Virus record (IMG/VR): IMGVR_UViG_3300048008_000449 | Coordinates: 124,001 to 188,000 of that record | Length of the DNA stretch: 64,000 bases | Direction: 5' to 3' (one strand) | In this document: piece by piece, positions 1 through 64,000 of the stretch | Layout: each line of letters begins with the position of its first letter | Numbering within the stretch: the first letter of the stretch is position 1 | Made by a program: the position numbers and the translations under genes | The notes under the pieces: generated by a model | Database searches by the model: none | The model's input: the letters and a program-made list of their open reading frames with translations, nothing else | Told to the model about the DNA's origin: nothing

Positions 1-97
1 AAAACCCATTTACGAAAGGATTATTATTATCGTGTACTAACCATCCTATTGAAATTTTTTTGTTTTCTTTTAATAATTGATCTAACTGTTTACGCAT
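1..97 (-). CDS. 5' part of a hypothetical protein running off the window; probable paralog of 48503..49954 and 49947..51413
   Basis: Own translation MRKQLDQLLKENKKISIGWLVHDNNNPFVNGF; IGWL..N...F..GF matches ELCIGWLYNNN / ELGFGWLYNNS..FARGY. Confidence 0.55.
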   Translation of the reverse strand, partial: MRKQLDQLLKENKKISIGWLVHDNNNPFVNGF

Positions 98-100
98 AAA

Positions 101-481
101 TTAATCCCAATGCATCACGTTATGCTTTTGATGCTCGTATGTTTCTTTTAATTGTGTCATTACAGGAATAGAAAATCTAAAACTAAATCTATTAAAATTT
201 ACGGCTGCAAAGCTAGCAGGCTCACATTCAGGTCTTGGTCCTGATTTACTGTGATACCACCAAATCTTTCCATCGCCCTTCATTTCTAAACCTTGTATTC
301 CTTCACCTTTATCCCAATTTTCTAAAATATATTCAAAATCTTTTTGAAGTATTTCTCTCGCAATAACAACATAGTCTGTTACTTTAAAAGAGATCTTAAC
401 TCTACCTAAATCTTTAAATAAGTAAATTTTAATTGGATCTGAAAATAAAACTACTTCGTCTCTATCCTTTATTGTAGGCAT
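101..481 (-). CDS. hypothetical protein
   Basis: 126-aa ORF, GGAG RBS upstream, tightly packed on the coding strand. Confidence 0.7.
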   Translation of the reverse strand: MPTIKDRDEVVLFSDPIKIYLFKDLGRVKISFKVTDYVVIAREILQKDFEYILENWDKGEGIQGLEMKGDGKIWWYHSKSGPRPECEPASFAAVNFNRFSFRFSIPVMTQLKETYEHQKHNVMHWD

Positions 482-1211
482 CAGTTATCTCCTTTGCTAG
501 TTCTTTATTTATTTCTTGATGATTTTGAAAATCTTCATAGTATTGATGTATCCAATTTTGATCTGGACTATCAATTCCCACTGTATCCCATAATGTATTA
601 AGTCCATCTAATGTAGACCATTGACTTTGATTTAATGTAATATCACCTTCATCATCGTTAATTTCATTATTAAATTGTTTTTTAGCATTAAAATTAGAAA
701 CAATAGTTTCTGTTGATTGCCAAGCATGATCGTCTTTGCTGTAGTTTGCATTACGTTCATCTTCCATTAAGTAATTATACTCACGTGCTGCCCAACTAAC
801 AATGTTACCATCCCATTCGTCAATTCTTGTTCTAATCATTATTACTGGTATTCCTCTACTCCATTTCCAAATATCTTTATAATTTTGTGCATGTAGTAAT
901 ACGGCAATACTTTTTGTTTCAATTAAGTTTAATAATCCGTCTAATTGATCATTTGAAATATTCATAGTATTTCTAACGTTATAATTATACCATTGATTAT
1001 CAACATCTGATATATTCCAATAGTCATCATGTACACGTATTTTACCTAGCTCGCCTGGTTCATGGTCAATTTCTTTTCCATCTAGTTCGTAACTTGCCCA
1101 GTGTTCTCCTGCTTGGCTTTCTCCGTGTAACATAGGACTATTATTAAGCAAATATGGAACTTCCATTTGACTTATGCAACTATGACTGCATACTAAGTAT
1201 AGTGTATTCAT
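462..1211 (-). CDS. hypothetical protein, possibly degenerate sulfotransferase-like P-loop fold
   Basis: 249-aa ORF; N-terminal beta-loop-helix YLVCSHSCISQMEVPYLLNNSP. Confidence 0.6.
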   Translation of the reverse strand: MNTLYLVCSHSCISQMEVPYLLNNSPMLHGESQAGEHWASYELDGKEIDHEPGELGKIRVHDDYWNISDVDNQWYNYNVRNTMNISNDQLDGLLNLIETKSIAVLLHAQNYKDIWKWSRGIPVIMIRTRIDEWDGNIVSWAAREYNYLMEDERNANYSKDDHAWQSTETIVSNFNAKKQFNNEINDDEGDITLNQSQWSTLDGLNTLWDTVGIDSPDQNWIHQYYEDFQNHQEINKELAKEITDAYNKG

Positions 1212-1466
1212 TTAATCCTCTAAGTTTTTTCTTTTTTCTCGAATTGCTTCTTGCAAATCAAGTATTTGTTCATTTTCTATTAATCTAATAATTGTTTCAT
1301 TAACGCCTATTTCATGTTGTATCATTCCTAATTTAACCATTAACTTATCAATTTCCTTTGTGTAATAATCAAGTTCTTTTTGTTTACGAGCTCTTCTGTC
1401 GTAAATGTCTGATATATCAATTATTAACTTTGGTTTCTTATTACTGTTATGTCCTATTAAGCTCAT
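1212..1466 (-). CDS. hypothetical coiled-coil protein
   Basis: 84-aa ORF with GAGGTG RBS. Confidence 0.7.
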   Translation of the reverse strand: MSLIGHNSNKKPKLIIDISDIYDRRARKQKELDYYTKEIDKLMVKLGMIQHEIGVNETIIRLIENEQILDLQEAIREKRKNLED

Positions 1467-1489
1467 CTGTCACCTCTTCTAATAAAACA

Positions 1490-1570
1490 CAGGGTTAGCT
1501 GTCCGCTGGCACTGTCCTACGGTGTTGACATGCAAGCAATGAATCTCTGCCGGGCCATGTTTGCTACCTG
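1490..1570 (-). ncRNA. candidate structured RNA (multi-stem junction), family unknown
   Basis: GC-rich intergenic island; nested pairings CAGG/CCUG, UAGC/GCUA, UGGC/GCCA, GCAG(A)G/CUUGC, UGUC/GACA. Confidence 0.45.
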
Positions 1571-1576
1571 CTAGTA

Positions 1577-2284
1577 CTATTTACCAGTAAAAATACTGTA
1601 CCCAATTTTGTATTCAATACCTTGAGCATTAAAGTTTACTGCACTATGTAATTTACCCATATCAAATGTAATTGCATCGCCAGGTTGCCAACGTACAATT
1701 GATTCTACTGTAAGTCCGTGTAGAGCTTCGTATGGTACATGTGTTAGATATTCATCGTATATTTGTTTATTAAATGGAATATCTGTGAATCCTTCTATCT
1801 TAGAATAATCAGTTAAACTTTTATTATAAAAACTTTCAGGTACTTTTGGATATCCTCTAAAACACTTAATAGGGCCATCTAAATAATATTGATCAAATAC
1901 AACAAAATTAGTTGGCTTTGATATTTCTAAAGGAATAACTACTGTCTTAAAGATATCATATATCTTTTCGTGATAATCATCGTTATGAACTATGTGAGGT
2001 CTTTCTACTCTAAATATATTACTACCCCAAACCATATTGTCGCCAATTAAATTATCTACAAAATTTTGTACAGGAGTAAACCATGATTCATATTTCTGTC
2101 TGTCTGGGCTATAGTTCATTACTACAGGACCTTTTGATCCTATATCTTTGTATTTTACAATTTGCTCAGAGTTGTGATACTGATTAAGTAAGTAATCGAT
2201 AAATCCTTGATTAACTACACCTTTGTGTAATTTTGCTGTTTCGTATCTATCAGTAATAACTTTCTTTTGTTCAGCAGTTCTCAT
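1577..2284 (-). CDS. 2OG-Fe(II) oxygenase-like protein
   Basis: HxD (PHIVHNDD) and distal His (KLHSA) with DSBH-like spacing. Confidence 0.6.
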   Translation of the reverse strand: MRTAEQKKVITDRYETAKLHKGVVNQGFIDYLLNQYHNSEQIVKYKDIGSKGPVVMNYSPDRQKYESWFTPVQNFVDNLIGDNMVWGSNIFRVERPHIVHNDDYHEKIYDIFKTVVIPLEISKPTNFVVFDQYYLDGPIKCFRGYPKVPESFYNKSLTDYSKIEGFTDIPFNKQIYDEYLTHVPYEALHGLTVESIVRWQPGDAITFDMGKLHSAVNFNAQGIEYKIGYSIFTGK

Positions 2285-3060
2285 CCAACAAATGCTCTTT
2301 CTATTACAAATTCACCAGGTGTCTTGCTATCGCCTTCGTTAAATCCTATTCCCTCTAAATAATCTTTTAGTTCTAAATTCATTTCCATTGATCCACATAT
2401 CATAACTCTATCGTGTTCTGCATCAATTGGTGGTAACAATAATTTATCTTGTACTTTACCTTCATACATTGCTGTTGTTACTCTGCCTTCATTTTCATAA
2501 GGCTCACGTGTACATGTAAAATATGTTCTAAGTTTTCCTTCAGTAACTTCGCCAAAAATCTCATCAGTATTTAGGCTTTCAATAAGCTCTCTAAAAGGTA
2601 ATTCTTTTGCTGTTCTTGCACCCCATACTACAATTACCCTACTGTAATGTTCATACGTGTCTACGCCTCTTATAATGCTCATAAACGGTGCAATTCCGGT
2701 ACCTGTAGCTATTAGGTATAAGTTACGTCCAGGCTTTAAATTTGTGTGTACTAAGGTGCCTACTGCTTTACTATTCACTATTATTTCGTCACCTTCTTTT
2801 ACATGTTGTAATTTACTTGTTAATGGACCATCTTGTACTTTGATACTATAAAATTCCAATGTTTCTTGATGATTAGGACTTGCTACACTGTATGCCCTCA
2901 TTATAGGTTTATTCTTTTGTAATTTTTCTGACCAATTATCTAATCCAATCATTAAAAATTCACCGTCTCTAAAACGTGTACCTGGATCACGTGTTATTTC
3001 AAAATGCATTAATTGATCTGTATAGTGTGTTACGTTAAGTACTTTTTCTTTATTTGCCAT
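2281..3060 (-). CDS. fpr: ferredoxin--NADP+ reductase
   Basis: RAYSVAS FAD motif, GPLTSKL, ATGTGIAPF, MICGS, C-terminal GEFVIERAF. Confidence 0.95.
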   Translation of the reverse strand: MANKEKVLNVTHYTDQLMHFEITRDPGTRFRDGEFLMIGLDNWSEKLQKNKPIMRAYSVASPNHQETLEFYSIKVQDGPLTSKLQHVKEGDEIIVNSKAVGTLVHTNLKPGRNLYLIATGTGIAPFMSIIRGVDTYEHYSRVIVVWGARTAKELPFRELIESLNTDEIFGEVTEGKLRTYFTCTREPYENEGRVTTAMYEGKVQDKLLLPPIDAEHDRVMICGSMEMNLELKDYLEGIGFNEGDSKTPGEFVIERAFVG

Positions 3061-3061
3061 A

Positions 3062-3832
3062 TTATATCTTGTATACTAATTGAGTATATTCCTTAATTAC
3101 TTCTTTCCAATTTGCCAGTGGTTCTCCACCGATCTTTTTTAATAATAATGCATATTCGTCTTCATCAACATCAAATAATAATTTACCTGCGTCAATAACA
3201 TGTACGTCTAGCATTGTTTTTAATTCATCCATTTTTTCTCGCTGACCTTCTAATTGATCAATTAAGAATTTTTTATTCATTTCTACGCCAGTATCTTGGA
3301 ATGTTTCTGGTTCTCCGTTTTTATCTTTGTATGGTCTTAATCTTCTTGCTCTTTCTAAAAATATATCAAAATGTTCTGCACTAGATACATCAGGAAGATA
3401 TAAACATTTAGGTTGAACTGTTTCTAGCAATTGTTGAATTGCTCCTTCTTTCCAACCTTCTTTAACATTGTGTAATAAATTTGGCTTGCAACATATTTTA
3501 GTAAACGTTGCTGAGTTACGTTCATGTGGATGATTGGCTGCAGTAATTGCAGAAAATATAACATGTTCTTTCCATGACATTTTATCTTGATTATCATGTG
3601 TTGTATTTCTAGATGTACCAACTGCACCTTTCCATAAGTTGTGTCTTTCAACTGCAAGGTGTAATGTTTCGTCTGCTTTTTGCCCCCAAAACTTATCAAT
3701 ACGTTTATCAATTCCATAACAGTCTGCAGTTAAAAATTCATCATGTAAAGATATAAAATATAAAAAGAAGTTACCACTTAAACAAGCTGTATGCATTAGT
3801 AAGTGGCATTCAATATCTTCTGCTTTATTCAT
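3062..3832 (-). CDS. hypothetical protein, paralog of 3825..4517 (sulfotransferase-like fold?)
   Basis: Shared IECH..HT...GN.FL....LH N-terminus and KLLF..D..EY......G.EPL..WK C-terminus. Confidence 0.7.
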   Translation of the reverse strand: MNKAEDIECHLLMHTACLSGNFFLYFISLHDEFLTADCYGIDKRIDKFWGQKADETLHLAVERHNLWKGAVGTSRNTTHDNQDKMSWKEHVIFSAITAANHPHERNSATFTKICCKPNLLHNVKEGWKEGAIQQLLETVQPKCLYLPDVSSAEHFDIFLERARRLRPYKDKNGEPETFQDTGVEMNKKFLIDQLEGQREKMDELKTMLDVHVIDAGKLLFDVDEDEYALLLKKIGGEPLANWKEVIKEYTQLVYKI

Positions 3833-4517
3833 TTATAGTTTCCTTTGCGTACATTAATTTCTTTTTCCATTTATGTAAAGGTTCAGTACCTAAATGTTTT
3901 ATAACGTTTTCATACTCTTGCTGATCATATTTAAAAAGTAATTTATCAACATCAACTTCAACTACAGTATGGTTTTCTTTAATGATATTAATTGCTCTAT
4001 CACTTTTGTTTTTTTGTTCTATAGTGTTTCTATAAATTTCTTCGTATTGACTTTCGTCTACTGTATTCAATAACATTAATCGTCTTGTTATCTTATTATA
4101 AAATTCTGTATTTTCTAAAGGAGTGGATAAATGATATATTACATTAGTACTTATGATGTCCATATGACCTAAACTAACAAATCTTTGTGGTGAATGTATT
4201 TCTGGCTTTACTAGCAATTTAGTAAATTCTGTTTTATCTCGCCATTTAGTATTTGTTTGTTCTTGTAACACATTATTAACATGTGTTTCCCAAGACATAT
4301 CTTTAATAAACCATCTATGATAATCATCAGGTCTAAAATGAAAAAAGTCTCCTTGACCTTTATCGTTATATTCACCATCTTCTGTAATTTTCTTTACTGT
4401 GAATCGAGGACGCAAAGGCGCCATTGCAAAATCTTTATGTAGATTAAACAACCATAAAAATGTATTTCCGTAAAATCCTTGTGTATGTAAACATACGTGA
4501 CATTCAATTTGTTTCAT
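3825..4517 (-). CDS. hypothetical protein, paralog of 3062..3832
   Basis: Same motifs as above plus shared MSWE/KxHV block. Confidence 0.7.
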   Translation of the reverse strand: MKQIECHVCLHTQGFYGNTFLWLFNLHKDFAMAPLRPRFTVKKITEDGEYNDKGQGDFFHFRPDDYHRWFIKDMSWETHVNNVLQEQTNTKWRDKTEFTKLLVKPEIHSPQRFVSLGHMDIISTNVIYHLSTPLENTEFYNKITRRLMLLNTVDESQYEEIYRNTIEQKNKSDRAINIIKENHTVVEVDVDKLLFKYDQQEYENVIKHLGTEPLHKWKKKLMYAKETINE

Positions 4518-4518
4518 T

Positions 4519-4761
4519 CTATATCCAGTTTATAACACCACGGACAGCTAAAGCAAAGTACATTAGTTCCATTAATGCTCTTGGTATGTCTTTGTCTTTG
4601 TATCCCATATATACCCAGATGCTACAACTAAAACAGGCTATACCCCACCCCATCCATTGATACTCTGCTTGTCCACCACTAAGTAAAAAAGCACTTGCCA
4701 TAGCTAAAATAAAACCTAACCAACGAAAACCATCTATGTCTTTGTAGTATCTTATTTTCAT
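4519..4761 (-). CDS. small 3-TM membrane protein (PnuC-like half-transporter type)
   Basis: Start reassigned to MKIRYY because the longer ORF overlaps two tRNAs; three hydrophobic segments, ends GVINW. Confidence 0.6.
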   Translation of the reverse strand: MKIRYYKDIDGFRWLGFILAMASAFLLSGGQAEYQWMGWGIACFSCSIWVYMGYKDKDIPRALMELMYFALAVRGVINWI

Positions 4762-4778
4762 ACTGTTATTTATGTAAG

Positions 4779-4853
4779 TGGTAGTCCCTAGGAGAATCGA
4801 ACTCCTCTTTTCAGGATGAAAACCTGATGTCCTAACCGATAGACGAAGGGACC
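4779..4853 (-). tRNA. tRNA-Glu (UUC)
   Basis: GGTCCCT...AGGGACT-A-CCA cloverleaf; anticodon arm TCAGG-TTTTCAT-CCTGA; GTTCGATTC T-loop. Confidence 0.95.
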
Positions 4854-4855
4854 AT

Positions 4856-4932
<77 letters not shown>

Positions 4933-4944
4933 TTATTAGTTAGT

Positions 4945-4973
4945 ATTATAAGTTATCTTAGTATATTTGTCAA
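4945..4973 (-). promoter_or_regulatory. consensus sigma70 promoter for tRNA-Asp/Glu
   Basis: TTGACA-N17-TATAAT, ending 12 nt before tRNA-Asp. Confidence 0.9.
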
Positions 4974-5404
4974 CACCAAGATTCTTTTTTATCACCATAG
5001 TATTCTCTGGCAAATCCATTATCAATTAGCATGTGTCTAAGACTTTTGCCATCAATAATAATATCGCCTAATACTCTGCCACCAAACTTATCCCATTTAG
5101 CAATTGCTACTTGTAGCGTTGTAGATGCGTTAAGTTTATCTTTAGTGAATTGAGATGCTTTCTCACCCCATGCGGCTTCTCTTTCGCACTCAGCTCTCCA
5201 ACCTTTTTCAGGTGTATCAACACCATAAACACGAATGCTTAGTTCTTGTTTAAGTGGTGCTGGTAAAAAGTCTGCTCTAAATGCTACAGTATCACCATCA
5301 ATAACTCTTGTGATTTCGAAGTCATATACTTCCATTGCAATGTCTTTTGCAAAAGCCGGAAGTGTAATAACTGCACAAAATAATATTGTTATTAATTTTT
5401 TCAT
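4970..5404 (-). CDS. SNase/thermonuclease-family nuclease with signal peptide
   Basis: RVIDGDT, IRVYGVDTPE, DKFGGRVLG, LIDNGFAREY; MKK-hydrophobic-AFA signal peptide. Confidence 0.9.
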   Translation of the reverse strand: MKKLITILFCAVITLPAFAKDIAMEVYDFEITRVIDGDTVAFRADFLPAPLKQELSIRVYGVDTPEKGWRAECEREAAWGEKASQFTKDKLNASTTLQVAIAKWDKFGGRVLGDIIIDGKSLRHMLIDNGFAREYYGDKKESWC

Positions 5405-5438
5405 AATATTCTCCTATACAGTTATTTATATAATTAAT

Positions 5439-5858
5439 CTATCTATGATGTTTTAATTCATAATAGTTGCCAGTTTCATCATTAGGATTTTTACCTTGAT
5501 AATCTCTAACCGCAGCTTTAATTGCATCTTCTGCTAACACACTACAATGAATCTTAACTGGTGGCAACGCTAGTTCTTCAACTATCGTTGTATTTTTTAT
5601 TTCACCAGCTTCAATTAAATTCATACCTTTTAACATAGTTGTTACCATACTTGAACTAGCAATTGCACTACCGCAACCATATGTTTTAAATTTTGCATCT
5701 TCTATGATACCATCTGTTACTTTAATTTGTAACCGCATTACGTCACCACAAGCCGGAGCTCCTACCATACCTGTTCCTACGTCTGCGGCATTGGCATCCA
5801 TTTTACCTACATTTCGTGGGTTATTGTAGTGGTCTAACACTTTTTCTGAATATGCCAT
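5439..5858 (-). CDS. iscU: Fe-S cluster scaffold IscU
   Basis: YSEKVLDHY.NPRNVG, GAPACGDVM, GCGSAIASSS, LPPVKIHCS. Confidence 0.97.
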   Translation of the reverse strand: MAYSEKVLDHYNNPRNVGKMDANAADVGTGMVGAPACGDVMRLQIKVTDGIIEDAKFKTYGCGSAIASSSMVTTMLKGMNLIEAGEIKNTTIVEELALPPVKIHCSVLAEDAIKAAVRDYQGKNPNDETGNYYELKHHR

Positions 5859-5870
5859 AAGCCTATTCTC

Positions 5871-6755
5871 CTATAAATATTTTATAAATTGTGTATTGTA
5901 TAAACCTTTTTTACGTTTATACATTTTTACATAATCAAGTAAAAACTTTTTCAATCTAAACGAACTCATTATATCTAGATATTCTGTAATAACAATAGGG
6001 CTTGTATACCAATCGTCACCTACTACTATATGATCTACTTCATTATTTGCATACGAGAATTGCGTATCCTGCGAATATGCTTCTGTCAGTTCTTGACGTT
6101 TTTGTACAAATAGTCTTTCATGATCTTCTGGTTCTCCTAAAACAACTGAGGTGTCGTATTTGTTTAGATTGTCTGCTAAATCATGATGGGCAAAATTTAA
6201 CTGCCACATGTATTTTAGTTTACCATCTTCCCATGCTTTAAGATATTCATTGTGATACTTTCCAAACCATTCTTCTTTCCAACCTTCAATGTGACTATGT
6301 TCTTTAGCCCATGATTCTGATTGCTCAGTAACATCATCTGCTGTTTCAATCCATGCAAACGCATAGTTTGTAATATAGAAAAATAGTTGTTCTTCTATTG
6401 TATTGTCAACTAAGATTGTTTTATCTGCTTTAATAATATTATCTGGGTTAGCTAAGTTTCCACTATAGTTACTCCAAATAGCTGTATCAAAGTCTTTTAC
6501 CACATCTTCAAGTTTTGAAAATGGATCAACAGTTCCATGTTCAGTTTTATCTAACTCTTTAAAAGAATCATTAAACTGTGCATGTAACGGATGATTTCCA
6601 TCTTCAATAACTATTCCACCGATGTGATTATGTTGAGGTCGAAGATATCCATCTGTAAACGAATATACTTCTGGCCCAATATTCATTTCTTGTGAAAGCC
6701 ACCAATGTATTCCTGATGCACTTCCTAAATTGTTTTGATATATTGCTAGTTTCAT
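5871..6755 (-). CDS. hypothetical protein
   Basis: Start reassigned to MKLAIYQ because the upstream extension overlaps tRNA-Ala; AGGA RBS. Confidence 0.7.
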   Translation of the reverse strand: MKLAIYQNNLGSASGIHWWLSQEMNIGPEVYSFTDGYLRPQHNHIGGIVIEDGNHPLHAQFNDSFKELDKTEHGTVDPFSKLEDVVKDFDTAIWSNYSGNLANPDNIIKADKTILVDNTIEEQLFFYITNYAFAWIETADDVTEQSESWAKEHSHIEGWKEEWFGKYHNEYLKAWEDGKLKYMWQLNFAHHDLADNLNKYDTSVVLGEPEDHERLFVQKRQELTEAYSQDTQFSYANNEVDHIVVGDDWYTSPIVITEYLDIMSSFRLKKFLLDYVKMYKRKKGLYNTQFIKYL

Positions 6756-6768
6756 TAATTGTCCTATT

Positions 6769-6844
6769 TGGTGGAGGTAACCGGGATCGAACCGATGACC
6801 TATTGCTTGCAAAGCAATCGCTCTCCCAACTGAGCTATACCCCC
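6769..6844 (-). tRNA. tRNA-Ala (UGC)
   Basis: GGGGGTA/TACCTCC acceptor with G3:U70, anticodon loop TT-TGC-AA, CCA. Confidence 0.95.
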
Positions 6845-6851
6845 TTAATTT

Positions 6852-7058
6852 TTACTCTTCAAAGTATTTATTCAATACTTCTAGATGATCATCATATTTT
6901 GCAATCAAACCCAATTGTTCTTCAATTGCTTCAATAATATCTGGATGTTCGCCTATACCTACTGATTGATTTAAGTATACATGAACATTAGCTTTATGTT
7001 TTGCAATTTGTCCTTCGGCATGAGCTTTTAGTGCTCCTAATAAATGTTCTCTCATCAT
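6852..7058 (-). CDS. small hypothetical phage protein
   Basis: 68-aa helical ORF (VGIGEHPDI), AAGGA RBS. Confidence 0.75.
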   Translation of the reverse strand: MMREHLLGALKAHAEGQIAKHKANVHVYLNQSVGIGEHPDIIEAIEEQLGLIAKYDDHLEVLNKYFEE

Positions 7059-7145
7059 ACTTCCTTTCGTTGTACTCTTCTTTTGTATTTCCTAATATAT
7101 GGCAATATTTCAGCCCGGCAGTCCTGTTGCCGTCTCCTTTTGTGT

Positions 7146-7230
7146 TGGTGCCCTCGGAGAGACTCGAACTCTCACGTCTTGCGACACAGGTTCCTAAGAC
7201 CTGCGTGTCTACCAATTCCACCACAAGGGC
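7146..7230 (-). tRNA. tRNA-Leu (UAG)
   Basis: 85 nt with long variable arm, anticodon loop CT-TAG-GA, CCA. Confidence 0.95.
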
Positions 7231-7235
7231 CTTAG

Positions 7236-7311
<76 letters not shown>

Positions 7312-7334
7312 TTTATTAAGTTACGTTTTATTTA

Positions 7335-7511
7335 TCAACTAAAAACGGACTCTTTAATTTGAATGACTTGTGGAACAAGATCTATACCTAGCTTTGCCTC
7401 AAAATTGTCTGTCCAAGGATCAACTCTAGCTTCTTTAAGATGTTCTAACATATCTAGAATATCTTTATTGTCTATATCTTCATACCATAAGTCGGTTGAA
7501 GTATCACCCAT
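7335..7511 (-). CDS. small hypothetical protein (58 aa, absent from ORF track)
   Basis: MGDTSTDLWYEDIDNKDILDMLEHLKEARVDPW...; TAATG coupling to the upstream gene. Confidence 0.65.
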   Translation of the reverse strand: MGDTSTDLWYEDIDNKDILDMLEHLKEARVDPWTDNFEAKLGIDLVPQVIQIKESVFS

Positions 7512-7792
7512 TATTGTAATTCCGGAAACATTTGTTTCACGTAGTTTCTTACTATAACTTGTGTATCATTATCACAACTTTCAGTTACTACTGAATTAGT
7601 ACCTTTCACTCTAACTTCTTCTTTTGCTAGTTGTAGCAATTCGCGTTTGTTGAGCTTTTGTACCGTTGTTAAATCAACTGCGTTACTTGTAAGAGCACTA
7701 ATTACATAATTGCTTACATCTTGTTCACTCATTGGAACTTCAATTTTAGCTTTAATGCGTTTTACTCCGTCTTTATATTCTGTTGCTCTCAT
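7511..7792 (-). CDS. hypothetical protein
   Basis: 93-aa ORF downstream of a sigma70 promoter. Confidence 0.7.
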   Translation of the reverse strand: MRATEYKDGVKRIKAKIEVPMSEQDVSNYVISALTSNAVDLTTVQKLNKRELLQLAKEEVRVKGTNSVVTESCDNDTQVIVRNYVKQMFPELQ

Positions 7793-7857
7793 AATTATTC
7801 TTTAACCATTATTTGTGTTTCTATTAGCCTTTACTTTTACTTCTTCTATTAAGTACT

Positions 7858-7886
7858 AATATACTAGTAAGATGAGGTTTTGTCAA
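7858..7886 (-). promoter_or_regulatory. sigma70-type early promoter
   Basis: GG-TTGACA-N17-TATATT. Confidence 0.75.
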
Positions 7887-7931
7887 CCAAGAAATGTTAT
7901 TTTTTATAGATTATTTAAAGATTCTGGTAAA

Positions 7932-9452
7932 TTATGGGGTTTGTTGGAATTGTGATGGTACTAGTTGTACCCATGTTGTTCCATTCCAACCTTCAAACAT
8001 AGCTGTATCTGTATTGAAAAAGAATTGTCCTGGTACTGGACTAGTTGGTCTTTGTGCAGCAGTACCATTTTCCGCAATAGCTGGTGTTCCTGGTATTCCT
8101 GCTGGTCCTGCTGGTCCTTGTGGGCCAGTTGGTCCTTGTGGGCCTGCTACTGTACTATCTGCACCGTCTTGACCATTGATACCATTGATACCATTAGTAC
8201 CATTTGTTCCGTTAGCACCGGCTGGTCCTGCTGGTCCTTGTGGTCCTGTTGGTCCAGTTGGGCCTGTTGGTCCAGTTGAACCTGTTCCTGTTCCTGAATT
8301 ACCAGTAACTACTTCTTCATTTAAATTTGTAGTAGATGCAGGAGAAGGTGTAACTTTTGTTCCAGTTTCAGCTAATCCAGTCATACCTGGTTGTTGTTGT
8401 GCAATTCTAGGACTTCCAGAACTAGATTCTTGTACGGTTTGCGTACTACGTTCAGTGTAACCTATAACTCTATTACAATGATCGTATATTGGTTCTCTTT
8501 CAGACAATGGCACTGTTGGATCGCCATCGTTTTCTAATCTATTTAACATTTCAGGTTCAAGTAGATAATGGAATATATTATTTCCATCTTCGTCTACTTC
8601 ATAACCTTTTAAACTATTATAAACTGATTGTAAATTACTTGCATACTGTTGACTTTTTGCAAGTGTCATGTTATCTGTATCTATTGCAACACCAACACCT
8701 GTATTAATTCTTTCTTGAGGTGCAAATAAACTACCACCTTGTCCACCTGATTCTGTTCCTGCAAAATTATTTTCAAACTCAATTAAGTTTCCAATATCAT
8801 TTTTAAATGCATTCAAATCACTTATAATATTGTTTTTAACTGCTTCTGGTAAATTTGCTAGGTTGTTAAATTGTGATCCTAGTTTTTGTAATAGTCCACC
8901 TGTAAATAAGTTTGGGTTAAACTTACCATCTGTACCAATACATCCGCCAATATCGCTATCTGCCATTTGACCCAATGTATCAAGTATATCTTTACCTGCA
9001 CCTGTGAAACTTCCCATTGCATCTCTTAATACGTTTGGAATAGCACGTGGAACAACTGGTGTACCACAGAAGTTAATCATATTAGCAATAGCCGCAAATT
9101 CTGCTATAGCCGCATTTAATCTTCCTAGTGCGTTATCAATGTTAGTGTGTGCGATAAAGTCGTCTAATGCATTTTCTGCTTCTTGTAATGCATCTCTTAA
9201 ATCTTCTAAGCCTGCAGGTATCTCAGGTATTAGTCTACCTATGTTAACCTTTAAGCATATTTGTAAATTTGGGAGTTTTATGCCGTTTCCGGCCAATATA
9301 CTACAAATGATTTCTTTCAAGCTGTACGCTTGTGTTTGAGCTGTTATACTACCATTATTTAGGTCTATATCAGCACCAGTAGGAATATCAACAGTTGTTC
9401 TATTGATATAATCACTAGCGTCTTTCAAGCCATTTACAAAATCATTTGCCAT
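7932..9452 (-). CDS. virion/baseplate-associated protein with collagen-like segment
   Basis: Gly-X-Y run (GPT/GPQ/GPA/GTN/GIN); C-terminal GTAAQRP..P..G.FFFNT...FEGWNG..W fibre module; follows the PAAR gene. Confidence 0.7.
   Translation of the reverse strand: MANDFVNGLKDASDYINRTTVDIPTGADIDLNNGSITAQTQAYSLKEIICSILAGNGIKLPNLQICLKVNIGRLIPEIPAGLEDLRDALQEAENALDDFIAHTNIDNALGRLNAAIAEFAAIANMINFCGTPVVPRAIPNVLRDAMGSFTGAGKDILDTLGQMADSDIGGCIGTDGKFNPNLFTGGLLQKLGSQFNNLANLPEAVKNNIISDLNAFKNDIGNLIEFENNFAGTESGGQGGSLFAPQERINTGVGVAIDTDNMTLAKSQQYASNLQSVYNSLKGYEVDEDGNNIFHYLLEPEMLNRLENDGDPTVPLSEREPIYDHCNRVIGYTERSTQTVQESSSGSPRIAQQQPGMTGLAETGTKVTPSPASTTNLNEEVVTGNSGTGTGSTGPTGPTGPTGPQGPAGPAGANGTNGTNGINGINGQDGADSTVAGPQGPTGPQGPAGPAGIPGTPAIAENGTAAQRPTSPVPGQFFFNTDTAMFEGWNGTTWVQLVPSQFQQTP
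8083..8290 (-). repeat. collagen-coding 9-bp periodic repeats
   Basis: gctggtcctgctggtccttgtgg occurs at 8101 and 8221; accattgat tandem. Confidence 0.85.
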
Positions 9453-9453
9453 A

Positions 9454-9738
9454 TTATTGTCCTATGTACACATCTGGACTACCCGAGCTTGCGTCTGGTC
9501 CACAATGTGGTGGAATAGGACAAAGTGTGTCTGAACCGGCTGGATTGCCATTCAGTACAACTAATTTTCCGCCTACAAATACATTTTTACATCTAGCACC
9601 AAGACTACCGCCGCCGTGACTATTTGTGTCACCGTCAACGCTGATTGGTTGTGTATTTACATGGACATTCATATGTGCTAGTGCATTTGTACTTGCACCA
9701 CATAGTCTAGAATCTCCGTTTCTATGTACTTGAGGCAT
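9454..9738 (-). CDS. PAAR-like spike tip protein (T4 gp5.4-like)
   Basis: R.GD..CGA, V.VN..P....GD..SHGGG, PPHC, GSPDVYIG. Confidence 0.85.
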   Translation of the reverse strand: MPQVHRNGDSRLCGASTNALAHMNVHVNTQPISVDGDTNSHGGGSLGARCKNVFVGGKLVVLNGNPAGSDTLCPIPPHCGPDASSGSPDVYIGQ

Positions 9739-10027
9739 TTGCTACTGTTAATCCTGTACTTTGTTTAATATACATGTCGCTGGCATCTTTTGCAGATTTA
9801 ACTACACATATAATATTATTTATCTTTAATTTGATCTTAGTATCTGGAGTAACTGTAAACATATAAGGTGCTAAAGCCATCCCATTCTGGGCGGCTATTA
9901 GTATGTAAGGCTTAGATACTGTAATATCAGTATCATTTTCTGAGTCTAAACGTGCGATCATTTCCTCACCTGAAGAAAGTTTTATGCTTACTACATCGCC
10001 GTTAGTGTATGGTGTTTCTATTAACAT
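9722..10027 (-). CDS. hypothetical protein (Sm-like beta fold)
   Basis: SIKLSSGEEMIARL pattern typical of small T4-like phage proteins. Confidence 0.7.
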   Translation of the reverse strand: MLIETPYTNGDVVSIKLSSGEEMIARLDSENDTDITVSKPYILIAAQNGMALAPYMFTVTPDTKIKLKINNIICVVKSAKDASDMYIKQSTGLTVANASST

Positions 10028-10030
10028 ATA

Positions 10031-10288
10031 TTATGCTCCTATTTTATGACCCGTTCCATTGTAACCTGTATCTTCAATGTATTGGACCATTTGGTCATAT
10101 CCGCCAACTTTATTACCGGATATAATTATTTGTGGGAATGTTCTGGCACCTGGAAAAGTTTCCATAACATCTTCCCTTGTAAAATCTTCGTCTAGTTGCT
10201 TATACTCATAAGCATATCCACGTGATTCACATAGTGATTTAGCCCTTACGCAATAAGGACATGCTGTCTTTCCGTAAATTATTATCAT
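10031..10288 (-). CDS. glutaredoxin (NrdC-like)
   Basis: CPYC, RTFPQI, VGGYD; adjacent to nrdB. Confidence 0.95.
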   Translation of the reverse strand: MIIIYGKTACPYCVRAKSLCESRGYAYEYKQLDEDFTREDVMETFPGARTFPQIIISGNKVGGYDQMVQYIEDTGYNGTGHKIGA

Positions 10289-11415
10289 TATAAACTCATT
10301 CCTGAAAATGTATCTTCTGATACGTCTTTTTTAACACCGCCAATAACATAACTACTAATTTCTGTTTCTTGAGGTGCTACTTGTACTTCTGCTCCACTAA
10401 TCCATTTAGCTGTCCATGGTAGTGGATTTGCTTGTGGTGTTGTGTATGGACATTTCATTCCTAATGCTGTCATACGTTTACAACAGATCCATTCAATATA
10501 ATCATGTAATAGTTGTGCATTAAGACCAATCATACTACCGTCTTTAAATAGATAGTTAGCCCATTCTTTTTCTTGCTCAACTGCATCAACAAACATTTGT
10601 GATACTTCTTCTTTACATTCTTCTTGAATCTTAGCAAAGTCTGGATCTTCTTTTGTTAATACTTTTGAAAGTAAATATTGTGTACTTGCTAAGTGAACAT
10701 TTTCATCACGTGCAATAAATTTAATAATTTTAGCATTACCTTCCATTTTCTTTAATTCTGCGAATGCCCAAGAGCAAGCAAAACTAACATAGAAACGAAT
10801 GCCTTCTAATACGTTAACACTATTTGCACACATCCAAATTTTCTTCTTTAGATCATACATATTAATTTCAACTGTTTTATTATTAACTTTATGTGTTCCT
10901 TCACCTAACAATTGATAGTACTGTGAATATTCAATAAGGTCATTGTAATATTTAGAAATGTCATCTGCACATTCTACAATTTCTTTACTATCTGCTAATT
11001 CATCAAATACTATTGTAGGATTATTATAGATATTACGAATAATATGTGTATAGCTACGTGAGTGAATTGTTTCACTGAATGTCCATGTGATAATCCAGTT
11101 TTCAAGTTCTGGTAAGCTAGTAATAGGACCAAATGCTTCAACAGGTGCTCTACCTTGTACACTATCTAAAAGTATCTGTCTTTTAAGATTACTTGTAAAA
11201 ATGTGCTGTTCGTGATCAGTTAGATCTTTAAAATCTTTTGAATCTTTACTTACATCAACTTCTTCAGGTCTCCAAAAGAAACCTAATTGTTTATCTGTAA
11301 GTTTATCAAACTGTTTATACTTAACAGTATCGTATCGCTGAAATCCAAGATCTCCATCTAGAAATGCATTTGCTTCAGTATGGTATTTTTCGTTATTTAC
11401 GTTTAATATTGACAT
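10288..11415 (-). CDS. nrdB: ribonucleotide reductase class Ia beta subunit
   Basis: FFWRPEEVD, LLDSVQGR, ETIHSRSY, LEGIRFYVSFA, IARDENVH, VAPQETEISSY. Confidence 0.98.
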   Translation of the reverse strand: MSILNVNNEKYHTEANAFLDGDLGFQRYDTVKYKQFDKLTDKQLGFFWRPEEVDVSKDSKDFKDLTDHEQHIFTSNLKRQILLDSVQGRAPVEAFGPITSLPELENWIITWTFSETIHSRSYTHIIRNIYNNPTIVFDELADSKEIVECADDISKYYNDLIEYSQYYQLLGEGTHKVNNKTVEINMYDLKKKIWMCANSVNVLEGIRFYVSFACSWAFAELKKMEGNAKIIKFIARDENVHLASTQYLLSKVLTKEDPDFAKIQEECKEEVSQMFVDAVEQEKEWANYLFKDGSMIGLNAQLLHDYIEWICCKRMTALGMKCPYTTPQANPLPWTAKWISGAEVQVAPQETEISSYVIGGVKKDVSEDTFSGMSL

Positions 11416-11427
11416 GTTGTTTAATCC

Positions 11428-13752
11428 TTATATCACACAACTTTCGCAGTAGTCGTCATACTCTTCGTCCGTGCTAAATTCTTCTCTACCAAGCATCTGC
11501 TCAGCATTCTTCTTATCAAAGTCAATTTCACCTTGACCATCATATGTGTTAAAATAGTATAATTGTTTTCCACCGTACTTGTAAAACATTACAAGATGTT
11601 GTAGCATAACACTCATTGGAATCTTTTCTTCTTCATAAAATTCCGGGTTGTAGCTTGTATTTACACTAATACCTTGATCAATATATTTTTGTAATACTGC
11701 CATAATTTTTAAATATCCTTCTGGGCTTTTTTGACCCCATAACAGATCGTATTTATTCTTTAACCTAGGATAACCAGGCACAACTTGTTTTAGTACTCCA
11801 TGTTTGCTTTGTTTAACACTTACAAATGCACGTGGTGGTTCAATACCATTAGTACTGTTACTAATTTGTGCTGATGTTTCAGCAGGCATTAATGCCATTA
11901 ATGTACTGTTACGTATTCCTGTTTTTTGTAACTGTTTACGCAGACTTTTCCAAGGCATACGTTCTTTATGTGGAACTAACTCATCTAGTTCTTTTTTGTA
12001 TGTTTGGTTAGGTGTAATACCTTGTCCATATTTTGTTTCGTTAATTCCTGAAATATTACCTTTTTCAATTGCTAAATCTGCACTTGCTTTAATTAAGTAA
12101 TAACTCCATGCTTCTGTCCATGTGTCAACTAATGCTAATCCTTTTTTATCAATATCTTGATAATTTAAATCATTCTTAGCCAACCAATATGCAAAGTTAA
12201 TAATACCAATACCTAATGGACGTCTTTTCATTGTACTAAGTTCTGCCGCTAATACTGGATAATTTTGATAATCCAATAGCTCGTCTAAGCCACGTACTGC
12301 TAATCTACATATACGTTCAAAGTCCTCAGGTGTTCTAACGTTACCCCAATTAATCGCACTTAATGTACATAAACTAATTTCACCTTCTTCATCATTAAAC
12401 GAAGAAAGAGGTTTTGTAGGTAAATTAATTTCACAACACAAATTGCTTTGTTTTACTGGTGCAACTTCTTCTAAAAATGCTCCATGTGTATTTGCATGAT
12501 CTACATTTTGTAAATAAATTCTTCCTGTGTTTTTACGTTCTTCCATAAACATACCAAACAATTCAGATGCTGGTAGTACTTTTTTCCTAGTAACTGTTCT
12601 TTCTGCATTCTCATATAATTCTTTAAATTTATCTTGATCGTTAAAAAATGCCTCATATAATCCAGGAACATCACTAGGTGAGAAAAGTGTAATGTCTTTA
12701 CCAGTTAATAGACGTTCGTACATAAGTTTATTAAATTGTACACCATAGTCCATATGTCTAACACGATTATCTTCTGTGCCTTTATTGTTCTTTAATACTA
12801 ATAGTTCTTCTGCTTCTAAGTGCCAAATTGGATAGTATAGTGTTGCCGCTCCACCACGAACGCCACCTTGGCTACATGATTTAACTGCACTTTGAAATAA
12901 TTTATAAAATGGAATAACACCTGTATGTGTTGCATCGCCTCGTCTAATAGGACTTCCTATTGAACGAATACTACCTGCTCCAATTCCAATACCTGCTTTT
13001 TGGCTAACATATTTTACAACACTAGCACTTGTAGCATTAATACTATCTAAGCTATCATCTGTTTCGATTAATACACAACTACTAAATTGTCTTTGAGGTG
13101 TTCTAAGTCCTGCCATAATAGGTGTAGGTAAACTAATATCAAAGTTACTAATAGCATCATAATATTCTTTTACATATTTCATTCTAGTTTCTTTTGGATA
13201 CGAACTAAACAATGTAGCTGAAATCATCATATATGCAATCTGTGGAGTTTCAAATATTTGTCCTGTTACTCTATTCTGAGCTAGATACTTACCACGGAAT
13301 TGTTCCATTCCAACGTAAGAAATATTTTCATCACGATCATGTTTAATGTAACTGTTTAATTGATCAATTTCTTCTTCTGTATAAACGGAGAAAAAACTTT
13401 CGTCGTATATTCCTAGTTCAACATTCTTACGTGCAATATCACTTAGATGATCTGGATCAAATGAATTGTAAACGTTTTTTCTTAGATGATAATTGATTAA
13501 TCTACCTGCTACCCATTGATAATTTGGTGTTTGTTCGTTAATAAGATCGGCTGCGGCTTTGATTAATGTTTCTTGTATATTTGTACTTTCAATTCCATCA
13601 TAAAACTGTAAATGACTTTTAATTTCTACTTCACTAGCACTAACACCGGTAATACCTTCACATGCGTAAAATACAACTTTGTGCATTTTTTCTAAATCAA
13701 GTACTTCTGTAGTACCATCTCTTTTTATAATTTCTATTTGATCTTTGCTCAT
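11428..13752 (-). CDS. nrdA: ribonucleotide reductase class Ia alpha subunit with ATP cone
   Basis: IKRDG ATP cone, QFSSCVL, CSQGGVRGG, QSNLCCEI, C-terminal CESC; uninterrupted. Confidence 0.98.
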   Translation of the reverse strand: MSKDQIEIIKRDGTTEVLDLEKMHKVVFYACEGITGVSASEVEIKSHLQFYDGIESTNIQETLIKAAADLINEQTPNYQWVAGRLINYHLRKNVYNSFDPDHLSDIARKNVELGIYDESFFSVYTEEEIDQLNSYIKHDRDENISYVGMEQFRGKYLAQNRVTGQIFETPQIAYMMISATLFSSYPKETRMKYVKEYYDAISNFDISLPTPIMAGLRTPQRQFSSCVLIETDDSLDSINATSASVVKYVSQKAGIGIGAGSIRSIGSPIRRGDATHTGVIPFYKLFQSAVKSCSQGGVRGGAATLYYPIWHLEAEELLVLKNNKGTEDNRVRHMDYGVQFNKLMYERLLTGKDITLFSPSDVPGLYEAFFNDQDKFKELYENAERTVTRKKVLPASELFGMFMEERKNTGRIYLQNVDHANTHGAFLEEVAPVKQSNLCCEINLPTKPLSSFNDEEGEISLCTLSAINWGNVRTPEDFERICRLAVRGLDELLDYQNYPVLAAELSTMKRRPLGIGIINFAYWLAKNDLNYQDIDKKGLALVDTWTEAWSYYLIKASADLAIEKGNISGINETKYGQGITPNQTYKKELDELVPHKERMPWKSLRKQLQKTGIRNSTLMALMPAETSAQISNSTNGIEPPRAFVSVKQSKHGVLKQVVPGYPRLKNKYDLLWGQKSPEGYLKIMAVLQKYIDQGISVNTSYNPEFYEEEKIPMSVMLQHLVMFYKYGGKQLYYFNTYDGQGEIDFDKKNAEQMLGREEFSTDEEYDDYCESCVI

Positions 13753-13810
13753 CTGTATCCCGTTCTTGTTAAAAATAGTTATGTATTTAACATGTAATGT
13801 TGTTCAATAA

Positions 13811-14245
13811 CTATTTGCTTAATGTACTAATATCTATATCCTTTAGTACATCAAGTGTGTCGATTAGTTTTAGGTTGTCAATTATATCATAATTATAGTT
13901 TAAAATATAACAATTGTCAACTGAAACAATCAATTTAATCTCACTTTTTTCTACACTCTGTACTAGTAATATTTTACATGGAATACCACTGTAGTACAAT
14001 GTATAAGCAATGCCTAACGAAACAACGTTCTCGTCATATTCGTTTGCATGTAGTAAGTCCCATGGGTTTGGCCATGTGCTTTCATTATAAGGATCGATTA
14101 CCCTAACACTGATAGGTGCCATCTTCCAGAATTGTGTTACAACCTCAAGTTTAGGAAGTAAGTCGTCTAAAGCCTCTATCTCTTTTCTCAGAGTTCTCCA
14201 AGTACGGAGACGCGACTTTACTGGTAGTTGCCATATATCTTTCAT
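13811..14245 (-). CDS. hypothetical protein (possible inactive transglutaminase-like fold)
   Basis: WPNPWDLL..N.Y......LGIAYTL. Confidence 0.65.
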   Translation of the reverse strand: MKDIWQLPVKSRLRTWRTLRKEIEALDDLLPKLEVVTQFWKMAPISVRVIDPYNESTWPNPWDLLHANEYDENVVSLGIAYTLYYSGIPCKILLVQSVEKSEIKLIVSVDNCYILNYNYDIIDNLKLIDTLDVLKDIDISTLSK

Positions 14246-14332
14246 TAATATGTTAACAGGTCAAAAAAAACTTGTCTGGTATTAAAATGTAACGTCGACA
14301 TGTTTCTTTTGTTGTTCCTTGTATTAATATAT

Positions 14333-15022
14333 TTATGACAGGTTATAGAATTTCTCTAAACGTTGGGCCCATTTCATTTCCCAATTTTTAAAGTCTTCTG
14401 GACCACTTTCGAACAGTTGCCATTGACAATCACCACTACACATAAAGATAGCAATACGATCAATTGTAGTATTGTACATTTCGTTATGTGCGTTTGCATA
14501 GGCGGCACCTTGTAAGAAATAATCTTCAATCCATTCACGTTTTTTAGGCTTATTAGTCTGCTTAAAGTCCATAATAGTTGGATGTCCTTTATAAACACCA
14601 ACTAAGTCAGTTGTGCCAGCATATAATCCAGCCGCACATAAATTAACTTCAGTTCCCCATATCTCACTAACATCATCTTCAATATTATCCACAACAACCT
14701 GTGCCATTGCCTTAGCTTGTTTGTGTACTATATTATTTCCAGGGTTGTATGTTTCATACTCGCCTAATGCCCAATGTTCTAATATATTGTGCATAACTGT
14801 ACCTCTATTGGCAGCAGTTGTTGTAATGCGTTGTGCTTCTTCTGTACCTACTCTTTTTCTCCATGCCGCCAATCCTGCACGTTTTTCTGCAGGCTGTGTA
14901 GCACTTAAAATAGTGGTAACACTTGGAACAGGATCGCCCCAAGGATTCTCATATAGACGTTTTCCGTCTACACTAGTTCGTTTTAATTCTTTATATGGAT
15001 ATGGACTTTTAATCTTTAACAT
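14333..15022 (-). CDS. PD-(D/E)XK exonuclease
   Basis: PSVTTIL, RGT.MH, YAGTTDLVG, IMDFKQT, YFLQ..AYA. Confidence 0.9.
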   Translation of the reverse strand: MLKIKSPYPYKELKRTSVDGKRLYENPWGDPVPSVTTILSATQPAEKRAGLAAWRKRVGTEEAQRITTTAANRGTVMHNILEHWALGEYETYNPGNNIVHKQAKAMAQVVVDNIEDDVSEIWGTEVNLCAAGLYAGTTDLVGVYKGHPTIMDFKQTNKPKKREWIEDYFLQGAAYANAHNEMYNTTIDRIAIFMCSGDCQWQLFESGPEDFKNWEMKWAQRLEKFYNLS

Positions 15023-15028
15023 GCATTA

Positions 15029-15057
15029 AGTATACTACTGTTGTGATAAGATGTCAA
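15029..15057 (-). promoter_or_regulatory. sigma70 promoter, probably leaderless exonuclease mRNA
   Basis: TTGACA-N17-TATACT-N6-ATG. Confidence 0.8.
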
Positions 15058-15796
15058 TGGTTTCTTCAGTTAAAATAAAATTATTTAACACCCATGTATT
15101 ACTAAACAACGACCAGTGGTTATCATCCGGTGCTACTGTTAATCCATTTCTAAATGCTATTTCCATATGGACTTTTGTATCTTTTGTAAATACCCACTCG
15201 CCTTCATCTATAAATTGTTTATATAATTCAACTTCTGCTGTACGTAATTGTGGCTTATCTACCATACGTAATAATTCTAACTTAATAATATGTTCAAAGT
15301 TATATAATGTATCCATGTTATCGTACCATTTATCGTTCCATGAATGATATACATCTGATACACTTTTACGTGCTAATGATTCAGTAATGTTTGATTGTAC
15401 ATTTTTTGGAAAATTATCATTTGGGGAATTTCTAAACATACCTGCATTTCTATGTATTGAATACCATATATGAGGTGGGCCATCTAACGTAGAGTAATTA
15501 TTATCAATTTTTTGTTCTTCAAATTCAAAGTCTCCAGTACTACCAACTTCAAATACTCTTTGCTTGAATGTTCTATTAGTAAAGATAATATCAATGCCAC
15601 GTAGCTTTGCATCAAGTAAACACCATTCATAGTAGTCGTGTCCACGACCTCCTATTGCGTAATTATAATATTGATGTTGTGGGAATTTTTGTGCTAGTTG
15701 ATAAGTCCAACTATTCTTTTCTACTTTGTCTTGCCAATATGCTGAAAAACTATCGCCTATAAAAGCAATCTTTTTGCCTACCAATAAATGTACCAT
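15035..15796 (-). CDS. SGNH/GDSL hydrolase-like protein
   Basis: FIGDSFS, NYAIGGRG, DDNHW. Confidence 0.7.
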   Translation of the reverse strand: MVHLLVGKKIAFIGDSFSAYWQDKVEKNSWTYQLAQKFPQHQYYNYAIGGRGHDYYEWCLLDAKLRGIDIIFTNRTFKQRVFEVGSTGDFEFEEQKIDNNYSTLDGPPHIWYSIHRNAGMFRNSPNDNFPKNVQSNITESLARKSVSDVYHSWNDKWYDNMDTLYNFEHIIKLELLRMVDKPQLRTAEVELYKQFIDEGEWVFTKDTKVHMEIAFRNGLTVAPDDNHWSLFSNTWVLNNFILTEETIDILSQQ

Positions 15797-16386
15797 TTTA
15801 ATGTCTTACTGGTATTTGCATTTGTGAGTCTTTCAATTTTATATCCTAAATTTTGAAAATGTTTAATTACTGTTTCCATTTGACTTTGTAATCCACGATC
15901 TGTAAGTGTACCTTGCCATACATTAAAATAGTTGACACTAGTTGGGTTTGTAATACTATACGTTCCTGGTGCAAATCCTAAATTTGCTGTTCCTGCACCA
16001 ATATCATAATTCCATGATGCAAATGAACCTTCAATTGTTAGTACTAAGTATCCTGCGTCTTTGCTTGCTGTTAATCCTGCTAATCCTGCATCGTTAATAT
16101 CTGCAACAATAGAATTAAGATTTGTTCCACTTGTTCCAAGTGTTATTGTTTGATTATTAAAAATAAGTGTGTCACCTACAGTTATTGTGGGGTTATTAAC
16201 TGTACCAATTTTTTGTATGCTAGGAGTTGAGTTTGTCATTGTAGTTGTGTCTGATACAGTACCTTCAAATTTACCTAATGCACTCTGTGAAATAACAACT
16301 TCCATGATAGCTTGTGTTTCTTTGTACACAATCATATCTTGTGATGCTTTAGCTCTTGCTTGGGCTGCGTTTAATCCTACACTCAT
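15778..16386 (-). CDS. putative structural protein
   Basis: Thr/Gly-rich insert (ITLGTSGTNLNSIVADIN.AGLAGLTAS) resembling flagellin-type insertion domains; in a late operon. Confidence 0.55.
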   Translation of the reverse strand: MSVGLNAAQARAKASQDMIVYKETQAIMEVVISQSALGKFEGTVSDTTTMTNSTPSIQKIGTVNNPTITVGDTLIFNNQTITLGTSGTNLNSIVADINDAGLAGLTASKDAGYLVLTIEGSFASWNYDIGAGTANLGFAPGTYSITNPTSVNYFNVWQGTLTDRGLQSQMETVIKHFQNLGYKIERLTNANTSKTLKWYIYW

Positions 16387-16709
16387 TTGTTTAACTCTTT
16401 GTCTACTTGCTTCTTAGCCATTGCTTTTACTTGTTTCTTATTCTTTTCTGGATCTACTTTATTCATATTGCTAGCACCCATGCTGGCAGTATTAAAATAT
16501 ACTATACCATCTTTGATGTTATTAACAATAGGGAGGTTTTGAATTTCATCAAATAGTGATTCACCATCTGCATCTATTCCCATCGCCACCAACTCTTTAA
16601 CTAGCGAGTCTAGAGGAATACTCTCCACACCTTCGCTACTTAGAATTGAAAGTAGATCAATTACCTTTGCATCTACTTGTGATATTTCAAATAGATCAGC
16701 GTATCTCAT
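16383..16709 (-). CDS. hypothetical protein, putative head-associated
   Basis: MRYADLFE N-terminus; late operon. Confidence 0.65.
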   Translation of the reverse strand: MRYADLFEISQVDAKVIDLLSILSSEGVESIPLDSLVKELVAMGIDADGESLFDEIQNLPIVNNIKDGIVYFNTASMGASNMNKVDPEKNKKQVKAMAKKQVDKELNK

Positions 16710-16713
16710 AGCT

Positions 16714-17478
16714 TTACTTCTTCAATGCCGCAAATGCTTGTTTTAATACTTCTTTGTTGACTTTGCCGTCTGCTTGTGCTTCTTTTACCATACGTAGTGC
16801 ATTTAGATATGAATCTTCTTTCATCTCTCTGCCGTCTACATCGGTTTCAGCTGACGCTGCATCTGCACCTTCAAAATCATCTTCTGCAGGCTCAACTGGT
16901 GCATCCGTGTCCATTGCTGGATCTGCTGGTGCATCAAGTTCAGGACCTGTGTCCATTGACATATCTGTTTCTGGTGCTTGGCCTTGTGCTACTAAAACTG
17001 CATCAGCAACTTGCTGATTTGCTGTCTTAACTGCTTCAAGTGCTGAACTAATTGCTGTTTCAGCTGATACATTAAATGCATCTGCTTCTGCTACACCAAC
17101 TTCTTCTTTCATTGCGTTAGTGATGCTCATTAATTCTTCTACTTGCATGCTAGCTAAATTTTCAGCCATTTTTTGTAGATCGTCTGCCATTTGCTTTGCC
17201 GCTAGAAGTACTTCAGCTTGATCAAGTTCGCCTTCCATTACTGGATTCTTTTCCATAACTGTGTTTATACCTTCTAATACTAACAATAACTTCTGATATT
17301 GTTTATCGTTAACCTCAACGCCGTTTTCACGTAATGCGTTGATTTTCTTTTCAGTAACTGTTTTTACTTTGGTTAGTTTTGCATTACCTGCACCAAAGTC
17401 AAACTGCATACCGAATACTTCTTTTAGAACACTATCTAACTTGGTTAGTTTGTTCACTTGTAATTGTTTTAATTCCAT
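16714..17478 (-). CDS. acidic coiled-coil protein, putative prohead core/scaffold-type
   Basis: Start set to ATG (MELKQL); acidic Pro/Ala linker; ATAAATA upstream at 17514. Confidence 0.6.
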   Translation of the reverse strand: MELKQLQVNKLTKLDSVLKEVFGMQFDFGAGNAKLTKVKTVTEKKINALRENGVEVNDKQYQKLLLVLEGINTVMEKNPVMEGELDQAEVLLAAKQMADDLQKMAENLASMQVEELMSITNAMKEEVGVAEADAFNVSAETAISSALEAVKTANQQVADAVLVAQGQAPETDMSMDTGPELDAPADPAMDTDAPVEPAEDDFEGADAASAETDVDGREMKEDSYLNALRMVKEAQADGKVNKEVLKQAFAALKK

Positions 17479-17522
17479 GTTCAATACCCCACTAGGTTTT
17501 TTATATTATATTGTATTTATGC

Positions 17523-18140
17523 TTAAAGGCTACTTTTGATTTGATTTTTGATACTTTTCATCTTTTGCAGTGCAGATCCTTGTTTTGCCATAGCAATATC
17601 TATCTTACTTGACTCTGTTAGCGTTTTTGCCTTCATTTTAAACGTGGCTGCTTCTGCTAAAGCACTAGAATATCTGTTATCTAAATCCAATAATCTTTCA
17701 ACCTTACTGTCTTTTTCAAATAATAAACCTTTTACAATACCCATCGCTGTCTCGAACAGTGCTATTTGATTGTATATAATTTCGTCACCTTCTTTAATAT
17801 TATAGAACGTTTTTGTCATACCAGGAATAAGAGTAGCTTTTTCTAATACAACTTCATAATCACCTACTGTAACACTATTACCTTTTTTAGTCACTGCTGA
17901 TAATGTAATATCATTATGTGATTCTTGAATAACTTCTTCAGTAGCTTTATGTGTAGCTTCGTCAAGTTTTTGTAATATTTCTAGCATGCCTTGTGCGTCT
18001 TTGCTTACTCCTGCAATAACGTTTGGCGTTGGTGTATTTCTTTGTGATTTTAATTTTTGATGTGCTGTTGGTTCTTGATTTGCGGCTTCATTAAGTTTGT
18101 TAATGATATCCATCATTCCTTGTGTTTCTGGTGTTGGCAT
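17523..18140 (-). CDS. hypothetical protein
   Basis: 205-aa ORF; internal duplication QGMMDIINKLNEA / QGMLEILQKLDEA. Confidence 0.7.
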   Translation of the reverse strand: MPTPETQGMMDIINKLNEAANQEPTAHQKLKSQRNTPTPNVIAGVSKDAQGMLEILQKLDEATHKATEEVIQESHNDITLSAVTKKGNSVTVGDYEVVLEKATLIPGMTKTFYNIKEGDEIIYNQIALFETAMGIVKGLLFEKDSKVERLLDLDNRYSSALAEAATFKMKAKTLTESSKIDIAMAKQGSALQKMKSIKNQIKSSL

Positions 18141-18349
18141 TATAGGCTCCCTTTCATTCGTTCAAAATATACTTTGTTATTCTCCACTATTTTCTTAACA
18201 ATATTTTTGTTAACTAGGCTTTGAATTAGGTAACACTCACGTTCAGATAAATCTTCTTTGCATGTACGTTCTAATAAATTTTCGTACATCTCGCTTTCGT
18301 GAAGTGATAAAAATGTTGGGATTCCGCCTGGAGTTTCAATGCTTTTCAT
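18140..18349 (-). CDS. hypothetical protein (possible winged helix)
   Basis: 69-aa ORF, TAATG-coupled on both sides. Confidence 0.7.
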   Translation of the reverse strand: MKSIETPGGIPTFLSLHESEMYENLLERTCKEDLSERECYLIQSLVNKNIVKKIVENNKVYFERMKGSL

Positions 18350-18858
18350 TATGCTATCCCGGCTGCCTTTTTTAGGCGTTCAATTTCTTGTGCGTTATAC
18401 GCTGACTGGTTACTGTTATTTGCAATACCTTGTGCGTTTTGATTTCTTTGATCATCATCTGGATCTGATTTACTGCTAGTTCTTGGTCCAGGATCTCCTG
18501 TTGGTACTTTCCTAGAACCTGCTGTGTATCTCTGACTGCCTCTAGAATCTCTATTTGCATCTTGATTAGAAATAGTTGCACGTCTTTGGTCTACACCTGA
18601 TCCTTGTGATCTAATTGTTGCTCTACTTGGTTGGGCTGTTTGTGTTGTTCCATATGCTTCTGAAACTGCACTTAAATCTATAATTTCTGAAAACCCATCG
18701 CCGTCATCGCTTTTCATTGTGCTTAATAGTTTTAAAGTTTGTGAAAAAGATAAACCTTTTAGTTGACTAACAACTTGTTCCTTTGTTAGTTCCATTCCAA
18801 ATTTTACGTTTGCAAAATCTATTACTGTATCAATAGTACTGTTATTTAAAATATTCAT
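18349..18858 (-). CDS. hypothetical protein
   Basis: 169-aa ORF, low-complexity C-half ending EIERLKKAAGI. Confidence 0.7.
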   Translation of the reverse strand: MNILNNSTIDTVIDFANVKFGMELTKEQVVSQLKGLSFSQTLKLLSTMKSDDGDGFSEIIDLSAVSEAYGTTQTAQPSRATIRSQGSGVDQRRATISNQDANRDSRGSQRYTAGSRKVPTGDPGPRTSSKSDPDDDQRNQNAQGIANNSNQSAYNAQEIERLKKAAGIA

Positions 18859-19142
18859 CCTCTTGCCTTATTTAACCTTGCAACAATACGACTAGCTGGG
18901 CTAAGTCTTTTTGTTCTTTGCGCCTTTTTATTCATCCTAGCACCTTTGGCGGCTTTTGTTCTTTTTAAAATAAATCTCTTCTTAAGATTTATTGGGGCTG
19001 CACATTGACTAGGATTTGCAACAACCCTTCCTTTACGTGGACCTACAGTGCAACGAAACTTTCTCGTTACTGATTTGCCACGTTTAGCAAAAACTACTTT
19101 TGCTTCTGTAACAACTGTATTATATGCCTCGTTCAGTAACAT
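18855..19142 (-). CDS. small basic protein, putative prohead core/internal protein
   Basis: Short leader ending VVTE-A followed by a very Lys/Arg-rich body. Confidence 0.6.
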   Translation of the reverse strand: MLLNEAYNTVVTEAKVVFAKRGKSVTRKFRCTVGPRKGRVVANPSQCAAPINLKKRFILKRTKAAKGARMNKKAQRTKRLSPASRIVARLNKARG

Positions 19143-19145
19143 TTA

Positions 19146-19430
19146 CTATCCACCTACCAGTGGTGTTACTGTTTGTAAATTTAGTAGTAGTAATACTACA
19201 GTAGAAAGCAATCCTGCAATAACCGTAGCGGCAGCACCAATAACTAGTTTATTACTAGATAAGGTTGAAGCAGTTTGTTTTTCTGCCATCTTGCCCATTG
19301 TTTCTGTCAAAGAGTCTACTTTAGACTCTAGTCTATTTAATTTTTCTTCTAACACGCGATATCTCTCTGCACATAAATCTACATGTGCTTCTAGATTTTC
19401 ACGCTCAAGTCTTGACTGGTTCATTGCCAT
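19146..19430 (-). CDS. coiled-coil protein with C-terminal TM helix (XhlA/holin-like topology)
   Basis: Heptad region then LVIGAAATVIAGLLSTVVLLLL; TATAAATA upstream at 19502. Confidence 0.6.
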   Translation of the reverse strand: MAMNQSRLERENLEAHVDLCAERYRVLEEKLNRLESKVDSLTETMGKMAEKQTASTLSSNKLVIGAAATVIAGLLSTVVLLLLNLQTVTPLVGG

Positions 19431-19504
19431 ATTTTGCTCTCGCAATCTTTAGCAGCGTCTTATAGAGCTGATTTAATTATATACATTCGTTGTACATATA
19501 CTAT

Positions 19505-19960
19505 TTATATGTTTTGGCGATAGTTAAAGTACGTGTTTTTACTTGCTGTACTTGTATCTACTATCTCAGGATTAATATTTGCTGTTTCATCTAATATTGT
19601 ATGAACTGGCATTTTATCAAAATCCTGTACTAACATATGAATACTGTTTTCTTCATATTTCCATGCATCTGCTGTTTCACTAGCAAACTTTAATACCCAA
19701 ACATCCTGTACTCCAGAAAAGTTTGAACCAAAATCATAGTCATCTAAATTCTGTGCGTCTAAAAACTCAACTGAACTTAATACTGGTTGAGAACGTAAAC
19801 TTATACTTTGAATGAAAGTATTTAAATTTTGTGCTTGATAGTATCCTTTTGCATCTACTTTAGGACTAACAACACCTGAATCTGTGATATCTATTAATGT
19901 ATAAACTGTATAGAAGTCAGTCGACCCTGTTAAAACCTCATTCGGTCTACTTACACCCAT
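19505..19960 (-). CDS. hypothetical protein
   Basis: 151-aa ORF. Confidence 0.7.
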   Translation of the reverse strand: MGVSRPNEVLTGSTDFYTVYTLIDITDSGVVSPKVDAKGYYQAQNLNTFIQSISLRSQPVLSSVEFLDAQNLDDYDFGSNFSGVQDVWVLKFASETADAWKYEENSIHMLVQDFDKMPVHTILDETANINPEIVDTSTASKNTYFNYRQNI

Positions 19961-19962
19961 TA

Positions 19963-20718
19963 TTACATGCCTGTAAGTTTACCAGCAGTATAACCTGCCG
20001 CAAACGCCGCTGCACCACGTGCAATACGTTTCCCAATACCTGATTTTTCTTTATCACCAAGTTCTAATCCTGATTCTGCTGAATATTTAGAAAATATAGG
20101 AAACAAGTCACTGCGTCTAGCATTTAGTCTAAAATGTTTATTAATTTGTGTTGCCGCTAATTGTTGTTGATTTGTTGTTAAATTAGTCCAGTCACCTACT
20201 AAACGTCTTGCCGCTCTTAGTTTAGGATCTTGTATTGCTAGATCCTTTTCTAATTTGTAGAAAAACGCTTGTGCTTGTCCTGGGTTAACTTTACCAGTTT
20301 CAATCTGCTTCATAAACATTCTAATTTTACGCTGATCAATATTTACTTTATTTAAAAGTAATTTATCAGCTTCTGAATTTACTAGTCCTTCTGGTTTTAA
20401 AATTGTATGTAATGACTGATACATATCAGTTCCACTTGGACTAGGTCTATTGTAATTTCCAAATCTATTTGTATTTTTTGCATAATTTTTTGCAACAGGT
20501 GCATACTTGTAATCATTTGACATAGCATATAAACTTAACATGCTTACAAAAAAATGATCTGTAACTGTTCTAGCACCTTCTTTACTAATTTGATGTTTTG
20601 ACTTAAACATACGTGCTTCACCTAGTGAATTCATAAATGAATATTGGTTAGTAGTATCATCCATTGTATGTCCGCCTTCCATAGCCGCATATTGTTGCAA
20701 TGTATATTTTTTAGTCAT
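19963..20718 (-). CDS. hypothetical protein with C-terminal Gly/Ala amphipathic tail
   Basis: Ends RIARGAAAFAAGYTAGKLTGM. Confidence 0.7.
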   Translation of the reverse strand: MTKKYTLQQYAAMEGGHTMDDTTNQYSFMNSLGEARMFKSKHQISKEGARTVTDHFFVSMLSLYAMSNDYKYAPVAKNYAKNTNRFGNYNRPSPSGTDMYQSLHTILKPEGLVNSEADKLLLNKVNIDQRKIRMFMKQIETGKVNPGQAQAFFYKLEKDLAIQDPKLRAARRLVGDWTNLTTNQQQLAATQINKHFRLNARRSDLFPIFSKYSAESGLELGDKEKSGIGKRIARGAAAFAAGYTAGKLTGM

Positions 20719-20911
20719 TTTTGTTCTCCGTTGCTATCATTAAACATGTTTCGCTTGCATAAGTTTTAAAATAACGTGGAGCGAAAGCATGTACAAATAC
20801 TGCCATTGATGCTCTTTTTAAACTCCATGCAATACTTATTGCATGTTTAAAATGTTGCCAACGTGTCATGTTAGCTTCTTCTAAATGTAGTTTACATTGT
20901 TTACTGTACAT
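20711..20911 (-). CDS. small hypothetical protein
   Basis: HLEE..MT.WQHF..A......VHA..P pattern. Confidence 0.7.
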   Translation of the reverse strand: MYSKQCKLHLEEANMTRWQHFKHAISIAWSLKRASMAVFVHAFAPRYFKTYASETCLMIATENKND

Positions 20912-22104
20912 TAATTATTCCTTGCCATGTTTGCCGCTGTAAAGCCTGCTCTATTAACAAGTTTAACATCTTTGTCAACTACATAACCTTCTCCGCCACG
21001 TTGTCCATTTGTATATGATTCTACATCTGCGTCTTGTGCGTCTAAAGTTTTGATGACTGTATTTTTAACTTTCATAATTCCTTTAATAAAATTAAAAGTT
21101 GCATTAAACCCATCTATGTTACTATTTATGTATTCTAAAAGACGAGCTTGTTTTGGTTTTGATAATTTACTTCCTTCAACATACTTTTGAAATGTACTTC
21201 CTAAATTATCTAAGTTACCTGCTTTTACACTATTATTAATATAAGCATAAAGTATCTTACCAAAGTCTGCCATTTTTAATTCTGCTGGTACTGCAAACAA
21301 TTTATCTATTGCTTGTGCATTTTTATCTAAATAATTCTCTAATTCGTCTATTGCTGGAATATCTACACCTGGTGATTTTTGTACCATTACAGGTGGCATA
21401 ATATATGTTGGTCCACCTTGGAATTGTGACATATCAACTTTACTCTTTTCGCCATCAAGTCCAATTGACATGTGTACTACGACACCTACGTCACTGTCTG
21501 TTATTTTCTTTCCAACTTCGCTATCTACTTTAACCTGATATGTTGTTGTATTAGGAGTGAATATATATTTGTTTTCTTTTACGTCTGGCGTTGTAAACCA
21601 TAGTAAGTCACCCATTACATATCCTCTAAAATCACTTGGTACAGTTGCTTCTACTTTATCCCAGATACTTCTCATTTTACCTGCGAATGCTTTATAGTTT
21701 GCCGCTTTAGTAGCATCAGGATTGCTTGCACCAGGACGATTGAATAACATTTTTTCTAAGCCTTCAGCACTAGTTGGTTTACCATCATATCCTTTAGCAG
21801 TAAATCCACTCTTATCTGTTAATATAAACTCGCCTTGTTCATTACGACCAAATATAACGGCCGGAGATCCATCCCATTTAATAGTTACTGTGTTAGGTTG
21901 TTGTTCTACTTGATGTAGTGTAGCAATTGCTTTTCTTGCACCCGCTGAAGCATCCCATAGAATTAAGTCTTCTAAATGCTGAATACGTGCATCTTCACGT
22001 AGCTTTTTAGCTTCTGGTTGGAATAAATCTTTTCCAATTAATCTATGTAGTCTAGAATTTCTAGGCTTACGCTTTTTGCTTCCTACAATATCTGTTATTT
22101 TCAT
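20911..22104 (-). CDS. phage protein with RNA-ligase-like nucleotidyltransferase motifs
   Basis: TIKWDG (motif I), GDLLW (III), GEGYV (IV), VKLVNR (V). Confidence 0.6.
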   Translation of the reverse strand: MKITDIVGSKKRKPRNSRLHRLIGKDLFQPEAKKLREDARIQHLEDLILWDASAGARKAIATLHQVEQQPNTVTIKWDGSPAVIFGRNEQGEFILTDKSGFTAKGYDGKPTSAEGLEKMLFNRPGASNPDATKAANYKAFAGKMRSIWDKVEATVPSDFRGYVMGDLLWFTTPDVKENKYIFTPNTTTYQVKVDSEVGKKITDSDVGVVVHMSIGLDGEKSKVDMSQFQGGPTYIMPPVMVQKSPGVDIPAIDELENYLDKNAQAIDKLFAVPAELKMADFGKILYAYINNSVKAGNLDNLGSTFQKYVEGSKLSKPKQARLLEYINSNIDGFNATFNFIKGIMKVKNTVIKTLDAQDADVESYTNGQRGGEGYVVDKDVKLVNRAGFTAANMARNN

Positions 22105-22349
22105 TTAGGACCTCTAATCTTCTTAACTCCACGGTTAAAACGTTCTGCATCTCTATTCTTAATACTTAACATAATACGTTTAGTAAGATCTTGAGCAGTA
22201 TCTACATCATAATTAGAATCAATCATCTCAAGAATATTAATAATACTACTTATTGCATTATTACCTTTACTCTCCAGAATGCTAGTCTTGTCTTTTCTAG
22301 GGGCAAGTGAGTTAATTTCCTCTAATAGACTTCGAGTACGTTTTTTCAT
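22101..22349 (-). CDS. hypothetical protein
   Basis: 82-aa ORF with GGAG RBS, after ATAAATA at 22381. Confidence 0.75.
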   Translation of the reverse strand: MKKRTRSLLEEINSLAPRKDKTSILESKGNNAISSIINILEMIDSNYDVDTAQDLTKRIMLSIKNRDAERFNRGVKKIRGPK

Positions 22350-22387
22350 TTTTTTTCTCCGTAATAAGTTTACTTTGTAGTATTTAT

Positions 22388-23791
22388 CTAACTATTACTT
22401 CTTTTGAGCATACTGCGAAGTTTATCATGCCCTGTTATAGTGTTTTCAACAACACTATTCTCAGCAATGTTCTTTTCTTGGTGTGTTGTTTTGTTTTGTG
22501 CCTTAATTTTCTCAAACATAGCACTAGGTTGATTCATTGTAGATCCTGCTTCATCGTCATCTAAGTCCTCAATACGTAAGCCTGATATATCAAATTTTAA
22601 GTCTACTTTTTGTCCAACACCGCTACTACTACGTGTTTTCATAAACTGAATTTGATAACGCCCACGTTCACGCATAGCTTGGCTTGTAAAAATACCAATT
22701 ACGTTATCCGCTGTTTGAATCTTACTTAAACCACCAGCAATATGAGAATGATCAAATTCTACTTCTTCTACAGCCGCTCTGTTTAGCTGTGATGCTGTAG
22801 CAAATAGTAAATCATGTTCTACTGCAAAGTTACGCAATTCTTCAGATACAAACTTATCTTTAATAAACAAATCACTAGGATTAACTTTGCTCTGTGCTGG
22901 CATCATTAAGTCTAAGTAATCTATACAAATTGCATCAATTTTAATATCGTTCTTAACTTCATATTCACGTAAGTAACTAGTAATAGCATTGATTGTAATA
23001 CCATTTGGTAATTGTACAATTTGTAATTTACCTGCATTTTTACCTTGCATACGTACTTTTAAATCTACGTCATCTGCATTTTTAAATACGTCACGTGTAT
23101 TCATTCCTGTTAACATACTATCTAATCGCATACTACATAGTTCTTCACTAAGTTCTAAACTAATGTATACAACATTCAAGCCTGCTAGTGCCCAATTTAA
23201 TCCTAAGTTTTGTAAGAACAAACTCTTACCACCACCTGATGGTGCAGCAAATATATTCAATTCACCTCTATTAAATCCACCATATAGTTTCTTATCAATT
23301 TCTGCCCAACCTGTACTTGTACCGCCACGCTGATTACGTACTCTTTCAATACGTTCTGCAGGAGATTCCCAATAGTCTGTTCCCATATGTTTAGCAAGTC
23401 CAATTTGTACTGCTTCTTTTACCATACGTTCTACTGGTCCATAATCACCCTTTTCCAATAAATCTGCACTTTTTAAAATTGCCGCTTCTAATGCTTTATG
23501 TTTACAAAATACTTCAAACTCATCAATAAACCATTTCTTATGTCTATCATCTACGTCTTTTAATTCTTGTAATTCTAATCCTGTTGTTGCTACAATTTGT
23601 TCTAATGTAGGTAATGCACTATATCCAGTTGCATGTTCTTTTATAAACTCTACACCTTTACGTAATTCTCTATCAAAGTATTCAGGATCTAATATGCCGT
23701 TTACCCTAGCAAATAAGTCTTTATCTTGTGCTAAAAATTCTACAAACAATCGTTGTAGATCTATATTATATTCTTTTGCTTGTTCTGTCAT
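22388..23791 (-). CDS. replicative DnaB-like helicase (T4 gp41-like)
   Basis: APSGGGKS Walker A, ISLEL, IDYLDLM, TASQLNR, KTR; ATGA-coupled to primase. Confidence 0.93.
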   Translation of the reverse strand: MTEQAKEYNIDLQRLFVEFLAQDKDLFARVNGILDPEYFDRELRKGVEFIKEHATGYSALPTLEQIVATTGLELQELKDVDDRHKKWFIDEFEVFCKHKALEAAILKSADLLEKGDYGPVERMVKEAVQIGLAKHMGTDYWESPAERIERVRNQRGGTSTGWAEIDKKLYGGFNRGELNIFAAPSGGGKSLFLQNLGLNWALAGLNVVYISLELSEELCSMRLDSMLTGMNTRDVFKNADDVDLKVRMQGKNAGKLQIVQLPNGITINAITSYLREYEVKNDIKIDAICIDYLDLMMPAQSKVNPSDLFIKDKFVSEELRNFAVEHDLLFATASQLNRAAVEEVEFDHSHIAGGLSKIQTADNVIGIFTSQAMRERGRYQIQFMKTRSSSGVGQKVDLKFDISGLRIEDLDDDEAGSTMNQPSAMFEKIKAQNKTTHQEKNIAENSVVENTITGHDKLRSMLKRSNS

Positions 23792-24801
23792 TTGCAATAC
23801 TTTCTCATTAATAGTTCAATTTTAGTTGAATTCTTTTCAGCACTATCTATTATACTTGTTATTGTATACAATCTTCCGTATTTTGTCAAGGCATCACTTG
23901 CATCTTTACAATCTTTCCACTCGGGAAATGCTACCATCCAACCATTTTTTATAGCTGATTTACACATTAATTTACCAGCTTCATCTGCGTCTGGTAATAC
24001 TATAATTTGTTTTTCTAAGCTATGTAATATGTCTGCTTGTTCGTCATTTATATTATTACTACCAATTGCACAACCATCTGTAACAATAGCATCAAGTTGG
24101 CCTTCAGTTACAATAACAAACTGTTTATCACTGGTTTGTTTATCTAACCCATATACAAAGTCTTTTTTAGGTTGCTGATTATAGTATTTAGGCATTCCGT
24201 CAGGAATATTGTTTCCTGCCCATCTTGCTGTATAACCAACTACTTTACCTTTATATGTAAATGGTAATATAAATCTTTTATTTACTCTTCCATGCTGTTT
24301 ACTAGGACTCCACATAAATCTAGAATCTGTTACATCGAATCCTCGATCTGTTAAGTATGCTACTGCTTCTGTCCAATCTGCATTTGGCTCTGTAAATTCC
24401 ATAAAAGGTTTTGCATCATCAGGAAGTTTTTTCTCATCCCAATCAATAACTAAATTTTTACGTTTTTCAGTTTTTATTAATAATGTTTCTACGTCTTGTT
24501 CACGTAATAGTTCTAACTGTATACGTTGTATATCACTCTCATCAGCACCAAGTGTAACTAACAAGTTTTTTAACCTTACTGTAATTTTACTTTGTGGACT
24601 CCAACCTGTTTTATAGTTGCAATTAAAACAATTATACTGAAATTTATCATCATCAAATAAGAACCCACCTCTGCCTTTCTTATCTGGTCTTGCTTGTCCA
24701 TTACGTACACACATAGGACAGTTACCGCTAATCCAACCACTAGGGCTAGACCGCCAATTAACCGGAACCAGAGTTCTCACGTATTCATTCATTAAAGCCA
24801 T
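23788..24801 (-). CDS. DNA primase (T4 gp61-like)
   Basis: Zn finger CPMC...CFNC; TOPRIM motifs VTEGQLDA, PDAD, KDASDA. Confidence 0.93.
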   Translation of the reverse strand: MALMNEYVRTLVPVNWRSSPSGWISGNCPMCVRNGQARPDKKGRGGFLFDDDKFQYNCFNCNYKTGWSPQSKITVRLKNLLVTLGADESDIQRIQLELLREQDVETLLIKTEKRKNLVIDWDEKKLPDDAKPFMEFTEPNADWTEAVAYLTDRGFDVTDSRFMWSPSKQHGRVNKRFILPFTYKGKVVGYTARWAGNNIPDGMPKYYNQQPKKDFVYGLDKQTSDKQFVIVTEGQLDAIVTDGCAIGSNNINDEQADILHSLEKQIIVLPDADEAGKLMCKSAIKNGWMVAFPEWKDCKDASDALTKYGRLYTITSIIDSAEKNSTKIELLMRKYCK

Positions 24802-24807
24802 GTGTAT

Positions 24808-24836
24808 ATATTACACTCTAACTATAACTTTGTCAA
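24808..24836 (-). promoter_or_regulatory. sigma70 promoter, probably leaderless primase mRNA
   Basis: TTGACA-N17-TAATAT-N6-ATG. Confidence 0.7.
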
Positions 24837-25644
24837 GTGTTCCTGTAGGTTGAGTGTGTTTTGTTCTAATATATTTGACATTTGTACGGAATGTCCATGG
24901 ATCTATGCCAGTGTGCCCGTTATATGGGTAGAATGGTTGTGTATATGTACCTAATGTAATATCAAACCAATCATCTTCTGTTGGGTTATCGCTTAATGCA
25001 CCCTGTACCCAAAAGTTACCAGTATATCCTGTTCCGTAAACAGCAATAGTAATAAGACCGTTTGGCTTATTATAATAACCAGTTGCACGTAATGCACTAC
25101 TAAAGTAATATGTGTCTGTGTTGATTATTTGTGTAGTAAATGAATCATTAATTTGTGTAGTAAGTGGTAATGCATCGCCTTCTTCTGAACACTCAACTGT
25201 ATAATTAGGTCTCATATTCAAATCACAATACATAGGAACTACTAAGCCCTTGTCAGTTGTGTAACTAAAAACTAAGTCATATAACCCTTGTGAAAATAAA
25301 CTACTTTCACCACTAGTTATTACTACTTTCACAGATCCTGCATCATAATCAGTTATTATTGCTTTTTTACTTATTACTGTTGATCTATCGCCTCTGTCAA
25401 TTAATGATACTTGCATTGTTGTACCATGAAGCATAATAGGTTTTCTATCTTGATTTTTTACAAAGAAGAAAAACTCAGTATCAAACCCACGAAATAGTTT
25501 TAAAAATCTATAATTAACTGGACTATTAACGGCAGTACCTTTAGCACTTGCATATTTTCCTAATCCTGGTGCTGAACCATGATCCTCTAATGCGTATAAT
25601 TCGCCTGTTTGGTTTATATTATATGTTGTTCCGTAATTTGACAT
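24811..25644 (-). CDS. putative structural protein (beta-rich)
   Basis: 277-aa ORF; GGAG RBS; ATAAATA at 25664. Confidence 0.65.
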   Translation of the reverse strand: MSNYGTTYNINQTGELYALEDHGSAPGLGKYASAKGTAVNSPVNYRFLKLFRGFDTEFFFFVKNQDRKPIMLHGTTMQVSLIDRGDRSTVISKKAIITDYDAGSVKVVITSGESSLFSQGLYDLVFSYTTDKGLVVPMYCDLNMRPNYTVECSEEGDALPLTTQINDSFTTQIINTDTYYFSSALRATGYYNKPNGLITIAVYGTGYTGNFWVQGALSDNPTEDDWFDITLGTYTQPFYPYNGHTGIDPWTFRTNVKYIRTKHTQPTGTLDKVIVRV

Positions 25645-25707
25645 GTGTTAGACTCCTGTATTGTATTTATCAAATACTACCAGATTTTGAAAGCATAAAT
25701 AGATGTA

Positions 25708-26079
25708 ATGCAAACGAAACATCAGAAACTCTTGGACGAATATCCGTTCCTTACTGTAGTAGAGTATGCTAGCAATGAGTATCTTGGTATAATTCAAAAC
25801 ATAGATAACCATGTTGCTAGTATGTATGTCTACGATCGATTAAACGAAACCTCAGAAAAAGCAAAGTTCTTAGCACTTGGCGAAGAATGGTGGTGGGAAA
25901 CTAATAGAAAGTTACCTATTAATATTGCATTACTTAATAGATGGAATTTCCAATATTGTGTACAAAGTTTTAATGTTAAACAAATGGACGTAATTGCAGG
26001 GCCTGAAGTAAGATTAAGTAATAGCATTACTAAACGTATCAAACGCAGAAGTATTAATCTTGTAAAGAAAAACCAGTAG
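25708..26079 (+). CDS. hypothetical protein (isolated plus-strand gene)
   Basis: 123 aa, LGEEWWWETNRKLPINI; own ATAAATA at 25695. Confidence 0.75.
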   Translation: MQTKHQKLLDEYPFLTVVEYASNEYLGIIQNIDNHVASMYVYDRLNETSEKAKFLALGEEWWWETNRKLPINIALLNRWNFQYCVQSFNVKQMDVIAGPEVRLSNSITKRIKRRSINLVKKNQ

Positions 26080-26638
26080 CAAGCATATTTAATTGTAATA
26101 CAATAGCCATTGCATATGCATGGGCATGTGCTTTCTTAAAATAGTAGTCGCCATTTGTAGGCTTTATCCATACTTCATTATTAATGGTATTCCAATCTTT
26201 ACCAATTAAATATCTTTTGGCTGGTCTAATTACTGCTAATACTGCGGCCATTTGTTCTACACTCTTAGGTTTCATCTGCCCAACAACACCAAAGTGTTTA
26301 TGAATATGAAAACATTGTTCTACAACTTCTTTGTGTTCTAACAATTCCCACATTGGTTCCATTGCTAGTAAATCATCTAATTGTTTCTTAGATTCAATCT
26401 TTTTATATAAGCCAACGTTAAGTATATCAATTTTAAAATATCCCATACTTTCAGCTTCTTTGTGATCAATTGTAGACATACCTGTAAATGGATTGCTAGG
26501 AATGTCATGGAAGTATATACCAGTATTGTGCTTAACTTGCTTGTTATCACGTGCAATCATTGCTGGTATTCCATTAATAATATTAAGTAGCTTATCTCTA
26601 TTTGCTACATCAATATCAATATCTGTGTTTACTATCAT
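26054..26638 (-). CDS. miniature DNA polymerase III alpha (DnaE)-like catalytic core
   Basis: DIDID, HNTGIY, GYFKIDIL, KP..VEQMAAVLAVIRP, YFKKAHAHAY in DnaE order. Confidence 0.8.
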   Translation of the reverse strand: MIVNTDIDIDVANRDKLLNIINGIPAMIARDNKQVKHNTGIYFHDIPSNPFTGMSTIDHKEAESMGYFKIDILNVGLYKKIESKKQLDDLLAMEPMWELLEHKEVVEQCFHIHKHFGVVGQMKPKSVEQMAAVLAVIRPAKRYLIGKDWNTINNEVWIKPTNGDYYFKKAHAHAYAMAIVLQLNMLATGFSLQD

Positions 26639-26721
26639 TTTGGATCCTCGTTGTTCATTTTATACAATAAAAAAATTGGTATTATAAAACAACATAATAC
26701 AAAAAGCAAAGACCATATCAT
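26635..26721 (-). CDS. 28-aa membrane micropeptide (absent from ORF track)
   Basis: MIWSLLFVLCCFIIPIFLLYKMNNEDPK; ATGA overlaps with both neighbours. Confidence 0.6.
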   Translation of the reverse strand: MIWSLLFVLCCFIIPIFLLYKMNNEDPK

Positions 26722-27389
26722 ATAGTTGCTTGCTCCATTATTTCTTTTACCCATTTAGTATCTTGTGGGTTTACTTTCATTGCACGTTCCCAATAATCTA
26801 TTTCTAAATAATCAGTAACCATTTTAATTTGTTCAGGATTAAATCTATCAATTAATCCTTGCGCCGCATTACTATTAAATAGTACCCATGGCGAAATCTT
26901 TCCACTACAAATATGAAATACTGCTAAATTAGGTGATACTATTTCAAAATAATTATTATATGTTGTATTGTTTTCTTTTGCCCAGTTTTGTAAAAATAGT
27001 ATTGTACGTTCTACTGCCCTATCTACTGTCTCAGTTCTTAAACGTTCTTTCATCCATGATGTAAACTGTTTATCTTTACACCAATGGTCAAGTCTTACTT
27101 GGTTTCTTACTAACCAAGTTGCGTAAGCCGGAACATCATCGATACCAATGTCGCGACAATAATAACCAAACTTACAGAAGCCAATATAGTATTGACTCTT
27201 TGCAAAATCTTCGTAGCTTTTTTCATTCTTTGAATTTGTTCCTATTTTATAAAATAATTGAAATGCTCTAAAACCAAGTTGAACATGTTGTTCTCCTTTT
27301 TGCATAAATCTACGTTTCTGTTCACACATATGAACAGCTAGTGTACTTTCTTTTTTAAATGTTTTAGAACAGTATCCGCATTTATACAT
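26718..27389 (-). CDS. zinc-finger protein
   Basis: N-terminal YKCGYCSKTF......HMC C2H2/C2HC-type finger. Confidence 0.75.
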   Translation of the reverse strand: MYKCGYCSKTFKKESTLAVHMCEQKRRFMQKGEQHVQLGFRAFQLFYKIGTNSKNEKSYEDFAKSQYYIGFCKFGYYCRDIGIDDVPAYATWLVRNQVRLDHWCKDKQFTSWMKERLRTETVDRAVERTILFLQNWAKENNTTYNNYFEIVSPNLAVFHICSGKISPWVLFNSNAAQGLIDRFNPEQIKMVTDYLEIDYWERAMKVNPQDTKWVKEIMEQATI

Positions 27390-28050
27390 TAACAGTTTCC
27401 TTTTTCCAGAAAGGATCAGTCCAATTCTCTTTTAAGTTTTCTGGTCTACTAACTTTCATAGTATATAACGAGTTATTAATCAAGTCAACATATTTTTCTG
27501 TTGGTTGTCCAGTCCATGGAGCACCTATACATAATGTGACTTTTTCTTCTGTACCTGGCTCAAGTGCATGTGGATGACTACCATCCAATACATATGTAGT
27601 ATAATTTTGTGGAATATAAACTTTATTATCTTTCTTATCTATAAAATACAATTTATCAACATTACCGTTTAACACGATTCTAAATTTATGTTGCAGTGAT
27701 CCTATTTCATCAACCTTACTATCTAAATGTACATTTAATCCATAGTTTGCTGGCGTTCTTAAAATAGTAACTCTGCCAACTGGTTCCATCCATGGAAATA
27801 CTTTTTCTTTTAAAAGTTTTTGTGTAAATGTCCAATTCTGTGCAGGTTTGGTATATGCAAACTCTCCATATCTTGTATTTTTGCCTTCTGCTTGTCCGCC
27901 AAGTTGACCTTCTGCATTAAATACAGGTAGCATCTTGCATCCACGAAATTCGTTATAATGCCAGTAACTATCATCAACTGACATTACTTCATTATACATA
28001 GCTTTTCTATCTTCATCTGTTATATTTAGATCTAAAGCCGTAAACGTCAT
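27382..28050 (-). CDS. 2OG-Fe(II) oxygenase (Asp/Asn beta-hydroxylase-like)
   Basis: GRVTIL...LNVHLD...SHPHAL...KVTLCI. Confidence 0.7.
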   Translation of the reverse strand: MTFTALDLNITDEDRKAMYNEVMSVDDSYWHYNEFRGCKMLPVFNAEGQLGGQAEGKNTRYGEFAYTKPAQNWTFTQKLLKEKVFPWMEPVGRVTILRTPANYGLNVHLDSKVDEIGSLQHKFRIVLNGNVDKLYFIDKKDNKVYIPQNYTTYVLDGSHPHALEPGTEEKVTLCIGAPWTGQPTEKYVDLINNSLYTMKVSRPENLKENWTDPFWKKETVNV

Positions 28051-28505
28051 TTTAATAATTCTTTTATTTGTTTTTTATCTAGCCCGTACTCTTCAAAAAG
28101 ATCTTTCCAATCATCTTTTGTTTTAGTACTAATAAATATCTCTACTTCATCATCATTTAAATGACTATAATTTTCAACTACCCACTTTTGAATCTTATTC
28201 TTTTTCATTGCCTTACCTGGTGGTAGCCATGGATGAAATGTAGTCTTACCTAATCCAACTAATTGCATCAGTTGATACTGCAATTGTGGATGTTTACGTA
28301 ATTTGTTAAAGTGTACATTAACTACTTCATTAGTCCATTCTAAATAATGTTCAGTAAACATCTTGTCTCCACAACTACTAGTATAACGCATAAGTAGCCA
28401 TAAGCCAAGTTTGTTTTTCTCTTCATCAGTTAAACTATCATACCAAGTTCTATCTTTAGTATCAATAGATCTCATCTCTTCTTTGATGTTTAGTTTATTT
28501 GACAA
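28047..28505 (-). CDS. possible clamp-loader small subunit (T4 gp62-like)
   Basis: LLMRYTS..N.VN...LQYQL...KTTFHPWL pattern; replication context. Confidence 0.5.
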   Translation of the reverse strand: MSNKLNIKEEMRSIDTKDRTWYDSLTDEEKNKLGLWLLMRYTSSCGDKMFTEHYLEWTNEVVNVHFNKLRKHPQLQYQLMQLVGLGKTTFHPWLPPGKAMKKNKIQKWVVENYSHLNDDEVEIFISTKTKDDWKDLFEEYGLDKKQIKELLK

Positions 28506-28716
28506 TTATTACTTCCCCTTCAGTTTCTATCCAAACTTTTGCACCACACGGTAATGGTTTATCTGGACTATAAACAACTTTACTATCACCTTTAATATGT
28601 ACTTCATGTGCATAGTCATTGCTCTTAGATGTTTTACATGTTAACACAGGCTCTCTATCACCAGACTTAGCGTTACGTTTAATTATATGCTGATTAACGT
28701 GTATTCTAGTTTTCAT
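28495..28716 (-). CDS. small hypothetical protein
   Basis: Start set to MKTRIHVNQH; YSPDKPLPCGAKVWIET. Confidence 0.75.
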   Translation of the reverse strand: MKTRIHVNQHIIKRNAKSGDREPVLTCKTSKSNDYAHEVHIKGDSKVVYSPDKPLPCGAKVWIETEGEVIIVK

Positions 28717-28720
28717 TGTA

Positions 28721-29221
28721 CTACCAAAGCTCGCTAATGTCAAGTACCTCAGGTAACTTGTTTGATTCTTTTACAAATAATACACAAGGTGCATTTGGTC
28801 CATCATGTAGTGGTACATTTAGTAAATGGCCGAATTTAAGTTTAGGTGCATACCATTTAACATCAGTATAAATGTTAGTAATGCTTACATCCAAGTACTT
28901 AGGTGTAAAACCAGTTACTGGATTAAATGCAAATACACTAAAACCTCTATCATTTAAACTCATTAAACTTAATACTTCTGGATCTCCTACTGTAGGATCG
29001 CAAATTACAACACTCCAATCTAATGGCATAGTAATTTGATATTCACCAATTTTTAATACTGCCGCTGGTGCATAAAAACTTTCCAAGAACACTAATGGGA
29101 TGAAGTAGTAATCAATAAAACCTGGATTACTGTAATCTAAAATACTGTATCTTAAATCATCTATAGTATCTGGTATGTCATCTAGTTCATACGTTTCGTT
29201 TTCAACTGTTAATATTTTCAT
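28721..29221 (-). CDS. hypothetical protein
   Basis: 166-aa beta-rich ORF directly after uvsW; AAGGA RBS. Confidence 0.75.
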   Translation of the reverse strand: MKILTVENETYELDDIPDTIDDLRYSILDYSNPGFIDYYFIPLVFLESFYAPAAVLKIGEYQITMPLDWSVVICDPTVGDPEVLSLMSLNDRGFSVFAFNPVTGFTPKYLDVSITNIYTDVKWYAPKLKFGHLLNVPLHDGPNAPCVLFVKESNKLPEVLDISELW

Positions 29222-29230
29222 TATTTTTCC

Positions 29231-30682
29231 TTATTGCCAATCAACTTTTTCAATGCTGAATGGATAGTTTGCTTCTTTATAAAACTTCTTACGCTCTGTT
29301 AAGTGTTTTTTGCTAAATTTTGCTGTACTGGTGATGTCCCATATTTGAACATTATCTTTATCTTCTGCTTTACGTATTCCACGACCAATACTTTGAATGA
29401 CTCTAACAAAACTCTTTCCAGGTTCTATTAGTACCAGATTAAAAATACGTGGAATGTTAATTCCTACTGCCGCAACTCCATAAGTTGCTACTACAATTTG
29501 ATTAGTTCCTTCATTAATATTATCATACTGATCTTTACGATCTGTAGTTTTCATTTCTCCACTAACAAAGTTAGCTTGTGGAAGATTATCACAAATTAAT
29601 CCACCTGCTTTAATCCTATCTACTAATACAAGTGTATTGCCTGATGCTGATACTTTTTCAATTAATCCACTTACATATTGCATACGATCTTTATCTGTAG
29701 TAAGATAAGTTAATTCGCTTTGATAATTATTATACTCTGCAAATTCTTTCATTTGCACAACGTTAACATGACATTGACTAAGCACATCCATGCCTTGTAG
29801 TTCGCTTGCACTAAGTTTATTAGTTACATCACCTAAGCATGCTTGCAAACTAACTTTCTCATGATCTGCTTTAGGTATAGTACCTGTTAATCCCCAACGT
29901 AGTGGAATGTTTGCAAATTCTTTAGTAAGTAATTCTTTTAACACATCTGCTTTTGCTTGGTGCACCTCATCTACTATTACACATACAACGTCTTCAGCAA
30001 AGTCTGCTAAACTTAGGTCTGATTCACCTTCTCTAAATCTTTTCTTAATACTATTCAAACTTTGCCATGTACAAATAGTATGAGTTTTTCCTAATTCTTT
30101 TTTATCGCCAAAGTAAACACCAACGTCTAATCCTAGATTGTTATAATCATCAAATGTTTGACGTACTAAATCTTTGTTTGGTACAATAACAATTGATCTT
30201 CCATATGTTTCCACACGTTCGCTAAGTGCCGCGGTTATTAATGTTTTACCTGCACCTGTTGCAATTTCTTGTAAACAATGTGGAGTCTCTAAAAACTTAT
30301 TAACAATCTCAATCTGATAATCACGCAATGTTACTGGCTCACCTGCAACCGGATGTTTTTCTGGCCATAATTTATGTTGAAATGTAGTTTTATCAACTGT
30401 TGGAAAATTAAAATCAAACTTATTTCTTAAGTCATCAATATCAATTTCATATCCATTATCCATAATAGTAGGAAGTACTCTATCAAGTAAATTAATATAA
30501 GTAACACCACCTACTGTAAAGTAACTTTGACATCCATCCCATCTACCTAATTTATATGCTGGCACATGGTATGCATATGGTAAAAAGAACTTTAATTCTT
30601 TCTCACATTTACGGCGGGTATTAACATCAAGACCTTCTATCTTGCAGTTAACTTCATCTTTTAAAACAATTTTACATTTCAT
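29231..30682 (-). CDS. uvsW: SF2 DNA helicase UvsW-like
   Basis: LRDYQ, ATGAGKT, DEVH, GLTGT, QSIGRG; start reassigned to MKCKIV. Confidence 0.92.
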   Translation of the reverse strand: MKCKIVLKDEVNCKIEGLDVNTRRKCEKELKFFLPYAYHVPAYKLGRWDGCQSYFTVGGVTYINLLDRVLPTIMDNGYEIDIDDLRNKFDFNFPTVDKTTFQHKLWPEKHPVAGEPVTLRDYQIEIVNKFLETPHCLQEIATGAGKTLITAALSERVETYGRSIVIVPNKDLVRQTFDDYNNLGLDVGVYFGDKKELGKTHTICTWQSLNSIKKRFREGESDLSLADFAEDVVCVIVDEVHQAKADVLKELLTKEFANIPLRWGLTGTIPKADHEKVSLQACLGDVTNKLSASELQGMDVLSQCHVNVVQMKEFAEYNNYQSELTYLTTDKDRMQYVSGLIEKVSASGNTLVLVDRIKAGGLICDNLPQANFVSGEMKTTDRKDQYDNINEGTNQIVVATYGVAAVGINIPRIFNLVLIEPGKSFVRVIQSIGRGIRKAEDKDNVQIWDITSTAKFSKKHLTERKKFYKEANYPFSIEKVDWQ

Positions 30683-30688
30683 ACTAGT

Positions 30689-30717
30689 ATAATACATTAA
30701 CTTAGACAAAAAGTCAA
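30689..30717 (-). promoter_or_regulatory. sigma70 promoter, probably leaderless uvsW mRNA
   Basis: TTGACT-N17-TATTAT-N6-ATG. Confidence 0.7.
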
Positions 30718-30727
30718 GTTAAAGCCT

Positions 30728-31060
30728 TTATAATGTTAAATATTTTAAGAGTAAAAATAGACATATCATAGTTACTATAATAGAAACTATCAATGATAAC
30801 CAGAATCCTTGATGCATAATCAAATACGCAAACACAGGAAAGAATATTAAACTTACTAAAACAAAATAAACAGTTTCTTTTGCTAACTGTGAAAATACCT
30901 CAGGCTGAATTCCGCTATAATGCATAAAGAATATGCTTACAATACTGCTTAGTGGTATTCCTAATATAAGAGCACCAATAGTCGGGTTGCCTCGTTCTGC
31001 GGCAGTTACAACACCTGCTATTACTAGTCCACCTATAACTGCTTTAAGTAAGAATTCCAT
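30728..31060 (-). CDS. 4-TM membrane protein (DUF3147-like)
   Basis: KAVIGGLVIA.V...A.R..P..GALI.GIPL.S. Confidence 0.7.
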   Translation of the reverse strand: MEFLLKAVIGGLVIAGVVTAAERGNPTIGALILGIPLSSIVSIFFMHYSGIQPEVFSQLAKETVYFVLVSLIFFPVFAYLIMHQGFWLSLIVSIIVTMICLFLLLKYLTL

Positions 31061-31078
31061 AATATTATTTATGTCATA

Positions 31079-31101
31079 AAAAAAGCCCCGAAGGGCTTTT
31101 T
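31079..31101 (-). terminator. intrinsic terminator
   Basis: AAAAGCCC-cgaa-GGGCTTTT hairpin flanked by A/T tracts. Confidence 0.85.
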
Positions 31102-31114
31102 CTAAAATTTATTT

Positions 31115-31981
31115 TTATGCTCTTCGCATACATGTAACTTCTGCAGTACGTTTCCACTTATCAGCACCAAAGCTCTTTTTAAGATCTGCAAGTTTAGTTA
31201 CCATTCTCAAACTAACTTCTCGCATTTTTTCTTTGTTAGAACACATGAAGTCCATTAAGTCATCTTGCTCTTCTGTTGTAAACTGATATTCATTAAGCAT
31301 ACCATCTGCAACAATCTGCTTACAACGTAGAACTTTTTCTCGCATTGTATCCATTGTAAGATCTAAGTAATGACATCTTGACATAATAGCCGCTAAGTGA
31401 TCAGCAATTTTACCACGCACATTATCAAACTTAAGGTTAGTAATAAAGATAACACTACCTTGGAATTCAAAAGTATCTGGAATACCTTCACGTCTTAGTA
31501 ATGCACTATCTGTATTCCAACTTAGTTTACGTTTCTTACATGAATCAAGTGCCGCTTTAAGCAAGTTAAGACTTGTCTCATCATACAATACTGTATCACA
31601 ATCGTCTAACACAAGAACACTATTTTTGTCTGCGTTATTGTAAAGTACTTTGTACAAACCAATTGCACTAGAAGCACCTTTAATAACTTCATAACGTAAT
31701 TTGTTACCTGCAATAGCATCAAACAAATTATTCTTTTCTAGAACTTGTTCAACACCAAAACTTTTACCAACACCTGGAGGGCCTGTTACAACCATACCAC
31801 GTACAACACCATCGATAGATGCTTGTGTCATATCGTCTAAGATGCTAAAACGCTCTCGCATACGTTCTATGATCATCTCATCTGTTTCTTTTGGATTGTC
31901 CTTTGCCTTACTTGGTAGGACCTCAATAATAGTCTCGCCTTTAGTGTTTTTACGAGCTTGTTTTAGTTGCATATTAGCCAT
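31115..31981 (-). CDS. AAA+-type ATPase
   Basis: GPPGVGKS, VLVLDDCD, IFITN, SRC. Confidence 0.85.
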   Translation of the reverse strand: MANMQLKQARKNTKGETIIEVLPSKAKDNPKETDEMIIERMRERFSILDDMTQASIDGVVRGMVVTGPPGVGKSFGVEQVLEKNNLFDAIAGNKLRYEVIKGASSAIGLYKVLYNNADKNSVLVLDDCDTVLYDETSLNLLKAALDSCKKRKLSWNTDSALLRREGIPDTFEFQGSVIFITNLKFDNVRGKIADHLAAIMSRCHYLDLTMDTMREKVLRCKQIVADGMLNEYQFTTEEQDDLMDFMCSNKEKMREVSLRMVTKLADLKKSFGADKWKRTAEVTCMRRA

Positions 31982-32000
31982 TTATAACTCCTGTTTTTTA

Positions 32001-32045
32001 TTAACTATACTTACAGTATACAGTAAGACTTCTTGCTTGTCAACC
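32001..32045 (-). promoter_or_regulatory. early promoter cassette, copy 1
   Basis: GGTTGACA-AGCAAGAAGTCTTACTG-TATACT-GTAAGTATAGTTAA. Confidence 0.85.
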
Positions 32046-32140
32046 TATATACGTCAACTTTTTTAATTTTTTTTTGGTTTGTTTATTCATAGAATTGGGC
32101 CCAATATAAAAAGGGCCCAATAATGTATATTTTGTGCTAA

Positions 32141-32401
32141 CTACGCCGCTACTCTTTTTTTAGCGATTGTGTACTCTACTGCTGGTCTGCCTTGCATGCC
32201 AGATTCGATCGCTGTAGCTTTGATGTTAAAGCCTTCAGCTCTTAATTCTGAAAGTCTTGCACCTGGAGATGCGATGTCTAATTTATCTCTTAGAACATCC
32301 ATAGTAAACGTTTTACCAGTTCCCCAAAATTTAGCTAGGATTTGTTGATTCTGTGTTCCTTCTTTAAAGAACTTAGTTCCTACTGCTTTTGCTTTTCTCA
32401 T
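32141..32401 (-). CDS. winged helix-turn-helix protein
   Basis: FTMDVLRDKLDIASPGARLSELRAEGFNI...Y. Confidence 0.75.
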   Translation of the reverse strand: MRKAKAVGTKFFKEGTQNQQILAKFWGTGKTFTMDVLRDKLDIASPGARLSELRAEGFNIKATAIESGMQGRPAVEYTIAKKRVAA

Positions 32402-32489
32402 AATATAACTCCTTTTTTTATTATTGTTATTAGTTATTATTAAGTATAATATATATGAGTTTTGCTATTTGTCAACCTTTAAAAAACCC

Positions 32490-33194
32490 TTATATTTCAA
32501 GGATTTTAACCCGGTTAACCATAGTTTCTTTAGCATTTGTGTACTTTGATAGCTCATGTTTGTTAACAGTAGCCCTAATTTTAATGTTTCTACCGTTTAT
32601 AATGCTACTAATATCTGGCTGATCTCTCCACCAAAACTTAATTAAGTCTTTTTTAGCATATACAGTAGTAATCATGTAAATATTGCTAGTTTGTATGAAT
32701 TTAACATCCATTACTTCTACTGATAAATCGTAACGTTTACCTCTATCTCCAAAGTACTGGCTACTATGCTTTAGCGAAGATAACTTATCTTCAACTTCTT
32801 CACGTTTTTTGTCAATATTTACACTATGTGGTAAACTAGCTATAATACTAACAGTAAATTTGTTAACATTTGCTTCAGATAGAGATTTAACAACGTTAGC
32901 CTCAAAACTATTAAGGTTGTTAGTCATTTTCTTAATCATAAGTTTACCATTAATAACAGTAATCAAATCATTAGCTTTTGTAATTTGTTCTTCTGTAAAA
33001 TTCATTTTAGGATTTTCAATAATATCAACAATACATGATTTATTATCTTCAATTATGACTGGATTTTCAGGATCTGAGTGATCTGTATATCCTTGTCCAC
33101 TTTTAATAAAACCCTGTGTTTCATGAACTTGTATAGCCGCGGCCATAACATCCACAACTGTAATACTTGGCCAAGGTGTTCTATTCTTAGACAT
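32490..33194 (-). CDS. hypothetical protein with probable C-terminal OB fold
   Basis: IKIRATVNKH...ETMVNRVKI. Confidence 0.7.
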   Translation of the reverse strand: MSKNRTPWPSITVVDVMAAAIQVHETQGFIKSGQGYTDHSDPENPVIIEDNKSCIVDIIENPKMNFTEEQITKANDLITVINGKLMIKKMTNNLNSFEANVVKSLSEANVNKFTVSIIASLPHSVNIDKKREEVEDKLSSLKHSSQYFGDRGKRYDLSVEVMDVKFIQTSNIYMITTVYAKKDLIKFWWRDQPDISSIINGRNIKIRATVNKHELSKYTNAKETMVNRVKILEI

Positions 33195-33210
33195 AATTGT
33201 TACTCCATTT

Positions 33211-33256
33211 AATTAATATACTTACAGTATACGGCAAGAAGTCTTACTTGTCAACC
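33211..33256 (-). promoter_or_regulatory. early promoter cassette, copy 2
   Basis: GGTTGACA-AGTAAGACTTCTTGCCG-TATACT-GTAAGTATATTAA. Confidence 0.85.
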
Positions 33257-33258
33257 TT

Positions 33259-33717
33259 TTAAAGTGAAATGTCTTCTAATCCTGCCGCTCTAAGTTTTAC
33301 TACATTATTAATCTGAAACTGTTTAGCTTCTAATGCTTTAATCACGCCAATATACCTATTTCTAACCAAACTAAAGTCATTAATCAGATATTGTAAATCT
33401 ACTACATTTTGTTCACCGTCAACATACTTGTCTGCATCACGTGAACTAAGTGCTTTATTGTAGTTTTCTAAAAACTTACGAAATGTTTGGGATCGTAATT
33501 TACGCATCTCAGTATTTAAAAACTCTAGTATAGCTTCAACTTCTTGTAATTGGTTAAATCTATGTTCTACAATTCCTGGCATATCTCTACTTTGCTTTTC
33601 GAGGTTACCTTTCATACTGCATTCGAATCTTGCTTGATCAATTTCTTTTTCAAAGTGAGAGATAGCTGAAACTATCTCTCCAAGATTTGCGGTTACTTTA
33701 CGATACCATACACTCAT
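33259..33717 (-). CDS. uvsY: recombination mediator UvsY-like
   Basis: Helical; DADKYVDGE...KQFQINNVVKLR; downstream of uvsX. Confidence 0.75.
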   Translation of the reverse strand: MSVWYRKVTANLGEIVSAISHFEKEIDQARFECSMKGNLEKQSRDMPGIVEHRFNQLQEVEAILEFLNTEMRKLRSQTFRKFLENYNKALSSRDADKYVDGEQNVVDLQYLINDFSLVRNRYIGVIKALEAKQFQINNVVKLRAAGLEDISL

Positions 33718-33986
33718 TAGTAATCTTCATCCTCGTCGTCTTCATTATAGTCGCCGAAAATATCTTCATCTTCTTCTTCGAGCTCTAGATACTCATCAAT
33801 TGCATCACTAAGGTATTCGCAATGATCAGCTATCTCTTTTACTGCTGGTTTAATATCAAATCCATGATCAACTAGAGCCGCAATTACTTTACTTGCAAAT
33901 TCAGGTTTATCTTTATCATTAATTAAAACAGTTGCTTCATCGTAAATATTAAAAACAAACTCAAAATCTCCATCAGTTAGATTCAT
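33717..33986 (-). CDS. small acidic hypothetical protein
   Basis: Very acidic C-terminus; between uvsX and uvsY. Confidence 0.7.
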   Translation of the reverse strand: MNLTDGDFEFVFNIYDEATVLINDKDKPEFASKVIAALVDHGFDIKPAVKEIADHCEYLSDAIDEYLELEEEDEDIFGDYNEDDEDEDY

Positions 33987-35082
33987 TAACAGCCTCCGGT
34001 GTTGTTATAGTTTCATTATTAGCCATATCTTCTTCTGCCGCATCAGCAATTTCATTGTTGTATTCATTCATTACAACATCCAATGCACCGTCTTTGTTTG
34101 CATTCCAAGGTTTACGGAACATTTTAATTACTTCGCCTGTTGTTGGGCTAGTGTATTCTAAACTGTTTCCACTTTTCTTTAGCAAACCTTTTGCTTCAAA
34201 GAATTCAGTTAAGCCACTGTATGGACTCATACCTGTTTCATATGGGATTTCTACTTGCACACTTTCAAAGGGCTTAGAATATCTTGTTTTCATTACTTTA
34301 CAAGCCGCTCTAATACCAAATACTTGTGATGTTTTATTACCATCTGCATCAACTTTTAATTTAAGTTTACGCATTGCAATAACAATACTACTTGCATAGA
34401 TAAAGCCTTGTCCACCTGAGATCTTATCATCTGGATCAAACATATCTTGCGATGCATATGTATGGTTAGTTGCTAGTAATCCTACATTATATTCACCAAA
34501 CATGTTAACTGTGTTACGTACTAATGATGTTAGTGCTTTAGGCTTACGACCCATGTCACCTTTCATGTCACCTTTTTGAAACTGATCTACATCAGTAGGT
34601 GTTAGTAGCATACCCAATGAATCTACTACAAATAATACTTTAGGACGCTCATCTGGTTCTTTTTCAGCATATTCTGCTTTGTAGTCTTTCATGAAATCAC
34701 TAATAGTTCTAGCAACGTCATCAATCATTGACATGTTTAGTTTAAGTAGTTTTTCTGGTGTTGTGTCTACATCTAATGCATGTAGCCAACTTTCATCTAG
34801 TGCATTTTCACTATCAATAAGGATAACAAAAATACCTTGATCTTGTGCCGCTTTAACTACGTTACCTGCGGCAATGTAACTTTTACCTGCACCGGACTCT
34901 CCGGCTAGTACTGTTACTTTACCTAGTGGAATTCCTTTATTGAAATCATCACTAATTAGTTTATTTAATGTGTAATTTCCTGTACTAATCCATGTATCAG
35001 GGTCGTTGAATCCAACACTTAAACCTGGTACACTTTTTGTAATACTTTTACGGAATTTACTTACGTCAAATGGTCTTGCCAT
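33973..35082 (-). CDS. uvsX: RecA-like recombinase UvsX
   Basis: WISTG, AGESGAGKS, IDSENALD, VVDSLG, ISGG.G..YASS. Confidence 0.93.
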   Translation of the reverse strand: MARPFDVSKFRKSITKSVPGLSVGFNDPDTWISTGNYTLNKLISDDFNKGIPLGKVTVLAGESGAGKSYIAAGNVVKAAQDQGIFVILIDSENALDESWLHALDVDTTPEKLLKLNMSMIDDVARTISDFMKDYKAEYAEKEPDERPKVLFVVDSLGMLLTPTDVDQFQKGDMKGDMGRKPKALTSLVRNTVNMFGEYNVGLLATNHTYASQDMFDPDDKISGGQGFIYASSIVIAMRKLKLKVDADGNKTSQVFGIRAACKVMKTRYSKPFESVQVEIPYETGMSPYSGLTEFFEAKGLLKKSGNSLEYTSPTTGEVIKMFRKPWNANKDGALDVVMNEYNNEIADAAEEDMANNETITTPEAVNESN

Positions 35083-35145
35083 AATGTTTTTTCTCCTCTG
35101 TTATAAGTGAGGGCACTAAGGACACCCTCACTCAATTTATATTAC

Positions 35146-36159
35146 TTATTGTTTACGGTTTCTAATTGCCGCTAAAATGTCCTGAGCACTCGGTGCATCA
35201 CCTGCAGGTGCGCCGGCTGTTGCCATTTCTGGTTCCGCTGGTGCTTGTGCTACTGGTTCCGCTACTGTCTCAGTTACAACTGCCGCTTCAGCCACTGGTG
35301 CCGCTGGTGCTGGCGCCGGAGTTGGTGCAGGTGTAGGAGCAGGAGCTGGTGTTGCGCCTGTTGCTGGTGCATCTACGCCATATGGACGATAGTATTGACC
35401 AAAACGTGCAGGATCATATAATTGACCATCAACACTTGCTTCAAACATTTCAAAGATTGCGTTCAATGCTTCTGCATCTGGTTTCTTAGGCAAGAAGTCA
35501 TTTAGATTAAACAAGCCATGTGTTGCAATTGCATCACGCTCTGCTTGATCTAATCCACGTTCTCTACGAGCCCAATTTGATGTAGAATAATCTGCATACT
35601 GACCTTTTGTAGATTTTACAATCTTAAAGTCTGTACCAGCTTCATAATCAGTAGGAATCTCTTGAAACTCAGGATCCATAAGTGCTGAACTAATGATTTT
35701 ATAAATTTGAGGTGAAATTACAAAACGTCTGATAGGATTCTCAGGTACTGAGTCTTCCTGCATTTCGCTTTGTGCTACAAATCCTTGAAAAATGTATGAA
35801 CGTTTTTTCCAATACTTACGTCCCATATCTTCCATAGTAGGATCTTTAAACCAAGGACGAATTTCAGCATGTACTGGGCATTGCTCTCCCCACATTTCCA
35901 CACATGGAACTTGTACTGTTACTGGTTTGTTTTCGTCTTGACCTTTTACTCCTGGAAATTGAAGACGGATCATTTGACGCTCTTTCCAAAAGAACGTATT
36001 GTTCTCGTCTGCGTCTGGTAAGAATCGTAATGTTGCTGATGTGCCTTCTGGAATATTCCAGTGTGCGAAGATGGCGTTGTCGCCTCCTTGACTGCTAGAG
36101 CTTGAGCCCTTTGTTTCTTGTGCCTGCAGTTTTGCACGGATTTCTGCTAAAGATGCCAT
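35146..36159 (-). CDS. single-stranded DNA-binding protein (T4 gp32-like)
   Basis: LRFLPD, C....GEQCPV, YWKKR, GTDFKI.K...YADYSTS.W; Pro/Ala tail. Confidence 0.88.
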   Translation of the reverse strand: MASLAEIRAKLQAQETKGSSSSSQGGDNAIFAHWNIPEGTSATLRFLPDADENNTFFWKERQMIRLQFPGVKGQDENKPVTVQVPCVEMWGEQCPVHAEIRPWFKDPTMEDMGRKYWKKRSYIFQGFVAQSEMQEDSVPENPIRRFVISPQIYKIISSALMDPEFQEIPTDYEAGTDFKIVKSTKGQYADYSTSNWARRERGLDQAERDAIATHGLFNLNDFLPKKPDAEALNAIFEMFEASVDGQLYDPARFGQYYRPYGVDAPATGATPAPAPTPAPTPAPAPAAPVAEAAVVTETVAEPVAQAPAEPEMATAGAPAGDAPSAQDILAAIRNRKQ

Positions 36160-36270
36160 AATAATTTTCTCCTATATTAGCCTTTATTAGTAGTAGAACA
36201 TAAGCTCTACTTTGTGTTAACAACTAACCTCTCGTTAGTTATTTTTGTTTTTGCCTTTGTTAGCCTTTAC

Positions 36271-36299
36271 AGTATACATTTTATAGTACTTACTGTCAA
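36271..36299 (-). promoter_or_regulatory. sigma70 promoter of the gp32-like gene
   Basis: TTGACA-N17-TATACT followed by an ~105-nt leader. Confidence 0.85.
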
Positions 36300-36317
36300 G
36301 TACTTTTTACCGAAAAA

Positions 36318-37598
36318 TTATGAAATTTTTCTACGTAAATCATTTACAACTGATTCAGCAATATTTTCTACTGGTTCAGATTGTTTTGCTGGCATTTTAT
36401 TGTTCTTATCTAAATAAGTTACAATTTTTGCCAATAACATAACAGTCTTTTGTGGCATGTTATGTAATTCTGTTCCTAAGTGACTTAGCAAGTTAAATGC
36501 TTCGTCGTTCTTGCTAGACATAGCAAGATAAGATAGCATGCTACTTAATTTTGCCATAGCTCCCATTCCACCTGAATATTTAATTGGATCTTCGTTATCT
36601 GGGTGTTCTGGATCGTTAGGGTCAATATTAAGTTTAAAATCTTCTTTATTTTTGATCATATCATACAGTCTGCTAAGATGTTCTTTTGTTAGATCTGTCA
36701 TACTATCTCTCTCCTTCACAATACGTGCTACGGTTTCTAATACTGCTTCCATATTTGCAGTTTCGAATGTATTGTACATGAATTTTTCAGTAATGTCAAC
36801 CTCTTTATCTGAATTTTCTACAATCTTAGTAGAAGAACCCTGAAAGTTGTTATAACCTCTAGAGGTTTGAAGACTGTGTACTGTTTGTTTTAATTCTTTT
36901 AATTTTAATTTAACGGTTTCAACAATATCAATGTTTCCTTCGTTAACTAATTTATTCGTACGTACATGACGTACAAATTGATTGCATTCTGCTACTTCTT
37001 TGCAGATACCTAAAATGGACTCACCTATTGTGTCATAAGGATTCCCGCCCATACTTACATGTTTAGCCATTGCCTTAGCACCAGCTAAATATTTGTGTGG
37101 AAAGCTAAATCTTTCACCTGCAGAGTTCTCAATAAAGAGTGCTTTGATATTACGTGATCTGCTTCCACGTACTTCTTCATTAACACCTTTTGAATGTTTA
37201 ATGATGAGTCTAGTTGACTCTGGTAATTGTATATAACTTGTTTTTAAACTTCCTGTTGCACGTGAATAGCCTTCTTTAACTGTTTCACTTGCGAAGTCTT
37301 TTGGTGCTATATTTTTATCAAATTTTCTTATTGTATATTCTGCCATAGCGTTATGTCCTGCTTTCTTAATACTATCTAAAAGATCTTTGTGCTTATCAAA
37401 ACTAAAATCTGCTCCTGCTTGTACAACAACTTCCACGTCATCATTTTCTGTTCTTATAGTGACTAGAAAATCTTGATCGTAAGCGTAAAATCTCGCTGAC
37501 TGATCTGCGTCTAAAGTTTTGTTACCTTCAAAATCAAACAAACGTAACTTAATATTTGCTCCTTTGATAATGTTAAAAATTTCTGTTGATAATTGCAT
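36318..37598 (-). CDS. hypothetical protein, likely virion/head associated
   Basis: 426 aa; ATAAATA at 37620; follows terminase. Confidence 0.65.
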   Translation of the reverse strand: MQLSTEIFNIIKGANIKLRLFDFEGNKTLDADQSARFYAYDQDFLVTIRTENDDVEVVVQAGADFSFDKHKDLLDSIKKAGHNAMAEYTIRKFDKNIAPKDFASETVKEGYSRATGSLKTSYIQLPESTRLIIKHSKGVNEEVRGSRSRNIKALFIENSAGERFSFPHKYLAGAKAMAKHVSMGGNPYDTIGESILGICKEVAECNQFVRHVRTNKLVNEGNIDIVETVKLKLKELKQTVHSLQTSRGYNNFQGSSTKIVENSDKEVDITEKFMYNTFETANMEAVLETVARIVKERDSMTDLTKEHLSRLYDMIKNKEDFKLNIDPNDPEHPDNEDPIKYSGGMGAMAKLSSMLSYLAMSSKNDEAFNLLSHLGTELHNMPQKTVMLLAKIVTYLDKNNKMPAKQSEPVENIAESVVNDLRRKIS

Positions 37599-37636
37599 CT
37601 TTATAGTATTCCTTTAATGTATTTATCAAATAAGTG

Positions 37637-39193
37637 TTATAGTAAGCTAAAAGGCATGGGTTCCATACCGTCATCATCGTCAAAATCTTCGTTTAAGTAC
37701 TCAAATGCACTTTCTTCATATTTTGATACTTCCATACTCATTCTTACTATTAAAACTAGTGCCATTACAAGGTCATCGTTTTCACCATCTTTGGCTGCAT
37801 AACTATTGCCTCTAGCGATAAATGTTTTTAATTCTCTTAATAGCGGTTTACTTGCTATTTCTAATTTTTCTGTTTCTACCCAATGCTTTAATTTACTACA
37901 TGCTGATATTTTACTTTTGTGTGTAGTAGTAAATCCTCGTCTATAACGTTTAGCATTACCATGTGATTTTGTTTCACTTAAAAATGTACCTGGAAAGTTT
38001 TCTTCTCCAGTTTCTTCAACAACTACTAATGCTGCTTCTCCTAGTGTATTGTTTTCCATACTGTAATATATTTCACAATCACCGTTTGTTTCACTTTCAA
38101 TATATTGTGATATTTCTCTTAATATTTTTACTTGACCTTGAACCGTAGTTCTGTTATGCATCCACTCTGCAACTTGTTTCATTCCTGGCATACTGTATAC
38201 TTGAATAGCACTATTGTCGCCGCCGGTACCTAAACTAGGATCTAATGCTATTATATATAGTTTTCCTTTTGCTACCGGTGCATACCAACGTACTTGTCCT
38301 GCTTTAGCATAAGGATCACGTGCTTCCATATTACTAAGTCTAATACTATCAATAAGTGTTTCATCAAACGCAATAAATTCACAGTTATGTTCACGTCTAA
38401 ATCTTTCTTCACCAATTTTACCTTGTTCAATTTCTGCCCATTCCCAATCTCTATCTGGATGTACTTCCCATGAAGCTAGATAATGTGCAAATCCGTTAAT
38501 ACCTTGTTTTGTTTCATTTCCATGTTCATCTTGATTTTTATTAGCATCTCTCCAAATTTGTGCAAATTGATCATCATCCATGTTTGGTGTTGAAGTAATA
38601 ATACATTTACCACCTGTTGCTAGTGTAGGTGAAAGTGAAGTCCAAAATTCTTTAGCAATATTTGGTCTAACAAATGCAAACTCGTCTAAGTATGCTAACG
38701 ATATAGATAAACCACGTCCAGTATTTTCTGTTGTTGACTGTGCTACAATACGTGAGCCGTTATCAAATTCCAACGATCCTTTGTTATATGCAGTAACACC
38801 AGCTCTAATAAAATCAGGCAGTGTTTCGTATGCAAAACGTATACGTTGCATAATTTCACTTGCACCTGAATATTTGTGTGCCGCGATAAGAATAGTTTGA
38901 TCTGGATTAAACATTGCATACCATAGCAAGTATCCTGCCGCACAGGTACTTTTACCTGTTTGTCGTGCAAGCATACTAATACTATATCTATTATTATGAT
39001 ATGTATCTACTAGTTCTTCTTGGAAATCATATAGTGCAAACTTCATACGACCTTTAGTAGGATGCTGAATATAACAGTGTTCCTTCATAAAGTGTTTAGG
39101 ATCTTGAGTACATAGAGCAAGTTCTTGAATTTGCTCTTCTGTGTAACGTTCTTTTCTATAAGGGGTTTTGGTTAATTTTGTATCTACTGCCAT
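37637..39193 (-). CDS. terL: terminase large subunit (T4 gp17-like)
   Basis: LYDFQ, ARQTGKS, LDEFAF, ITSTPN, ALDPSLG, DDLVMAL. Confidence 0.96.
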   Translation of the reverse strand: MAVDTKLTKTPYRKERYTEEQIQELALCTQDPKHFMKEHCYIQHPTKGRMKFALYDFQEELVDTYHNNRYSISMLARQTGKSTCAAGYLLWYAMFNPDQTILIAAHKYSGASEIMQRIRFAYETLPDFIRAGVTAYNKGSLEFDNGSRIVAQSTTENTGRGLSISLAYLDEFAFVRPNIAKEFWTSLSPTLATGGKCIITSTPNMDDDQFAQIWRDANKNQDEHGNETKQGINGFAHYLASWEVHPDRDWEWAEIEQGKIGEERFRREHNCEFIAFDETLIDSIRLSNMEARDPYAKAGQVRWYAPVAKGKLYIIALDPSLGTGGDNSAIQVYSMPGMKQVAEWMHNRTTVQGQVKILREISQYIESETNGDCEIYYSMENNTLGEAALVVVEETGEENFPGTFLSETKSHGNAKRYRRGFTTTHKSKISACSKLKHWVETEKLEIASKPLLRELKTFIARGNSYAAKDGENDDLVMALVLIVRMSMEVSKYEESAFEYLNEDFDDDDGMEPMPFSLL

Positions 39194-39224
39194 AATATTA
39201 TTTATCTACGTAGTTAACAAAGAA

Positions 39225-39251
39225 AAACAGCGTAGACTAGCTACGCTGTTT
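39225..39251 (-). terminator. intrinsic terminator
   Basis: AAACAGCGTAG-actag-CTACGCTGTTT with T tract on the minus strand. Confidence 0.85.
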
Positions 39252-39269
39252 AAAGGGGATGTTATATTA

Positions 39270-40961
39270 TTATTTTTTATTTTTAGACGCTTTATATGCT
39301 TCTTTGATATCTTCAACTTTATGTTCTTTTAAGCCTACTTTCATATCTTCTGCATCTAAGTATCTTTTTAAACTTAGGTTCACGCTTTGTGCAAAGTTTT
39401 CGTATGGCTCACCATGTGATGTAGCTTCTTCTTCAGCTGCGCCTTCTGGTGTGTTTGCCCATTCGTTTAATTTTTCATTAATTTTTTCTTCGCTTAATCC
39501 TGCGTTCTTTAATAAGTTTATTAATTGTGTCGTGTCCATAGTTGGTGCCTCATTAACTTGTTCTTCTTTAGATTCTTTCATTTCGCTCATGCATGCCTCA
39601 CACATTTCTTTTAGTTTGTCTTGATCACAATCTGAATATTTTTTGCAAATTTCTGTTAGTGTCATTCCATCTTTACAACATTGCATTACGTCTGCTTTTA
39701 ATGGCATTTTGTCGTCTGCTTCATTTACAGATTCATCTGCTTTGTCGTCATCTTTAGAACCTTTTTTCTTAGCTAACATTTTTTCGAATGCTGCTTTTTG
39801 TGCTGGGCTTTGTGCTTCATTAACTTCTTCTTCTTTTACCCAATGATCGCCTGCCGCATCATGTGAATCATGTGTGCATTCACAACCTGGTTTAGGAGCA
39901 TCAATTTTACATCCGCAATCACTGCATACGCCTGATGCTTCAGTTACTTCCGCTTCCATTAAACCTAGCTCTTTTAATCTAGCTTCAATTGCTGGTCTTG
40001 CGTCTGCATCTGGTCCCATGTCAACTGACATTTGGTGGAATGTATCAAATAACTCATCGTCGCCTAATAAACCATACATTACATCACAAGCATTGTCACC
40101 GTCTTCACCTACTAATAATGGTTCTGCCATTATTTCTTTTAATTTTTCTACTTGTTCTGGTGATTCTGGAACTGCCCATGTACCTTCTTTAACAGGAGTT
40201 TGTTTTGCACCTGTTCCTGATAGATCTAAAATTCTACCTAATGCTTCTGCAAACTCATCATTTACTGAGTCAGATAATTTGTCTCTGCCCCATTTAAATT
40301 TACCGTCTTTTGGATTTGGTTTCATCCTAGTAATAATATCTTTGTTTACACCTAATCCATCATTTTTACGTGCATCTGCTTTTGCTTGATAAAATGGATT
40401 GTCTGCATGTGTGTATGAACTATCGCCTGATACTTTACGTACTGCATCTTGTGGCATTGTAGCATTACTCTTGCCCACTTTAATAGCGTTTGCTGTACTT
40501 GCTACTTTATTGTAACGATCCTGATAATTTTCTACTTGGTATGTTTTACCATCTACTTTAAATTCTTTTTTACCAGCTTTTCTAGCTTTTTCTAATTCAC
40601 CTGAAAATTCGTTGCCTTCATCTACATCTGCTTCATCAATTTCTGCTTCATCAATTTCTGCTTCTACAGATTCTTCTGGATTTTCTACACCATTACCAAA
40701 ATCATGAACTCTACGATACTCGTCTACAAAGTCCTTAATCGTATCACCGTCTAAATATCTAATTAGATCACTGTATACTGGATGCTCTGCTTCACAACCT
40801 AATTCATCACATAAATCATAAATTGGATCTGCAAACTCGCCTACTGCTTCTGTTGTTGGTATATTTTCTTCTGGTATGTTTTCTTCTACTGCTGGAGCCT
40901 GGCTTTGAGCTCTGTCTGTGCCGTGGCTAGCAAGTTTTAATATTCTGTCTAAATCACTCAT
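39270..40961 (-). CDS. large acidic modular protein, putative prohead core/internal protein
   Basis: Repeated (V/I/L)xE-(A/G) sites, EAEID and EENIP repeats, two Cys clusters. Confidence 0.6.
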   Translation of the reverse strand: MSDLDRILKLASHGTDRAQSQAPAVEENIPEENIPTTEAVGEFADPIYDLCDELGCEAEHPVYSDLIRYLDGDTIKDFVDEYRRVHDFGNGVENPEESVEAEIDEAEIDEADVDEGNEFSGELEKARKAGKKEFKVDGKTYQVENYQDRYNKVASTANAIKVGKSNATMPQDAVRKVSGDSSYTHADNPFYQAKADARKNDGLGVNKDIITRMKPNPKDGKFKWGRDKLSDSVNDEFAEALGRILDLSGTGAKQTPVKEGTWAVPESPEQVEKLKEIMAEPLLVGEDGDNACDVMYGLLGDDELFDTFHQMSVDMGPDADARPAIEARLKELGLMEAEVTEASGVCSDCGCKIDAPKPGCECTHDSHDAAGDHWVKEEEVNEAQSPAQKAAFEKMLAKKKGSKDDDKADESVNEADDKMPLKADVMQCCKDGMTLTEICKKYSDCDQDKLKEMCEACMSEMKESKEEQVNEAPTMDTTQLINLLKNAGLSEEKINEKLNEWANTPEGAAEEEATSHGEPYENFAQSVNLSLKRYLDAEDMKVGLKEHKVEDIKEAYKASKNKK

Positions 40962-41451
40962 TGCCTTTTTCCTTTTCTTTTTTGAGTTTCGCTAACTCTT
41001 TAATAAATTTGTTGTTATATGCATCTCCAAAATGATCTTCAGCTTTGATTCCTGCTTTTTCATCTTTGCTGTATTCTGGCTCTGCTAATACACTCTTAAC
41101 TTCACCACCTTGTGGCGGTATTGCTTCATCTGGCTCATGTTCGCCTTTTACTTTAAGTACGCCATCAGCTAGACCAATCATATTACGGATGTCATTTTGT
41201 ATTTGCCATCCACTTGCAATAATGTTAGTTTCAAATTCGTATGTAAATACTTCGTACCCTCTAGCTTTAGGAAAATCACGTGGTGTACTTTGTAACATTG
41301 TTTTCTTCGCAGCACCGAGTCCTTTAGAGTCGTATTTTCCGAGGTGCTTCTCTATACGATCTTGTTGATCGTTGTTAAGTTCATGAATAGTTTTAATTTT
41401 AAACTTCCATGTTTTTTTAGCTTCCGTTAAGTATTCTGTGTACGATTTCAT
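40954..41451 (-). CDS. hypothetical head-associated protein
   Basis: N-terminus MKSYTEYLTEA resembles the T4 capsid-targeting sequence. Confidence 0.65.
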   Translation of the reverse strand: MKSYTEYLTEAKKTWKFKIKTIHELNNDQQDRIEKHLGKYDSKGLGAAKKTMLQSTPRDFPKARGYEVFTYEFETNIIASGWQIQNDIRNMIGLADGVLKVKGEHEPDEAIPPQGGEVKSVLAEPEYSKDEKAGIKAEDHFGDAYNNKFIKELAKLKKEKEKGNE

Positions 41452-41474
41452 TGCTGTGTATTCTCCTATTAATA

Positions 41475-42020
41475 CTATTTATCTTTTTCGGGCAAGTTCT
41501 TCATGATTTCGGCTAACATATCTGTTCTATTGCCGATAATACGCCCTTCTGCACCTTCTTCTTCGTCTAAGCCTAATTCACTGTTTTTTTGTGCTACATA
41601 TGCATCAATTTTTTGACTGTCTTTTTCAAGTCTAGCTTGTCGCATTTGTAACTCAATCATTTTCATTTTTTTATCCATTTTAGCTTGTTTTGCTTGTAAC
41701 GCTGCTGATATCATTTTTGCCGCACTATCAAATATTGGAGCAGCATGTCTATCTTCTACATTCTTACCTAAATCAACTAATTCGTCAAATGTTTCCATAG
41801 CTTTTGTAGCATATGCGTCCATTTCTCTATCTAATTGTTCTAAACCCTCAACTGTAGGTAATGCAACATTAGCACGTTCTACCATGCTCATTTCGCCTTT
41901 ATATTCAGCTATTTCATTTTTAATATCTTCAGTTGTAGGTTCTGTATGCTCTGCTTCTTCTTCAGGCATTAGATCATCTAAATTAGGTAAATTTAGTTCT
42001 TCTTCTAATTTTTTTGTCAT
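41475..42020 (-). CDS. probable terminase small subunit (gp16-like)
   Basis: Helical 181 aa, DRHAAPIFDSA..MI, C-terminal NRTDML; near gp4 and terL. Confidence 0.55.
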   Translation of the reverse strand: MTKKLEEELNLPNLDDLMPEEEAEHTEPTTEDIKNEIAEYKGEMSMVERANVALPTVEGLEQLDREMDAYATKAMETFDELVDLGKNVEDRHAAPIFDSAAKMISAALQAKQAKMDKKMKMIELQMRQARLEKDSQKIDAYVAQKNSELGLDEEEGAEGRIIGNRTDMLAEIMKNLPEKDK

Positions 42021-42061
42021 ATTAAGTTTCCAATTATACTAGTACTTATCCTTTTAAAATT

Positions 42062-42511
42062 CTACTTTTTTCTCTTTTTCTTAGAATTTTGAGGCTTGTT
42101 AAATATCTGATGTTCAGTTATAACTCTAAAGCCCATGCCTTGTGATTTACACCAAGCATGACACGCTGCCCATTTTGCTTGATTAACTACGGCAGCAGCT
42201 TTCTGTGCTTGTGTTCTTGCTTCTGCTATTGTTTGACTAGCAGGTTTTATTTCAACCATTTCAGCATGATTTTTTCCATTCTTATCTTTATATACAATAA
42301 GTAAATCAGGAACATATGTTGTTTGTTTTCCTGTTAATGGATTCTTATATGGAATTCTATGTGTTTCACTTCCCCAACCTAATATAGCTGGATGATTATC
42401 ACACATACGCATAACTGCAAGTTCCCATCCACTTCTATATTGTGGTGCTCTTTTACCTATATACTTGTCTGGCTGTTGTGGAACAAATTGTCCCCTTTGA
42501 AATTTTGGCAT
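42062..42511 (-). CDS. head completion protein (T4 gp4-like, TnsA-type nuclease fold)
   Basis: P.KY.G....YRS.WE..M..CD......W.SE...IPY..P.......Y.PD, EIKP, N.AKW.A. Confidence 0.9.
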   Translation of the reverse strand: MPKFQRGQFVPQQPDKYIGKRAPQYRSGWELAVMRMCDNHPAILGWGSETHRIPYKNPLTGKQTTYVPDLLIVYKDKNGKNHAEMVEIKPASQTIAEARTQAQKAAAVVNQAKWAACHAWCKSQGMGFRVITEHQIFNKPQNSKKKRKK

Positions 42512-43356
42512 TAACCTGCGCCGTTTGTAGGAGCAGGTACTTTATAAGATACACCATCAATATTTCTAATTTTTTCACCTTTTTTCAAAGTGCCGTCCCA
42601 TCTTTCTAATTGTGGCTTATTAGATAAAACCTTTGGTTTCTTTTCTTTTGGTACTTGAGCTGTATCAAGTTTTTCAAGAGACTGATCAATTACATAATTA
42701 TTTTCAGTTGTTTCGGATTCTGGAACGTCATTAAAACCAGCGTCTGGTGTTACAGTGTCATCCATAACAGGTGGTGGTGGAGATGTTCCATCACTTATAA
42801 TATTGTAACCTTCATATGCAAACGATACTCTAAATACCGATGCTGAACTATCAGCATAGTCAAGTGTATCAGTGTCAACGTTTGTAATGTATGGATTAAA
42901 TATTTCTATTATGTTTGATCTATTAGCCGTATCTTTTCTTTTAATTGTTAACGTAGTAATAAAATTTCTACTCTGTGGTAATTCTAATCCTTTTGGAGAT
43001 TGTAACCAAGAAGCATAATCATCTTCATTCATTGGACCAGCAAAATAATATCTTGCATAGTCTTTTAGAAAGTCTTCCATATAATGGTCTTTAGTATCAT
43101 ACGCTGTTAGAGTAATAGGAGTATAATCTATTCCAGTCTGTACAATATTTTTACTATTATATTTGTTTAATGTCTGCGTTCTGTATGTAAACGTAGGCAT
43201 TTGAATGTTAGCAATTCGTGTTAAATCTAGAGGTTGTGGACTTCCTACATAATTCAAGGATACAGTAAACGAATACTTGTTTCTTGGTATTGCGTCTATT
43301 TCACCTTGAGCTGAAGATTGTCCATATAAGTAATAACCTGCGTCACCGATTGCCAT
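42511..43356 (-). CDS. tail-tube-like baseplate junction protein (gp48/gp54-type)
   Basis: Tail-tube fold pattern (MP.F....LN.YN...Y.PI.L..YD; LDY.DS....V.F.YE); follows gp19. Confidence 0.7.
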   Translation of the reverse strand: MAIGDAGYYLYGQSSAQGEIDAIPRNKYSFTVSLNYVGSPQPLDLTRIANIQMPTFTYRTQTLNKYNSKNIVQTGIDYTPITLTAYDTKDHYMEDFLKDYARYYFAGPMNEDDYASWLQSPKGLELPQSRNFITTLTIKRKDTANRSNIIEIFNPYITNVDTDTLDYADSSASVFRVSFAYEGYNIISDGTSPPPPVMDDTVTPDAGFNDVPESETTENNYVIDQSLEKLDTAQVPKEKKPKVLSNKPQLERWDGTLKKGEKIRNIDGVSYKVPAPTNGAG

Positions 43357-43374
43357 TTTAGAGTCCTTTACTTA

Positions 43375-43983
43375 TTAAAGAGTAGAACCAGTATTGCTAA
43401 TATCGTTTGATGCTGATCCACTACTTAACTGGTCTGAACCATCAATAGTATGCAGTGCGTTATCAAAACGAACTGATAGTGTAACTTGTACCATGCTTGA
43501 ATCTGCGTAGTTTAAATCACCATACTGTACGTTAGTAATAAAGCAACCTTGTAATTCCCATGCATCAAAAGTTGCTGGTGATGTACTACCATTTGCACCA
43601 TCTAGTGTTTCAATCTTAACACCAAATTTGTATGCACTACCTGAGATTGCACTTGATTGATCTGCATGATCAACTTGTTTGTTTAGTTGGTTACCTAGCT
43701 TTTTAATAACATTTGATTTCATATCATCACGGAACACAATTGTTACTGGATCCCATGTATGCTTACCTGCAAGGTATATCTTTGAGTTGTACGAATCAAC
43801 TACAACTTCTTCATGTGTTAAATTTGGTCTGCCTGTGCTAATAACATTTTGTGTAACTTCATCAGTTCCACCTGTTCCACCTAAGTTACTAAATGTAACT
43901 CGGAAACGATATTGTAGCTTTGGCATAAGTGTAGTTCCTGAACTTGCATCAGTTGGTACACCAAAATTTGTAATTACGGCCAT
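43375..43983 (-). CDS. tail tube protein (T4 gp19-like)
   Basis: YRFRV.F, RPNL, YLAGKHTWDP, WELQGCF, GDLNY; downstream of sheath. Confidence 0.88.
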   Translation of the reverse strand: MAVITNFGVPTDASSGTTLMPKLQYRFRVTFSNLGGTGGTDEVTQNVISTGRPNLTHEEVVVDSYNSKIYLAGKHTWDPVTIVFRDDMKSNVIKKLGNQLNKQVDHADQSSAISGSAYKFGVKIETLDGANGSTSPATFDAWELQGCFITNVQYGDLNYADSSMVQVTLSVRFDNALHTIDGSDQLSSGSASNDISNTGSTL

Positions 43984-44053
43984 TTGTTTTTCTCCTATAA
44001 TACTATACTGTAGTATCTTCTTGTTATATTGTATTTATCAAATCAACACTCAA

Positions 44054-44087
44054 AAAGATAGGTCACTTCTAAAAGTAACCTATCTTT
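44054..44087 (-). terminator. inverted repeat, likely terminator
   Basis: AAAGATAGGTcACTT / AAGTaACCTATCTTT. Confidence 0.75.
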
Positions 44088-44106
44088 AGTATTTTTTATT
44101 GGTTGA

Positions 44107-44406
44107 TTAAACAACCCAGCCTTCTTGAGCGATAGTTTCGCCTAGTTGACCTGCTGATTGTCCTAAATGGACACTTGAATCTGATGCTAAAATATACTCT
44201 TTGAATTCTGCAACTTTTTCTGCAGTTTCAAATTGATATTTAATCCATATTTTAGTGTCAATTAGTTTGTATTCCATAACGACATCAATTTCACCTGGTG
44301 TGAAACCTAAAATTGCGTCAGAAATAGCTTGGTGAGCTGAAGATGCTTTGAACTGCTCTATTGAAGTCCAATCACCTGGTACTCTTCTAATTTTATTAGT
44401 TTCCAT
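44107..44406 (-). CDS. hypothetical protein
   Basis: 99 aa, AGGAG RBS. Confidence 0.75.
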   Translation of the reverse strand: METNKIRRVPGDWTSIEQFKASSAHQAISDAILGFTPGEIDVVMEYKLIDTKIWIKYQFETAEKVAEFKEYILASDSSVHLGQSAGQLGETIAQEGWVV

Positions 44407-44417
44407 AATAGTTCTCC

Positions 44418-45083
44418 TTAGTTACGGCTACAATCAACACCTTTACGGTCGCCCGCTGGGTGTGAGTATGGTAGCACATCAAGTAACCATTTTACTGTTT
44501 CTTCACGCTTGTCGTCATCGAGACTTAGTGCCGCACTTAAATGATATACTCCGTCAACAAAAGAAAATCCATAATGAACTTTTCTTGTGTTAATTGCGTA
44601 CCATCTACGTGCTTCTGGTTTAAAAATTTTACCATCTACAACAAAATGAAATTCTGCTGAGTTAGTGTGGTTTAAGTGACAAATCATTCTAAATGAATCA
44701 CCTGTGATTCCGTCTGGAGTAACTTGTCTCCATTTATCTCTGTGAGGAGCTAAGAAATCACCTTTATCGTATATTAATGAACCCAATGATTCAGTGTGTT
44801 CTGGTATGTTCCATGATTCTGGAATTACATTATATTCGTATCCTGCTTTAGGACCGTTATAATCATCGTTCACACGTGAACGTAGGATTTTTGATGGATC
44901 AGCATTTAGTGTGTCAATTTGTTCAATTGCATTATCTGGCACCCATGCATCTAGTTCGATGATGTCGCCTGCTGCGCCAAAAAGAAAATTAGTATCAAAT
45001 TTCATGCTAGTAGTTACTTCAGGGTTAAATCTGTGTTCACTCATGTTAGTAGCAATGATTTTAGCTTGTTCTAGTTTTACCAT
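44418..45083 (-). CDS. 2OG-Fe(II) oxygenase-like protein
   Basis: FLAPHRD, FR.ICHLN, INTRKVHYG. Confidence 0.65.
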   Translation of the reverse strand: MVKLEQAKIIATNMSEHRFNPEVTTSMKFDTNFLFGAAGDIIELDAWVPDNAIEQIDTLNADPSKILRSRVNDDYNGPKAGYEYNVIPESWNIPEHTESLGSLIYDKGDFLAPHRDKWRQVTPDGITGDSFRMICHLNHTNSAEFHFVVDGKIFKPEARRWYAINTRKVHYGFSFVDGVYHLSAALSLDDDKREETVKWLLDVLPYSHPAGDRKGVDCSRN

Positions 45084-45173
45084 GGTGTTATCCTTTTTTA
45101 TATAAATTATAGCTCATTAGCTGAACTATGTGCATTGCAATGTGCAACTGTATTTATCAGTTAATGTTAAATT

Positions 45174-45203
45174 AAAAAAGGCTACTATATCTCTATAGTA
45201 GCC
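45174..45203 (-). terminator. intrinsic terminator after tail sheath
   Basis: GGCTACTATA-tctc-TATAGTAGCC plus T6 on the minus strand. Confidence 0.88.
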
Positions 45204-45232
45204 CTTAATATTATTAGTTATGTATTAACGTC

Positions 45233-47650
45233 TTACGAAAGATCGCCAGTGTTTACAATTCTAATTGGAATGTAAATAAATTCTGCTGATTTTGTAGGCT
45301 CAATTGCTACGTCAACATAAAATTCATTTGCATCAATTCTTGCTGGTGTGTTATTTGTTGTATCACACACAACTGCAAAATCGTAAATACCACGCTGTTG
45401 TAAAATGTTAGCTAGGAAACCATCAAATACTGCTTTAGCATTTGCACGTGTTCCTGCATCATTTGGTTCAAATAAGAACGGTCTTGAAATAACTGCAAAA
45501 CGCTCTCTTAGATAAGCTGTAAGTCTAGCTACGTTCACTCTGTCTAATGCTGAAGCAGTTGTATGAAGTGATTTTTGACCAAATACAACAACGCCCTCTG
45601 CCGGGAATCTTGCAATTGGGTTCAATTTGTTATCATACATTGCATCTCTAGAACCTTGTGTTAGTGCTACTTTAACGAACTCGTCTTCGCTGTTTAAGTA
45701 ACCAACGTTTGATGCGTTTTGTACAACACCACGTGTTAAACCTGCTGGTGCAAACCATTGGAATGACACATTATCACTGTATGCATATGTGTATAATGCA
45801 ATGTGTGATGCTGGTGCAACAACGCTATCGCCTGTTACTGGATTTGTAGTTAATGCGTGTGGGTAGTAAACTGCTGAATAAGTATTCTTAGTTACTAGTC
45901 CTTTTTCACCATTTTCAGTTGCCGCTGTTCCTTGAATCCAAGAAACTGCTTCTGTTGCATTTAAACGGAATGGAGCATCAACAATAACAAATGCTGTTTC
46001 GTCTTTGTCGCTGTTTAGTGTTACCATTTCGTCGTATAGTTCTGGATATGCTGGAGCTGCAATTAAACGGAATTGAACTGTGTCTTCACGTAGTTCTGGT
46101 TTAGCTGCTGATGCTTGCATAGCTGTTGTGACAACTTTACGCTGAGCTAATCTACCAAATGAACCACTGCCATCGGCTGCATTGCTTGCTTTGTTACGCC
46201 ATTTCCAAGGTGTTGCTAGTGAACTATCATATTCTCTAACTGTGCTTGAAGATCTACACATGTTAATACCAGTTATTCCAACTGGATGTATTAGTGGATC
46301 TGGAGCACCTGCTAATAGAGTTGCTTCAAAGGCACCTGCTGCTGTAGCGTTGGCAGTAATGTCGCCAAATACTATACCTGCACTTGTGCTTTGATCTGTA
46401 CCATCTTTTAATATCCATGCTGTACCGTTATGTCTGTAAATTACAGGATAACCGTCTGCATCTGTATCTACCCAGTAATCACCATCTGATAGTGATCCAC
46501 CGGATCCGTCTGTAGTTGGAGCAATAGTTACATACTGTACATCAGAAACTTTTTGCCATTTCTGTGTTCCACTATCGCTTACTACTTCGTAAATTGCTAA
46601 GTCGTTAACATCTGGATCAAACCAAAGTGTACCATCTACTGGAGCACCTGTTGGTTGAGTTACTGATGCGTTCATTACAAATCCGCCTGTTGCTGTAGTT
46701 GGGTCTGTTGAGATGTCATCCCAATCATTACCAATACTGTCATAACGTTTAATTGAAATGTCTGAAGTAGCAGTGTCTAGCCAAATGTCGCCATCTGTTA
46801 ATGTACGTGATGTTGCTGATGAACCATCTGCAAACGTATCACTTGTAGCACCAGTTGGTGCTGAAGCTTGTGCGTATGTTGCTTTTTCAGAAACAAATGC
46901 GTCAGCTACTGTTGTAAATAATTTAAGATCTACATTTAATCCGCTACCCGGTGTTGTTGTTTTAATCCATACATCACCTACTGATGGGCCTGCTGGCGCT
47001 GAGTAGTGTGGTGCGAATGTTGGTGTAACTGCTACCCATGCTGGGTTAGAGTCACCTACATAGTATTCAATTTTTGTGTCTGTTGTAGAATTTGCAACTG
47101 CTACAAGGTATTCACCTTGAGTTGCTGATGTGCTTGGAGCACTTCCATCTGTAAGTTCTACTGTTGGAGTTTTTTCTACCCAGCCTGCTGCTGAATATTC
47201 GAATATACCCCAACTTGAAGTTGAAGGGCTTACCCAATATGTATTATTTGCAGGATTACCTGTTGGTTCTGCTGAAAGTGGTCTCAATGCTGTTAAGTCT
47301 ACATCAGAACGTACAATGTACGCCGCTGAACTTTGACCTAAAAATGAGTATGCTGCCAATAAACCGTATTCGTTAGTTTCATCACCTTGTGATACTGTGC
47401 CACTTACCTTACGGAAGTCGACATTACCAAAATATTGAGTTAATTCTCTTTGTGATGTAACTAGAACAGGTTGGTTTGAATTTGCAGACTTTGTAAATTT
47501 TGCAATACCATCGGTTTCAGTTAGGGTTGGATCAACCTTGTCCTGACCAGTGGCAATGAAAATCATTGGTACAGTACCGGCACCGGCTGGACCGTAAACT
47601 GATTCGTCTGTTACTGTTACCTGGACGCCAGGTGAAACAAGATTTGCCAT
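45233..47650 (-). CDS. tail sheath protein (T4 gp18-like)
   Basis: LVSPGV.V...DES, WFAPAGLTRG, NPI, GQKSL, DRVNVARL, LFEPND, EFIYIP. Confidence 0.95.
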   Translation of the reverse strand: MANLVSPGVQVTVTDESVYGPAGAGTVPMIFIATGQDKVDPTLTETDGIAKFTKSANSNQPVLVTSQRELTQYFGNVDFRKVSGTVSQGDETNEYGLLAAYSFLGQSSAAYIVRSDVDLTALRPLSAEPTGNPANNTYWVSPSTSSWGIFEYSAAGWVEKTPTVELTDGSAPSTSATQGEYLVAVANSTTDTKIEYYVGDSNPAWVAVTPTFAPHYSAPAGPSVGDVWIKTTTPGSGLNVDLKLFTTVADAFVSEKATYAQASAPTGATSDTFADGSSATSRTLTDGDIWLDTATSDISIKRYDSIGNDWDDISTDPTTATGGFVMNASVTQPTGAPVDGTLWFDPDVNDLAIYEVVSDSGTQKWQKVSDVQYVTIAPTTDGSGGSLSDGDYWVDTDADGYPVIYRHNGTAWILKDGTDQSTSAGIVFGDITANATAAGAFEATLLAGAPDPLIHPVGITGINMCRSSSTVREYDSSLATPWKWRNKASNAADGSGSFGRLAQRKVVTTAMQASAAKPELREDTVQFRLIAAPAYPELYDEMVTLNSDKDETAFVIVDAPFRLNATEAVSWIQGTAATENGEKGLVTKNTYSAVYYPHALTTNPVTGDSVVAPASHIALYTYAYSDNVSFQWFAPAGLTRGVVQNASNVGYLNSEDEFVKVALTQGSRDAMYDNKLNPIARFPAEGVVVFGQKSLHTTASALDRVNVARLTAYLRERFAVISRPFLFEPNDAGTRANAKAVFDGFLANILQQRGIYDFAVVCDTTNNTPARIDANEFYVDVAIEPTKSAEFIYIPIRIVNTGDLS

Positions 47651-47744
47651 ATTATAGCTCCTTTTCTATTTTAGAATATTATCTAAATTGTTATCTACAT
47701 GTATTTATTTAGATTTTGGAAAAACAGCGGTTTATAGAGTTAAC

Positions 47745-48527
47745 TTAGCCTTTAATTTCAGCTAAAAGCTGATCAAAACTTTCACATAGAATGTTTTCAA
47801 AATTATCACCCCAATGACCGTGAATAATCATATGAATTCTGTTTTCTGTACCAGTATTATGAACAGAATGCAATCTACCTATATCGATTGCTCTAGCATC
47901 ACCTGGTTCCCAAGGTACCATTCCTGCATCTTGCATGCAAAACTTTACTCCTGGTGGATTACTAAGTGCTACGTTAAAGGCTGCTAAGTGTCTTTCTTTA
48001 TAATCTAGATGTGGACTAATAAATCCACCCGGTTCTAGTAACATAAATCTAACTCTTTGATATTTTTTAAAAGGCCAGTGATTTTTAAGCCAATTAACTG
48101 TTACTGGGCACTTGTCTGCGATTTCTGTCCAACCAAATTCTGGTGCTTCGTCTTCTTTCCAAGCACCTTCTTCAACATAGTAATCATTGGGTTGTGTTTT
48201 ATCCCATCCTTGACCATGTACAACTATACTGCTCCAACCGGGATTTATATCGCCTCGGTGTTTTACATACTCACCTAAAAATTGCTCTGCTTCTTTTGCC
48301 ATTTGGTAGTATGGTACATCTAATTGCATTTTTAATGTAGGACAATTAGCTTGTTTCATTATCCATCTAGAGTATGGTATTTTTTGTTTTTTATCTGTTT
48401 TCCAATTTAAGAATTCTTCAGGAGGTAATGCCATATTTTCATAGTGAGAAATATCGCCATTCTCTTCAAAAAACTTTGTTACTTTTGCTAATTGTCTAAT
48501 TCTTATTTCTTCTTTGTCTTGTTCCAT
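47745..48527 (-). CDS. aspartyl/asparaginyl beta-hydroxylase-family 2OG-Fe(II) oxygenase
   Basis: RVRFMLLEPGGFISPHLD...HSVHNTGTENRIHMIIHG. Confidence 0.85.
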   Translation of the reverse strand: MEQDKEEIRIRQLAKVTKFFEENGDISHYENMALPPEEFLNWKTDKKQKIPYSRWIMKQANCPTLKMQLDVPYYQMAKEAEQFLGEYVKHRGDINPGWSSIVVHGQGWDKTQPNDYYVEEGAWKEDEAPEFGWTEIADKCPVTVNWLKNHWPFKKYQRVRFMLLEPGGFISPHLDYKERHLAAFNVALSNPPGVKFCMQDAGMVPWEPGDARAIDIGRLHSVHNTGTENRIHMIIHGHWGDNFENILCESFDQLLAEIKG

Positions 48528-49954
48528 TTAAATAACTTTCCTATATTCCACGGTGCAATTTTATCCCACTCTGGCATTCTATCAATGTGATGTTGTATCC
48601 AATTATATCCACCAGCTTCTGTAGCTGGACAAGTTGAGTACACTAACATATCGTTATCACTGTTATAATTATATTTATATATAGCATGTAATAATTCTCT
48701 ATGGATTTTATATCTTTCTTCTAATGTATACCATTTAGCTGTAACTTCATAATGAAATATATTACTTAGGTGTACATAGGTTGATCCTTGTCTCTGTGGT
48801 CGACATTTTATTGCAAATTTATCATGCTTATGTGTATTAAGCAAATTCTGATGATAATAATTTATGTTTAGTTTTGGAAATACTGTGCGATACCATTCTA
48901 GAAATCCTTCTTTATATATTTCATCTAGATGTTCTTCTGTATATTTTATTTGCTTAATACCTTTGAAGTATTCAAATTTACTATCATACTTTCCTACTCT
49001 ACTATCCATAAAGTTATTTGCAAACTGCGTAAAGTTAGTTCCATCCCATTCTTCAATTATCTGTTGCATACACCCTAGTGCATGTCTACTTACATCATAT
49101 ATCCATAATGTATCACCTTCTACTAATCCTTTGTCAAATGCAAAGAATATAGGAGATATTCCAGATGCTGGAGCAACTACTTTAGTAAATTTCTTAACTG
49201 GTGTGTCTTTTGGTGGTACAACATTTCTTCCATTTTCTGTATTAGCTATAAAGAAAATGTTTGGATTTGAAATTGTTAATGTTTCATGTATATTTCTAAA
49301 ACCGTCTTGCTTAACTTCACCATATGTATAACCTTTTGATGACCTTACATCTTCATTCCATGATATTATTTTGTGATTATCTCTTAGAAGGTGTTCTATT
49401 ATATTCCACCCGCCTTGTTTTCCTGTATATGTTCTTAAATTATTACCAGGTCCTATCCAATATGGTGTATATCCATCATGATGATTGTTTTCACTACGTA
49501 TTGGTTCTGGAAGTTGATATGGTTCAACATTATCTTCATGATTACCCCACTCTGGCTTACCTGCTGACTGCCACCATTCTAAGTCAATTAAAAAACATTG
49601 TGGATGTATTGAATAATAATCATCTCCTTTATCTAATACATGTCCAATAAGTTTAGCATCTATATTTTCTTCGTAAAATTTAGGAAATCTTTCTTCAAAG
49701 TCGTGTAATATAACACCCTGTTTAAATACAACCATCTTTTTAAAACCATTGCTAAGTGCTTTTTCAAATAAATCTACAATTTTTTCTTCTGCATATTGTT
49801 TATTACAAAAGAATGATAATTCTATAGACCAAAAGTCAAGTGTTGCTTTTGAAAAATGCGTTAAATAGTCAGACTTTATATTATTATTGTAAAGCCAACC
49901 TATACATAATTCATTGCTTTCAGTTTTTTGTCTCCACCAATCTTTTTTAAACAT
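48503..49954 (-). CDS. two-domain hypothetical protein with putative SAM-binding Rossmann C-domain; paralog of 49947..51413
   Basis: VVAPASG, IYDVS, HLSNIFHY; N-domain GHVLDKGDDYYSIHPQ. Confidence 0.65.
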   Translation of the reverse strand: MFKKDWWRQKTESNELCIGWLYNNNIKSDYLTHFSKATLDFWSIELSFFCNKQYAEEKIVDLFEKALSNGFKKMVVFKQGVILHDFEERFPKFYEENIDAKLIGHVLDKGDDYYSIHPQCFLIDLEWWQSAGKPEWGNHEDNVEPYQLPEPIRSENNHHDGYTPYWIGPGNNLRTYTGKQGGWNIIEHLLRDNHKIISWNEDVRSSKGYTYGEVKQDGFRNIHETLTISNPNIFFIANTENGRNVVPPKDTPVKKFTKVVAPASGISPIFFAFDKGLVEGDTLWIYDVSRHALGCMQQIIEEWDGTNFTQFANNFMDSRVGKYDSKFEYFKGIKQIKYTEEHLDEIYKEGFLEWYRTVFPKLNINYYHQNLLNTHKHDKFAIKCRPQRQGSTYVHLSNIFHYEVTAKWYTLEERYKIHRELLHAIYKYNYNSDNDMLVYSTCPATEAGGYNWIQHHIDRMPEWDKIAPWNIGKLFKWNKTKKK

Positions 49955-51413
49955 TTTTATTCCACTTTAATAACTTCTGTAAGTAATTATCAGGAATTTC
50001 TGTAAATTTATCCATTTCTTGTTTATCAATCCATACTAGATTTGGATGTGTAAGAGTTCCACGTGATGATAACACTAAAACGTTATTCTGATATGAGCTA
50101 TCTTTAATCTTGCCCATTAATTCATTATGTAATTCCCATCGTTGCTGTAAACTATAATAAAACGAAGTAGGTAAGTAATGAAATATGTTACTTAGATAAC
50201 AAAATGTTATTGGATGACGTAATCTATCTGTTTTAAAAGAATTAACAAATCCTTGATATGTATTTGGATCAAAAATGTTAATTGGCAAATAAACTACTTC
50301 AATCTCTGGTAATACTTCAGTTATCCATTTTTGAAATCCACGTTCATTTAATTTATCAAATACTTCTTGTGTATGTGGTAACTTATTTTTTCCTCTAAAT
50401 ATATCTCTTTGGTATTTTTCATCTGGTGCTAATTTATTCATTAAGTCAGTAGCAAATTTTTCGTAATTAGTACCGTCCCATTGTTCAATAATTGTTTTTG
50501 TAATATTAATAGCAAATTTACTAATATCGTAAACAAGTATCTTACTGTATTTGTCACATCCTAGTTCAAATGCATATATTAATGGTGTTAATCCTGCGGC
50601 CGGTACAACTAGTGTATCCCATTTTTCGTCCCATTCTGGATATTGTAATTTTCTTCTTTCAACTTCAAGATGAATATCTCTCAATGGCTCAGTATTAGCA
50701 ATAAAGAATATGTCTAAATCAATCTGTTCCATAACACCTGATAAATGTCTTGGTCCATCTTCTTTTACTTCTGGATAAGAATAATGTTTCTCATCTCTAA
50801 TATTTTTATTCCACGATAGAATTCGTTGTTGGTCATCTAATAAAGACTTTACTAAATTCCAACCTGTATGTTTTGCATTATATGTTTTAGTATTTTTACC
50901 TGGTCCAATCCAATGAGGGGTATAATCATCATGCCAATTTGATATACTTCTAGCAGGTTCAATTGTTTCTAATGATTTAGCTTCTGGTGAACCCCAAGCT
51001 GGCTTGCCTGCTTTTACCCACCATTCAACATCAAGCATAAATGCTTGTGGATGTAAAGAATAATATTCATCGCCTTTATCAACTATATGTCCAATAAATG
51101 TTGCATCTTTATTTTCTTCATAAAATTTTACAAACTGTTCTTTAAAATTAGATAAAGGAGTTGTTCCTTGTTTGAACACTAATATCTTTTTATATTTCTT
51201 CTCAACTGCATCTTCTAACAAACCTTCTATAGTATCATTGGCCATTTGTTCGTGGAAATAGAATCCCAATTCCATTGACCAATAATCTGTTAAGTTTTTA
51301 GTGTATCCTCGAGCGAAGTCATCTTTAATGCTATTGTTATATAGCCAGCCAAACCCTAATTCTTTTGATTTACTTTTATGTTGCCACCATTGATGCCCAA
51401 ACATGTTTAACAT
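49947..51413 (-). CDS. two-domain hypothetical protein, paralog of 48503..49954
   Basis: LVVPAAG, VYDIS, YLSNIFHY; GHIVDKGDEYYSLHPQ; YTP.WIGPG; FFIANTE. Confidence 0.65.
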   Translation of the reverse strand: MLNMFGHQWWQHKSKSKELGFGWLYNNSIKDDFARGYTKNLTDYWSMELGFYFHEQMANDTIEGLLEDAVEKKYKKILVFKQGTTPLSNFKEQFVKFYEENKDATFIGHIVDKGDEYYSLHPQAFMLDVEWWVKAGKPAWGSPEAKSLETIEPARSISNWHDDYTPHWIGPGKNTKTYNAKHTGWNLVKSLLDDQQRILSWNKNIRDEKHYSYPEVKEDGPRHLSGVMEQIDLDIFFIANTEPLRDIHLEVERRKLQYPEWDEKWDTLVVPAAGLTPLIYAFELGCDKYSKILVYDISKFAINITKTIIEQWDGTNYEKFATDLMNKLAPDEKYQRDIFRGKNKLPHTQEVFDKLNERGFQKWITEVLPEIEVVYLPINIFDPNTYQGFVNSFKTDRLRHPITFCYLSNIFHYLPTSFYYSLQQRWELHNELMGKIKDSSYQNNVLVLSSRGTLTHPNLVWIDKQEMDKFTEIPDNYLQKLLKWNKNV

Positions 51414-51441
51414 ATATATTTCCTTTATAGTATATGTTTAT

Positions 51442-52074
51442 TTATTCTATAATTTTTTGCAGAGTTTGAGACTTAAAATTTTCTAATGTAGATGTGTTAG
51501 TTAAGTTAATATCAAAATTCCAACCTGCCCAACTCCATTCGCTTTTATGTACATCAGGAAAAACAACAGACATACTGTTATGTTCAACATTATTTGCACC
51601 TGCTTGATTAATACTAGAAGCAGTAGCCCACCATAATGGTTTCTCATTTCTCCAAACAACTGCTGTTGTTCCACCTAATTTTTTAATTGCTTTAAGTTCA
51701 TTAAAAAATCTACAGTCACTAATAACAACATTTTTTGTACACATCTCAATTTGACGTTCACATGCCGCAACCCAGATATCTGGATGGAAATGTGTTCTCA
51801 AAACATCAGTGCCTACGTGTTGTAATGCAAATCTTGGAGTAAAATTAGGAATATCTAAACGCTCAGCCCACCACTCATCAACAGTTTCTCTCCATACTCT
51901 ACTTTCTGATGTATTTCCTTCTAGTAGGATTCTGTCCCAACCAAATATATTTGCACATGCATCTTTTAATACTCCTGCAAAACTAATACGTTGAAAGCCT
52001 TCTTCGATGAGAAAACCTGCGGCGGTGTCTTTTCCGTGACCAATAAGGCCACATATACCAATTACTTTTTTCAT
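51442..52074 (-). CDS. deoxynucleoside monophosphate kinase (T4 gp1-like)
   Basis: GICGLIGHGKDT, SFA..LK, TPR..LQ.VGT, VISDCRF.NE, H.SE. Confidence 0.92.
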   Translation of the reverse strand: MKKVIGICGLIGHGKDTAAGFLIEEGFQRISFAGVLKDACANIFGWDRILLEGNTSESRVWRETVDEWWAERLDIPNFTPRFALQHVGTDVLRTHFHPDIWVAACERQIEMCTKNVVISDCRFFNELKAIKKLGGTTAVVWRNEKPLWWATASSINQAGANNVEHNSMSVVFPDVHKSEWSWAGWNFDINLTNTSTLENFKSQTLQKIIE

Positions 52075-52080
52075 AAATTT

Positions 52081-52109
52081 ATTATAGTGGGTTTTTAATT
52101 ATTTGTCAA
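52081..52109 (-). promoter_or_regulatory. consensus sigma70 promoter, probably leaderless dNMP kinase mRNA
   Basis: TTGACA-N17-TATAAT-N6-ATG. Confidence 0.85.
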
Positions 52110-52734
52110 TAACAAAGTTATTGTTTCTAAGTTTTTCAACTACGTCTTCAAACTTCTCACCTAATACTTTAATTCTTAGGTAAATTCTTTCTCTTTTAAT
52201 AGTAGGTACACCGTGTACAGTCATTCCATTAAATAATGTAGGGTGCTTATTGCTATAGTAGTGATTATATTCAATATCTAAATCATTCCATCCATATTTC
52301 TTTTCATAGTTAACATTTCTTTCTGGGGTAACTCCAACTCTACTATAAAAACTAATTGGTTCGCCTGCATCTTCTGGCATAATAGGAAACATTATTCCAC
52401 ACCACATGTAATGATCAGTATGAGGGTGAAAGCTATAACCTGGATCGTAATGTAATAAATCAATGTCACGTGGAGCAATAGGTTGTTTGAAGTTAAACAT
52501 ATTAACGTATTTTTCTATTACTGGATAATCAAGTAAGTTTTTGCCTTCAGTTTTTTGTACTGCAATAGCGTTCATACCTGTTCTGCCTTTGAACTCTCTC
52601 TTTTCTGGAGAAAGGTATTGCATATAATCTCCAAATTGCATTATATTATGTTTATGTTGATTTACAAAATCTAATAGTTCTAACCTATCGTATGTTACTT
52701 CGTCGATAGTACAGTGGTGATTACCAAGTTGCAT
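52099..52734 (-). CDS. 2OG-Fe(II) oxygenase-like protein
   Basis: YDPGYSFHPHTD, TVHGV, ERIYLRI. Confidence 0.7.
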   Translation of the reverse strand: MQLGNHHCTIDEVTYDRLELLDFVNQHKHNIMQFGDYMQYLSPEKREFKGRTGMNAIAVQKTEGKNLLDYPVIEKYVNMFNFKQPIAPRDIDLLHYDPGYSFHPHTDHYMWCGIMFPIMPEDAGEPISFYSRVGVTPERNVNYEKKYGWNDLDIEYNHYYSNKHPTLFNGMTVHGVPTIKRERIYLRIKVLGEKFEDVVEKLRNNNFVIDK

Positions 52735-52737
52735 TTT

Positions 52738-53475
52738 TTACCCTATTACAAAGCCAAGTCCTGTACTTCCATCGTTGTATAATGTTAGTTCAGTTTCTAA
52801 TTTATCAATTTCTGCTTGTGCGTCTGCTCTAAGTTGATCTGCGTTCATTGTAGTACCACCTTGTGGTCCTGCAATCTGTGTAAATTTACCACGTGCTTCT
52901 GATAAGATCATTTTAGCATGAGCAAATGCATAATCTTTTAACCAAGGTCCTGCATATGTATCTTCTAATAAACTTTCTGTTGGTCTATAATTGTAGCAAT
53001 GCAATACTGCATTGTCATTTGCTTTAATTTTACGCTGTAAAATTAATTTTTTATCTTGAGGTCTCCAAGTAAACATTATTTCAGCACCAAATAGTCTACC
53101 CATTGTTTCTCTATTCTGTTGTAAGAAATCAAATGATGCTAATCCACCATTTCTACTACTTCCTAATAGGTACGTATTAATGTAAGCGGCTTGGAATGGT
53201 TCTATATCGTTACCTGTTCCACTACTTACACCAGTTGTTCTACGATAAATGTCACGAACTTCCATTACTTCTTCAGGTAAAGTATATTCACTTTGATCCT
53301 TTATCATATCTAATATAATAAAGCTCTCCTCAACTGCGTTTTCTGCACGTTGTCTATACTTTGATAAAGATTTGTCTATTGCTAGCTCATAATGTTCCGG
53401 ATCTAGCTCAACATCAATCATTCCACCACCTAGGCGAAGTTCTATTTCTTTTTGAAGTTTGTTTGATGCACTCAT
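52738..53475 (-). CDS. neck protein (T4 gp13-like)
   Basis: LRLGG..IDVEL, WLKDYA.A..K..L...RGKF..I.GP.GG..MN. Confidence 0.88.
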   Translation of the reverse strand: MSASNKLQKEIELRLGGGMIDVELDPEHYELAIDKSLSKYRQRAENAVEESFIILDMIKDQSEYTLPEEVMEVRDIYRRTTGVSSGTGNDIEPFQAAYINTYLLGSSRNGGLASFDFLQQNRETMGRLFGAEIMFTWRPQDKKLILQRKIKANDNAVLHCYNYRPTESLLEDTYAGPWLKDYAFAHAKMILSEARGKFTQIAGPQGGTTMNADQLRADAQAEIDKLETELTLYNDGSTGLGFVIG

Positions 53476-53513
53476 TTACGTTATTCTCCTGCTGTATGTA
53501 TTTATCATAACAA

Positions 53514-54233
53514 CTAGAAATTTATTGTACGTTTACCAATCCTGACAGGGTTATTTAAACACTCTTCTAGATATTTTCTAGCTACATTTTGCCATATTGG
53601 GTACTGCTCGTCTTTAATATCATCAATAAACAGTAATTGTTCAAAATTTGTATCTTTATATAATGAACAATAATGTTTAATATATGTAGTGTCTACTAGT
53701 TTAAGTTCGTCTTTAAATGAACTTGTATTAATTATGCCAGGTGTGTGATCGGTATATGTTAATCCATTCCAAGCATCATTGACATTTTGAAAACGAGTAT
53801 ATGGCTGATCAGCATCTGGATAATTATAGTCTATGTATATAATTTCATTTACTGCTTGGCGTTGTGCCCATCTTGCAAACAGTCTGCTTTTACCAGGATG
53901 AACATTAACTCTACCAGGAATCCAATATGCAACTGGCTTGTAAATTATATCTTGATCTGCCATATGCAAATTCTGTACTACATATCTGCATTGCTGTCCT
54001 GTCTGCATATGGAAAAAATTTTTACTATTGTTAATATAGTATTCGTAATGTTCATCTATTTCTTTCCAATTTTTTCTTACAAACCTTACCCAAGGTGCAA
54101 GAGTAGAGTATAATATTTCTGGAATACTTAGACTATAATTTCTAATATTAGATGCGTCGAAATAACCTATGTTTCCGCCGCATTCTATATGATTGTCATA
54201 CCATTTTACAAAGTCATTATATGCATTATCCAT
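53514..54233 (-). CDS. hypothetical protein
   Basis: 239 aa; VHPGKSR weakly ParB/Srx-like. Confidence 0.65.
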   Translation of the reverse strand: MDNAYNDFVKWYDNHIECGGNIGYFDASNIRNYSLSIPEILYSTLAPWVRFVRKNWKEIDEHYEYYINNSKNFFHMQTGQQCRYVVQNLHMADQDIIYKPVAYWIPGRVNVHPGKSRLFARWAQRQAVNEIIYIDYNYPDADQPYTRFQNVNDAWNGLTYTDHTPGIINTSSFKDELKLVDTTYIKHYCSLYKDTNFEQLLFIDDIKDEQYPIWQNVARKYLEECLNNPVRIGKRTINF

Positions 54234-54237
54234 GCAA

Positions 54238-55530
54238 TTATTTATTAAATGTTGCTAGTAGTATAACTTCGCCGTTTACTCGACCGTTTAGTTTAGTTTC
54301 TGTTGTCTTTAATGTTTCGAACAACTTTTCTGTTTTAGATCTTGTAGCTTTTTTAACTTCTGGTAAGAATTCAGCAGGTTTACGAACAGTACGTTGTACA
54401 CTTTTGTCTTCATCGTAACCTATTATAGTAGTTCCTTTAACACTTAGTCCACTACCTTCACGTTTTAATCCCATAGGATCTACATTCTTAGCATAATACA
54501 TTCCTATCTTACGGTTCTTAGTGTTAAAAACCACCAGTATTCGGGCGTAAACAATATCTGCTGGTGTTATGCTACCTAAACCATAATCAGTGTCTGTTTG
54601 CTTAAATTTGAGCTTCTTAACAATATCTTCTGGACTCTTTGTACGAGTCTTACGTGGCTTACGATTTGCTTTACTTTCTGCTTCAACAATATCACATGCA
54701 TCTACTATTTTACGATATACTTCTAATAGTGCTTTTTTCTGTTGAGCATTAAGGTGATTATATCCTTCTTCTAATTGTTCACGCCAGTCATCAATTTTAT
54801 CTTTAGGAATTTTAGTATTAAGTTCTGTGTATTCTTCTAATCCGTGAATATACCCTTTACGTATAATACGTGCATGAGCTTGCTTAACACCTGCTCTACG
54901 AAACATCTCAACTGGAGCAAAGTCTTTTACAAATTTTAAATCATAACCTGAGTTAACCCAGTCGTCTAAAAATTGTTCAACTTCATCAGTCATTTGCATT
55001 GCGGCTTTATGAAGCAAATCTTGTATTGTAGGTTTATATACATTCGCTGTTCGTTTAGCTTCTGCTTCTGCTAATTTTTCAGCTTCTTCTACAAACGTTG
55101 AACCTTCTTCAATTGCATTAGTAATACGTGATTTAATATATGTAGAAATTGGCTGAGGTGTACCGCCTGTACCAGGAAGACTTTCCCAATATGCATTCCA
55201 TGCTAGGTGTATATCAGGACAACCCATTGTAAGCATACGACAGTAATATCCTGTTACTGCACTAAGTGATTGGCTTTTTGCTGCCTTTACACATTTAATA
55301 TCTTTTTTTGTATAATCATTTGCAAGCATCCAATCATATGCATACTCAACTAAATCGCTTGCTTTATAATTACGATAATAATATTCAGTTGCATGTTGTC
55401 TTTTAACATGATATTCTTTACCAGACCAACCGTCTGCACCCTCCCATGAAGGATCTTGTAATGAACCTTTACGGATTCGTTGTGAAGGTGCTCTTGCTTT
55501 TTTCTTTTTAGTAGCTTTGGGTAATGCCAT
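54238..55530 (-). CDS. hypothetical protein
   Basis: 430 aa, basic patches, GGAG RBS. Confidence 0.8.
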   Translation of the reverse strand: MALPKATKKKKARAPSQRIRKGSLQDPSWEGADGWSGKEYHVKRQHATEYYYRNYKASDLVEYAYDWMLANDYTKKDIKCVKAAKSQSLSAVTGYYCRMLTMGCPDIHLAWNAYWESLPGTGGTPQPISTYIKSRITNAIEEGSTFVEEAEKLAEAEAKRTANVYKPTIQDLLHKAAMQMTDEVEQFLDDWVNSGYDLKFVKDFAPVEMFRRAGVKQAHARIIRKGYIHGLEEYTELNTKIPKDKIDDWREQLEEGYNHLNAQQKKALLEVYRKIVDACDIVEAESKANRKPRKTRTKSPEDIVKKLKFKQTDTDYGLGSITPADIVYARILVVFNTKNRKIGMYYAKNVDPMGLKREGSGLSVKGTTIIGYDEDKSVQRTVRKPAEFLPEVKKATRSKTEKLFETLKTTETKLNGRVNGEVILLATFNK

Positions 55531-55533
55531 TGC

Positions 55534-55671
55534 TTATACTCCGTGATAATCTTCGAACATATGACGATCTAGTTCGTCTGCTTTATTTTGATACTTATCA
55601 ATTAAAGACAAAACTTCGTCGGTTTGAGGTAATTTTTTTAATTCTTCGATGAATTCTAACAACTCCATCAT
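55534..55671 (-). CDS. small acidic hypothetical protein (45 aa, absent from ORF track)
   Basis: MMELLEFIEELKKLPQTDEV...; AGGAG RBS and TTGACA...TATACT upstream. Confidence 0.65.
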   Translation of the reverse strand: MMELLEFIEELKKLPQTDEVLSLIDKYQNKADELDRHMFEDYHGV

Positions 55672-55710
55672 AGTATGATTACTCCTGTGAATGTTCTAAG
55701 TATACGGCTT

Positions 55711-56070
55711 CTAGTTTATAGTGTCAACCGGTTTGAATCCAAAATTAGCAACTACATGTTGAGAACCCGATGAATCTTCAACAATATCTCCAACACTAAC
55801 ACTATACATACGAGATAAACGTTCTATATTTTCTTCAGGACCCATGTTACCTGTGTGAAACACGCCTTCTAATCCATCAGCGGTAATGTTACTAACATGT
55901 GTATAGTAGCCTCGGTTAAAAGCATCAGCGGCAACTGTACCAATTTCATTTTTACTAAAGTTCATGTCTAGCTTTAATGATTGTTTATGAACAGCATCGT
56001 GTCCTTCAGCATTAACTAGATCTATTTCGGCATCTGTTAAATGAATTTGGTATAATTTATATGTTTGCAT
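55711..56070 (-). CDS. early hypothetical protein
   Basis: SVSVGDIVE motif; AAGGAG RBS; early promoter cassette upstream. Confidence 0.75.
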   Translation of the reverse strand: MQTYKLYQIHLTDAEIDLVNAEGHDAVHKQSLKLDMNFSKNEIGTVAADAFNRGYYTHVSNITADGLEGVFHTGNMGPEENIERLSRMYSVSVGDIVEDSSGSQHVVANFGFKPVDTIN

Positions 56071-56082
56071 TTCTGACTCCTT

Positions 56083-56130
56083 TAATTAACTATACATACA
56101 GTATACGATAAGACGTCTTGGTTGTCAACC
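56083..56130 (-). promoter_or_regulatory. early promoter cassette, copy 3
   Basis: GGTTGACA-ACCAAGACGTCTTATCG-TATACT-GTATGTATAGTTAA. Confidence 0.85.
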
Positions 56131-56183
56131 TTTAGTCGTCAGAAAAAACCCAATAAAATCAATGGGTTATAATTTTTTTAAAT

Positions 56184-57389
56184 TTATTTTGATTTATAGT
56201 GAATTAATTTGTCATAATATAGTGCTAAAGTAGCCCATATTGCGTCTGGGTACAAGTTAGTATATTTGTTTCCCATTTTATGATAATTTTCCCATACTGT
56301 TTTACTTACATCAAACTTACTGTAATATTTCCAAAAATCAGTATCTGTTCTATCACTTAACATGTAATGATGTTTTATATATGTACTATTATCATTCCAA
56401 ACATTACGCATTGCTCTATTGTAAGTTTTAGCCCCATATCCACGTTTTAAGCACCGTACAAGCGTTGTTATACTGAATTGCGTCATAAACAGTGCATTAC
56501 TTTCTAAAGGGTCTATAAAGCCGTTACTGAGCCCTACTGCAACTACATTATTGTGCCAGGGATTAGCTAAGACACTAGGATTCCATTTTAACAGTCTAGG
56601 TGTTTTTCCCATAAAGGGAGTTCTGTGTGCATTTACTTTATTAAACTCTGCAAGTGCATCTTCGTCAGTTTGATGTTTGCTACTAAACACATATCCTGTT
56701 CCAATTCTATTTGTTAAATCAATTATAAATTGCCAACCATTACTACGTGCTACGCTTTGAGTGTATCCTTGTACATCATTATCTTGCAATTCAAAAGGAC
56801 AAACCCATGCTCTATCTACTAAATGATTTTCTAATTGTACTTCAGTATTGTCTTTTACAAATTTTCTACGAAACCCTGTGCAGTCTATATATAAATCATA
56901 TCCCTCTGGTAACTCGTCTAATGTGTCTATAATGTGAGTTACATTTTTACAATTATTTTTAACTATGTCTCCGGCTTTTTCAGCATCTAAGTGATATGCA
57001 GTTGCTTGCCAGCCACCTTTGTGATATAGTTGATCATTAATGTTATGCTTATCAACAATACCACTATCGTATTGTTGTTTCCATTTATCAAAAACATTAT
57101 TATCATTAAACCAAAAGGTGAATGCAAACGGATCGCCATTTGGCTTATTCCATTGACTCTTTATGTTTCCAAATTTCTTTTGTGCATTACTTTTTTCCAT
57201 CCATTCGTCTTCTGACATTCCCATGTCTTCAAAGAATTGTGCAATCTGTGGTAATGTACTTTCGCCTACGCCTATAATAGGAATATCACTACTTTCAATA
57301 AGTGTAATATCATAATCTGGAAATTGTTTTTCTAAGTATCCTGCGGCCCACCATCCAGTAGTTCCGCCTCCAATAATACAAATTTTCAT
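56184..57389 (-). CDS. flavin-dependent (tryptophan-halogenase-family) enzyme
   Basis: IIGGGTTGW, IGVGEST, KFG, YHLDA, YIDCTGF, GWQFII, GFIDPLES. Confidence 0.88.
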   Translation of the reverse strand: MKICIIGGGTTGWWAAGYLEKQFPDYDITLIESSDIPIIGVGESTLPQIAQFFEDMGMSEDEWMEKSNAQKKFGNIKSQWNKPNGDPFAFTFWFNDNNVFDKWKQQYDSGIVDKHNINDQLYHKGGWQATAYHLDAEKAGDIVKNNCKNVTHIIDTLDELPEGYDLYIDCTGFRRKFVKDNTEVQLENHLVDRAWVCPFELQDNDVQGYTQSVARSNGWQFIIDLTNRIGTGYVFSSKHQTDEDALAEFNKVNAHRTPFMGKTPRLLKWNPSVLANPWHNNVVAVGLSNGFIDPLESNALFMTQFSITTLVRCLKRGYGAKTYNRAMRNVWNDNSTYIKHHYMLSDRTDTDFWKYYSKFDVSKTVWENYHKMGNKYTNLYPDAIWATLALYYDKLIHYKSK

Positions 57390-57415
57390 AGTTGTTCCTT
57401 ATATGTATTATTTAT

Positions 57416-57446
57416 AATAACGCAGGCGTATTTTACCTGCGTTATT
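57416..57446 (-). terminator. inverted repeat between sbmA and halogenase, abutting a late promoter TATAAATA (57409-57416)
   Basis: AATAACGCAGG-N9-CCTGCGTTATT. Confidence 0.7.
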
Positions 57447-57452
57447 AAATTT

Positions 57453-58424
57453 TTATTTTTCTTCAATTAGTCTTTCAAACTCTCTCAAACGTTTATATAC
57501 GCTTGCTAGTTCAATAATAGTAGGCCATGCTTTAAGTATATATTGCATTGAACCTTCTACTCTACCAAAAGCTCTAATAATTTGTTGCATCACACCTAGT
57601 GTTACAACACCTGCTACAATAGCTGGTGCTAAAAATACATAAGCTGATAATACATTTGCTTGTAAATATGAAATTCTACCTATATTAAAATACAAGTATC
57701 TAATATAAGATTTAAAGTGAATACTTCTTACATCTTGAAATAATTCATCAATTCTTTTAGGACGAATTGTCACATCATCTTCTGCAATTACAAGTATTTT
57801 TCTGTAAGCTGCTTCTTTCTTTTGTAAATCATATTCTACTCCAACTAGACGTAATAACCAACCTAATCCAATTAAGAATATTGTTCCTCCAATACTCCAA
57901 ATTAACGCACCAGTTACTAGTCCATATTGCCAATCACCAAAGAAGAAGATTGGAATACCAACTGATAGTCCTAATAGAATAGGAACAAATTGTACTAGAA
58001 CCATTACTGATTCAATTAAACTTGTACCAAGTCCTTCCATGATACGACTAAACTTAATAGTATCTTCTTGTACACGTTGAGCTGCACCTTCAATAGTACG
58101 TGCTTTGTCGTATACACTATGATACCATTCAACCATTGCTGCTCTCCATCTAAACAAATAGTGTGCAGTAAAGTAACTAACAACTACGGCAATCAAAACA
58201 TAAATTGCAGCCAAGTAAATAAAAGTTCCTAAACTACTCCAATATTCTGTAATTGTAATAGCGTTTGGTGCACCAAGTGCTTTTTGAATCATATCGTAAA
58301 ACTGCCCAAACCATTCATTAATTTTAACGTCAATTTGAACTTGTACCCATAATGAACTTAGGATAATAGCTGAACCCAGCCACGACCACAATGCCCATTG
58401 TTTTTGTGTGAAAAATCTAAACAT
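57453..58424 (-). CDS. sbmA: SbmA/BacA-family peptide transporter
   Basis: INEW...FYD.IQ.AL, HY.FRWR.AM, IEGAAQRVQEDT.KF, Q.KEAAYRK.LV.AED, QI..AFG.V..S.QY....W.TIIEL.SVYKRL..FE; no NBD. Confidence 0.92.
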   Translation of the reverse strand: MFRFFTQKQWALWSWLGSAIILSSLWVQVQIDVKINEWFGQFYDMIQKALGAPNAITITEYWSSLGTFIYLAAIYVLIAVVVSYFTAHYLFRWRAAMVEWYHSVYDKARTIEGAAQRVQEDTIKFSRIMEGLGTSLIESVMVLVQFVPILLGLSVGIPIFFFGDWQYGLVTGALIWSIGGTIFLIGLGWLLRLVGVEYDLQKKEAAYRKILVIAEDDVTIRPKRIDELFQDVRSIHFKSYIRYLYFNIGRISYLQANVLSAYVFLAPAIVAGVVTLGVMQQIIRAFGRVEGSMQYILKAWPTIIELASVYKRLREFERLIEEK

Positions 58425-58468
58425 TTTCTTTTCCTTATATAAAATGCAGAATTAACTACATACATATC

Positions 58469-58507
58469 TATTTATGGCAACTATAGTATGACTAATTTGC
58501 ATAAATA
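58469..58507. promoter_or_regulatory. back-to-back late-type promoters (ATAAATA) driving sbmA and the gp14/gp15 operon
   Basis: CATAAATAG on minus at 58469-58475 and CATAAATAC on plus at 58501-58507; the same motif lies upstream of most structural genes. Confidence 0.7.
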
Positions 58508-58528
58508 CAATATAACAAGGAAACCTGC

Positions 58529-59596
58529 ATGCCAAGATTAAGTTTATATAAACCATTTAAAGGTAACGACTATAAGTTTATGGATCACGCAATACGTGAA
58601 CAATTCGATATAGGTGGTACTGGAATACACGTACACAAATACCTAGGACCGGATCCTAAGAACGATAGTAAAGATCCTAGCGAGCCTAATTATGGCAGTG
58701 GTATGGAAATAGATAATATTACAGGAGAAGAAATTAATCCTGAAGGTTTAATTGACGAAACAAACATACAAGACTTATTGTTTATGGAAAACAGAGATCG
58801 TAAATACGATCCTGACGTATTTGAACTACGTGGTGTATATAATGTTAGTGATAATGATTTTGATTTAACACAATTTGGTTTATTTTTAACAAATGATACA
58901 TTGTTTATTAGTTTTCATATTAACGATATGGTAGAACGTTTAGGGCGTAGACTTATGCCAGGTGATGTAATTGAATTACCACATTTACGTGATGAACTTT
59001 TACTTACTAACGCTAGAGATGCTATTAATAAATTTTATGTAGTGCAAGATGCCGCTAGAGGAAGTGAAGGATTTTCACAAACTTGGTATCCACACATTTG
59101 GCGTGTTAAAGTAGCACCATTAACAGATACACAAGAATACGCAGATATACTTGGAACTGCTAATGATCCAGATAGTCTTAAAAATGATATAAGTGCATAC
59201 AAAACAGAACTTAACATTAGTAATGCTATTGTAAAGAGTGCTGAAGCTGCTGACCCACTAGGATTACCATTAGCTGACCATTTATTTGGTGTAGAGACTG
59301 AAGATAAAACATATAAGCATGGTGAGACATTAGAACAAGGCGATCAGTTTCCAGTAAGTCCAAACGAAGGTGAGTATTTTGTAAGAACAGACTTTACACC
59401 TAATAGACTTTTTGTCAGAAGAGGCAATAAATGGCATAGATTATATGATAATGTTACTGATCAAACATGGAGTGATAGAACATATAATGCTAGTAGCTTT
59501 ATTAATAACAATGCTACTACAGTTATCGACGATAAAGAGTTTCCTGAAAAGCAAGCACTTAGTCAAGTTATTAAACCAAAGAGTGATTTTGAATAA
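58529..59596 (+). CDS. neck protein (T4 gp14-like) with C-terminal extension
   Basis: DLTQFGLFL.ND.LFI.F, GR.LMPGDVIELPH; precedes the gp15-like gene. Confidence 0.7.
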   Translation: MPRLSLYKPFKGNDYKFMDHAIREQFDIGGTGIHVHKYLGPDPKNDSKDPSEPNYGSGMEIDNITGEEINPEGLIDETNIQDLLFMENRDRKYDPDVFELRGVYNVSDNDFDLTQFGLFLTNDTLFISFHINDMVERLGRRLMPGDVIELPHLRDELLLTNARDAINKFYVVQDAARGSEGFSQTWYPHIWRVKVAPLTDTQEYADILGTANDPDSLKNDISAYKTELNISNAIVKSAEAADPLGLPLADHLFGVETEDKTYKHGETLEQGDQFPVSPNEGEYFVRTDFTPNRLFVRRGNKWHRLYDNVTDQTWSDRTYNASSFINNNATTVIDDKEFPEKQALSQVIKPKSDFE

Positions 59597-60951
59597 TGGC
59601 ACAACAATATTTTTACGATAAACAAATTAGAAGATACATTCAACAGTTTATAAGACTGTTTAGTGGATTCAGTGTTGAAATGGGTAAAAACGAAGAAGAC
59701 TTATCTGTATTTCAACAAGTTCCTGTACGTTATGGAGACATTAATAGAATGGCTGCACACATAACAAGAGAAAACAGTGAAAACATTATTAATACTGTTC
59801 CGTTTATAAGTTGTTACGTAACTTCATTAGATATGTTACCAGAAAGACGTACATATCAAGATCATGTTGATAAAGTTCAAGTATTTGAAAAGAAATACGA
59901 TGACACAACTGGTGAATATATAAATGAAAGAGGAAATAGTTATACTGTTGAAAGACATGCACCTGTTCCTTATATGTTACAAATGAATTGTGATATTTGG
60001 ACTTCAAACACAGACCAAAAATTACAATTAATGGAACAAATACTAGTATTATTTAATCCTACACTAGACATAAGAACAAACAATAGTCCAATTGACTGGA
60101 CTGCATTGAGTCATGTAGAATTAACTAATACAACATGGAGTACAAGAAGTGTGGGATCAAGCATAGATGATATTATTGATGTTGCTACTTTAAGTTTTAA
60201 TATACCAGTACATATTAATCCTCCAGCTAAAGTTAAACAGCAAAAATTAATTCATACAATTATAAGTGAACTGTATAACTTAGACGATACAAATTTAGAT
60301 TTGTTTAGAGAAGAGCAATCCTTTGATAAACAAACGTTGCAATATACAATTGTAACATACGAAGATAGAAAAGTGAAATACGAAGATGGTAATTTACAAT
60401 TATTAAACGCTAATGGGCAAAAACTTGATAACGATGGTTTAATACTAGACTGGTCTAAAGAGTTAAAACCTTTTGGTGAATTACGAACTGGAATAAGTCA
60501 ATTAAGACTTAGAAAAAATACAGACGTAAGTGACAAATCAGATGATATAATTGGTAAACTTGATTTCCATCCTAGTGACTCAAATCTATTAACAGTTGAC
60601 GTAGATCAGTCAACATTACCAACAAATACACTCACAGCCGTAAATGCTATTTTAGATCCAGTTAAAAATTATCCTGGAGATGGAACAGTTCCAGCCGCAT
60701 CATTAGGACAAAGATATATATTAATTAATGATGTACCTAGTAATCAATGGTTAAATGTTGTTGCCCACAGATATGATATTATTGAATATAATGGATCAAC
60801 TTGGAATGTAAGTTTTGATTCTTCTACAAATACAGATACTCAATATGTAACTAACGTAGCAAGCAACGACCAGTTAGAATGGAACGGTAAAGAGTGGGTT
60901 AATAGCTATGAGGGAATTTACAATGCAGGATTCTGGAGACTCTATCTTTAA
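59596..60951 (+). CDS. tail terminator/sheath stabiliser (T4 gp15-like) with C-terminal extension
   Basis: YFYD.QIRRYI.QF..LF, VPVRYG, PVPY, QL.EQIL..FNP. Confidence 0.85.
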   Translation: MAQQYFYDKQIRRYIQQFIRLFSGFSVEMGKNEEDLSVFQQVPVRYGDINRMAAHITRENSENIINTVPFISCYVTSLDMLPERRTYQDHVDKVQVFEKKYDDTTGEYINERGNSYTVERHAPVPYMLQMNCDIWTSNTDQKLQLMEQILVLFNPTLDIRTNNSPIDWTALSHVELTNTTWSTRSVGSSIDDIIDVATLSFNIPVHINPPAKVKQQKLIHTIISELYNLDDTNLDLFREEQSFDKQTLQYTIVTYEDRKVKYEDGNLQLLNANGQKLDNDGLILDWSKELKPFGELRTGISQLRLRKNTDVSDKSDDIIGKLDFHPSDSNLLTVDVDQSTLPTNTLTAVNAILDPVKNYPGDGTVPAASLGQRYILINDVPSNQWLNVVAHRYDIIEYNGSTWNVSFDSSTNTDTQYVTNVASNDQLEWNGKEWVNSYEGIYNAGFWRLYL

Positions 60952-61000
60952 TATCGACGACCCGTGTGACGATGTAAGTCATTGGATAGGAAAAATATGA
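60923..61000 (+). CDS. candidate 25-aa micro-ORF
   Basis: MQDSGDSIFNIDDPCDDVSHWIGKI; GAGG RBS; ATGA-coupled to the NUDIX gene. Confidence 0.4.
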   Translation: MQDSGDSIFNIDDPCDDVSHWIGKI

Positions 61001-61431
61001 TAATAGCAAGTGGTTGTTTATTTTTAAGCACAGACACAGGAAGAATAATGCTTCAACAACGAAGCGGTGAAGTTAATCACCCACGAACATGGGGTTTCTT
61101 TGGAGGCAAGGCTGAAAAAGGTGAAAGACCAACTGAAGCACTATTGCGTGAAATAGAAGAAGAGCTTGGATTAGTTCCAGATATAAAAAAAGTTATTCCT
61201 GTTAATAAATTTACTAGTCCTAATAAGAAATTTGTTTACCATACATTTTTAGTCACAGTTGAAGAGGAGTTTATTCCTGTTCTTAATAACGAAAGTGATG
61301 GTTATTGCTGGATTAAAATTGGCAACTGGCCTAGACCGTTGCACCCTGGTGCAAAAATACAATGTAATTCAAAACAGTTTGTTAAAAAAATAAAAACAGT
61401 ATACGAACAGTTTACTACATCGCTGGATTAA
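60997..61431 (+). CDS. NUDIX hydrolase
   Basis: GGKAEKGE.P.EALLREIEEELG Nudix box; start set to ATG (MIIASG). Confidence 0.92.
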   Translation: MIIASGCLFLSTDTGRIMLQQRSGEVNHPRTWGFFGGKAEKGERPTEALLREIEEELGLVPDIKKVIPVNKFTSPNKKFVYHTFLVTVEEEFIPVLNNESDGYCWIKIGNWPRPLHPGAKIQCNSKQFVKKIKTVYEQFTTSLD

Positions 61432-62131
61432 TAATACCCATTTCTTTTCTACTGAATATATTATTTAAAAATGAATTAAATACTTCTTCACTATCATATT
61501 GATGAATATCACTAAAATCTGGATCAATTTCATACATTTCAGAATTTGTTCTCATGCTATGTGAGAAACCCAATGCAGTTGCAGTTTCTTTCCAACCATA
61601 ATAACGTTTTAAATTAAAATTATTTTTTATTTCATTACATTCTATAGTAATTTGTTGTAGCATTCTTTCGTCATTTTTATACCAAGTATATATTGGATAT
61701 GTAATATCCCACCCACCTACATGTTTCCACCAATTAAAGCATTCTTGTGGTGTATCATAAAAAGACCAAAACCTTGCTTTTGGAAATAGTTGTTTTAATA
61801 ATGGCAAATGATAGCTAAACCAATGACTTTTAATAATTTTAGTTCCATAATTCCAATCAGTAAATGGTGCTTTAAATTCTTGTATTATTTCTTCTTTAGT
61901 TAATGTATCTAATATATCAAACTTATGTCCTACTGGATTATCAGGACCCCAATAAGCACCTCGATGCCATCCAACAACTTGTCCGTCAACTTTTTTTCTA
62001 TATACAAAGTTATTCTTATTATCAGACAAATTAATATCTTTACATATAAGACTAAGCATACGAATTGCTCCACTCCATCTAGATCCTGGAGCTCCTGTAA
62101 CTATAATTAAATCTTCACCTTGATATTCCAT
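61415..62131 (-). CDS. P-loop/sulfotransferase-like hypothetical protein
   Basis: IIVTGAPGSRWSG, KIIKSHW, LKQLFP.ARF. Confidence 0.55.
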   Translation of the reverse strand: MEYQGEDLIIVTGAPGSRWSGAIRMLSLICKDINLSDNKNNFVYRKKVDGQVVGWHRGAYWGPDNPVGHKFDILDTLTKEEIIQEFKAPFTDWNYGTKIIKSHWFSYHLPLLKQLFPKARFWSFYDTPQECFNWWKHVGGWDITYPIYTWYKNDERMLQQITIECNEIKNNFNLKRYYGWKETATALGFSHSMRTNSEMYEIDPDFSDIHQYDSEEVFNSFLNNIFSRKEMGIINPAM

Positions 62132-62940
62132 TAGTTTCCTTTATTAATTTCTTTTAAAATTTTGTTTGTAAGGTATTCATGTGTCTTAGGTCCTGGGTGT
62201 GTTTGGTCTCTTCCTAAATCTATCATTTCTTCTTTACTGTACTGTATTGATTTAATGTGTGTTGGTTCATAATCATAAAACCAATGCTTTCTTCTTTCGT
62301 TTGGTTCTAATATATAATACTGTGCATTTGGAAATGATTGTAGTAACGCTAGTTCAAACATTTTAAATATTTTACCATTGCTTTGTTTAAAAGTTTCTCT
62401 AACAAGTTTTCTAACTTTTTCATCTTTTTCTTTTCTTAACCAAAATCGCATAAGCCAATTAGTATCATTAACACCCCAAAAATCAGTAAGTATAACATAT
62501 TTTGGATTAAGTTTAAAATCAAATAGATTATCTGCCATATCAGTTAATGTATCAAAATCACTTATATTAAAATGATTTAATGATAATTTTTTAGAAAGCA
62601 AATATGGTATACTCATTTCATATGGTATTCCAGTTCCTAATAATAAACTTCCGCCGGCAAATACTATACCAACATCAGTTAAATCATCTGGACCTCTATA
62701 TCCATATTTGTTCCATTTATAACTAAAGTCTAAATTAGTATCATTATCCCAATCAAGTTCTTGTATTGCATTAAAAGTAAAATGATCAGTTCCATTTTCT
62801 CCTACTTTGCATTTGTTTCCTGTATCATGCCGGCCATAATATTTTATTGTTTCATTTGGCAATCTTGGCTGTTTTTCAGCTTTTTCTTTTTGATTATAAA
62901 AGAACTTTGGATCTACCTCAGGAAAGTCGTTTTCTATCAT
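62131..62940 (-). CDS. SGNH-like hypothetical protein
   Basis: Y.WN.YGYRG, FAGGSLLLGTG, RDQTHPG. Confidence 0.6.
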   Translation of the reverse strand: MIENDFPEVDPKFFYNQKEKAEKQPRLPNETIKYYGRHDTGNKCKVGENGTDHFTFNAIQELDWDNDTNLDFSYKWNKYGYRGPDDLTDVGIVFAGGSLLLGTGIPYEMSIPYLLSKKLSLNHFNISDFDTLTDMADNLFDFKLNPKYVILTDFWGVNDTNWLMRFWLRKEKDEKVRKLVRETFKQSNGKIFKMFELALLQSFPNAQYYILEPNERRKHWFYDYEPTHIKSIQYSKEEMIDLGRDQTHPGPKTHEYLTNKILKEINKGN

Positions 62941-63890
62941 ACTTTAATAACTCTATTAGGATCTGGATTATCAATCATGTGTTGTACTTTATCATTAATG
63001 AATCCAGTAAATTGGAAAGTAACTCTTGGTGTATATCCAAAGTTAGCTGTTCCATGTGGCATATTACACCAATCGTATGTTATACATTCGCCTGCTTTAT
63101 ACTGATGATAATATGTATTACCAAATTGCCATACATGTCCATAATCCCAATCTTGTAGCATAACTAAAAACCTTCTTAATTTTAAAGGATTTTTATCAGC
63201 GCCAGCTTTAGTCCATACTTCACGCCATCCTGGTCTTGCATATCTCATTTGTTGATCAATATGAATAGGAGTAACTTGTCCTAGTCTTTGAATATGTAAT
63301 CTGGATTGATGAACATCTACTCCTAATGCATCTATCATTCTAAGTAGTATTGCATACTCTGGTGATTCATTACGCTTTGCGAAATAGTTTTTTCCATCTT
63401 TATCAAATCTTGCTCTAACAACCATGTCATGATACATACTACTTACGTCTTCTTTACCAGAAGCAAGTAGAACGTCTTGTATTTCTCCGTCATGTAAATC
63501 TTTATCTTGTTTACTTAGATTACGCTGTCTATAATTTCCTATAGTCATTTCTGTTGCAGTTTTTAGTGCATGCTGTACTGCTTCACTAAAATCTCCTTCA
63601 AATCTACAAGGTACTACAAATGTTTCTTCATGTGGATCAGCAAAAGTATCAAAGTGCCAATCGGCACGTAATTTATTATGCTCCCATCTGCTTGGAACTC
63701 CATCTACTTTAAAAATGTTATCCATTTTGTCATGTTTTTCCATCTGTTCATTACTATACATTTCATCTTTATATGCTGAATCAATTTGGGTATTACCTTC
63801 TTGATGTTTATGTTCTGCTTTTTTAACTGCATCTACAAGGTCATCTATTTTATCGCCACTATAATAATTTTTATCTGTTTTTTGTTTCAT
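62937..63890 (-). CDS. 2OG-Fe(II) oxygenase-like protein
   Basis: GQVTPIHID, RRFLVMLQDW, MPHGTAN.G..PRVTFQFTG. Confidence 0.7.
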   Translation of the reverse strand: MKQKTDKNYYSGDKIDDLVDAVKKAEHKHQEGNTQIDSAYKDEMYSNEQMEKHDKMDNIFKVDGVPSRWEHNKLRADWHFDTFADPHEETFVVPCRFEGDFSEAVQHALKTATEMTIGNYRQRNLSKQDKDLHDGEIQDVLLASGKEDVSSMYHDMVVRARFDKDGKNYFAKRNESPEYAILLRMIDALGVDVHQSRLHIQRLGQVTPIHIDQQMRYARPGWREVWTKAGADKNPLKLRRFLVMLQDWDYGHVWQFGNTYYHQYKAGECITYDWCNMPHGTANFGYTPRVTFQFTGFINDKVQHMIDNPDPNRVIKV

Positions 63891-63891
63891 G

Positions 63892-64000
63892 TTAATGTTC
63901 TTTACAGTTTGGTAACATACTAATAATTGTCTTTAAGTTATTTTCAGTTAAAAACACACTCATCAATATATGATATATGTCGTCTGACATAGCAAAGCTA
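63892..64000 (-). CDS. 3' end of a gene, probably another oxygenase related to 44418..45083
   Basis: SFAMSDDIYHILMSV...IISMLP vs GFSFVDGVYHLSAAL...LLDVLP. Confidence 0.5.
   Translation of the reverse strand, partial: SFAMSDDIYHILMSVFLTENNLKTIISMLPNCKEH

What the first reader, a model, noticed from the sequence alone, without database searches (positions are those of the whole stretch)
26054..26638. 194-aa DnaE: a stripped family-C polymerase core in a T4-like replisome cluster
Seen: five DnaE signature blocks in the correct order in one intact ORF. They are DIDID (cf. PDxDxD), HNTGIY (HAAGVV), GYFKIDIL (GLVKFDFL), KP..VEQMAAVLAVIRP (KP..FEDL.A..ALYRP) and YFKKAHAHAY (GFNKSHAAAY). All three catalytic Asp equivalents are kept. 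Established: bacterial DnaE is over 1000 aa, these blocks span several hundred residues there, and T4-like phages normally use family-B gp43. The internal compression argues for streamlining rather than truncation. It lies near a Zn-finger gene, a gp62-like gene, uvsW, primase and helicase. Inference: a minimal nucleotidyltransferase (primer extension, end-processing or signal synthesis) or the catalytic subunit of a split polymerase.
Basis: partly seen in the sequence, partly recalled or inferred. Interest (0 to 1): 0.75.

Follow-up and report, generated by a model that had tools for sequence, protein, structure and literature searches.

The report
Half of a split mini-DnaE polymerase
This 194-residue phage gene is the metal-binding half of a drastically shrunken, two-gene version of the bacterial replicative DNA polymerase (Pol III alpha); the family was described by computer analysis in 2021, I found no enzyme test of it, and this is one more member of it in a marine giant phage.

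Summary
Window 26054-26638 (-) is an intact 194-aa ORF carrying all five DnaE motif blocks in order, including the equivalents of E. coli D401, D403 and D555.

- **Fold:** the AlphaFold2 model (pLDDT 96) aligns over 188-192 residues with Pol III alpha and PolC (Z up to 10.1; best unrelated chain 3.8).
- **Conservation:** the catalytic residues are kept in 93-94 of 94 diverse homologues, and median dN/dS is 0.14.
- **It is only half of the core.** The first half of the palm, with the invariant GRGS nucleotide-binding motif, is a separate 168-aa gene about 117 kb away, outside the window.
- **The two halves belong together.** The pieces abut at E. coli residues 393/396, co-fold with ipSAE 0.90 (best control 0.02), co-occur in 5 of 5 complete phage genomes tested, and occur naturally fused in three metagenomic proteins.
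- **What is missing.** PHP, thumb, about 90 residues of fingers, tip-of-fingers and tail are absent. A normal 897-aa family B polymerase is present in the same genome.

Iyer et al. 2021 already described this split minimal Pol III alpha in group 2.2 jumbo phages, so this is a new member of a known kind. Catalytic activity and biological role remain untested.

The parts
26054..26638 (-). C-piece of the split minimal DnaE: 194 aa comprising the second half of the palm plus reduced fingers. It is structurally equivalent to E. coli Pol III alpha residues 397-787, without the thumb and without about 90 residues of fingers.
   Evidence: ORF. phrog_11778 at E 1e-64. Profile against PDB Pol III alpha at E 2e-5. 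AF2 pLDDT 96.1. VIA-align Z 10.1 to Taq 3E0D residues 458-845 and Z 8.7 to E. coli 2HNH residues 397-787. Median dN/dS 0.14. Single copy in the genome.
26609..26623 (-). Codons for D6-I-D8-I-D10, equivalent to E. coli D401-F-D403-V-D405. The first two Asp correspond to the catalytic metal ligands.
   Evidence: Sequence read directly. E. coli motif checked on MG1655 dnaE. D6 93/94, D8 93/94 and D10 91/94 in homologues.
26519..26530 (-). Codons for H37-N-T-G40, equivalent to E. coli H511-A-G-G514. They sit just after the point where the thumb (E. coli 433-509) would be inserted.
   Evidence: H37 92/94 and G40 93/94. E. coli motif. Domain bounds from PMC4703070. A beta-hairpin spans residues 24-30 and 33-42 in the model.
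26426..26434 (-). Codons for K69-I-D71, equivalent to E. coli K553-F-D555. D71 is the third catalytic Asp.
   Evidence: K69 94/94 and D71 94/94. HMM alignment to E. coli residues 538-641.
26222..26227 (-). Codons for R138-P139, the end of the conserved fingers helix, equivalent to E. coli R639-P640.
   Evidence: R138 93/94 and P139 94/94. Alignment.
26126..26140 (-). Codons for F167-K-K169-A-H171, the fingers motif equivalent to E. coli F756-N-K758-S-H760.
   Evidence: At position 169: K 75 and R 16 of 94. H171 92/94. At position 170: S 72 of 94. Alignment to E. coli residues 739-767.
26645..26649 (-). Shine-Dalgarno-like GAGGA box, 6 nt upstream of the ATG.
   Evidence: Read from the sequence.
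25708..26079 (+). Conserved convergent 123-aa ORF (phrog_11637) overlapping the 3' end of the C-piece gene by 26 nt. It is a constant companion of the C-piece gene; its function is unknown.
   Evidence: The same arrangement is seen in Atu_ph07, Phosso, 121Q, SCTP-2, Slicko01 and the fused-gene contigs.
23788..24801 (-). gp61-like DNA primase. It is a conserved near neighbour of the C-piece gene across the whole phage group.
   Evidence: phrog_47 at E 3e-31. Synteny.
22388..23797 (-). DnaB/gp41-like replicative helicase.
   Evidence: phrog_19 at E 1e-72.
29231..30709 (-). UvsW-like superfamily 2 DNA helicase.
   Evidence: phrog_16 at E 5e-72. The gene in the same position in phage 121Q is annotated 'helicase (UvsW-like)'.

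Best explanation
The ORF encodes the C-terminal subunit of a two-gene, minimal C-family (DnaE-type) nucleotidyltransferase.

The partner gene. A 168-aa protein is encoded about 117 kb away at G000:C1:32872-33378, minus strand. It supplies the first half of the Pol-beta-like palm with the invariant G-R-G-S-S nucleotide-binding motif. Its residues 78-168 correspond to E. coli 281-393.

What this ORF supplies. It provides the strand carrying the two metal-binding Asp residues (D6 and D8), the strand carrying the third Asp (D71, beside the invariant K69), and a shortened fingers module carrying the R-P and K-x-H motifs.

How the two fit. The pieces meet end to end, with N-piece residue 168 at E. 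coli 393 and C-piece residue 1 at E. coli 396-397. Non-covalently they rebuild the 'palm-fingers' rigid body of Pol III alpha.

What is missing. There is no PHP domain, thumb, tip-of-fingers, clamp-binding motif, OB domain or tau-binding tail.

Inferred, not shown. The heterodimer is a catalytically active, distributive DNA polymerase or primer extender that assists the phage's T4-like replisome. That replisome comprises a family B gp43-like polymerase, a gp41-like helicase and a gp61-like primase. Likely roles are primer extension or hand-off on the lagging strand, or short-patch repair synthesis. It is unlikely to be the main replicase.
For: **DnaE identity**
- PHROG match at E 1e-64.
- The profile hits only Pol III alpha chains in the PDB.
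- AF2 model pLDDT 96.1.
- The top 16 Foldseek hits are all C-family polymerases.
- VIA-align Z 8.7-10.1 over 188-192 of 194 residues, against 3.8 for the best unrelated chain.

**Partner gene**
- Pfam PF07733 match in the genome and in the ORF.
- phrog_11127 at E 1e-43.
- Ungapped alignment of N-piece residues 94-167 to E. coli 319-392.
- Structural alignment of residues 78-168 to E. coli 281-393 at Z 10-11.8 and rmsd 2.0-2.6 A.
- GVGRGSS is invariant in 47 sequences, all at least 50% identical to the query except one fused-protein fragment (32%).

**The pieces work together**
- Complex prediction ipSAE 0.90 in three runs, against 0.02 for the best of 3 controls. That mark was reached by 58 of 80 solved complexes and 2 of 110 mismatched pairs.
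- There are 172-175 contacts, including N-piece residues 165-168 and C-piece residues 4-13.
- Three natural fused proteins of 375-376 aa come from separate datasets.
- In one fused protein, PF07733 runs straight across the junction, residues 97-207.
- 5 of 5 complete phage genomes with a C-piece have exactly one N-piece, 11-182 kb away. Genus tallies in the two tblastn searches are nearly identical.

**Functional constraint**
- D6, D8 and D71 are kept in 93-94 of 94 homologues.
- Median dN/dS is 0.14 over 290 pairs, and 0.05-0.10 against the nearest relatives.
- At least 7955 homologues of about 194 aa exist.

**Accessory rather than main polymerase**
- An intact 897-aa family B polymerase is in the same genome.
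- No PHP and no DnaQ-type exonuclease were found in the 204 kb held.

**Link to priming**
- The C-piece gene lies one to four genes from the primase and helicase genes here and in Atu_ph07, Phosso, 121Q and Slicko01.

**Prior description**
- Iyer et al. 2021, PMC7824862.
Against: - I found no biochemical data for any member of the family in the library searched.
- The thumb is missing. [quoted passage not shown] About 90 residues of fingers are missing too, so templated DNA synthesis is not assured. A palm plus a helical domain is also the layout of non-polymerase nucleotidyltransferases.
- The complex prediction can score high simply because the two chains resemble a solved single-chain fold, as the tool itself warns.
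- Synteny with the primase may only reflect a conserved replication module.
- The genome record is about 56% complete, so the absence of other Pol III parts is not proven for this phage.
- The metatranscriptome signal is only short contigs at low depth, and DNA carry-over is not excluded.
Confidence: 0.85

Rival explanations
1. The 194-aa protein works alone as a self-sufficient minimal nucleotidyltransferase, for example in end-processing or signal-nucleotide synthesis.
For: It carries all three acidic metal ligands and the fingers motifs. It folds confidently on its own in the AF2 model, with pLDDT 96.
Against: - It lacks the G-S triphosphate-binding motif of the Pol-beta-like fold. That motif sits in the separate N-piece and is invariant there.
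- The N-piece co-occurs in 5 of 5 complete genomes.
- The predicted interface has more than 170 contacts.
- Natural fusions of the two pieces exist.
Confidence: 0.05
2. The N+C heterodimer is an active nucleotidyltransferase but not a templated DNA polymerase. It might perform non-templated tailing, nucleotide second-messenger or alarmone synthesis, or nucleotidylation of a protein or nucleic-acid end, for instance as a counter-defence function.
For: - The thumb and much of the fingers are deleted. What remains, a palm plus a helical module, is the layout typical of non-polymerase Pol-beta-fold nucleotidyltransferases (my own knowledge).
- No clamp-binding or exonuclease partner was found.
- The N-piece carries an extra 72-residue N-terminal domain that aligned with no part of the DnaE or PolC chains.
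Against: - The retained fingers motifs (R-P and K-x-H) are those of DnaE.
- The C-piece gene is conserved beside the primase and helicase genes in very divergent phages.
- The best structural matches are exclusively DNA polymerases.
Confidence: 0.12
3. It is a decaying remnant of a captured bacterial dnaE gene, or a non-catalytic structural protein.
For: It is very short compared with the 1160-aa DnaE. Pfam does not recognise the C-piece.
Against: - The ORF is intact.
- dN/dS is 0.05-0.2.
- Catalytic residues are kept in 93-94 of 94 homologues.
- Length is constant at about 194 aa over thousands of homologues.
- The model is high-confidence and compact.
Confidence: 0.02
4. The two halves are joined covalently after translation by a split intein, as in cyanobacterial DnaE, or at the nucleic-acid level.
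For: Split DnaE genes joined by protein trans-splicing are known in cyanobacteria (my own knowledge).
Against: - The N-piece ends at the equivalent of E. coli 393 and the C-piece starts at the equivalent of 396-397. Neither has extra residues that could form intein halves.
- Neither piece has an intein domain in Pfam.
- The contigs laid on the locus showed no joint linking the C-piece gene to distant sequence.
Confidence: 0.01

Closest known systems
Split minimal DNA polymerase III alpha of group 2.2 jumbo phages (Iyer, Anantharaman, Krishnan, Burroughs and Aravind 2021, Viruses 13:63; PHROGs 11127 and 11778)
   Same: - Two stand-alone proteins encoded by distant genes: an N-terminal NTP-binding part and a C-terminal Mg2+- and template-binding part.
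- A family B polymerase is present alongside, and no other Pol III domains are.
- The genome has a T4-like replication core.
- The window protein matches phrog_11778 over its full length and is 34-50% identical to the copies in Atu_ph07, PA5oct, Phosso, 121Q and others.
   Different: - There is no difference in kind. This copy comes from an uncultivated phage that recurs in seawater metagenomes.
- In the passages of that paper I read, these points are not mentioned: three natural fused forms, the exact break point (E. coli 393/396), explicit loss of the thumb, purifying selection, a high-scoring co-fold, and presence in a 141-kb phage.
Bacterial DnaE (Pol III alpha) and PolC, the C-family replicative polymerases
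   Same: - The Pol-beta-like palm has GS, DxD and third-Asp motifs.
- The fingers motifs R-P and K-S-H are kept.
- The predicted fold superposes on the palm-fingers body at Z 8.7-11.8.
   Different: - The two pieces total 362 aa, against 1160 aa for E. coli DnaE.
- PHP (1-280), thumb (433-509), E. coli residues 642-738, tip-of-fingers, clamp-binding motif, OB domain and tau-binding tail are all missing.
- The catalytic domain itself is cut into two polypeptides between the GS motif and the DxD strand.
- The N-piece has an extra 72-residue N-terminal domain that aligned with no part of the DnaE or PolC chains.
Intein-split DnaE of cyanobacteria (for example Npu or Ssp DnaE)
   Same: The DnaE catalytic subunit is encoded by two distant genes.
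   Different: - Here there are no intein halves, so assembly must be non-covalent.
- To my recollection the break lies elsewhere in the protein than the cyanobacterial split; that position was not checked here.
- The protein is minimal rather than full length.
Full-length or PHP-containing DnaE of group 3.2 jumbo phages such as Bacillus phage G, and the 548-aa PHP-less DnaE-like ORF seen here in L089
   Same: These are phage-encoded C-family polymerases.
   Different: - They are single chains with complete PF07733 and finger domains.
- Iyer et al. say the group 3.2 enzymes closely resemble the host enzyme in sequence and architecture.
- The mini version is far more reduced and is split.
Bacillus subtilis DnaE as an RNA-primer extender that hands off to PolC (a functional analogy, from my own knowledge)
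   Same: A second C-family polymerase acts beside the main replicase. The primase-adjacent gene position makes a similar primer-extension role plausible here.
   Different: This is purely an analogy. No activity, primase contact or hand-off has been shown for the phage enzyme, and the main replicase here is family B.

Membership tests
Split minimal Pol III alpha of group 2.2 jumbo phages (Iyer et al. 2021) | A C-terminal piece with the metal-binding Asp residues and the template- or dNTP-binding fingers motifs, as a stand-alone protein of about 190 aa | tested here: met
   194 aa. phrog_11778 at E 1e-64. Motifs conserved. Fold match.
Split minimal Pol III alpha of group 2.2 jumbo phages (Iyer et al. 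2021) | A separate N-terminal piece with the NTP-binding GS motif, encoded at a distant locus of the same genome | tested here: met
   A 168-aa ORF at G000:C1:32872-33378, about 117 kb from the C-piece. PF07733 at E 1e-8 and phrog_11127 at E 1e-43.
Split minimal Pol III alpha of group 2.2 jumbo phages (Iyer et al. 2021) | [quoted passage not shown] | tested here: met
   An 897-aa PF00136 ORF. gp41-like helicase, primase and UvsW-like helicase.
Split minimal Pol III alpha of group 2.2 jumbo phages (Iyer et al. 2021) | No other Pol III alpha domains in the genome | tested here: inconclusive
   No PHP and no RNase_T/DnaQ match in the 204,772 bases held. However, the record is estimated to be only 56% complete.
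C-family DNA polymerase (DnaE/PolC) catalytic core | A Pol-beta-like palm with a GS motif, a DxD motif and a third Asp | tested here: met
   Present, but divided between two chains. GRGSS is in the N-piece. D6, D8 and D71 are in the C-piece.
C-family DNA polymerase (DnaE/PolC) catalytic core | A thumb domain between the two palm segments (E. coli 433-509) | tested here: not met
   There are 27 residues from D10 to H37, against 106 from D405 to H511 in E. coli. A two-residue hairpin turn sits where the thumb would be.
C-family DNA polymerase (DnaE/PolC) catalytic core | An N-terminal PHP domain | tested here: not met
   Neither piece nor the 204-kb record has a PF02811 match. N-piece residues 1-72 are a small domain that aligned with no part of the DnaE or PolC chains.
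C-family DNA polymerase (DnaE/PolC) catalytic core | Full fingers, tip-of-fingers with the clamp-binding motif, OB domain and tau-binding tail | tested here: not met
   The model ends at about E. coli residue 787. E. coli residues 642-738 correspond to only about 10 residues here.
C-family DNA polymerase (DnaE/PolC) catalytic core | Template-directed DNA polymerase activity | not testable with these tools
   I found no biochemical report.
Intein-split DnaE | Split-intein halves at the break point | tested here: not met
   There are no extra residues at the junction. No intein domains in Pfam.

The most novel reading that the evidence does not exclude
The thumb-less two-subunit enzyme is not a helper replicase in the usual sense. 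One possibility is a dedicated primer-maturation enzyme physically coupled to the phage primase-helicase, giving a Pol-alpha-like division of labour with the family B polymerase in a bacterial virus. The other is a non-templated nucleotidyltransferase with a new substrate. In either case its 362-residue core would be the smallest working C-family catalytic module, and an experimental model for the ancestral form of Pol III as Iyer et al. proposed.
Probability: 0.25. Interest if true: 0.7.

Novelty: new member of a known kind. Interest (0 to 1): 0.4.

Why it matters
- **Minimal catalytic unit.** C-family polymerases replicate bacterial chromosomes, yet how small a working C-family catalytic unit can be has, to my knowledge, not been established. 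This family offers one of 362 residues in two chains.
- **Abundance.** It has at least 7955 C-piece homologues in metagenomes. Its N-piece domain (PF07733) has been reported as the only gene unique to the largest marine jumbo-phage cluster that is present in at least half of its members (PMC9123017).
- **If active.** It would show how far Pol III can be pared down, and what a second polymerase does beside a T4-type family B replicase.
- **Experimental entry point.** The natural fused versions found here give a ready single-chain construct for expression and structure work.
- **For genome annotation.** The practical lesson is that the C-piece escapes Pfam and is often labelled hypothetical or given a truncated start, as in Atu_ph07 RefSeq.

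Tried and rejected
- **Direct searches on the C-piece.** Pfam and single-sequence phmmer against the PDB found nothing. Recognition needed PHROGs, a profile or a structure.
- **Model of a fused protein.** I wanted a single-chain AF2 model of a natural fused protein with a deep alignment. MAFFT twice laid the N-pieces onto the C-half (alignments A4 and A5). I modelled the two window-genome proteins separately instead.
- A second was deferred by the tool.
- **N-piece in long IMG/VR contigs.** A search in five long contigs that carry a C-piece found no mini N-piece. These records are 34-60% complete and the genes lie far apart, so this says nothing. Complete genomes gave 5 of 5.
- **Adjacent-gene intermediate.** The ORF just upstream of the C-piece in the closest split relatives of the fused clade is not an N-piece.
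- **Fission or fusion.** The fused clade is nested inside well-supported sets of split-length proteins. This suggests a secondary fusion, but the tree is unrooted.
- **Convergent small ORF.** No Pfam family, and the Atlas lookup was uninformative.
- **Promoter scan.** Matches were not above chance.
- **Literature.** I found no experimental study of the family.
- **Intein-mediated joining.** Rejected; see the rival explanations.
- **Metatranscriptomes.** Only short, low-depth contigs lie on the gene, which is consistent with transcription but not proof of it.
Full report
**1. The observation**

Window 26054-26638 on the minus strand is an intact 194-aa ORF with an ATG start and a GAGGA box 6 nt upstream.

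To avoid relying on memory, I fetched E. coli MG1655 dnaE and read the corresponding stretches.

| Phage residues | E. coli residues |
|---|---|
| D6-I-D8-I-D10 | D401-F-D403-V-D405 |
| H37..G40 | H511..G514 |
| K69-I-D71 | K553-F-D555 |
| R138-P139 | R639-P640 |
| F167-K-K169-A-H171 | F756-N-K758-S-H760 |

Direct Pfam and phmmer-versus-PDB searches see nothing. Three other tests recognise the protein clearly.
- The PHROG family phrog_11778 ('DNA polymerase') matches full length at E 1e-64.
- A profile of 94 diverse homologues hits only Pol III alpha chains in the PDB, at E 2e-5 to 2.5e-4; the next hit is at E 0.67.
- The AlphaFold2 model (90-sequence alignment, mean pLDDT 96.1, pTM 0.88) retrieves only C-family polymerases as its top 16 Foldseek matches.

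With VIA-align, 188-192 of the 194 residues superpose on solved polymerases.

| Chain | Residues matched | Z |
|---|---|---|
| Taq Pol III alpha 3E0D | 458-845 | 10.1 |
| PolC 3F2B | 968-1303 | 10.1 |
| E. coli 2HNH | 397-787 | 8.7 |
| Best unrelated chain | n/a | 3.8 |

**2.

- **Catalytic Asp residues.** They are conserved among 94 representatives that share only 30-51% identity with the query. D6 is kept in 93/94, D8 in 93/94, D10 in 91/94, K69 in 94/94, D71 in 94/94, H37 in 92, G40 in 93, R138 in 93, P139 in 94 and H171 in 92.
- **Selection.** It is purifying. Across 48 distinct IMG/VR homologues the median pairwise dN/dS is 0.14 (290 pairs with 0.05 < dS < 1.5). Against the nearest relatives it is 0.05-0.10.
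- **Palm fold.** A palm fold is predicted.

None of the three refuting outcomes occurred.

**3. What the ORF is: half of a split enzyme**

The window is part of a 204,772-bp IMG/VR virus record estimated to be 56% complete, so the phage is of jumbo size. A genome-wide search with Pfam PF07733 found one hit outside the window. It is a 168-aa ORF at G000:C1:32872-33378, minus strand (L001:1519-2025). The C-piece is single-copy at C1:150072-150629, so the two genes lie about 117 kb apart.

The 168-aa protein matches PF07733 positions 19-94 and phrog_11127 at E 1e-43. It has an invariant G-V-G-R-G-S-S motif, though only among relatives that are mostly at least 50% identical. Its residues 94-167 align without a gap to E. 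coli 319-392. Its AF2 model (pLDDT 88) superposes over residues 78-168 on E. coli 281-393 at Z 10-11.3 and rmsd 2.0-2.5 A.

The N-piece therefore ends at the equivalent of E. coli residue 393. The C-piece begins at the equivalent of residue 396-397. The break falls inside the Pol-beta-like catalytic domain, between the GS nucleotide-binding motif and the DxD strand, with no residues lost and none to spare for an intein.

**4. Evidence that the two pieces form one enzyme**

- **(a) Co-folding.** The complex scored ipSAE 0.90 in each of three runs, against 0.02 for the best of three controls. That mark was reached by 58 of 80 solved complexes and 2 of 110 mismatched pairs. There were 172-175 contacts, and they include the C-terminus of the N-piece (165-168) and the N-terminus of the C-piece (4-13). 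The tool warns that resemblance to a solved fold can inflate such scores.
- **(b) Natural fusions.** The exhaustive representative search returned one 375-aa protein, P0304, among otherwise short hits. Its first half aligns with the N-piece at 46% identity up to the final '...IKEFIK'. A ten-residue linker follows, and then the DxD strand. Two more fused proteins (P0391 and P0392, 376 aa, 78-81% identical) come from other datasets. The fused gene sits in the usual C-piece locus. In P0304, PF07733 runs uninterrupted across the junction, residues 97-207.
- **(c) Co-occurrence.** In all five complete phage genomes I tested that carry a C-piece, exactly one N-piece was found, 11 to 182 kb away. These were Slicko01, SCTP-2, XacN1, Atu_ph07 and 121Q. 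The genus tallies of the two tblastn searches are almost identical for the shared hosts.

A quick tree places the three fused proteins as one clade (SH-aLRT 100). That clade is nested within well-supported sets of split-length proteins, with support of 99 and 95. The nearest split relative has no N-piece upstream. A secondary fusion is therefore the simpler reading, but the tree is unrooted.

**5. What is kept and what is lost**

I used the domain bounds of Fernandez-Leiro et al. 2015 (PMC4703070).

| Domain | E. coli residues |
|---|---|
| PHP | 1-280 |
| Palm-fingers | 281-432 and 510-810 |
| Thumb | 433-509 |
| Tip-of-fingers | 811-928 |
| Tail | 929-1160 |

The two phage proteins together cover E. 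coli 281-393 and 397-787. That is the palm-fingers rigid body and nothing else.
- **Thumb.** D10 to H37 is 27 residues, against 106 for E. coli D405 to H511. This is a deficit of 79, the size of the thumb. The model shows a tight beta-hairpin there, with strands at 24-30 and 33-42.
- **Fingers.** E. coli 642-738 corresponds to about ten phage residues. That E. coli stretch includes the tau-contact region 657-667.
- **PHP and exonuclease.** No PHP domain or DnaQ-type exonuclease was found in the 204 kb available. The record is incomplete, so this is not proof of absence.
- **N-piece residues 1-72.** These form a small alpha/beta domain that aligned with no part of the DnaE or PolC chains and that contacts the C-piece in the predicted complex.

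In total the two pieces come to 362 residues, against 1160 for E. coli DnaE.

**6. Context**

The same genome has an intact 897-aa family B (gp43-like) polymerase.

Around the C-piece gene lie a UvsW-like helicase (29231-30709), a gp61-like primase (23788-24801) and a DnaB/gp41-like helicase (22388-23797). In the cultured phages inspected, the C-piece gene is again followed by the convergent small ORF and lies one to four genes from a primase or primase/helicase gene. This holds in Atu_ph07, Phosso, 121Q and the 141-kb Alishewanella phage Slicko01. A UvsW-like helicase gene is annotated upstream only in 121Q, and a virion structural protein follows the small ORF in the first three.

The 'Zn-finger' neighbour (26718-27389) has only a sub-threshold C2H2 match. 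No neighbour matched a clamp-loader family.

The phage recurs in seawater metagenomes: 14 runs hold at least 87% of the sampled words. Short metatranscriptome contigs 90-99% alike lie on parts of the gene. This is consistent with transcription but does not prove it.

**7. How it most likely works**

Shown by computation: two polypeptides that together have the sequence motifs and predicted fold of the C-family palm-fingers body, under strong purifying selection, always encoded together.

Inferred:
- The N-piece GS motif positions the triphosphate.
- C-piece D6, D8 and D71 bind the two metal ions.
- The R-P and K-x-H fingers motifs contact the incoming nucleotide, as in DnaE.
- Without a thumb, clamp-binding motif or proofreader, the enzyme should be distributive.
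- Because the phage keeps a complete family B replicase, and the C-piece gene sits beside the primase in the very divergent phages inspected, I favour an accessory role. The likely roles are primer extension or hand-off on the lagging strand, or short-patch repair synthesis.

I put the split-enzyme identity at about 0.85-0.9. I put templated DNA polymerase activity at roughly 0.5-0.6. I give the specific primer-extension role no more than about 0.25. A non-templated nucleotidyltransferase function is the main rival, because a palm plus a helical module without a thumb is the layout of many non-polymerase Pol-beta-fold enzymes.

**8. Comparison with what is known**

Iyer, Anantharaman, Krishnan, Burroughs and Aravind (Viruses 2021; PMC7824862) described this system in group 2.2 jumbo phages. 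[quoted passage not shown] They place it alongside a family B polymerase and suggest cooperation in strand synthesis or repair, and a model for the ancestral enzyme.

Weinheimer and Aylward 2022 (PMC9123017) found PF07733 to be the only gene unique to the marine jumbo-phage cluster PGC_A that is present in at least half of its members. RefSeq and PHROGs label both pieces 'DNA polymerase'.

The window copy meets every defining feature of that family that I could test. It fails the full-DnaE membership tests for thumb, PHP and tail, as the family does by definition. It is not an intein-split DnaE. I found no experimental work on any member.

**9. Verdict**

The 'stand-alone stripped core' reading is wrong, because the other half of the active site is a separate gene outside the window.

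The phenomenon is already published, so this is a new member of a known kind.

These details go beyond the passages of the 2021 paper that I read:
- the natural fused forms;
- the exact break point;
- the explicit loss of the thumb;
- dN/dS;
- the high-scoring co-fold;
- the presence of both pieces in a 141-kb phage.

The enzyme remains biochemically untested, which keeps moderate interest.

Noticed in passing
window 25708-26079 (+): A 123-aa ORF (phrog_11637, with an 'EWWWETNR' motif) is the only plus-strand gene in a long minus-strand block. It converges on the C-piece gene and overlaps its 3' end by 26 nt. The same convergent partner accompanies the C-piece gene in Atu_ph07, Phosso, 121Q, SCTP-2, Slicko01 and the fused-gene contigs L007 and L008. 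It has no Pfam family and the Atlas lookup was uninformative. It might be a partner or regulator.
   Followed up: partly
P0304, P0391, P0392; loci L007:1066-2193 and L008:519-1649: Three natural 375-376-aa proteins from separate metagenomes carry the N-piece and C-piece fused through a ten-residue linker. They form one clade nested among split forms. They would make ready-made single-chain constructs for experiments.
   Followed up: yes
L089:133-1779 (-), IMG/VR record of L088: A 548-aa single-chain, PHP-less DnaE-like ORF has a full PF07733 domain and a PF17657 finger domain. It lies next to a gp41-like helicase gene, in a contig that also encodes a mini C-piece 57% identical to the window's. 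It may be an intermediate form or a second acquisition.
   Followed up: partly
L004:3986-4561 (Agrobacterium phage Atu_ph07, NC_042013.1): The RefSeq CDS YP_009611739.1 starts at an internal Met (locus position 4067) and so omits the DIDID catalytic motif. The ORF starting at 3986 includes it.
   Followed up: yes
L093 (Alishewanella phage vB_AspM_Slicko01, OQ508956.1): This 141-kb phage is below the jumbo threshold, yet it carries both pieces about 11 kb apart, with the same convergent small ORF and a primase/helicase gene nearby. The split mini-DnaE is therefore not confined to genomes over 200 kb.
   Followed up: partly
window 26112-26131 (+): A terminator-like hairpin followed by a T-run lies 33 nt after the stop of the convergent small ORF. 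It falls inside the part of the C-piece gene that encodes the conserved K-x-H-x-x-Y motif. One such site is about what chance gives in this region.
   Followed up: no
window 20911-22104 (-): A 397-aa ORF just downstream of the helicase gene contains 'IKWDGSP'. By eye this resembles motif I (KxDG) of ATP-dependent ligases. Its only family match is phrog_455, of unknown function.
   Followed up: no
L001 (G000:C1:31354-34605), around the N-piece gene: By eye only, the neighbours of the N-piece gene look like ClpP-like, GroES-like, RpiB-like and MazG-like proteins. They are not replication genes, so only the C-piece sits in the replication module.
   Followed up: no
window 25600-27400: The locus is held nearly word for word by at least 14 seawater or viral metagenome runs. 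Short contigs (77-270 nt, 90-99% alike) from three metatranscriptome runs lie on parts of the C-piece gene and its neighbours.
   Followed up: partly

What the first reader, a model, noticed from the sequence alone, without database searches (positions are those of the whole stretch)
56184..58475. Phage-encoded SbmA/BacA peptide importer next to a flavin-dependent halogenase
Seen: an intact 323-aa SbmA and, 63 nt downstream, a compact 401-aa halogenase-family enzyme, each behind a late-type motif. The halogenase keeps the Lys, has WxWxIP degenerated to WQFIID, and has IDPLES. Established: SbmA/BacA imports antimicrobial peptides (microcins, Pro-rich peptides, NCRs) and affects envelope properties; phage halogenases such as VirX1 exist. 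I do not know SbmA as a typical phage gene. Inference: the phage may import peptides as nutrient or signal, alter envelope susceptibility, or pair uptake with halogenation/oxidation chemistry.
Basis: partly seen in the sequence, partly recalled or inferred. Interest (0 to 1): 0.7.

Follow-up and report, generated by a model that had tools for sequence, protein, structure and literature searches.

The report
Marine jumbo-phage SbmA importer gene
An uncultured marine jumbo phage carries its own, strongly conserved and transcribed copy of a short SbmA-type membrane importer that is a core gene of SAR11-like ocean bacteria, while the halogenase beside it is an unrelated, swappable neighbour.

Summary
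The 323-aa protein matches the whole Pfam SbmA_BacA model. It keeps all five 'glutamate ladder' residues of E. coli SbmA but lacks the N-terminal TM0 domain, as do its cellular relatives. The window is part of a 205-kb fragment of an uncultured marine jumbo myovirus; its nearest isolates are PA5oct, Atu_ph07 and Phosso.

SbmA is not a one-off capture:
- Hundreds of viral contigs carry it, and 56 of 63 contigs sampled through the neighbouring structural gene have it.
- dN/dS is about 0.08.
- A single viral clade is not rejected.
- Metatranscriptome contigs cover exactly this gene and neither flank.
- The nearest cellular copies are 82-93% identical, and 81 of 81 sampled Pelagibacterales genomes carry one short copy.
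- No credible sbmA was found among 50,697 deposited phage records.

The link to the halogenase is facultative. About half of SbmA loci have it, most compact-halogenase loci lack SbmA, and a strong hairpin plus a separate late-type promoter lie between the two genes. The halogenase is a compact (about 400 aa) flavin-dependent enzyme. It keeps the catalytic Lys and Glu but lacks the tryptophan-binding C-terminal region.

Best reading: a host-derived auxiliary importer, substrate unknown, sitting in a variable cassette slot. An ExbB/MotA-like gene trio recurs beside SbmA in far more diverged phages and is a better candidate partner.

The parts
57453..58424 (-). Gene for a short (323 aa) SbmA/BacA-family transporter. 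It has the core transmembrane domain TM1-6 only, with no TM0 domain and no nucleotide-binding domain.
   Evidence: PF05992 scores 461.5 bits over the full profile. It aligns to E. coli SbmA residues 78-393 at E 2.5e-88. Residues equivalent to Y116, R190, E193, E203, E276, R280, K281, E287, D288, Y368, E378 and R385 are invariant in 162 viral and cellular sequences; the Y285 position is Ile. dN/dS is 0.07-0.10. The homodimer model scores 0.55 against a best control of 0.00.
58469..58475 (-). Late-type promoter motif ATAAATA (context CCATAAATAGA), 51 nt upstream of the SbmA start codon.
   Evidence: The motif is enriched 12.8-fold upstream of genes and also precedes structural genes. It is conserved upstream of SbmA in relatives. 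Metatranscriptome contigs end at 58434-58450, downstream of it.
58437..58467 (-). Small hairpin in the 5' leader, between the promoter motif and the Shine-Dalgarno sequence (AAGGAA, 58431-58436).
   Evidence: Fold of -7.1 kcal/mol with z -1.4, so weak on its own. Relatives keep a hairpin at this place with altered stem sequences.
57415..57447 (-). 13-bp hairpin just after the SbmA stop codon; terminator-like, with an A/U-rich rather than pure-U tail.
   Evidence: -18.1 kcal/mol, z -6.4, 0 of 200 shuffles fold as well. Metatranscriptome contigs stop at 57461 and do not continue into the halogenase.
57409..57416 (-). TATAAATA late-type motif in front of the halogenase, followed by the Shine-Dalgarno sequence AAGGAA (57395-57400).
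56184..57389 (-). Gene for a compact (401 aa) flavin-dependent halogenase-family enzyme.
   Evidence: PF04820 scores 245.8 bits over profile positions 1-411 of 458. The AlphaFold2 model has pLDDT 92.6. Foldseek matches RebH, PrnA, Thal and VirX1 with TM 0.76-0.87 by the model but only 0.58-0.71 by the target. GGGxxGW and K72 are invariant, E296 is nearly invariant, and GWQF replaces the WxW part of WxWxIP.
56141..56168 (-). Intrinsic-terminator-like hairpin (AACCCA...TGGGTT) with a T-run, after the halogenase.
   Evidence: Read from the sequence. The fold is weak: -6.5 kcal/mol, z -0.6.
56100..56128 (-). Sigma-70-type promoter (TTGACA, 17 nt, TATACT) in front of orf119. It marks the end of the SbmA/halogenase slot.
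   Evidence: 11 of 12 consensus matches. TTGACAA is enriched 9-fold upstream of genes in this window.
58529..59596 (+). Divergently transcribed virion structural gene (orf355) with its own ATAAATAC motif (58501-58507, +). It is the constant left border of the slot.
   Evidence: phrog_11591 virion structural protein, E 8.6e-93. It lies next to SbmA in 56 of 63 contigs sampled through it.

Best explanation
The 323-aa gene is a host-derived auxiliary gene of an uncultured marine jumbo myovirus. It encodes a minimal, homodimeric, proton-coupled SbmA-type (SLiPT) importer made of the six core helices only. It is essentially the same protein that SAR11, SAR116 and other oligotrophic marine bacteria carry as a conserved chromosomal gene.

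The phage transcribes it as its own unit from a late-type ATAAATA promoter. The likely purpose is to keep or raise, in the infected cell's inner membrane, the import activity that the host's own copy provides. By analogy the substrate is a peptide-like or other hydrophilic solute; its identity is unknown.

The halogenase is a separate cassette that shares a hypervariable slot between the orf355/gp15 structural module and the neck genes. It is a compact flavin-dependent halogenase-family enzyme with the catalytic Lys and Glu but without the tryptophan-binding C-terminal module, so its substrate is not free tryptophan bound in the canonical way.

Shown here: gene identity, residue conservation, phage context, spread, purifying selection, RNA-library presence and facultative linkage. 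Inferred: transport activity, direction, substrate and benefit to the phage.
For: Identity and key residues:
- Searches give the family match and the conserved functional residues.

Phage context:
- gp15-like tail sheath stabiliser, virion protein, neck protein and tail sheath genes flank the locus.
- The nearest isolates are jumbo phages at 35-40% identity.

Spread in viruses:
- 195 close viral hits and 456 with a family profile.
- 56 of 63 contigs sampled through orf355 carry SbmA.

Selection and origin:
- dN/dS is 0.07-0.10 with dS near saturation. The dN of SbmA plateaus at about 0.1, while gp15 reaches 0.27 and orf430 0.45.
- One viral clade is not rejected (p-AU 0.70), and the constrained tree has the higher likelihood.

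Cellular counterpart:
- The best 80 of 561 confirmed cellular hits, the closest kept by the tool, are 82-86% identical to the window copy.
- The gene sits in conserved synteny in SAR11.
- 81 of 81 Pelagibacterales genomes have one short copy.
- Only 5 positions are typical of the viral copies.

Expression and assembly:
- Contigs 99-100% identical from three metatranscriptome runs cover 57461-58450 only.
- The homodimer model scores 0.55 against a best control of 0.00. That mark was reached by 21 of 30 proteins solved as pairs and 0 of 23 solved as single chains. The pass may come from memory of the solved SbmA dimer.

Neighbours elsewhere are typical auxiliary genes:
- RpiB, Rpe, phosphomannomutase, SAM synthetase, a purine permease and an Orn/Arg decarboxylase.

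Independence of the halogenase:
- linkage counts; hairpin and separate promoter.
Against: - No transport assay exists for any TM0-less member, so function is inferred from 43-45% identity to E. coli SbmA.
- The cytoplasmic-gate Tyr285, whose Ala mutant is non-functional in E. coli (PMC8442886), is Ile/Val/Leu in the whole marine family.
- A late-type promoter is not the usual timing for a nutrient-uptake auxiliary gene. Some relatives instead have a sigma-70-type promoter.
- The metatranscriptome evidence comes from assembled contigs, which show presence but not absence.
- The host is not identified. The closest cellular clade is a set of GC-0.36 alphaproteobacterial single-cell genomes.
- Halogenase adjacency recurs in several SbmA subclades, so some functional tie cannot be excluded.
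Confidence: 0.6

Rival explanations
1. SbmA and the halogenase form a functional pair. The importer brings in a peptide or aromatic compound, and the compact halogenase, with its open active site, halogenates it inside the infected cell.
For: - The two genes are on the same strand, 63 nt apart, each behind a late-type motif.
- The adjacency occurs directly, or with one small gene between, in several SbmA subclades whose halogenases are only 58-67% identical.
- A related phage lineage has a long-form halogenase 6.5 kb from SbmA.
- Loss of the Trp-binding C-terminal region would suit a bulkier substrate.
Against: - 24 of 48 or 28 of 96 SbmA loci have the halogenase, and 0 of 19 in the diverged viral SbmA family do.
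- About half of the 66 halogenase loci lack SbmA nearby, and 23 of the 66 sit beside an AMP-binding enzyme instead.
- A strong hairpin and a separate promoter lie between the genes.
- RNA contigs cover SbmA only.
- 78 deposited phage records match this halogenase, so halogenases are common in marine phages, while none holds a credible SbmA.
- No flavin reductase was found in the 205 kb held.
Confidence: 0.12
2. SbmA works with the phage's ExbB/MotA-like protein, a single-pass protein with a membrane-embedded Asp, and a third small membrane protein. Together they form a proton-motive-force-driven envelope uptake or translocation module. The halogenase is irrelevant to it.
For: - The four genes are packed head to tail, with overlapping stops and starts, in L327.
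- The trio lies directly upstream of SbmA in lineages whose SbmA is 53%, 69% and 86-90% identical to the window's, and 3.6 kb upstream at 50%.
- The window's own genome keeps the trio at G000:C1 about 25.6-27.2 kb.
- D14 in the transmembrane helix of the second protein is invariant.
Against: - Only 7 of 110 close-family loci and 6 of 29 diverged-family loci have the trio nearby.
- In the window's genome the two lie 155 kb apart.
- The second protein's periplasmic part is a beta-sandwich (DUF2135/TerD-like, Z 7.4, borderline), not an ExbD, TolR or MotB fold.
- No TonB-dependent receptor was found in the phage fragment or in the four alphaproteobacterial genomes tested.
- E. coli SbmA needs no such partner (PMC8442886).
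Confidence: 0.2
3. The phage copy changes envelope behaviour rather than nutrition. For example, it could clear membrane-active peptides from the periplasm, as BacA does in rhizobia, or alter susceptibility to competitors or superinfecting phages late in infection.
For: - BacA protects rhizobia from nodule peptides by importing them (established knowledge; summarised in PMC12003926 and PMC13316013).
- Late-type promoter timing.
Against: - There is no evidence that antimicrobial peptides matter for planktonic oligotrophs.
- The viral protein is nearly indistinguishable from the host's own, so it adds dose, not a new property.
- Elsewhere the gene's neighbours are metabolic genes.
Confidence: 0.08
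4. The gene is not truly viral (mis-binned cellular DNA), or it is a decaying passenger.
For: - Other 'phage' sbmA records look cellular. The region of the 'Acinetobacter phage MD-2021a' record holds yaaJ, a patatin gene, tdcB and pepO.
- Long-form hits occur in prophage calls from isolate genomes.
Against: - In dozens of independent contigs up to 472 kb the gene is flanked on both sides by phage structural genes.
- The frame is intact, dN/dS is about 0.08, and the functional residues are invariant.
Confidence: 0.02

Closest known systems
E. coli SbmA / Sinorhizobium BacA (SLiPT secondary transporters; PDB 7P34)
   Same: Same Pfam family. The two are 43-45% identical over the six core helices. 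All five glutamate-ladder residues and R190, R280, K281, D288, Y116 and Y368 are kept. There is no ATPase domain. The predicted homodimer uses the TM1-2 and TM5-6 regions.
   Different: It lacks the TM0a/TM0b domain that the structural papers present as the hallmark of the fold. The cytoplasmic-gate Tyr285 is aliphatic. It is encoded by a virus. No substrate is known.
Short SbmA-like protein of SAR11, SAR116 and other marine oligotrophs
   Same: Same length and architecture, and 78-93% identical. The functional residues are identical, and only five positions are typical of the viral copies.
   Different: The cellular copies sit in conserved chromosomal synteny (NhaA, NDUFS4-like, SbmA, glpX, recJ in SAR11). 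The phage copy sits in a variable slot between structural genes behind a phage late-type promoter.
Transporter-type auxiliary metabolic genes of marine phages (for example pstS in cyanophages and pelagimyophages)
   Same: A host-derived uptake component kept under purifying selection in marine myoviruses and located in variable gene islands.
   Different: pstS encodes a periplasmic binding protein. This gene encodes a complete inner-membrane secondary transporter, from a family I found in no deposited phage genome and in no paper on phage auxiliary genes that I could search.
VirX1 and other phage 'tryptophan halogenases' (PDB 6QGM; RebH and PrnA as the family archetypes)
   Same: Flavin-dependent halogenase fold, a GxGxxG motif, and the catalytic Lys and Glu. 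It is carried by a marine myovirus.
   Different: It is about 130 residues shorter (401 aa against 510-550). The difference is an internal deletion of about 50 residues and the loss of about 64 C-terminal residues that build the Trp pocket. The WxWxIP motif is replaced by W-Q-F-x-I-x. It belongs to a large subfamily of about 400-aa proteins (1407 hits) and is only 24-27% identical to the solved enzymes.

Membership tests
SbmA/BacA family (Pfam PF05992; SLiPT transporters) | Full-length match to the SbmA_BacA profile above the curated cut-off | tested here: met
   461.5 bits against a cut-off of 24, over profile positions 1-314 of 315.
SbmA/BacA family (Pfam PF05992; SLiPT transporters) | Glutamate ladder (E193, E203, E276, E287, E378 of E. 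coli SbmA) for proton relay | tested here: met
   The equivalents are E120, E130, E204, E215 and E305. They are invariant in 82 viral and 80 cellular sequences.
SbmA/BacA family (Pfam PF05992; SLiPT transporters) | No nucleotide-binding domain (this separates SLiPTs from the BclA, YddA and Rv1819c ABC transporters) | tested here: met
   The protein is 323 aa in an open frame of 332 aa, with no ABC_tran match. The next gene is the halogenase.
SbmA/BacA family (Pfam PF05992; SLiPT transporters) | N-terminal TM0 domain (TM0a and TM0b; eight helices per protomer) | tested here: not met
   The alignment starts at E. coli residue 78, and there is no room upstream. The cellular marine relatives are the same, with frames of 323-346 aa. 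Other short forms exist down to 30% identity.
SbmA/BacA family (Pfam PF05992; SLiPT transporters) | Gate residues Y116, R280, K281, Y285, D288 and Y368 | tested here: inconclusive
   Five of the six are kept. Y285 is Ile in all viral copies and Ile, Val or Leu in the cellular copies.
SbmA/BacA family (Pfam PF05992; SLiPT transporters) | Homodimer | tested here: inconclusive
   The model supports binding but does not show it. The score is 0.55 against a best control of 0.00; that mark was reached by 21 of 30 solved pairs and 0 of 23 single chains. The pass may reflect memory of the solved SbmA dimer.
SbmA/BacA family (Pfam PF05992; SLiPT transporters) | Proton-driven import of peptides or bleomycin | not testable with these tools
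   This needs complementation or proteoliposome assays.
Flavin-dependent tryptophan halogenases (Pfam PF04820) | FAD-binding GxGxxG, catalytic Lys (PrnA/RebH K79) and catalytic Glu (PrnA E346, RebH E357) | tested here: met
   GGGTTG at 7-12, K72 and E296. K72 is invariant and E296 nearly invariant in 29 subfamily members.
Flavin-dependent tryptophan halogenases (Pfam PF04820) | WxWxIP motif | tested here: not met
   The sequence is W219-Q-F-I-I-D224. GWQF is the subfamily consensus.
Flavin-dependent tryptophan halogenases (Pfam PF04820) | C-terminal helical module that forms the tryptophan pocket | tested here: not met
   The profile is covered only to position 411 of 458. After the last aligned block there are 42 residues against about 106 in RebH. 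The TM-score by target is 0.58-0.71.
Flavin-dependent tryptophan halogenases (Pfam PF04820) | Overall halogenase fold | tested here: met
   The model has pLDDT 92.6. Its TM-score by the model is 0.80-0.87 to RebH, PrnA, Thal and PyrH, and 0.76 to VirX1.
Phage auxiliary (host-derived) gene | Embedded among phage hallmark genes, has close cellular homologues, is under purifying selection, and is expressed | tested here: met
   Context. Cellular homologues. Selection. RNA-library contigs restricted to the gene; these are assembled contigs, so this is supportive, not conclusive.
SbmA-halogenase operon or functional pair | Conserved adjacency in both directions, and co-transcription | tested here: not met
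   The halogenase is present at 24 of 48 SbmA loci and at 0 of 19 in the diverged family. SbmA is within three genes at 34 of 66 halogenase loci. A hairpin and a separate promoter lie between the genes. RNA contigs stop before the hairpin.

The most novel reading that the evidence does not exclude
The TM0-less SbmA is the fixed core of a flexible phage 'uptake and tailoring' island. In different marine myoviruses it is combined with a proton-motive-force motor-like trio (an ExbB/MotA-like protein, a protein with a membrane-embedded Asp, and a third membrane protein). It is also combined with tailoring or metabolic cassettes: a halogenase, Asp/Asn-hydroxylase-like cupins, RpiB and Rpe. On this reading, infected cells actively import and modify a specific, still unknown seawater compound. 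Phage carriage of the gene would also help explain why the protein is 78-93% identical across SAR11, SAR116, Gammaproteobacteria and viruses.
Probability: 0.12. Interest if true: 0.8.

Novelty: new member of a known kind. Interest (0 to 1): 0.58.

Why it matters
The physiological substrate of SbmA-type transporters is still unknown even in E. coli. Here a minimal, TM0-less version was found in every sampled SAR11 genome and is extremely conserved. It has also been kept for a long time by abundant marine jumbo and T4-like phages and appears in ocean metatranscriptomes.

That makes it a tractable target: a 323-aa protein that can be tested by complementation in E. coli. It would also be, as far as my searches show, the first complete secondary transporter of this class seen as a phage auxiliary gene. 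If it imports peptides or another organic nutrient, it adds a route by which viruses reprogramme uptake in the ocean's dominant heterotrophs.

The compact halogenase subfamily, with more than a thousand members, is a separate resource of enzymes with probably non-tryptophan substrates.

Tried and rejected
- Near-identical DNA search of deposited phages: no match.
- tblastn of SbmA against 50,697 phage records: four hits. One record is a bacterial-looking region and a second is the same phage name with an identical hit. The other two are unannotated fragments of 7.5 kb and 2.7 kb that I read as host DNA.
- Idea that this is an HTVC008M-type pelagimyophage: rejected. The tail sheath and gp15 proteins are closest to PA5oct, Phosso and Atu_ph07 jumbo phages. 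The pelagimyophage paper and its supplements list a tryptophan halogenase but no SbmA.
- Literature searches pairing sbmA with phage auxiliary genes, SAR11, viromes or jumbo phages: nothing relevant.
- Idea that a separate small gene supplies TM0: rejected. In SAR11 the upstream 93-aa ORF is an NDUFS4-like protein. In the phage the upstream region is a 104-nt divergent promoter region.
- Flavin reductase, HtrA-like protease and TonB-dependent receptor genes in the phage's 205 kb: none found. The record is only about 56% complete.
- Taxonomic names for the closest cellular genomes: not provided by the tools.
- HMM identification of the second and third proteins of the ExbB-like trio: no family match. 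Fold search gave only a borderline beta-sandwich match.
- Exact TATAAATA as the promoter: not enriched, 5 found against 13.9 expected. The shorter ATAAATA is the enriched motif.
- Compact halogenase in 81 Pelagibacterales genomes: not found with this query.
Full report
**1. What is there**

The window is bases 124,001-188,000 of a 204,772-bp linear virus record that CheckV rates 56% complete. Its GC content is about 33%.

The two ORFs are exactly as described: 57453-58424(-), 323 aa, and 56184-57389(-), 401 aa, 63 nt apart. The first matches Pfam SbmA_BacA end to end (461.5 bits). The second matches Trp_halogenase (245.8 bits), but only over profile positions 1-411 of 458.

The neighbours are phage structural genes: a virion protein (orf355), a gp15-type tail sheath stabiliser, a gp13/14-type neck protein and the tail sheath. 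The tail sheath and gp15 proteins are closest, at 35-40% identity, to jumbo phages of 287-490 kb: PA5oct, Phosso, Atu_ph07, XbC2 and SCTP-2. Relatives of this locus lie on contigs up to 472 kb. This is therefore an uncultured marine jumbo myovirus, not an HTVC008M-type pelagimyophage.

**2. The SbmA protein**

Against solved structures it aligns to E. coli SbmA residues 78-393 of 406 (E 2.5e-88). In the cryo-EM papers, SbmA has a peripheral TM0 domain (helices 0a and 0b) plus six core helices. Transport depends on a 'glutamate ladder' (E193, E203, E276, E287, E378) and on R190, R280, K281, Y285 and Y116 (PMC8442886; PMC13316013).

The phage protein is the core only. The open frame allows at most 332 aa, and a 104-nt divergent promoter region lies upstream. 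All five glutamates, plus R190, R280, K281, D288, Y116, Y368 and R385, are present. They are invariant in 82 viral and 80 cellular sequences. Only Y285 differs, being Ile, Val or Leu.

A homodimer model passes the tool's test, with a score of 0.55 against a best control of 0.00. That mark was reached by 21 of 30 proteins solved as pairs and 0 of 23 solved as single chains. The interface lies in residues 46-123 and 204-279, the regions equivalent to TM1-2 and TM5-6. The pass may reflect memory of the solved SbmA dimer.

TM0-less forms are not peculiar to this clade. Representatives of 315-345 aa that align from residue 1 exist down to 30% identity.

**3. Cellular counterparts**

The best 80 are 82-86% identical to the window copy. 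They come from complete Pelagibacter chromosomes, SAR116/Puniceispirillales, a few Gammaproteobacteria, and a set of GC-0.36 'uncultured Alphaproteobacteria' single-cell genomes. None of them has phage neighbours.

In SAR11 the gene sits in conserved synteny: NhaA, a Zn-ribbon protein, an NDUFS4-like protein, SbmA, glpX and recJ. All 81 of 81 evenly sampled Pelagibacterales genomes have one copy, in frames of 323-353 aa.

Identity stays at or above 78% across all these groups. The viral copies are closest to the GC-0.36 alphaproteobacterial clade, at a mean of 88% and a maximum of 93%. Only five positions are typical of the viral copies.

**4. Is it a stable phage gene?**

- IMG/VR holds 195 close viral relatives and 456 when searched with a family profile.
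- Sampling the locus through the neighbouring orf355, independently of SbmA, gives 56 of 63 contigs with SbmA. The seven without it form one sublineage with other genes, or nothing, in the slot.
- dN/dS against diverse viral copies is 0.07-0.10, with dS near 1. The dN of SbmA plateaus at about 0.1, while gp15 reaches 0.27 and orf430 0.45.
- In a quick maximum-likelihood tree, 75 of 82 viral sequences form one clade next to the GC-0.36 cellular clade. Forcing all 82 together gives a better likelihood and is not rejected (p-AU 0.70). This fits one old capture followed by spread among phages. The root is not established.
- The gene has moved within the lineage. L014, L076 and L081 share many genes with this genome but hold SbmA in other neighbourhoods. 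It also sits in a related PA5oct-like lineage next to SAM synthetase, an RNase H-like gene, phosphomannomutase and an HtrA-like protease.
- A second, diverged viral family (49-53% identical) lies in T4-like contexts: gp32; UvsW and an Mre11-like gene; RpiB and Rpe; a purine permease and an Orn/Arg decarboxylase.
- Among 50,697 deposited phage records there is no credible sbmA. The annotated one, in 'Acinetobacter phage MD-2021a', lies among yaaJ, a patatin gene, tdcB and pepO, and looks bacterial.
- I found no paper describing a phage SbmA. The library searched is incomplete.

**5. Expression signals**

ATAAATA is enriched 12.8-fold in upstream regions, with 22 of 79 against 1.7 expected. It precedes structural genes such as the tail sheath gene, the neck gene and orf355. 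TTGACA-17-TATAAT-type promoters precede other genes.

SbmA has CCATAAATAGA 51 nt before its start codon. The motif is conserved in relatives, whereas relatives with the ExbB-like trio upstream have a sigma-70-type promoter instead.

After the SbmA stop codon lies a 13-bp hairpin (-18.1 kcal/mol, z -6.4). It overlaps the TATAAATA in front of the halogenase. After the halogenase comes a terminator-like hairpin with a T-run, then a TTGACA-17-TATACT promoter for orf119.

In three marine metatranscriptome runs from two samples, contigs 99-100% identical to the window cover 57461-58450 only. That span is the SbmA gene; neither the halogenase nor orf355 is covered. One contig ends at 58450 followed by adapter-like letters. 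Carried-over DNA would cover the flanks equally, so this favours a real, separate SbmA transcript. Contigs cannot prove that flank transcripts are absent.

**6. The halogenase**

The GGGxxGW motif and K72 (RebH K79) are invariant and E296 (RebH E357) is nearly invariant across 29 relatives. WxWxIP is replaced by GWQF-x-I-x.

Compared with RebH it lacks about 50 residues between the two conserved blocks and about 64 at the C-terminus. That is the region which, in PrnA and RebH, builds the tryptophan pocket (established knowledge of those structures).

The AlphaFold2 model (pLDDT 92.6) matches the tryptophan halogenases with TM 0.80-0.87 by the model and 0.64-0.71 by the target; for VirX1 the figures are 0.76 and 0.58-0.59.

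It belongs to a large subfamily of about 400-aa proteins, with 1407 hits at E of 1e-10 or better. This subfamily evolves much faster than SbmA, at 53-73% identity. 'Tryptophan halogenase' is therefore an unsupported name. 'Compact flavin-dependent halogenase-family enzyme, substrate unknown' is what the data allow. No flavin reductase was found in the 205 kb held.

**7. Are the two genes linked?**

- Going from SbmA: the compact halogenase follows in 24 of 48 loci sampled through orf355. It follows in 28 of 96 close-family loci and 0 of 19 diverged-family loci.
- Going from the halogenase: of 66 halogenase-bearing loci, 34 have SbmA within three genes and 23 have an AMP-binding enzyme within three genes. 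L167 and L168, which carry the closest halogenases outside the window's own near-identical group (69-70% identity), have no SbmA.
- The space between orf355 and orf119/orf430 is a variable slot. SbmA is nearly constant there. The other occupants vary: the halogenase, RpiB plus halogenase, a small ORF plus halogenase, Asp/Asn-hydroxylase-like genes, unknown genes, or nothing.
- These counts are of contigs, many of them near-duplicates, not of independent lineages.

Taken with the hairpin, the separate promoter and the RNA pattern, the adjacency is best explained by a shared insertion slot. A looser functional tie is not excluded.

**8. A better candidate partner**

In several lineages three small membrane-protein genes lie directly upstream of SbmA and are tightly packed:
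- an ExbB/MotA/TolQ-like protein (PF01618);
- a single-pass protein with an invariant Asp in its helix and a beta-sandwich periplasmic part;
- a third protein of 150-190 aa.

This arrangement recurs where SbmA is 86-90%, 69% and 53% identical to the window's. Where SbmA is 50% identical, the trio lies 3.6 kb away. The window's own genome has the trio 155 kb from SbmA. It is still a minority arrangement: 7 of 110 close-family loci and 6 of 29 diverged-family loci. It is a lead only.

**9. Verdict**

The notable result is the transporter: a virus-borne, TM0-less SLiPT-type importer shared with SAR11 and other oligotrophs, conserved and apparently transcribed. The halogenase pairing is not supported. 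I file it as a new member of the known class of host-derived phage auxiliary genes, with its function inferred rather than shown.

Noticed in passing
L237:3624-5183 (-), which is G000:C1 about 25.6-27.2 kb and outside the window; also L327:3061-4608, L082:8359-9924 and L076:6345-7986: A conserved phage gene trio: an ExbB/MotA-like protein, a single-pass protein with an invariant transmembrane Asp and a DUF2135/TerD-like beta-sandwich, and a third small membrane protein. In several diverged phage lineages it lies directly upstream of SbmA.
   Followed up: partly
L325-L356 (for example L334:4968-5939, L325:4977-5969, L337:4856-5833): A second viral family of short SbmA, 49-53% identical to the window's. 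It sits in T4-like contexts: gp32; UvsW and an Mre11-like gene; RpiB and Rpe; a xanthine/uracil permease and an Orn/Arg decarboxylase.
   Followed up: partly
L073:13098-16141; L172:5983-8402; L167:6001-8391: An AMP-binding (adenylating) enzyme gene lies next to the halogenase in 23 of 66 halogenase loci, with both the long-form and the compact halogenases. It is a more recurrent neighbour outside the SbmA slot.
   Followed up: partly
L167:2400-4728; L172:2294-5999; window 47745-48527 (-): Several paralogous Asp/Asn beta-hydroxylase-like cupin genes cluster beside compact halogenases. The window has one such gene next to the tail sheath gene.
   Followed up: no
L318 (CAKLQH020000002.1, 147309-158268): The record named 'Acinetobacter phage MD-2021a' holds sbmA among yaaJ, a patatin gene, tdcB and pepO. 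This region looks like bacterial chromosome rather than phage.
   Followed up: partly
window 58437-58467 (-): A small hairpin lies in the SbmA leader between the late-type motif and the ribosome-binding site. Relatives keep a hairpin at this place with different stem letters. It is statistically weak on its own (z -1.4).
   Followed up: partly
L093:6993-7939: In this complete Pelagibacter genome, the glpX gene next to SbmA reads as two ORFs (151 and 152 aa) that cover the two halves of the Pfam model.
   Followed up: no
L305-L311 and L317 (for example L307:2632-4973): One sublineage of the same jumbo phages lacks SbmA. The slot holds two unknown 390-aa genes on the other strand, or is empty (L317).
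   Followed up: partly
window 4519-4917, 14333-15022, 31115-31981, 32490-33194, 51442-52074 and 55711-56070 (all -): Near-consensus TTGACA-17-TATA(A/C)T promoters precede a subset of genes, and ATAAATA precedes the structural genes. This gives a clean early/late promoter split in the window.
   Followed up: partly
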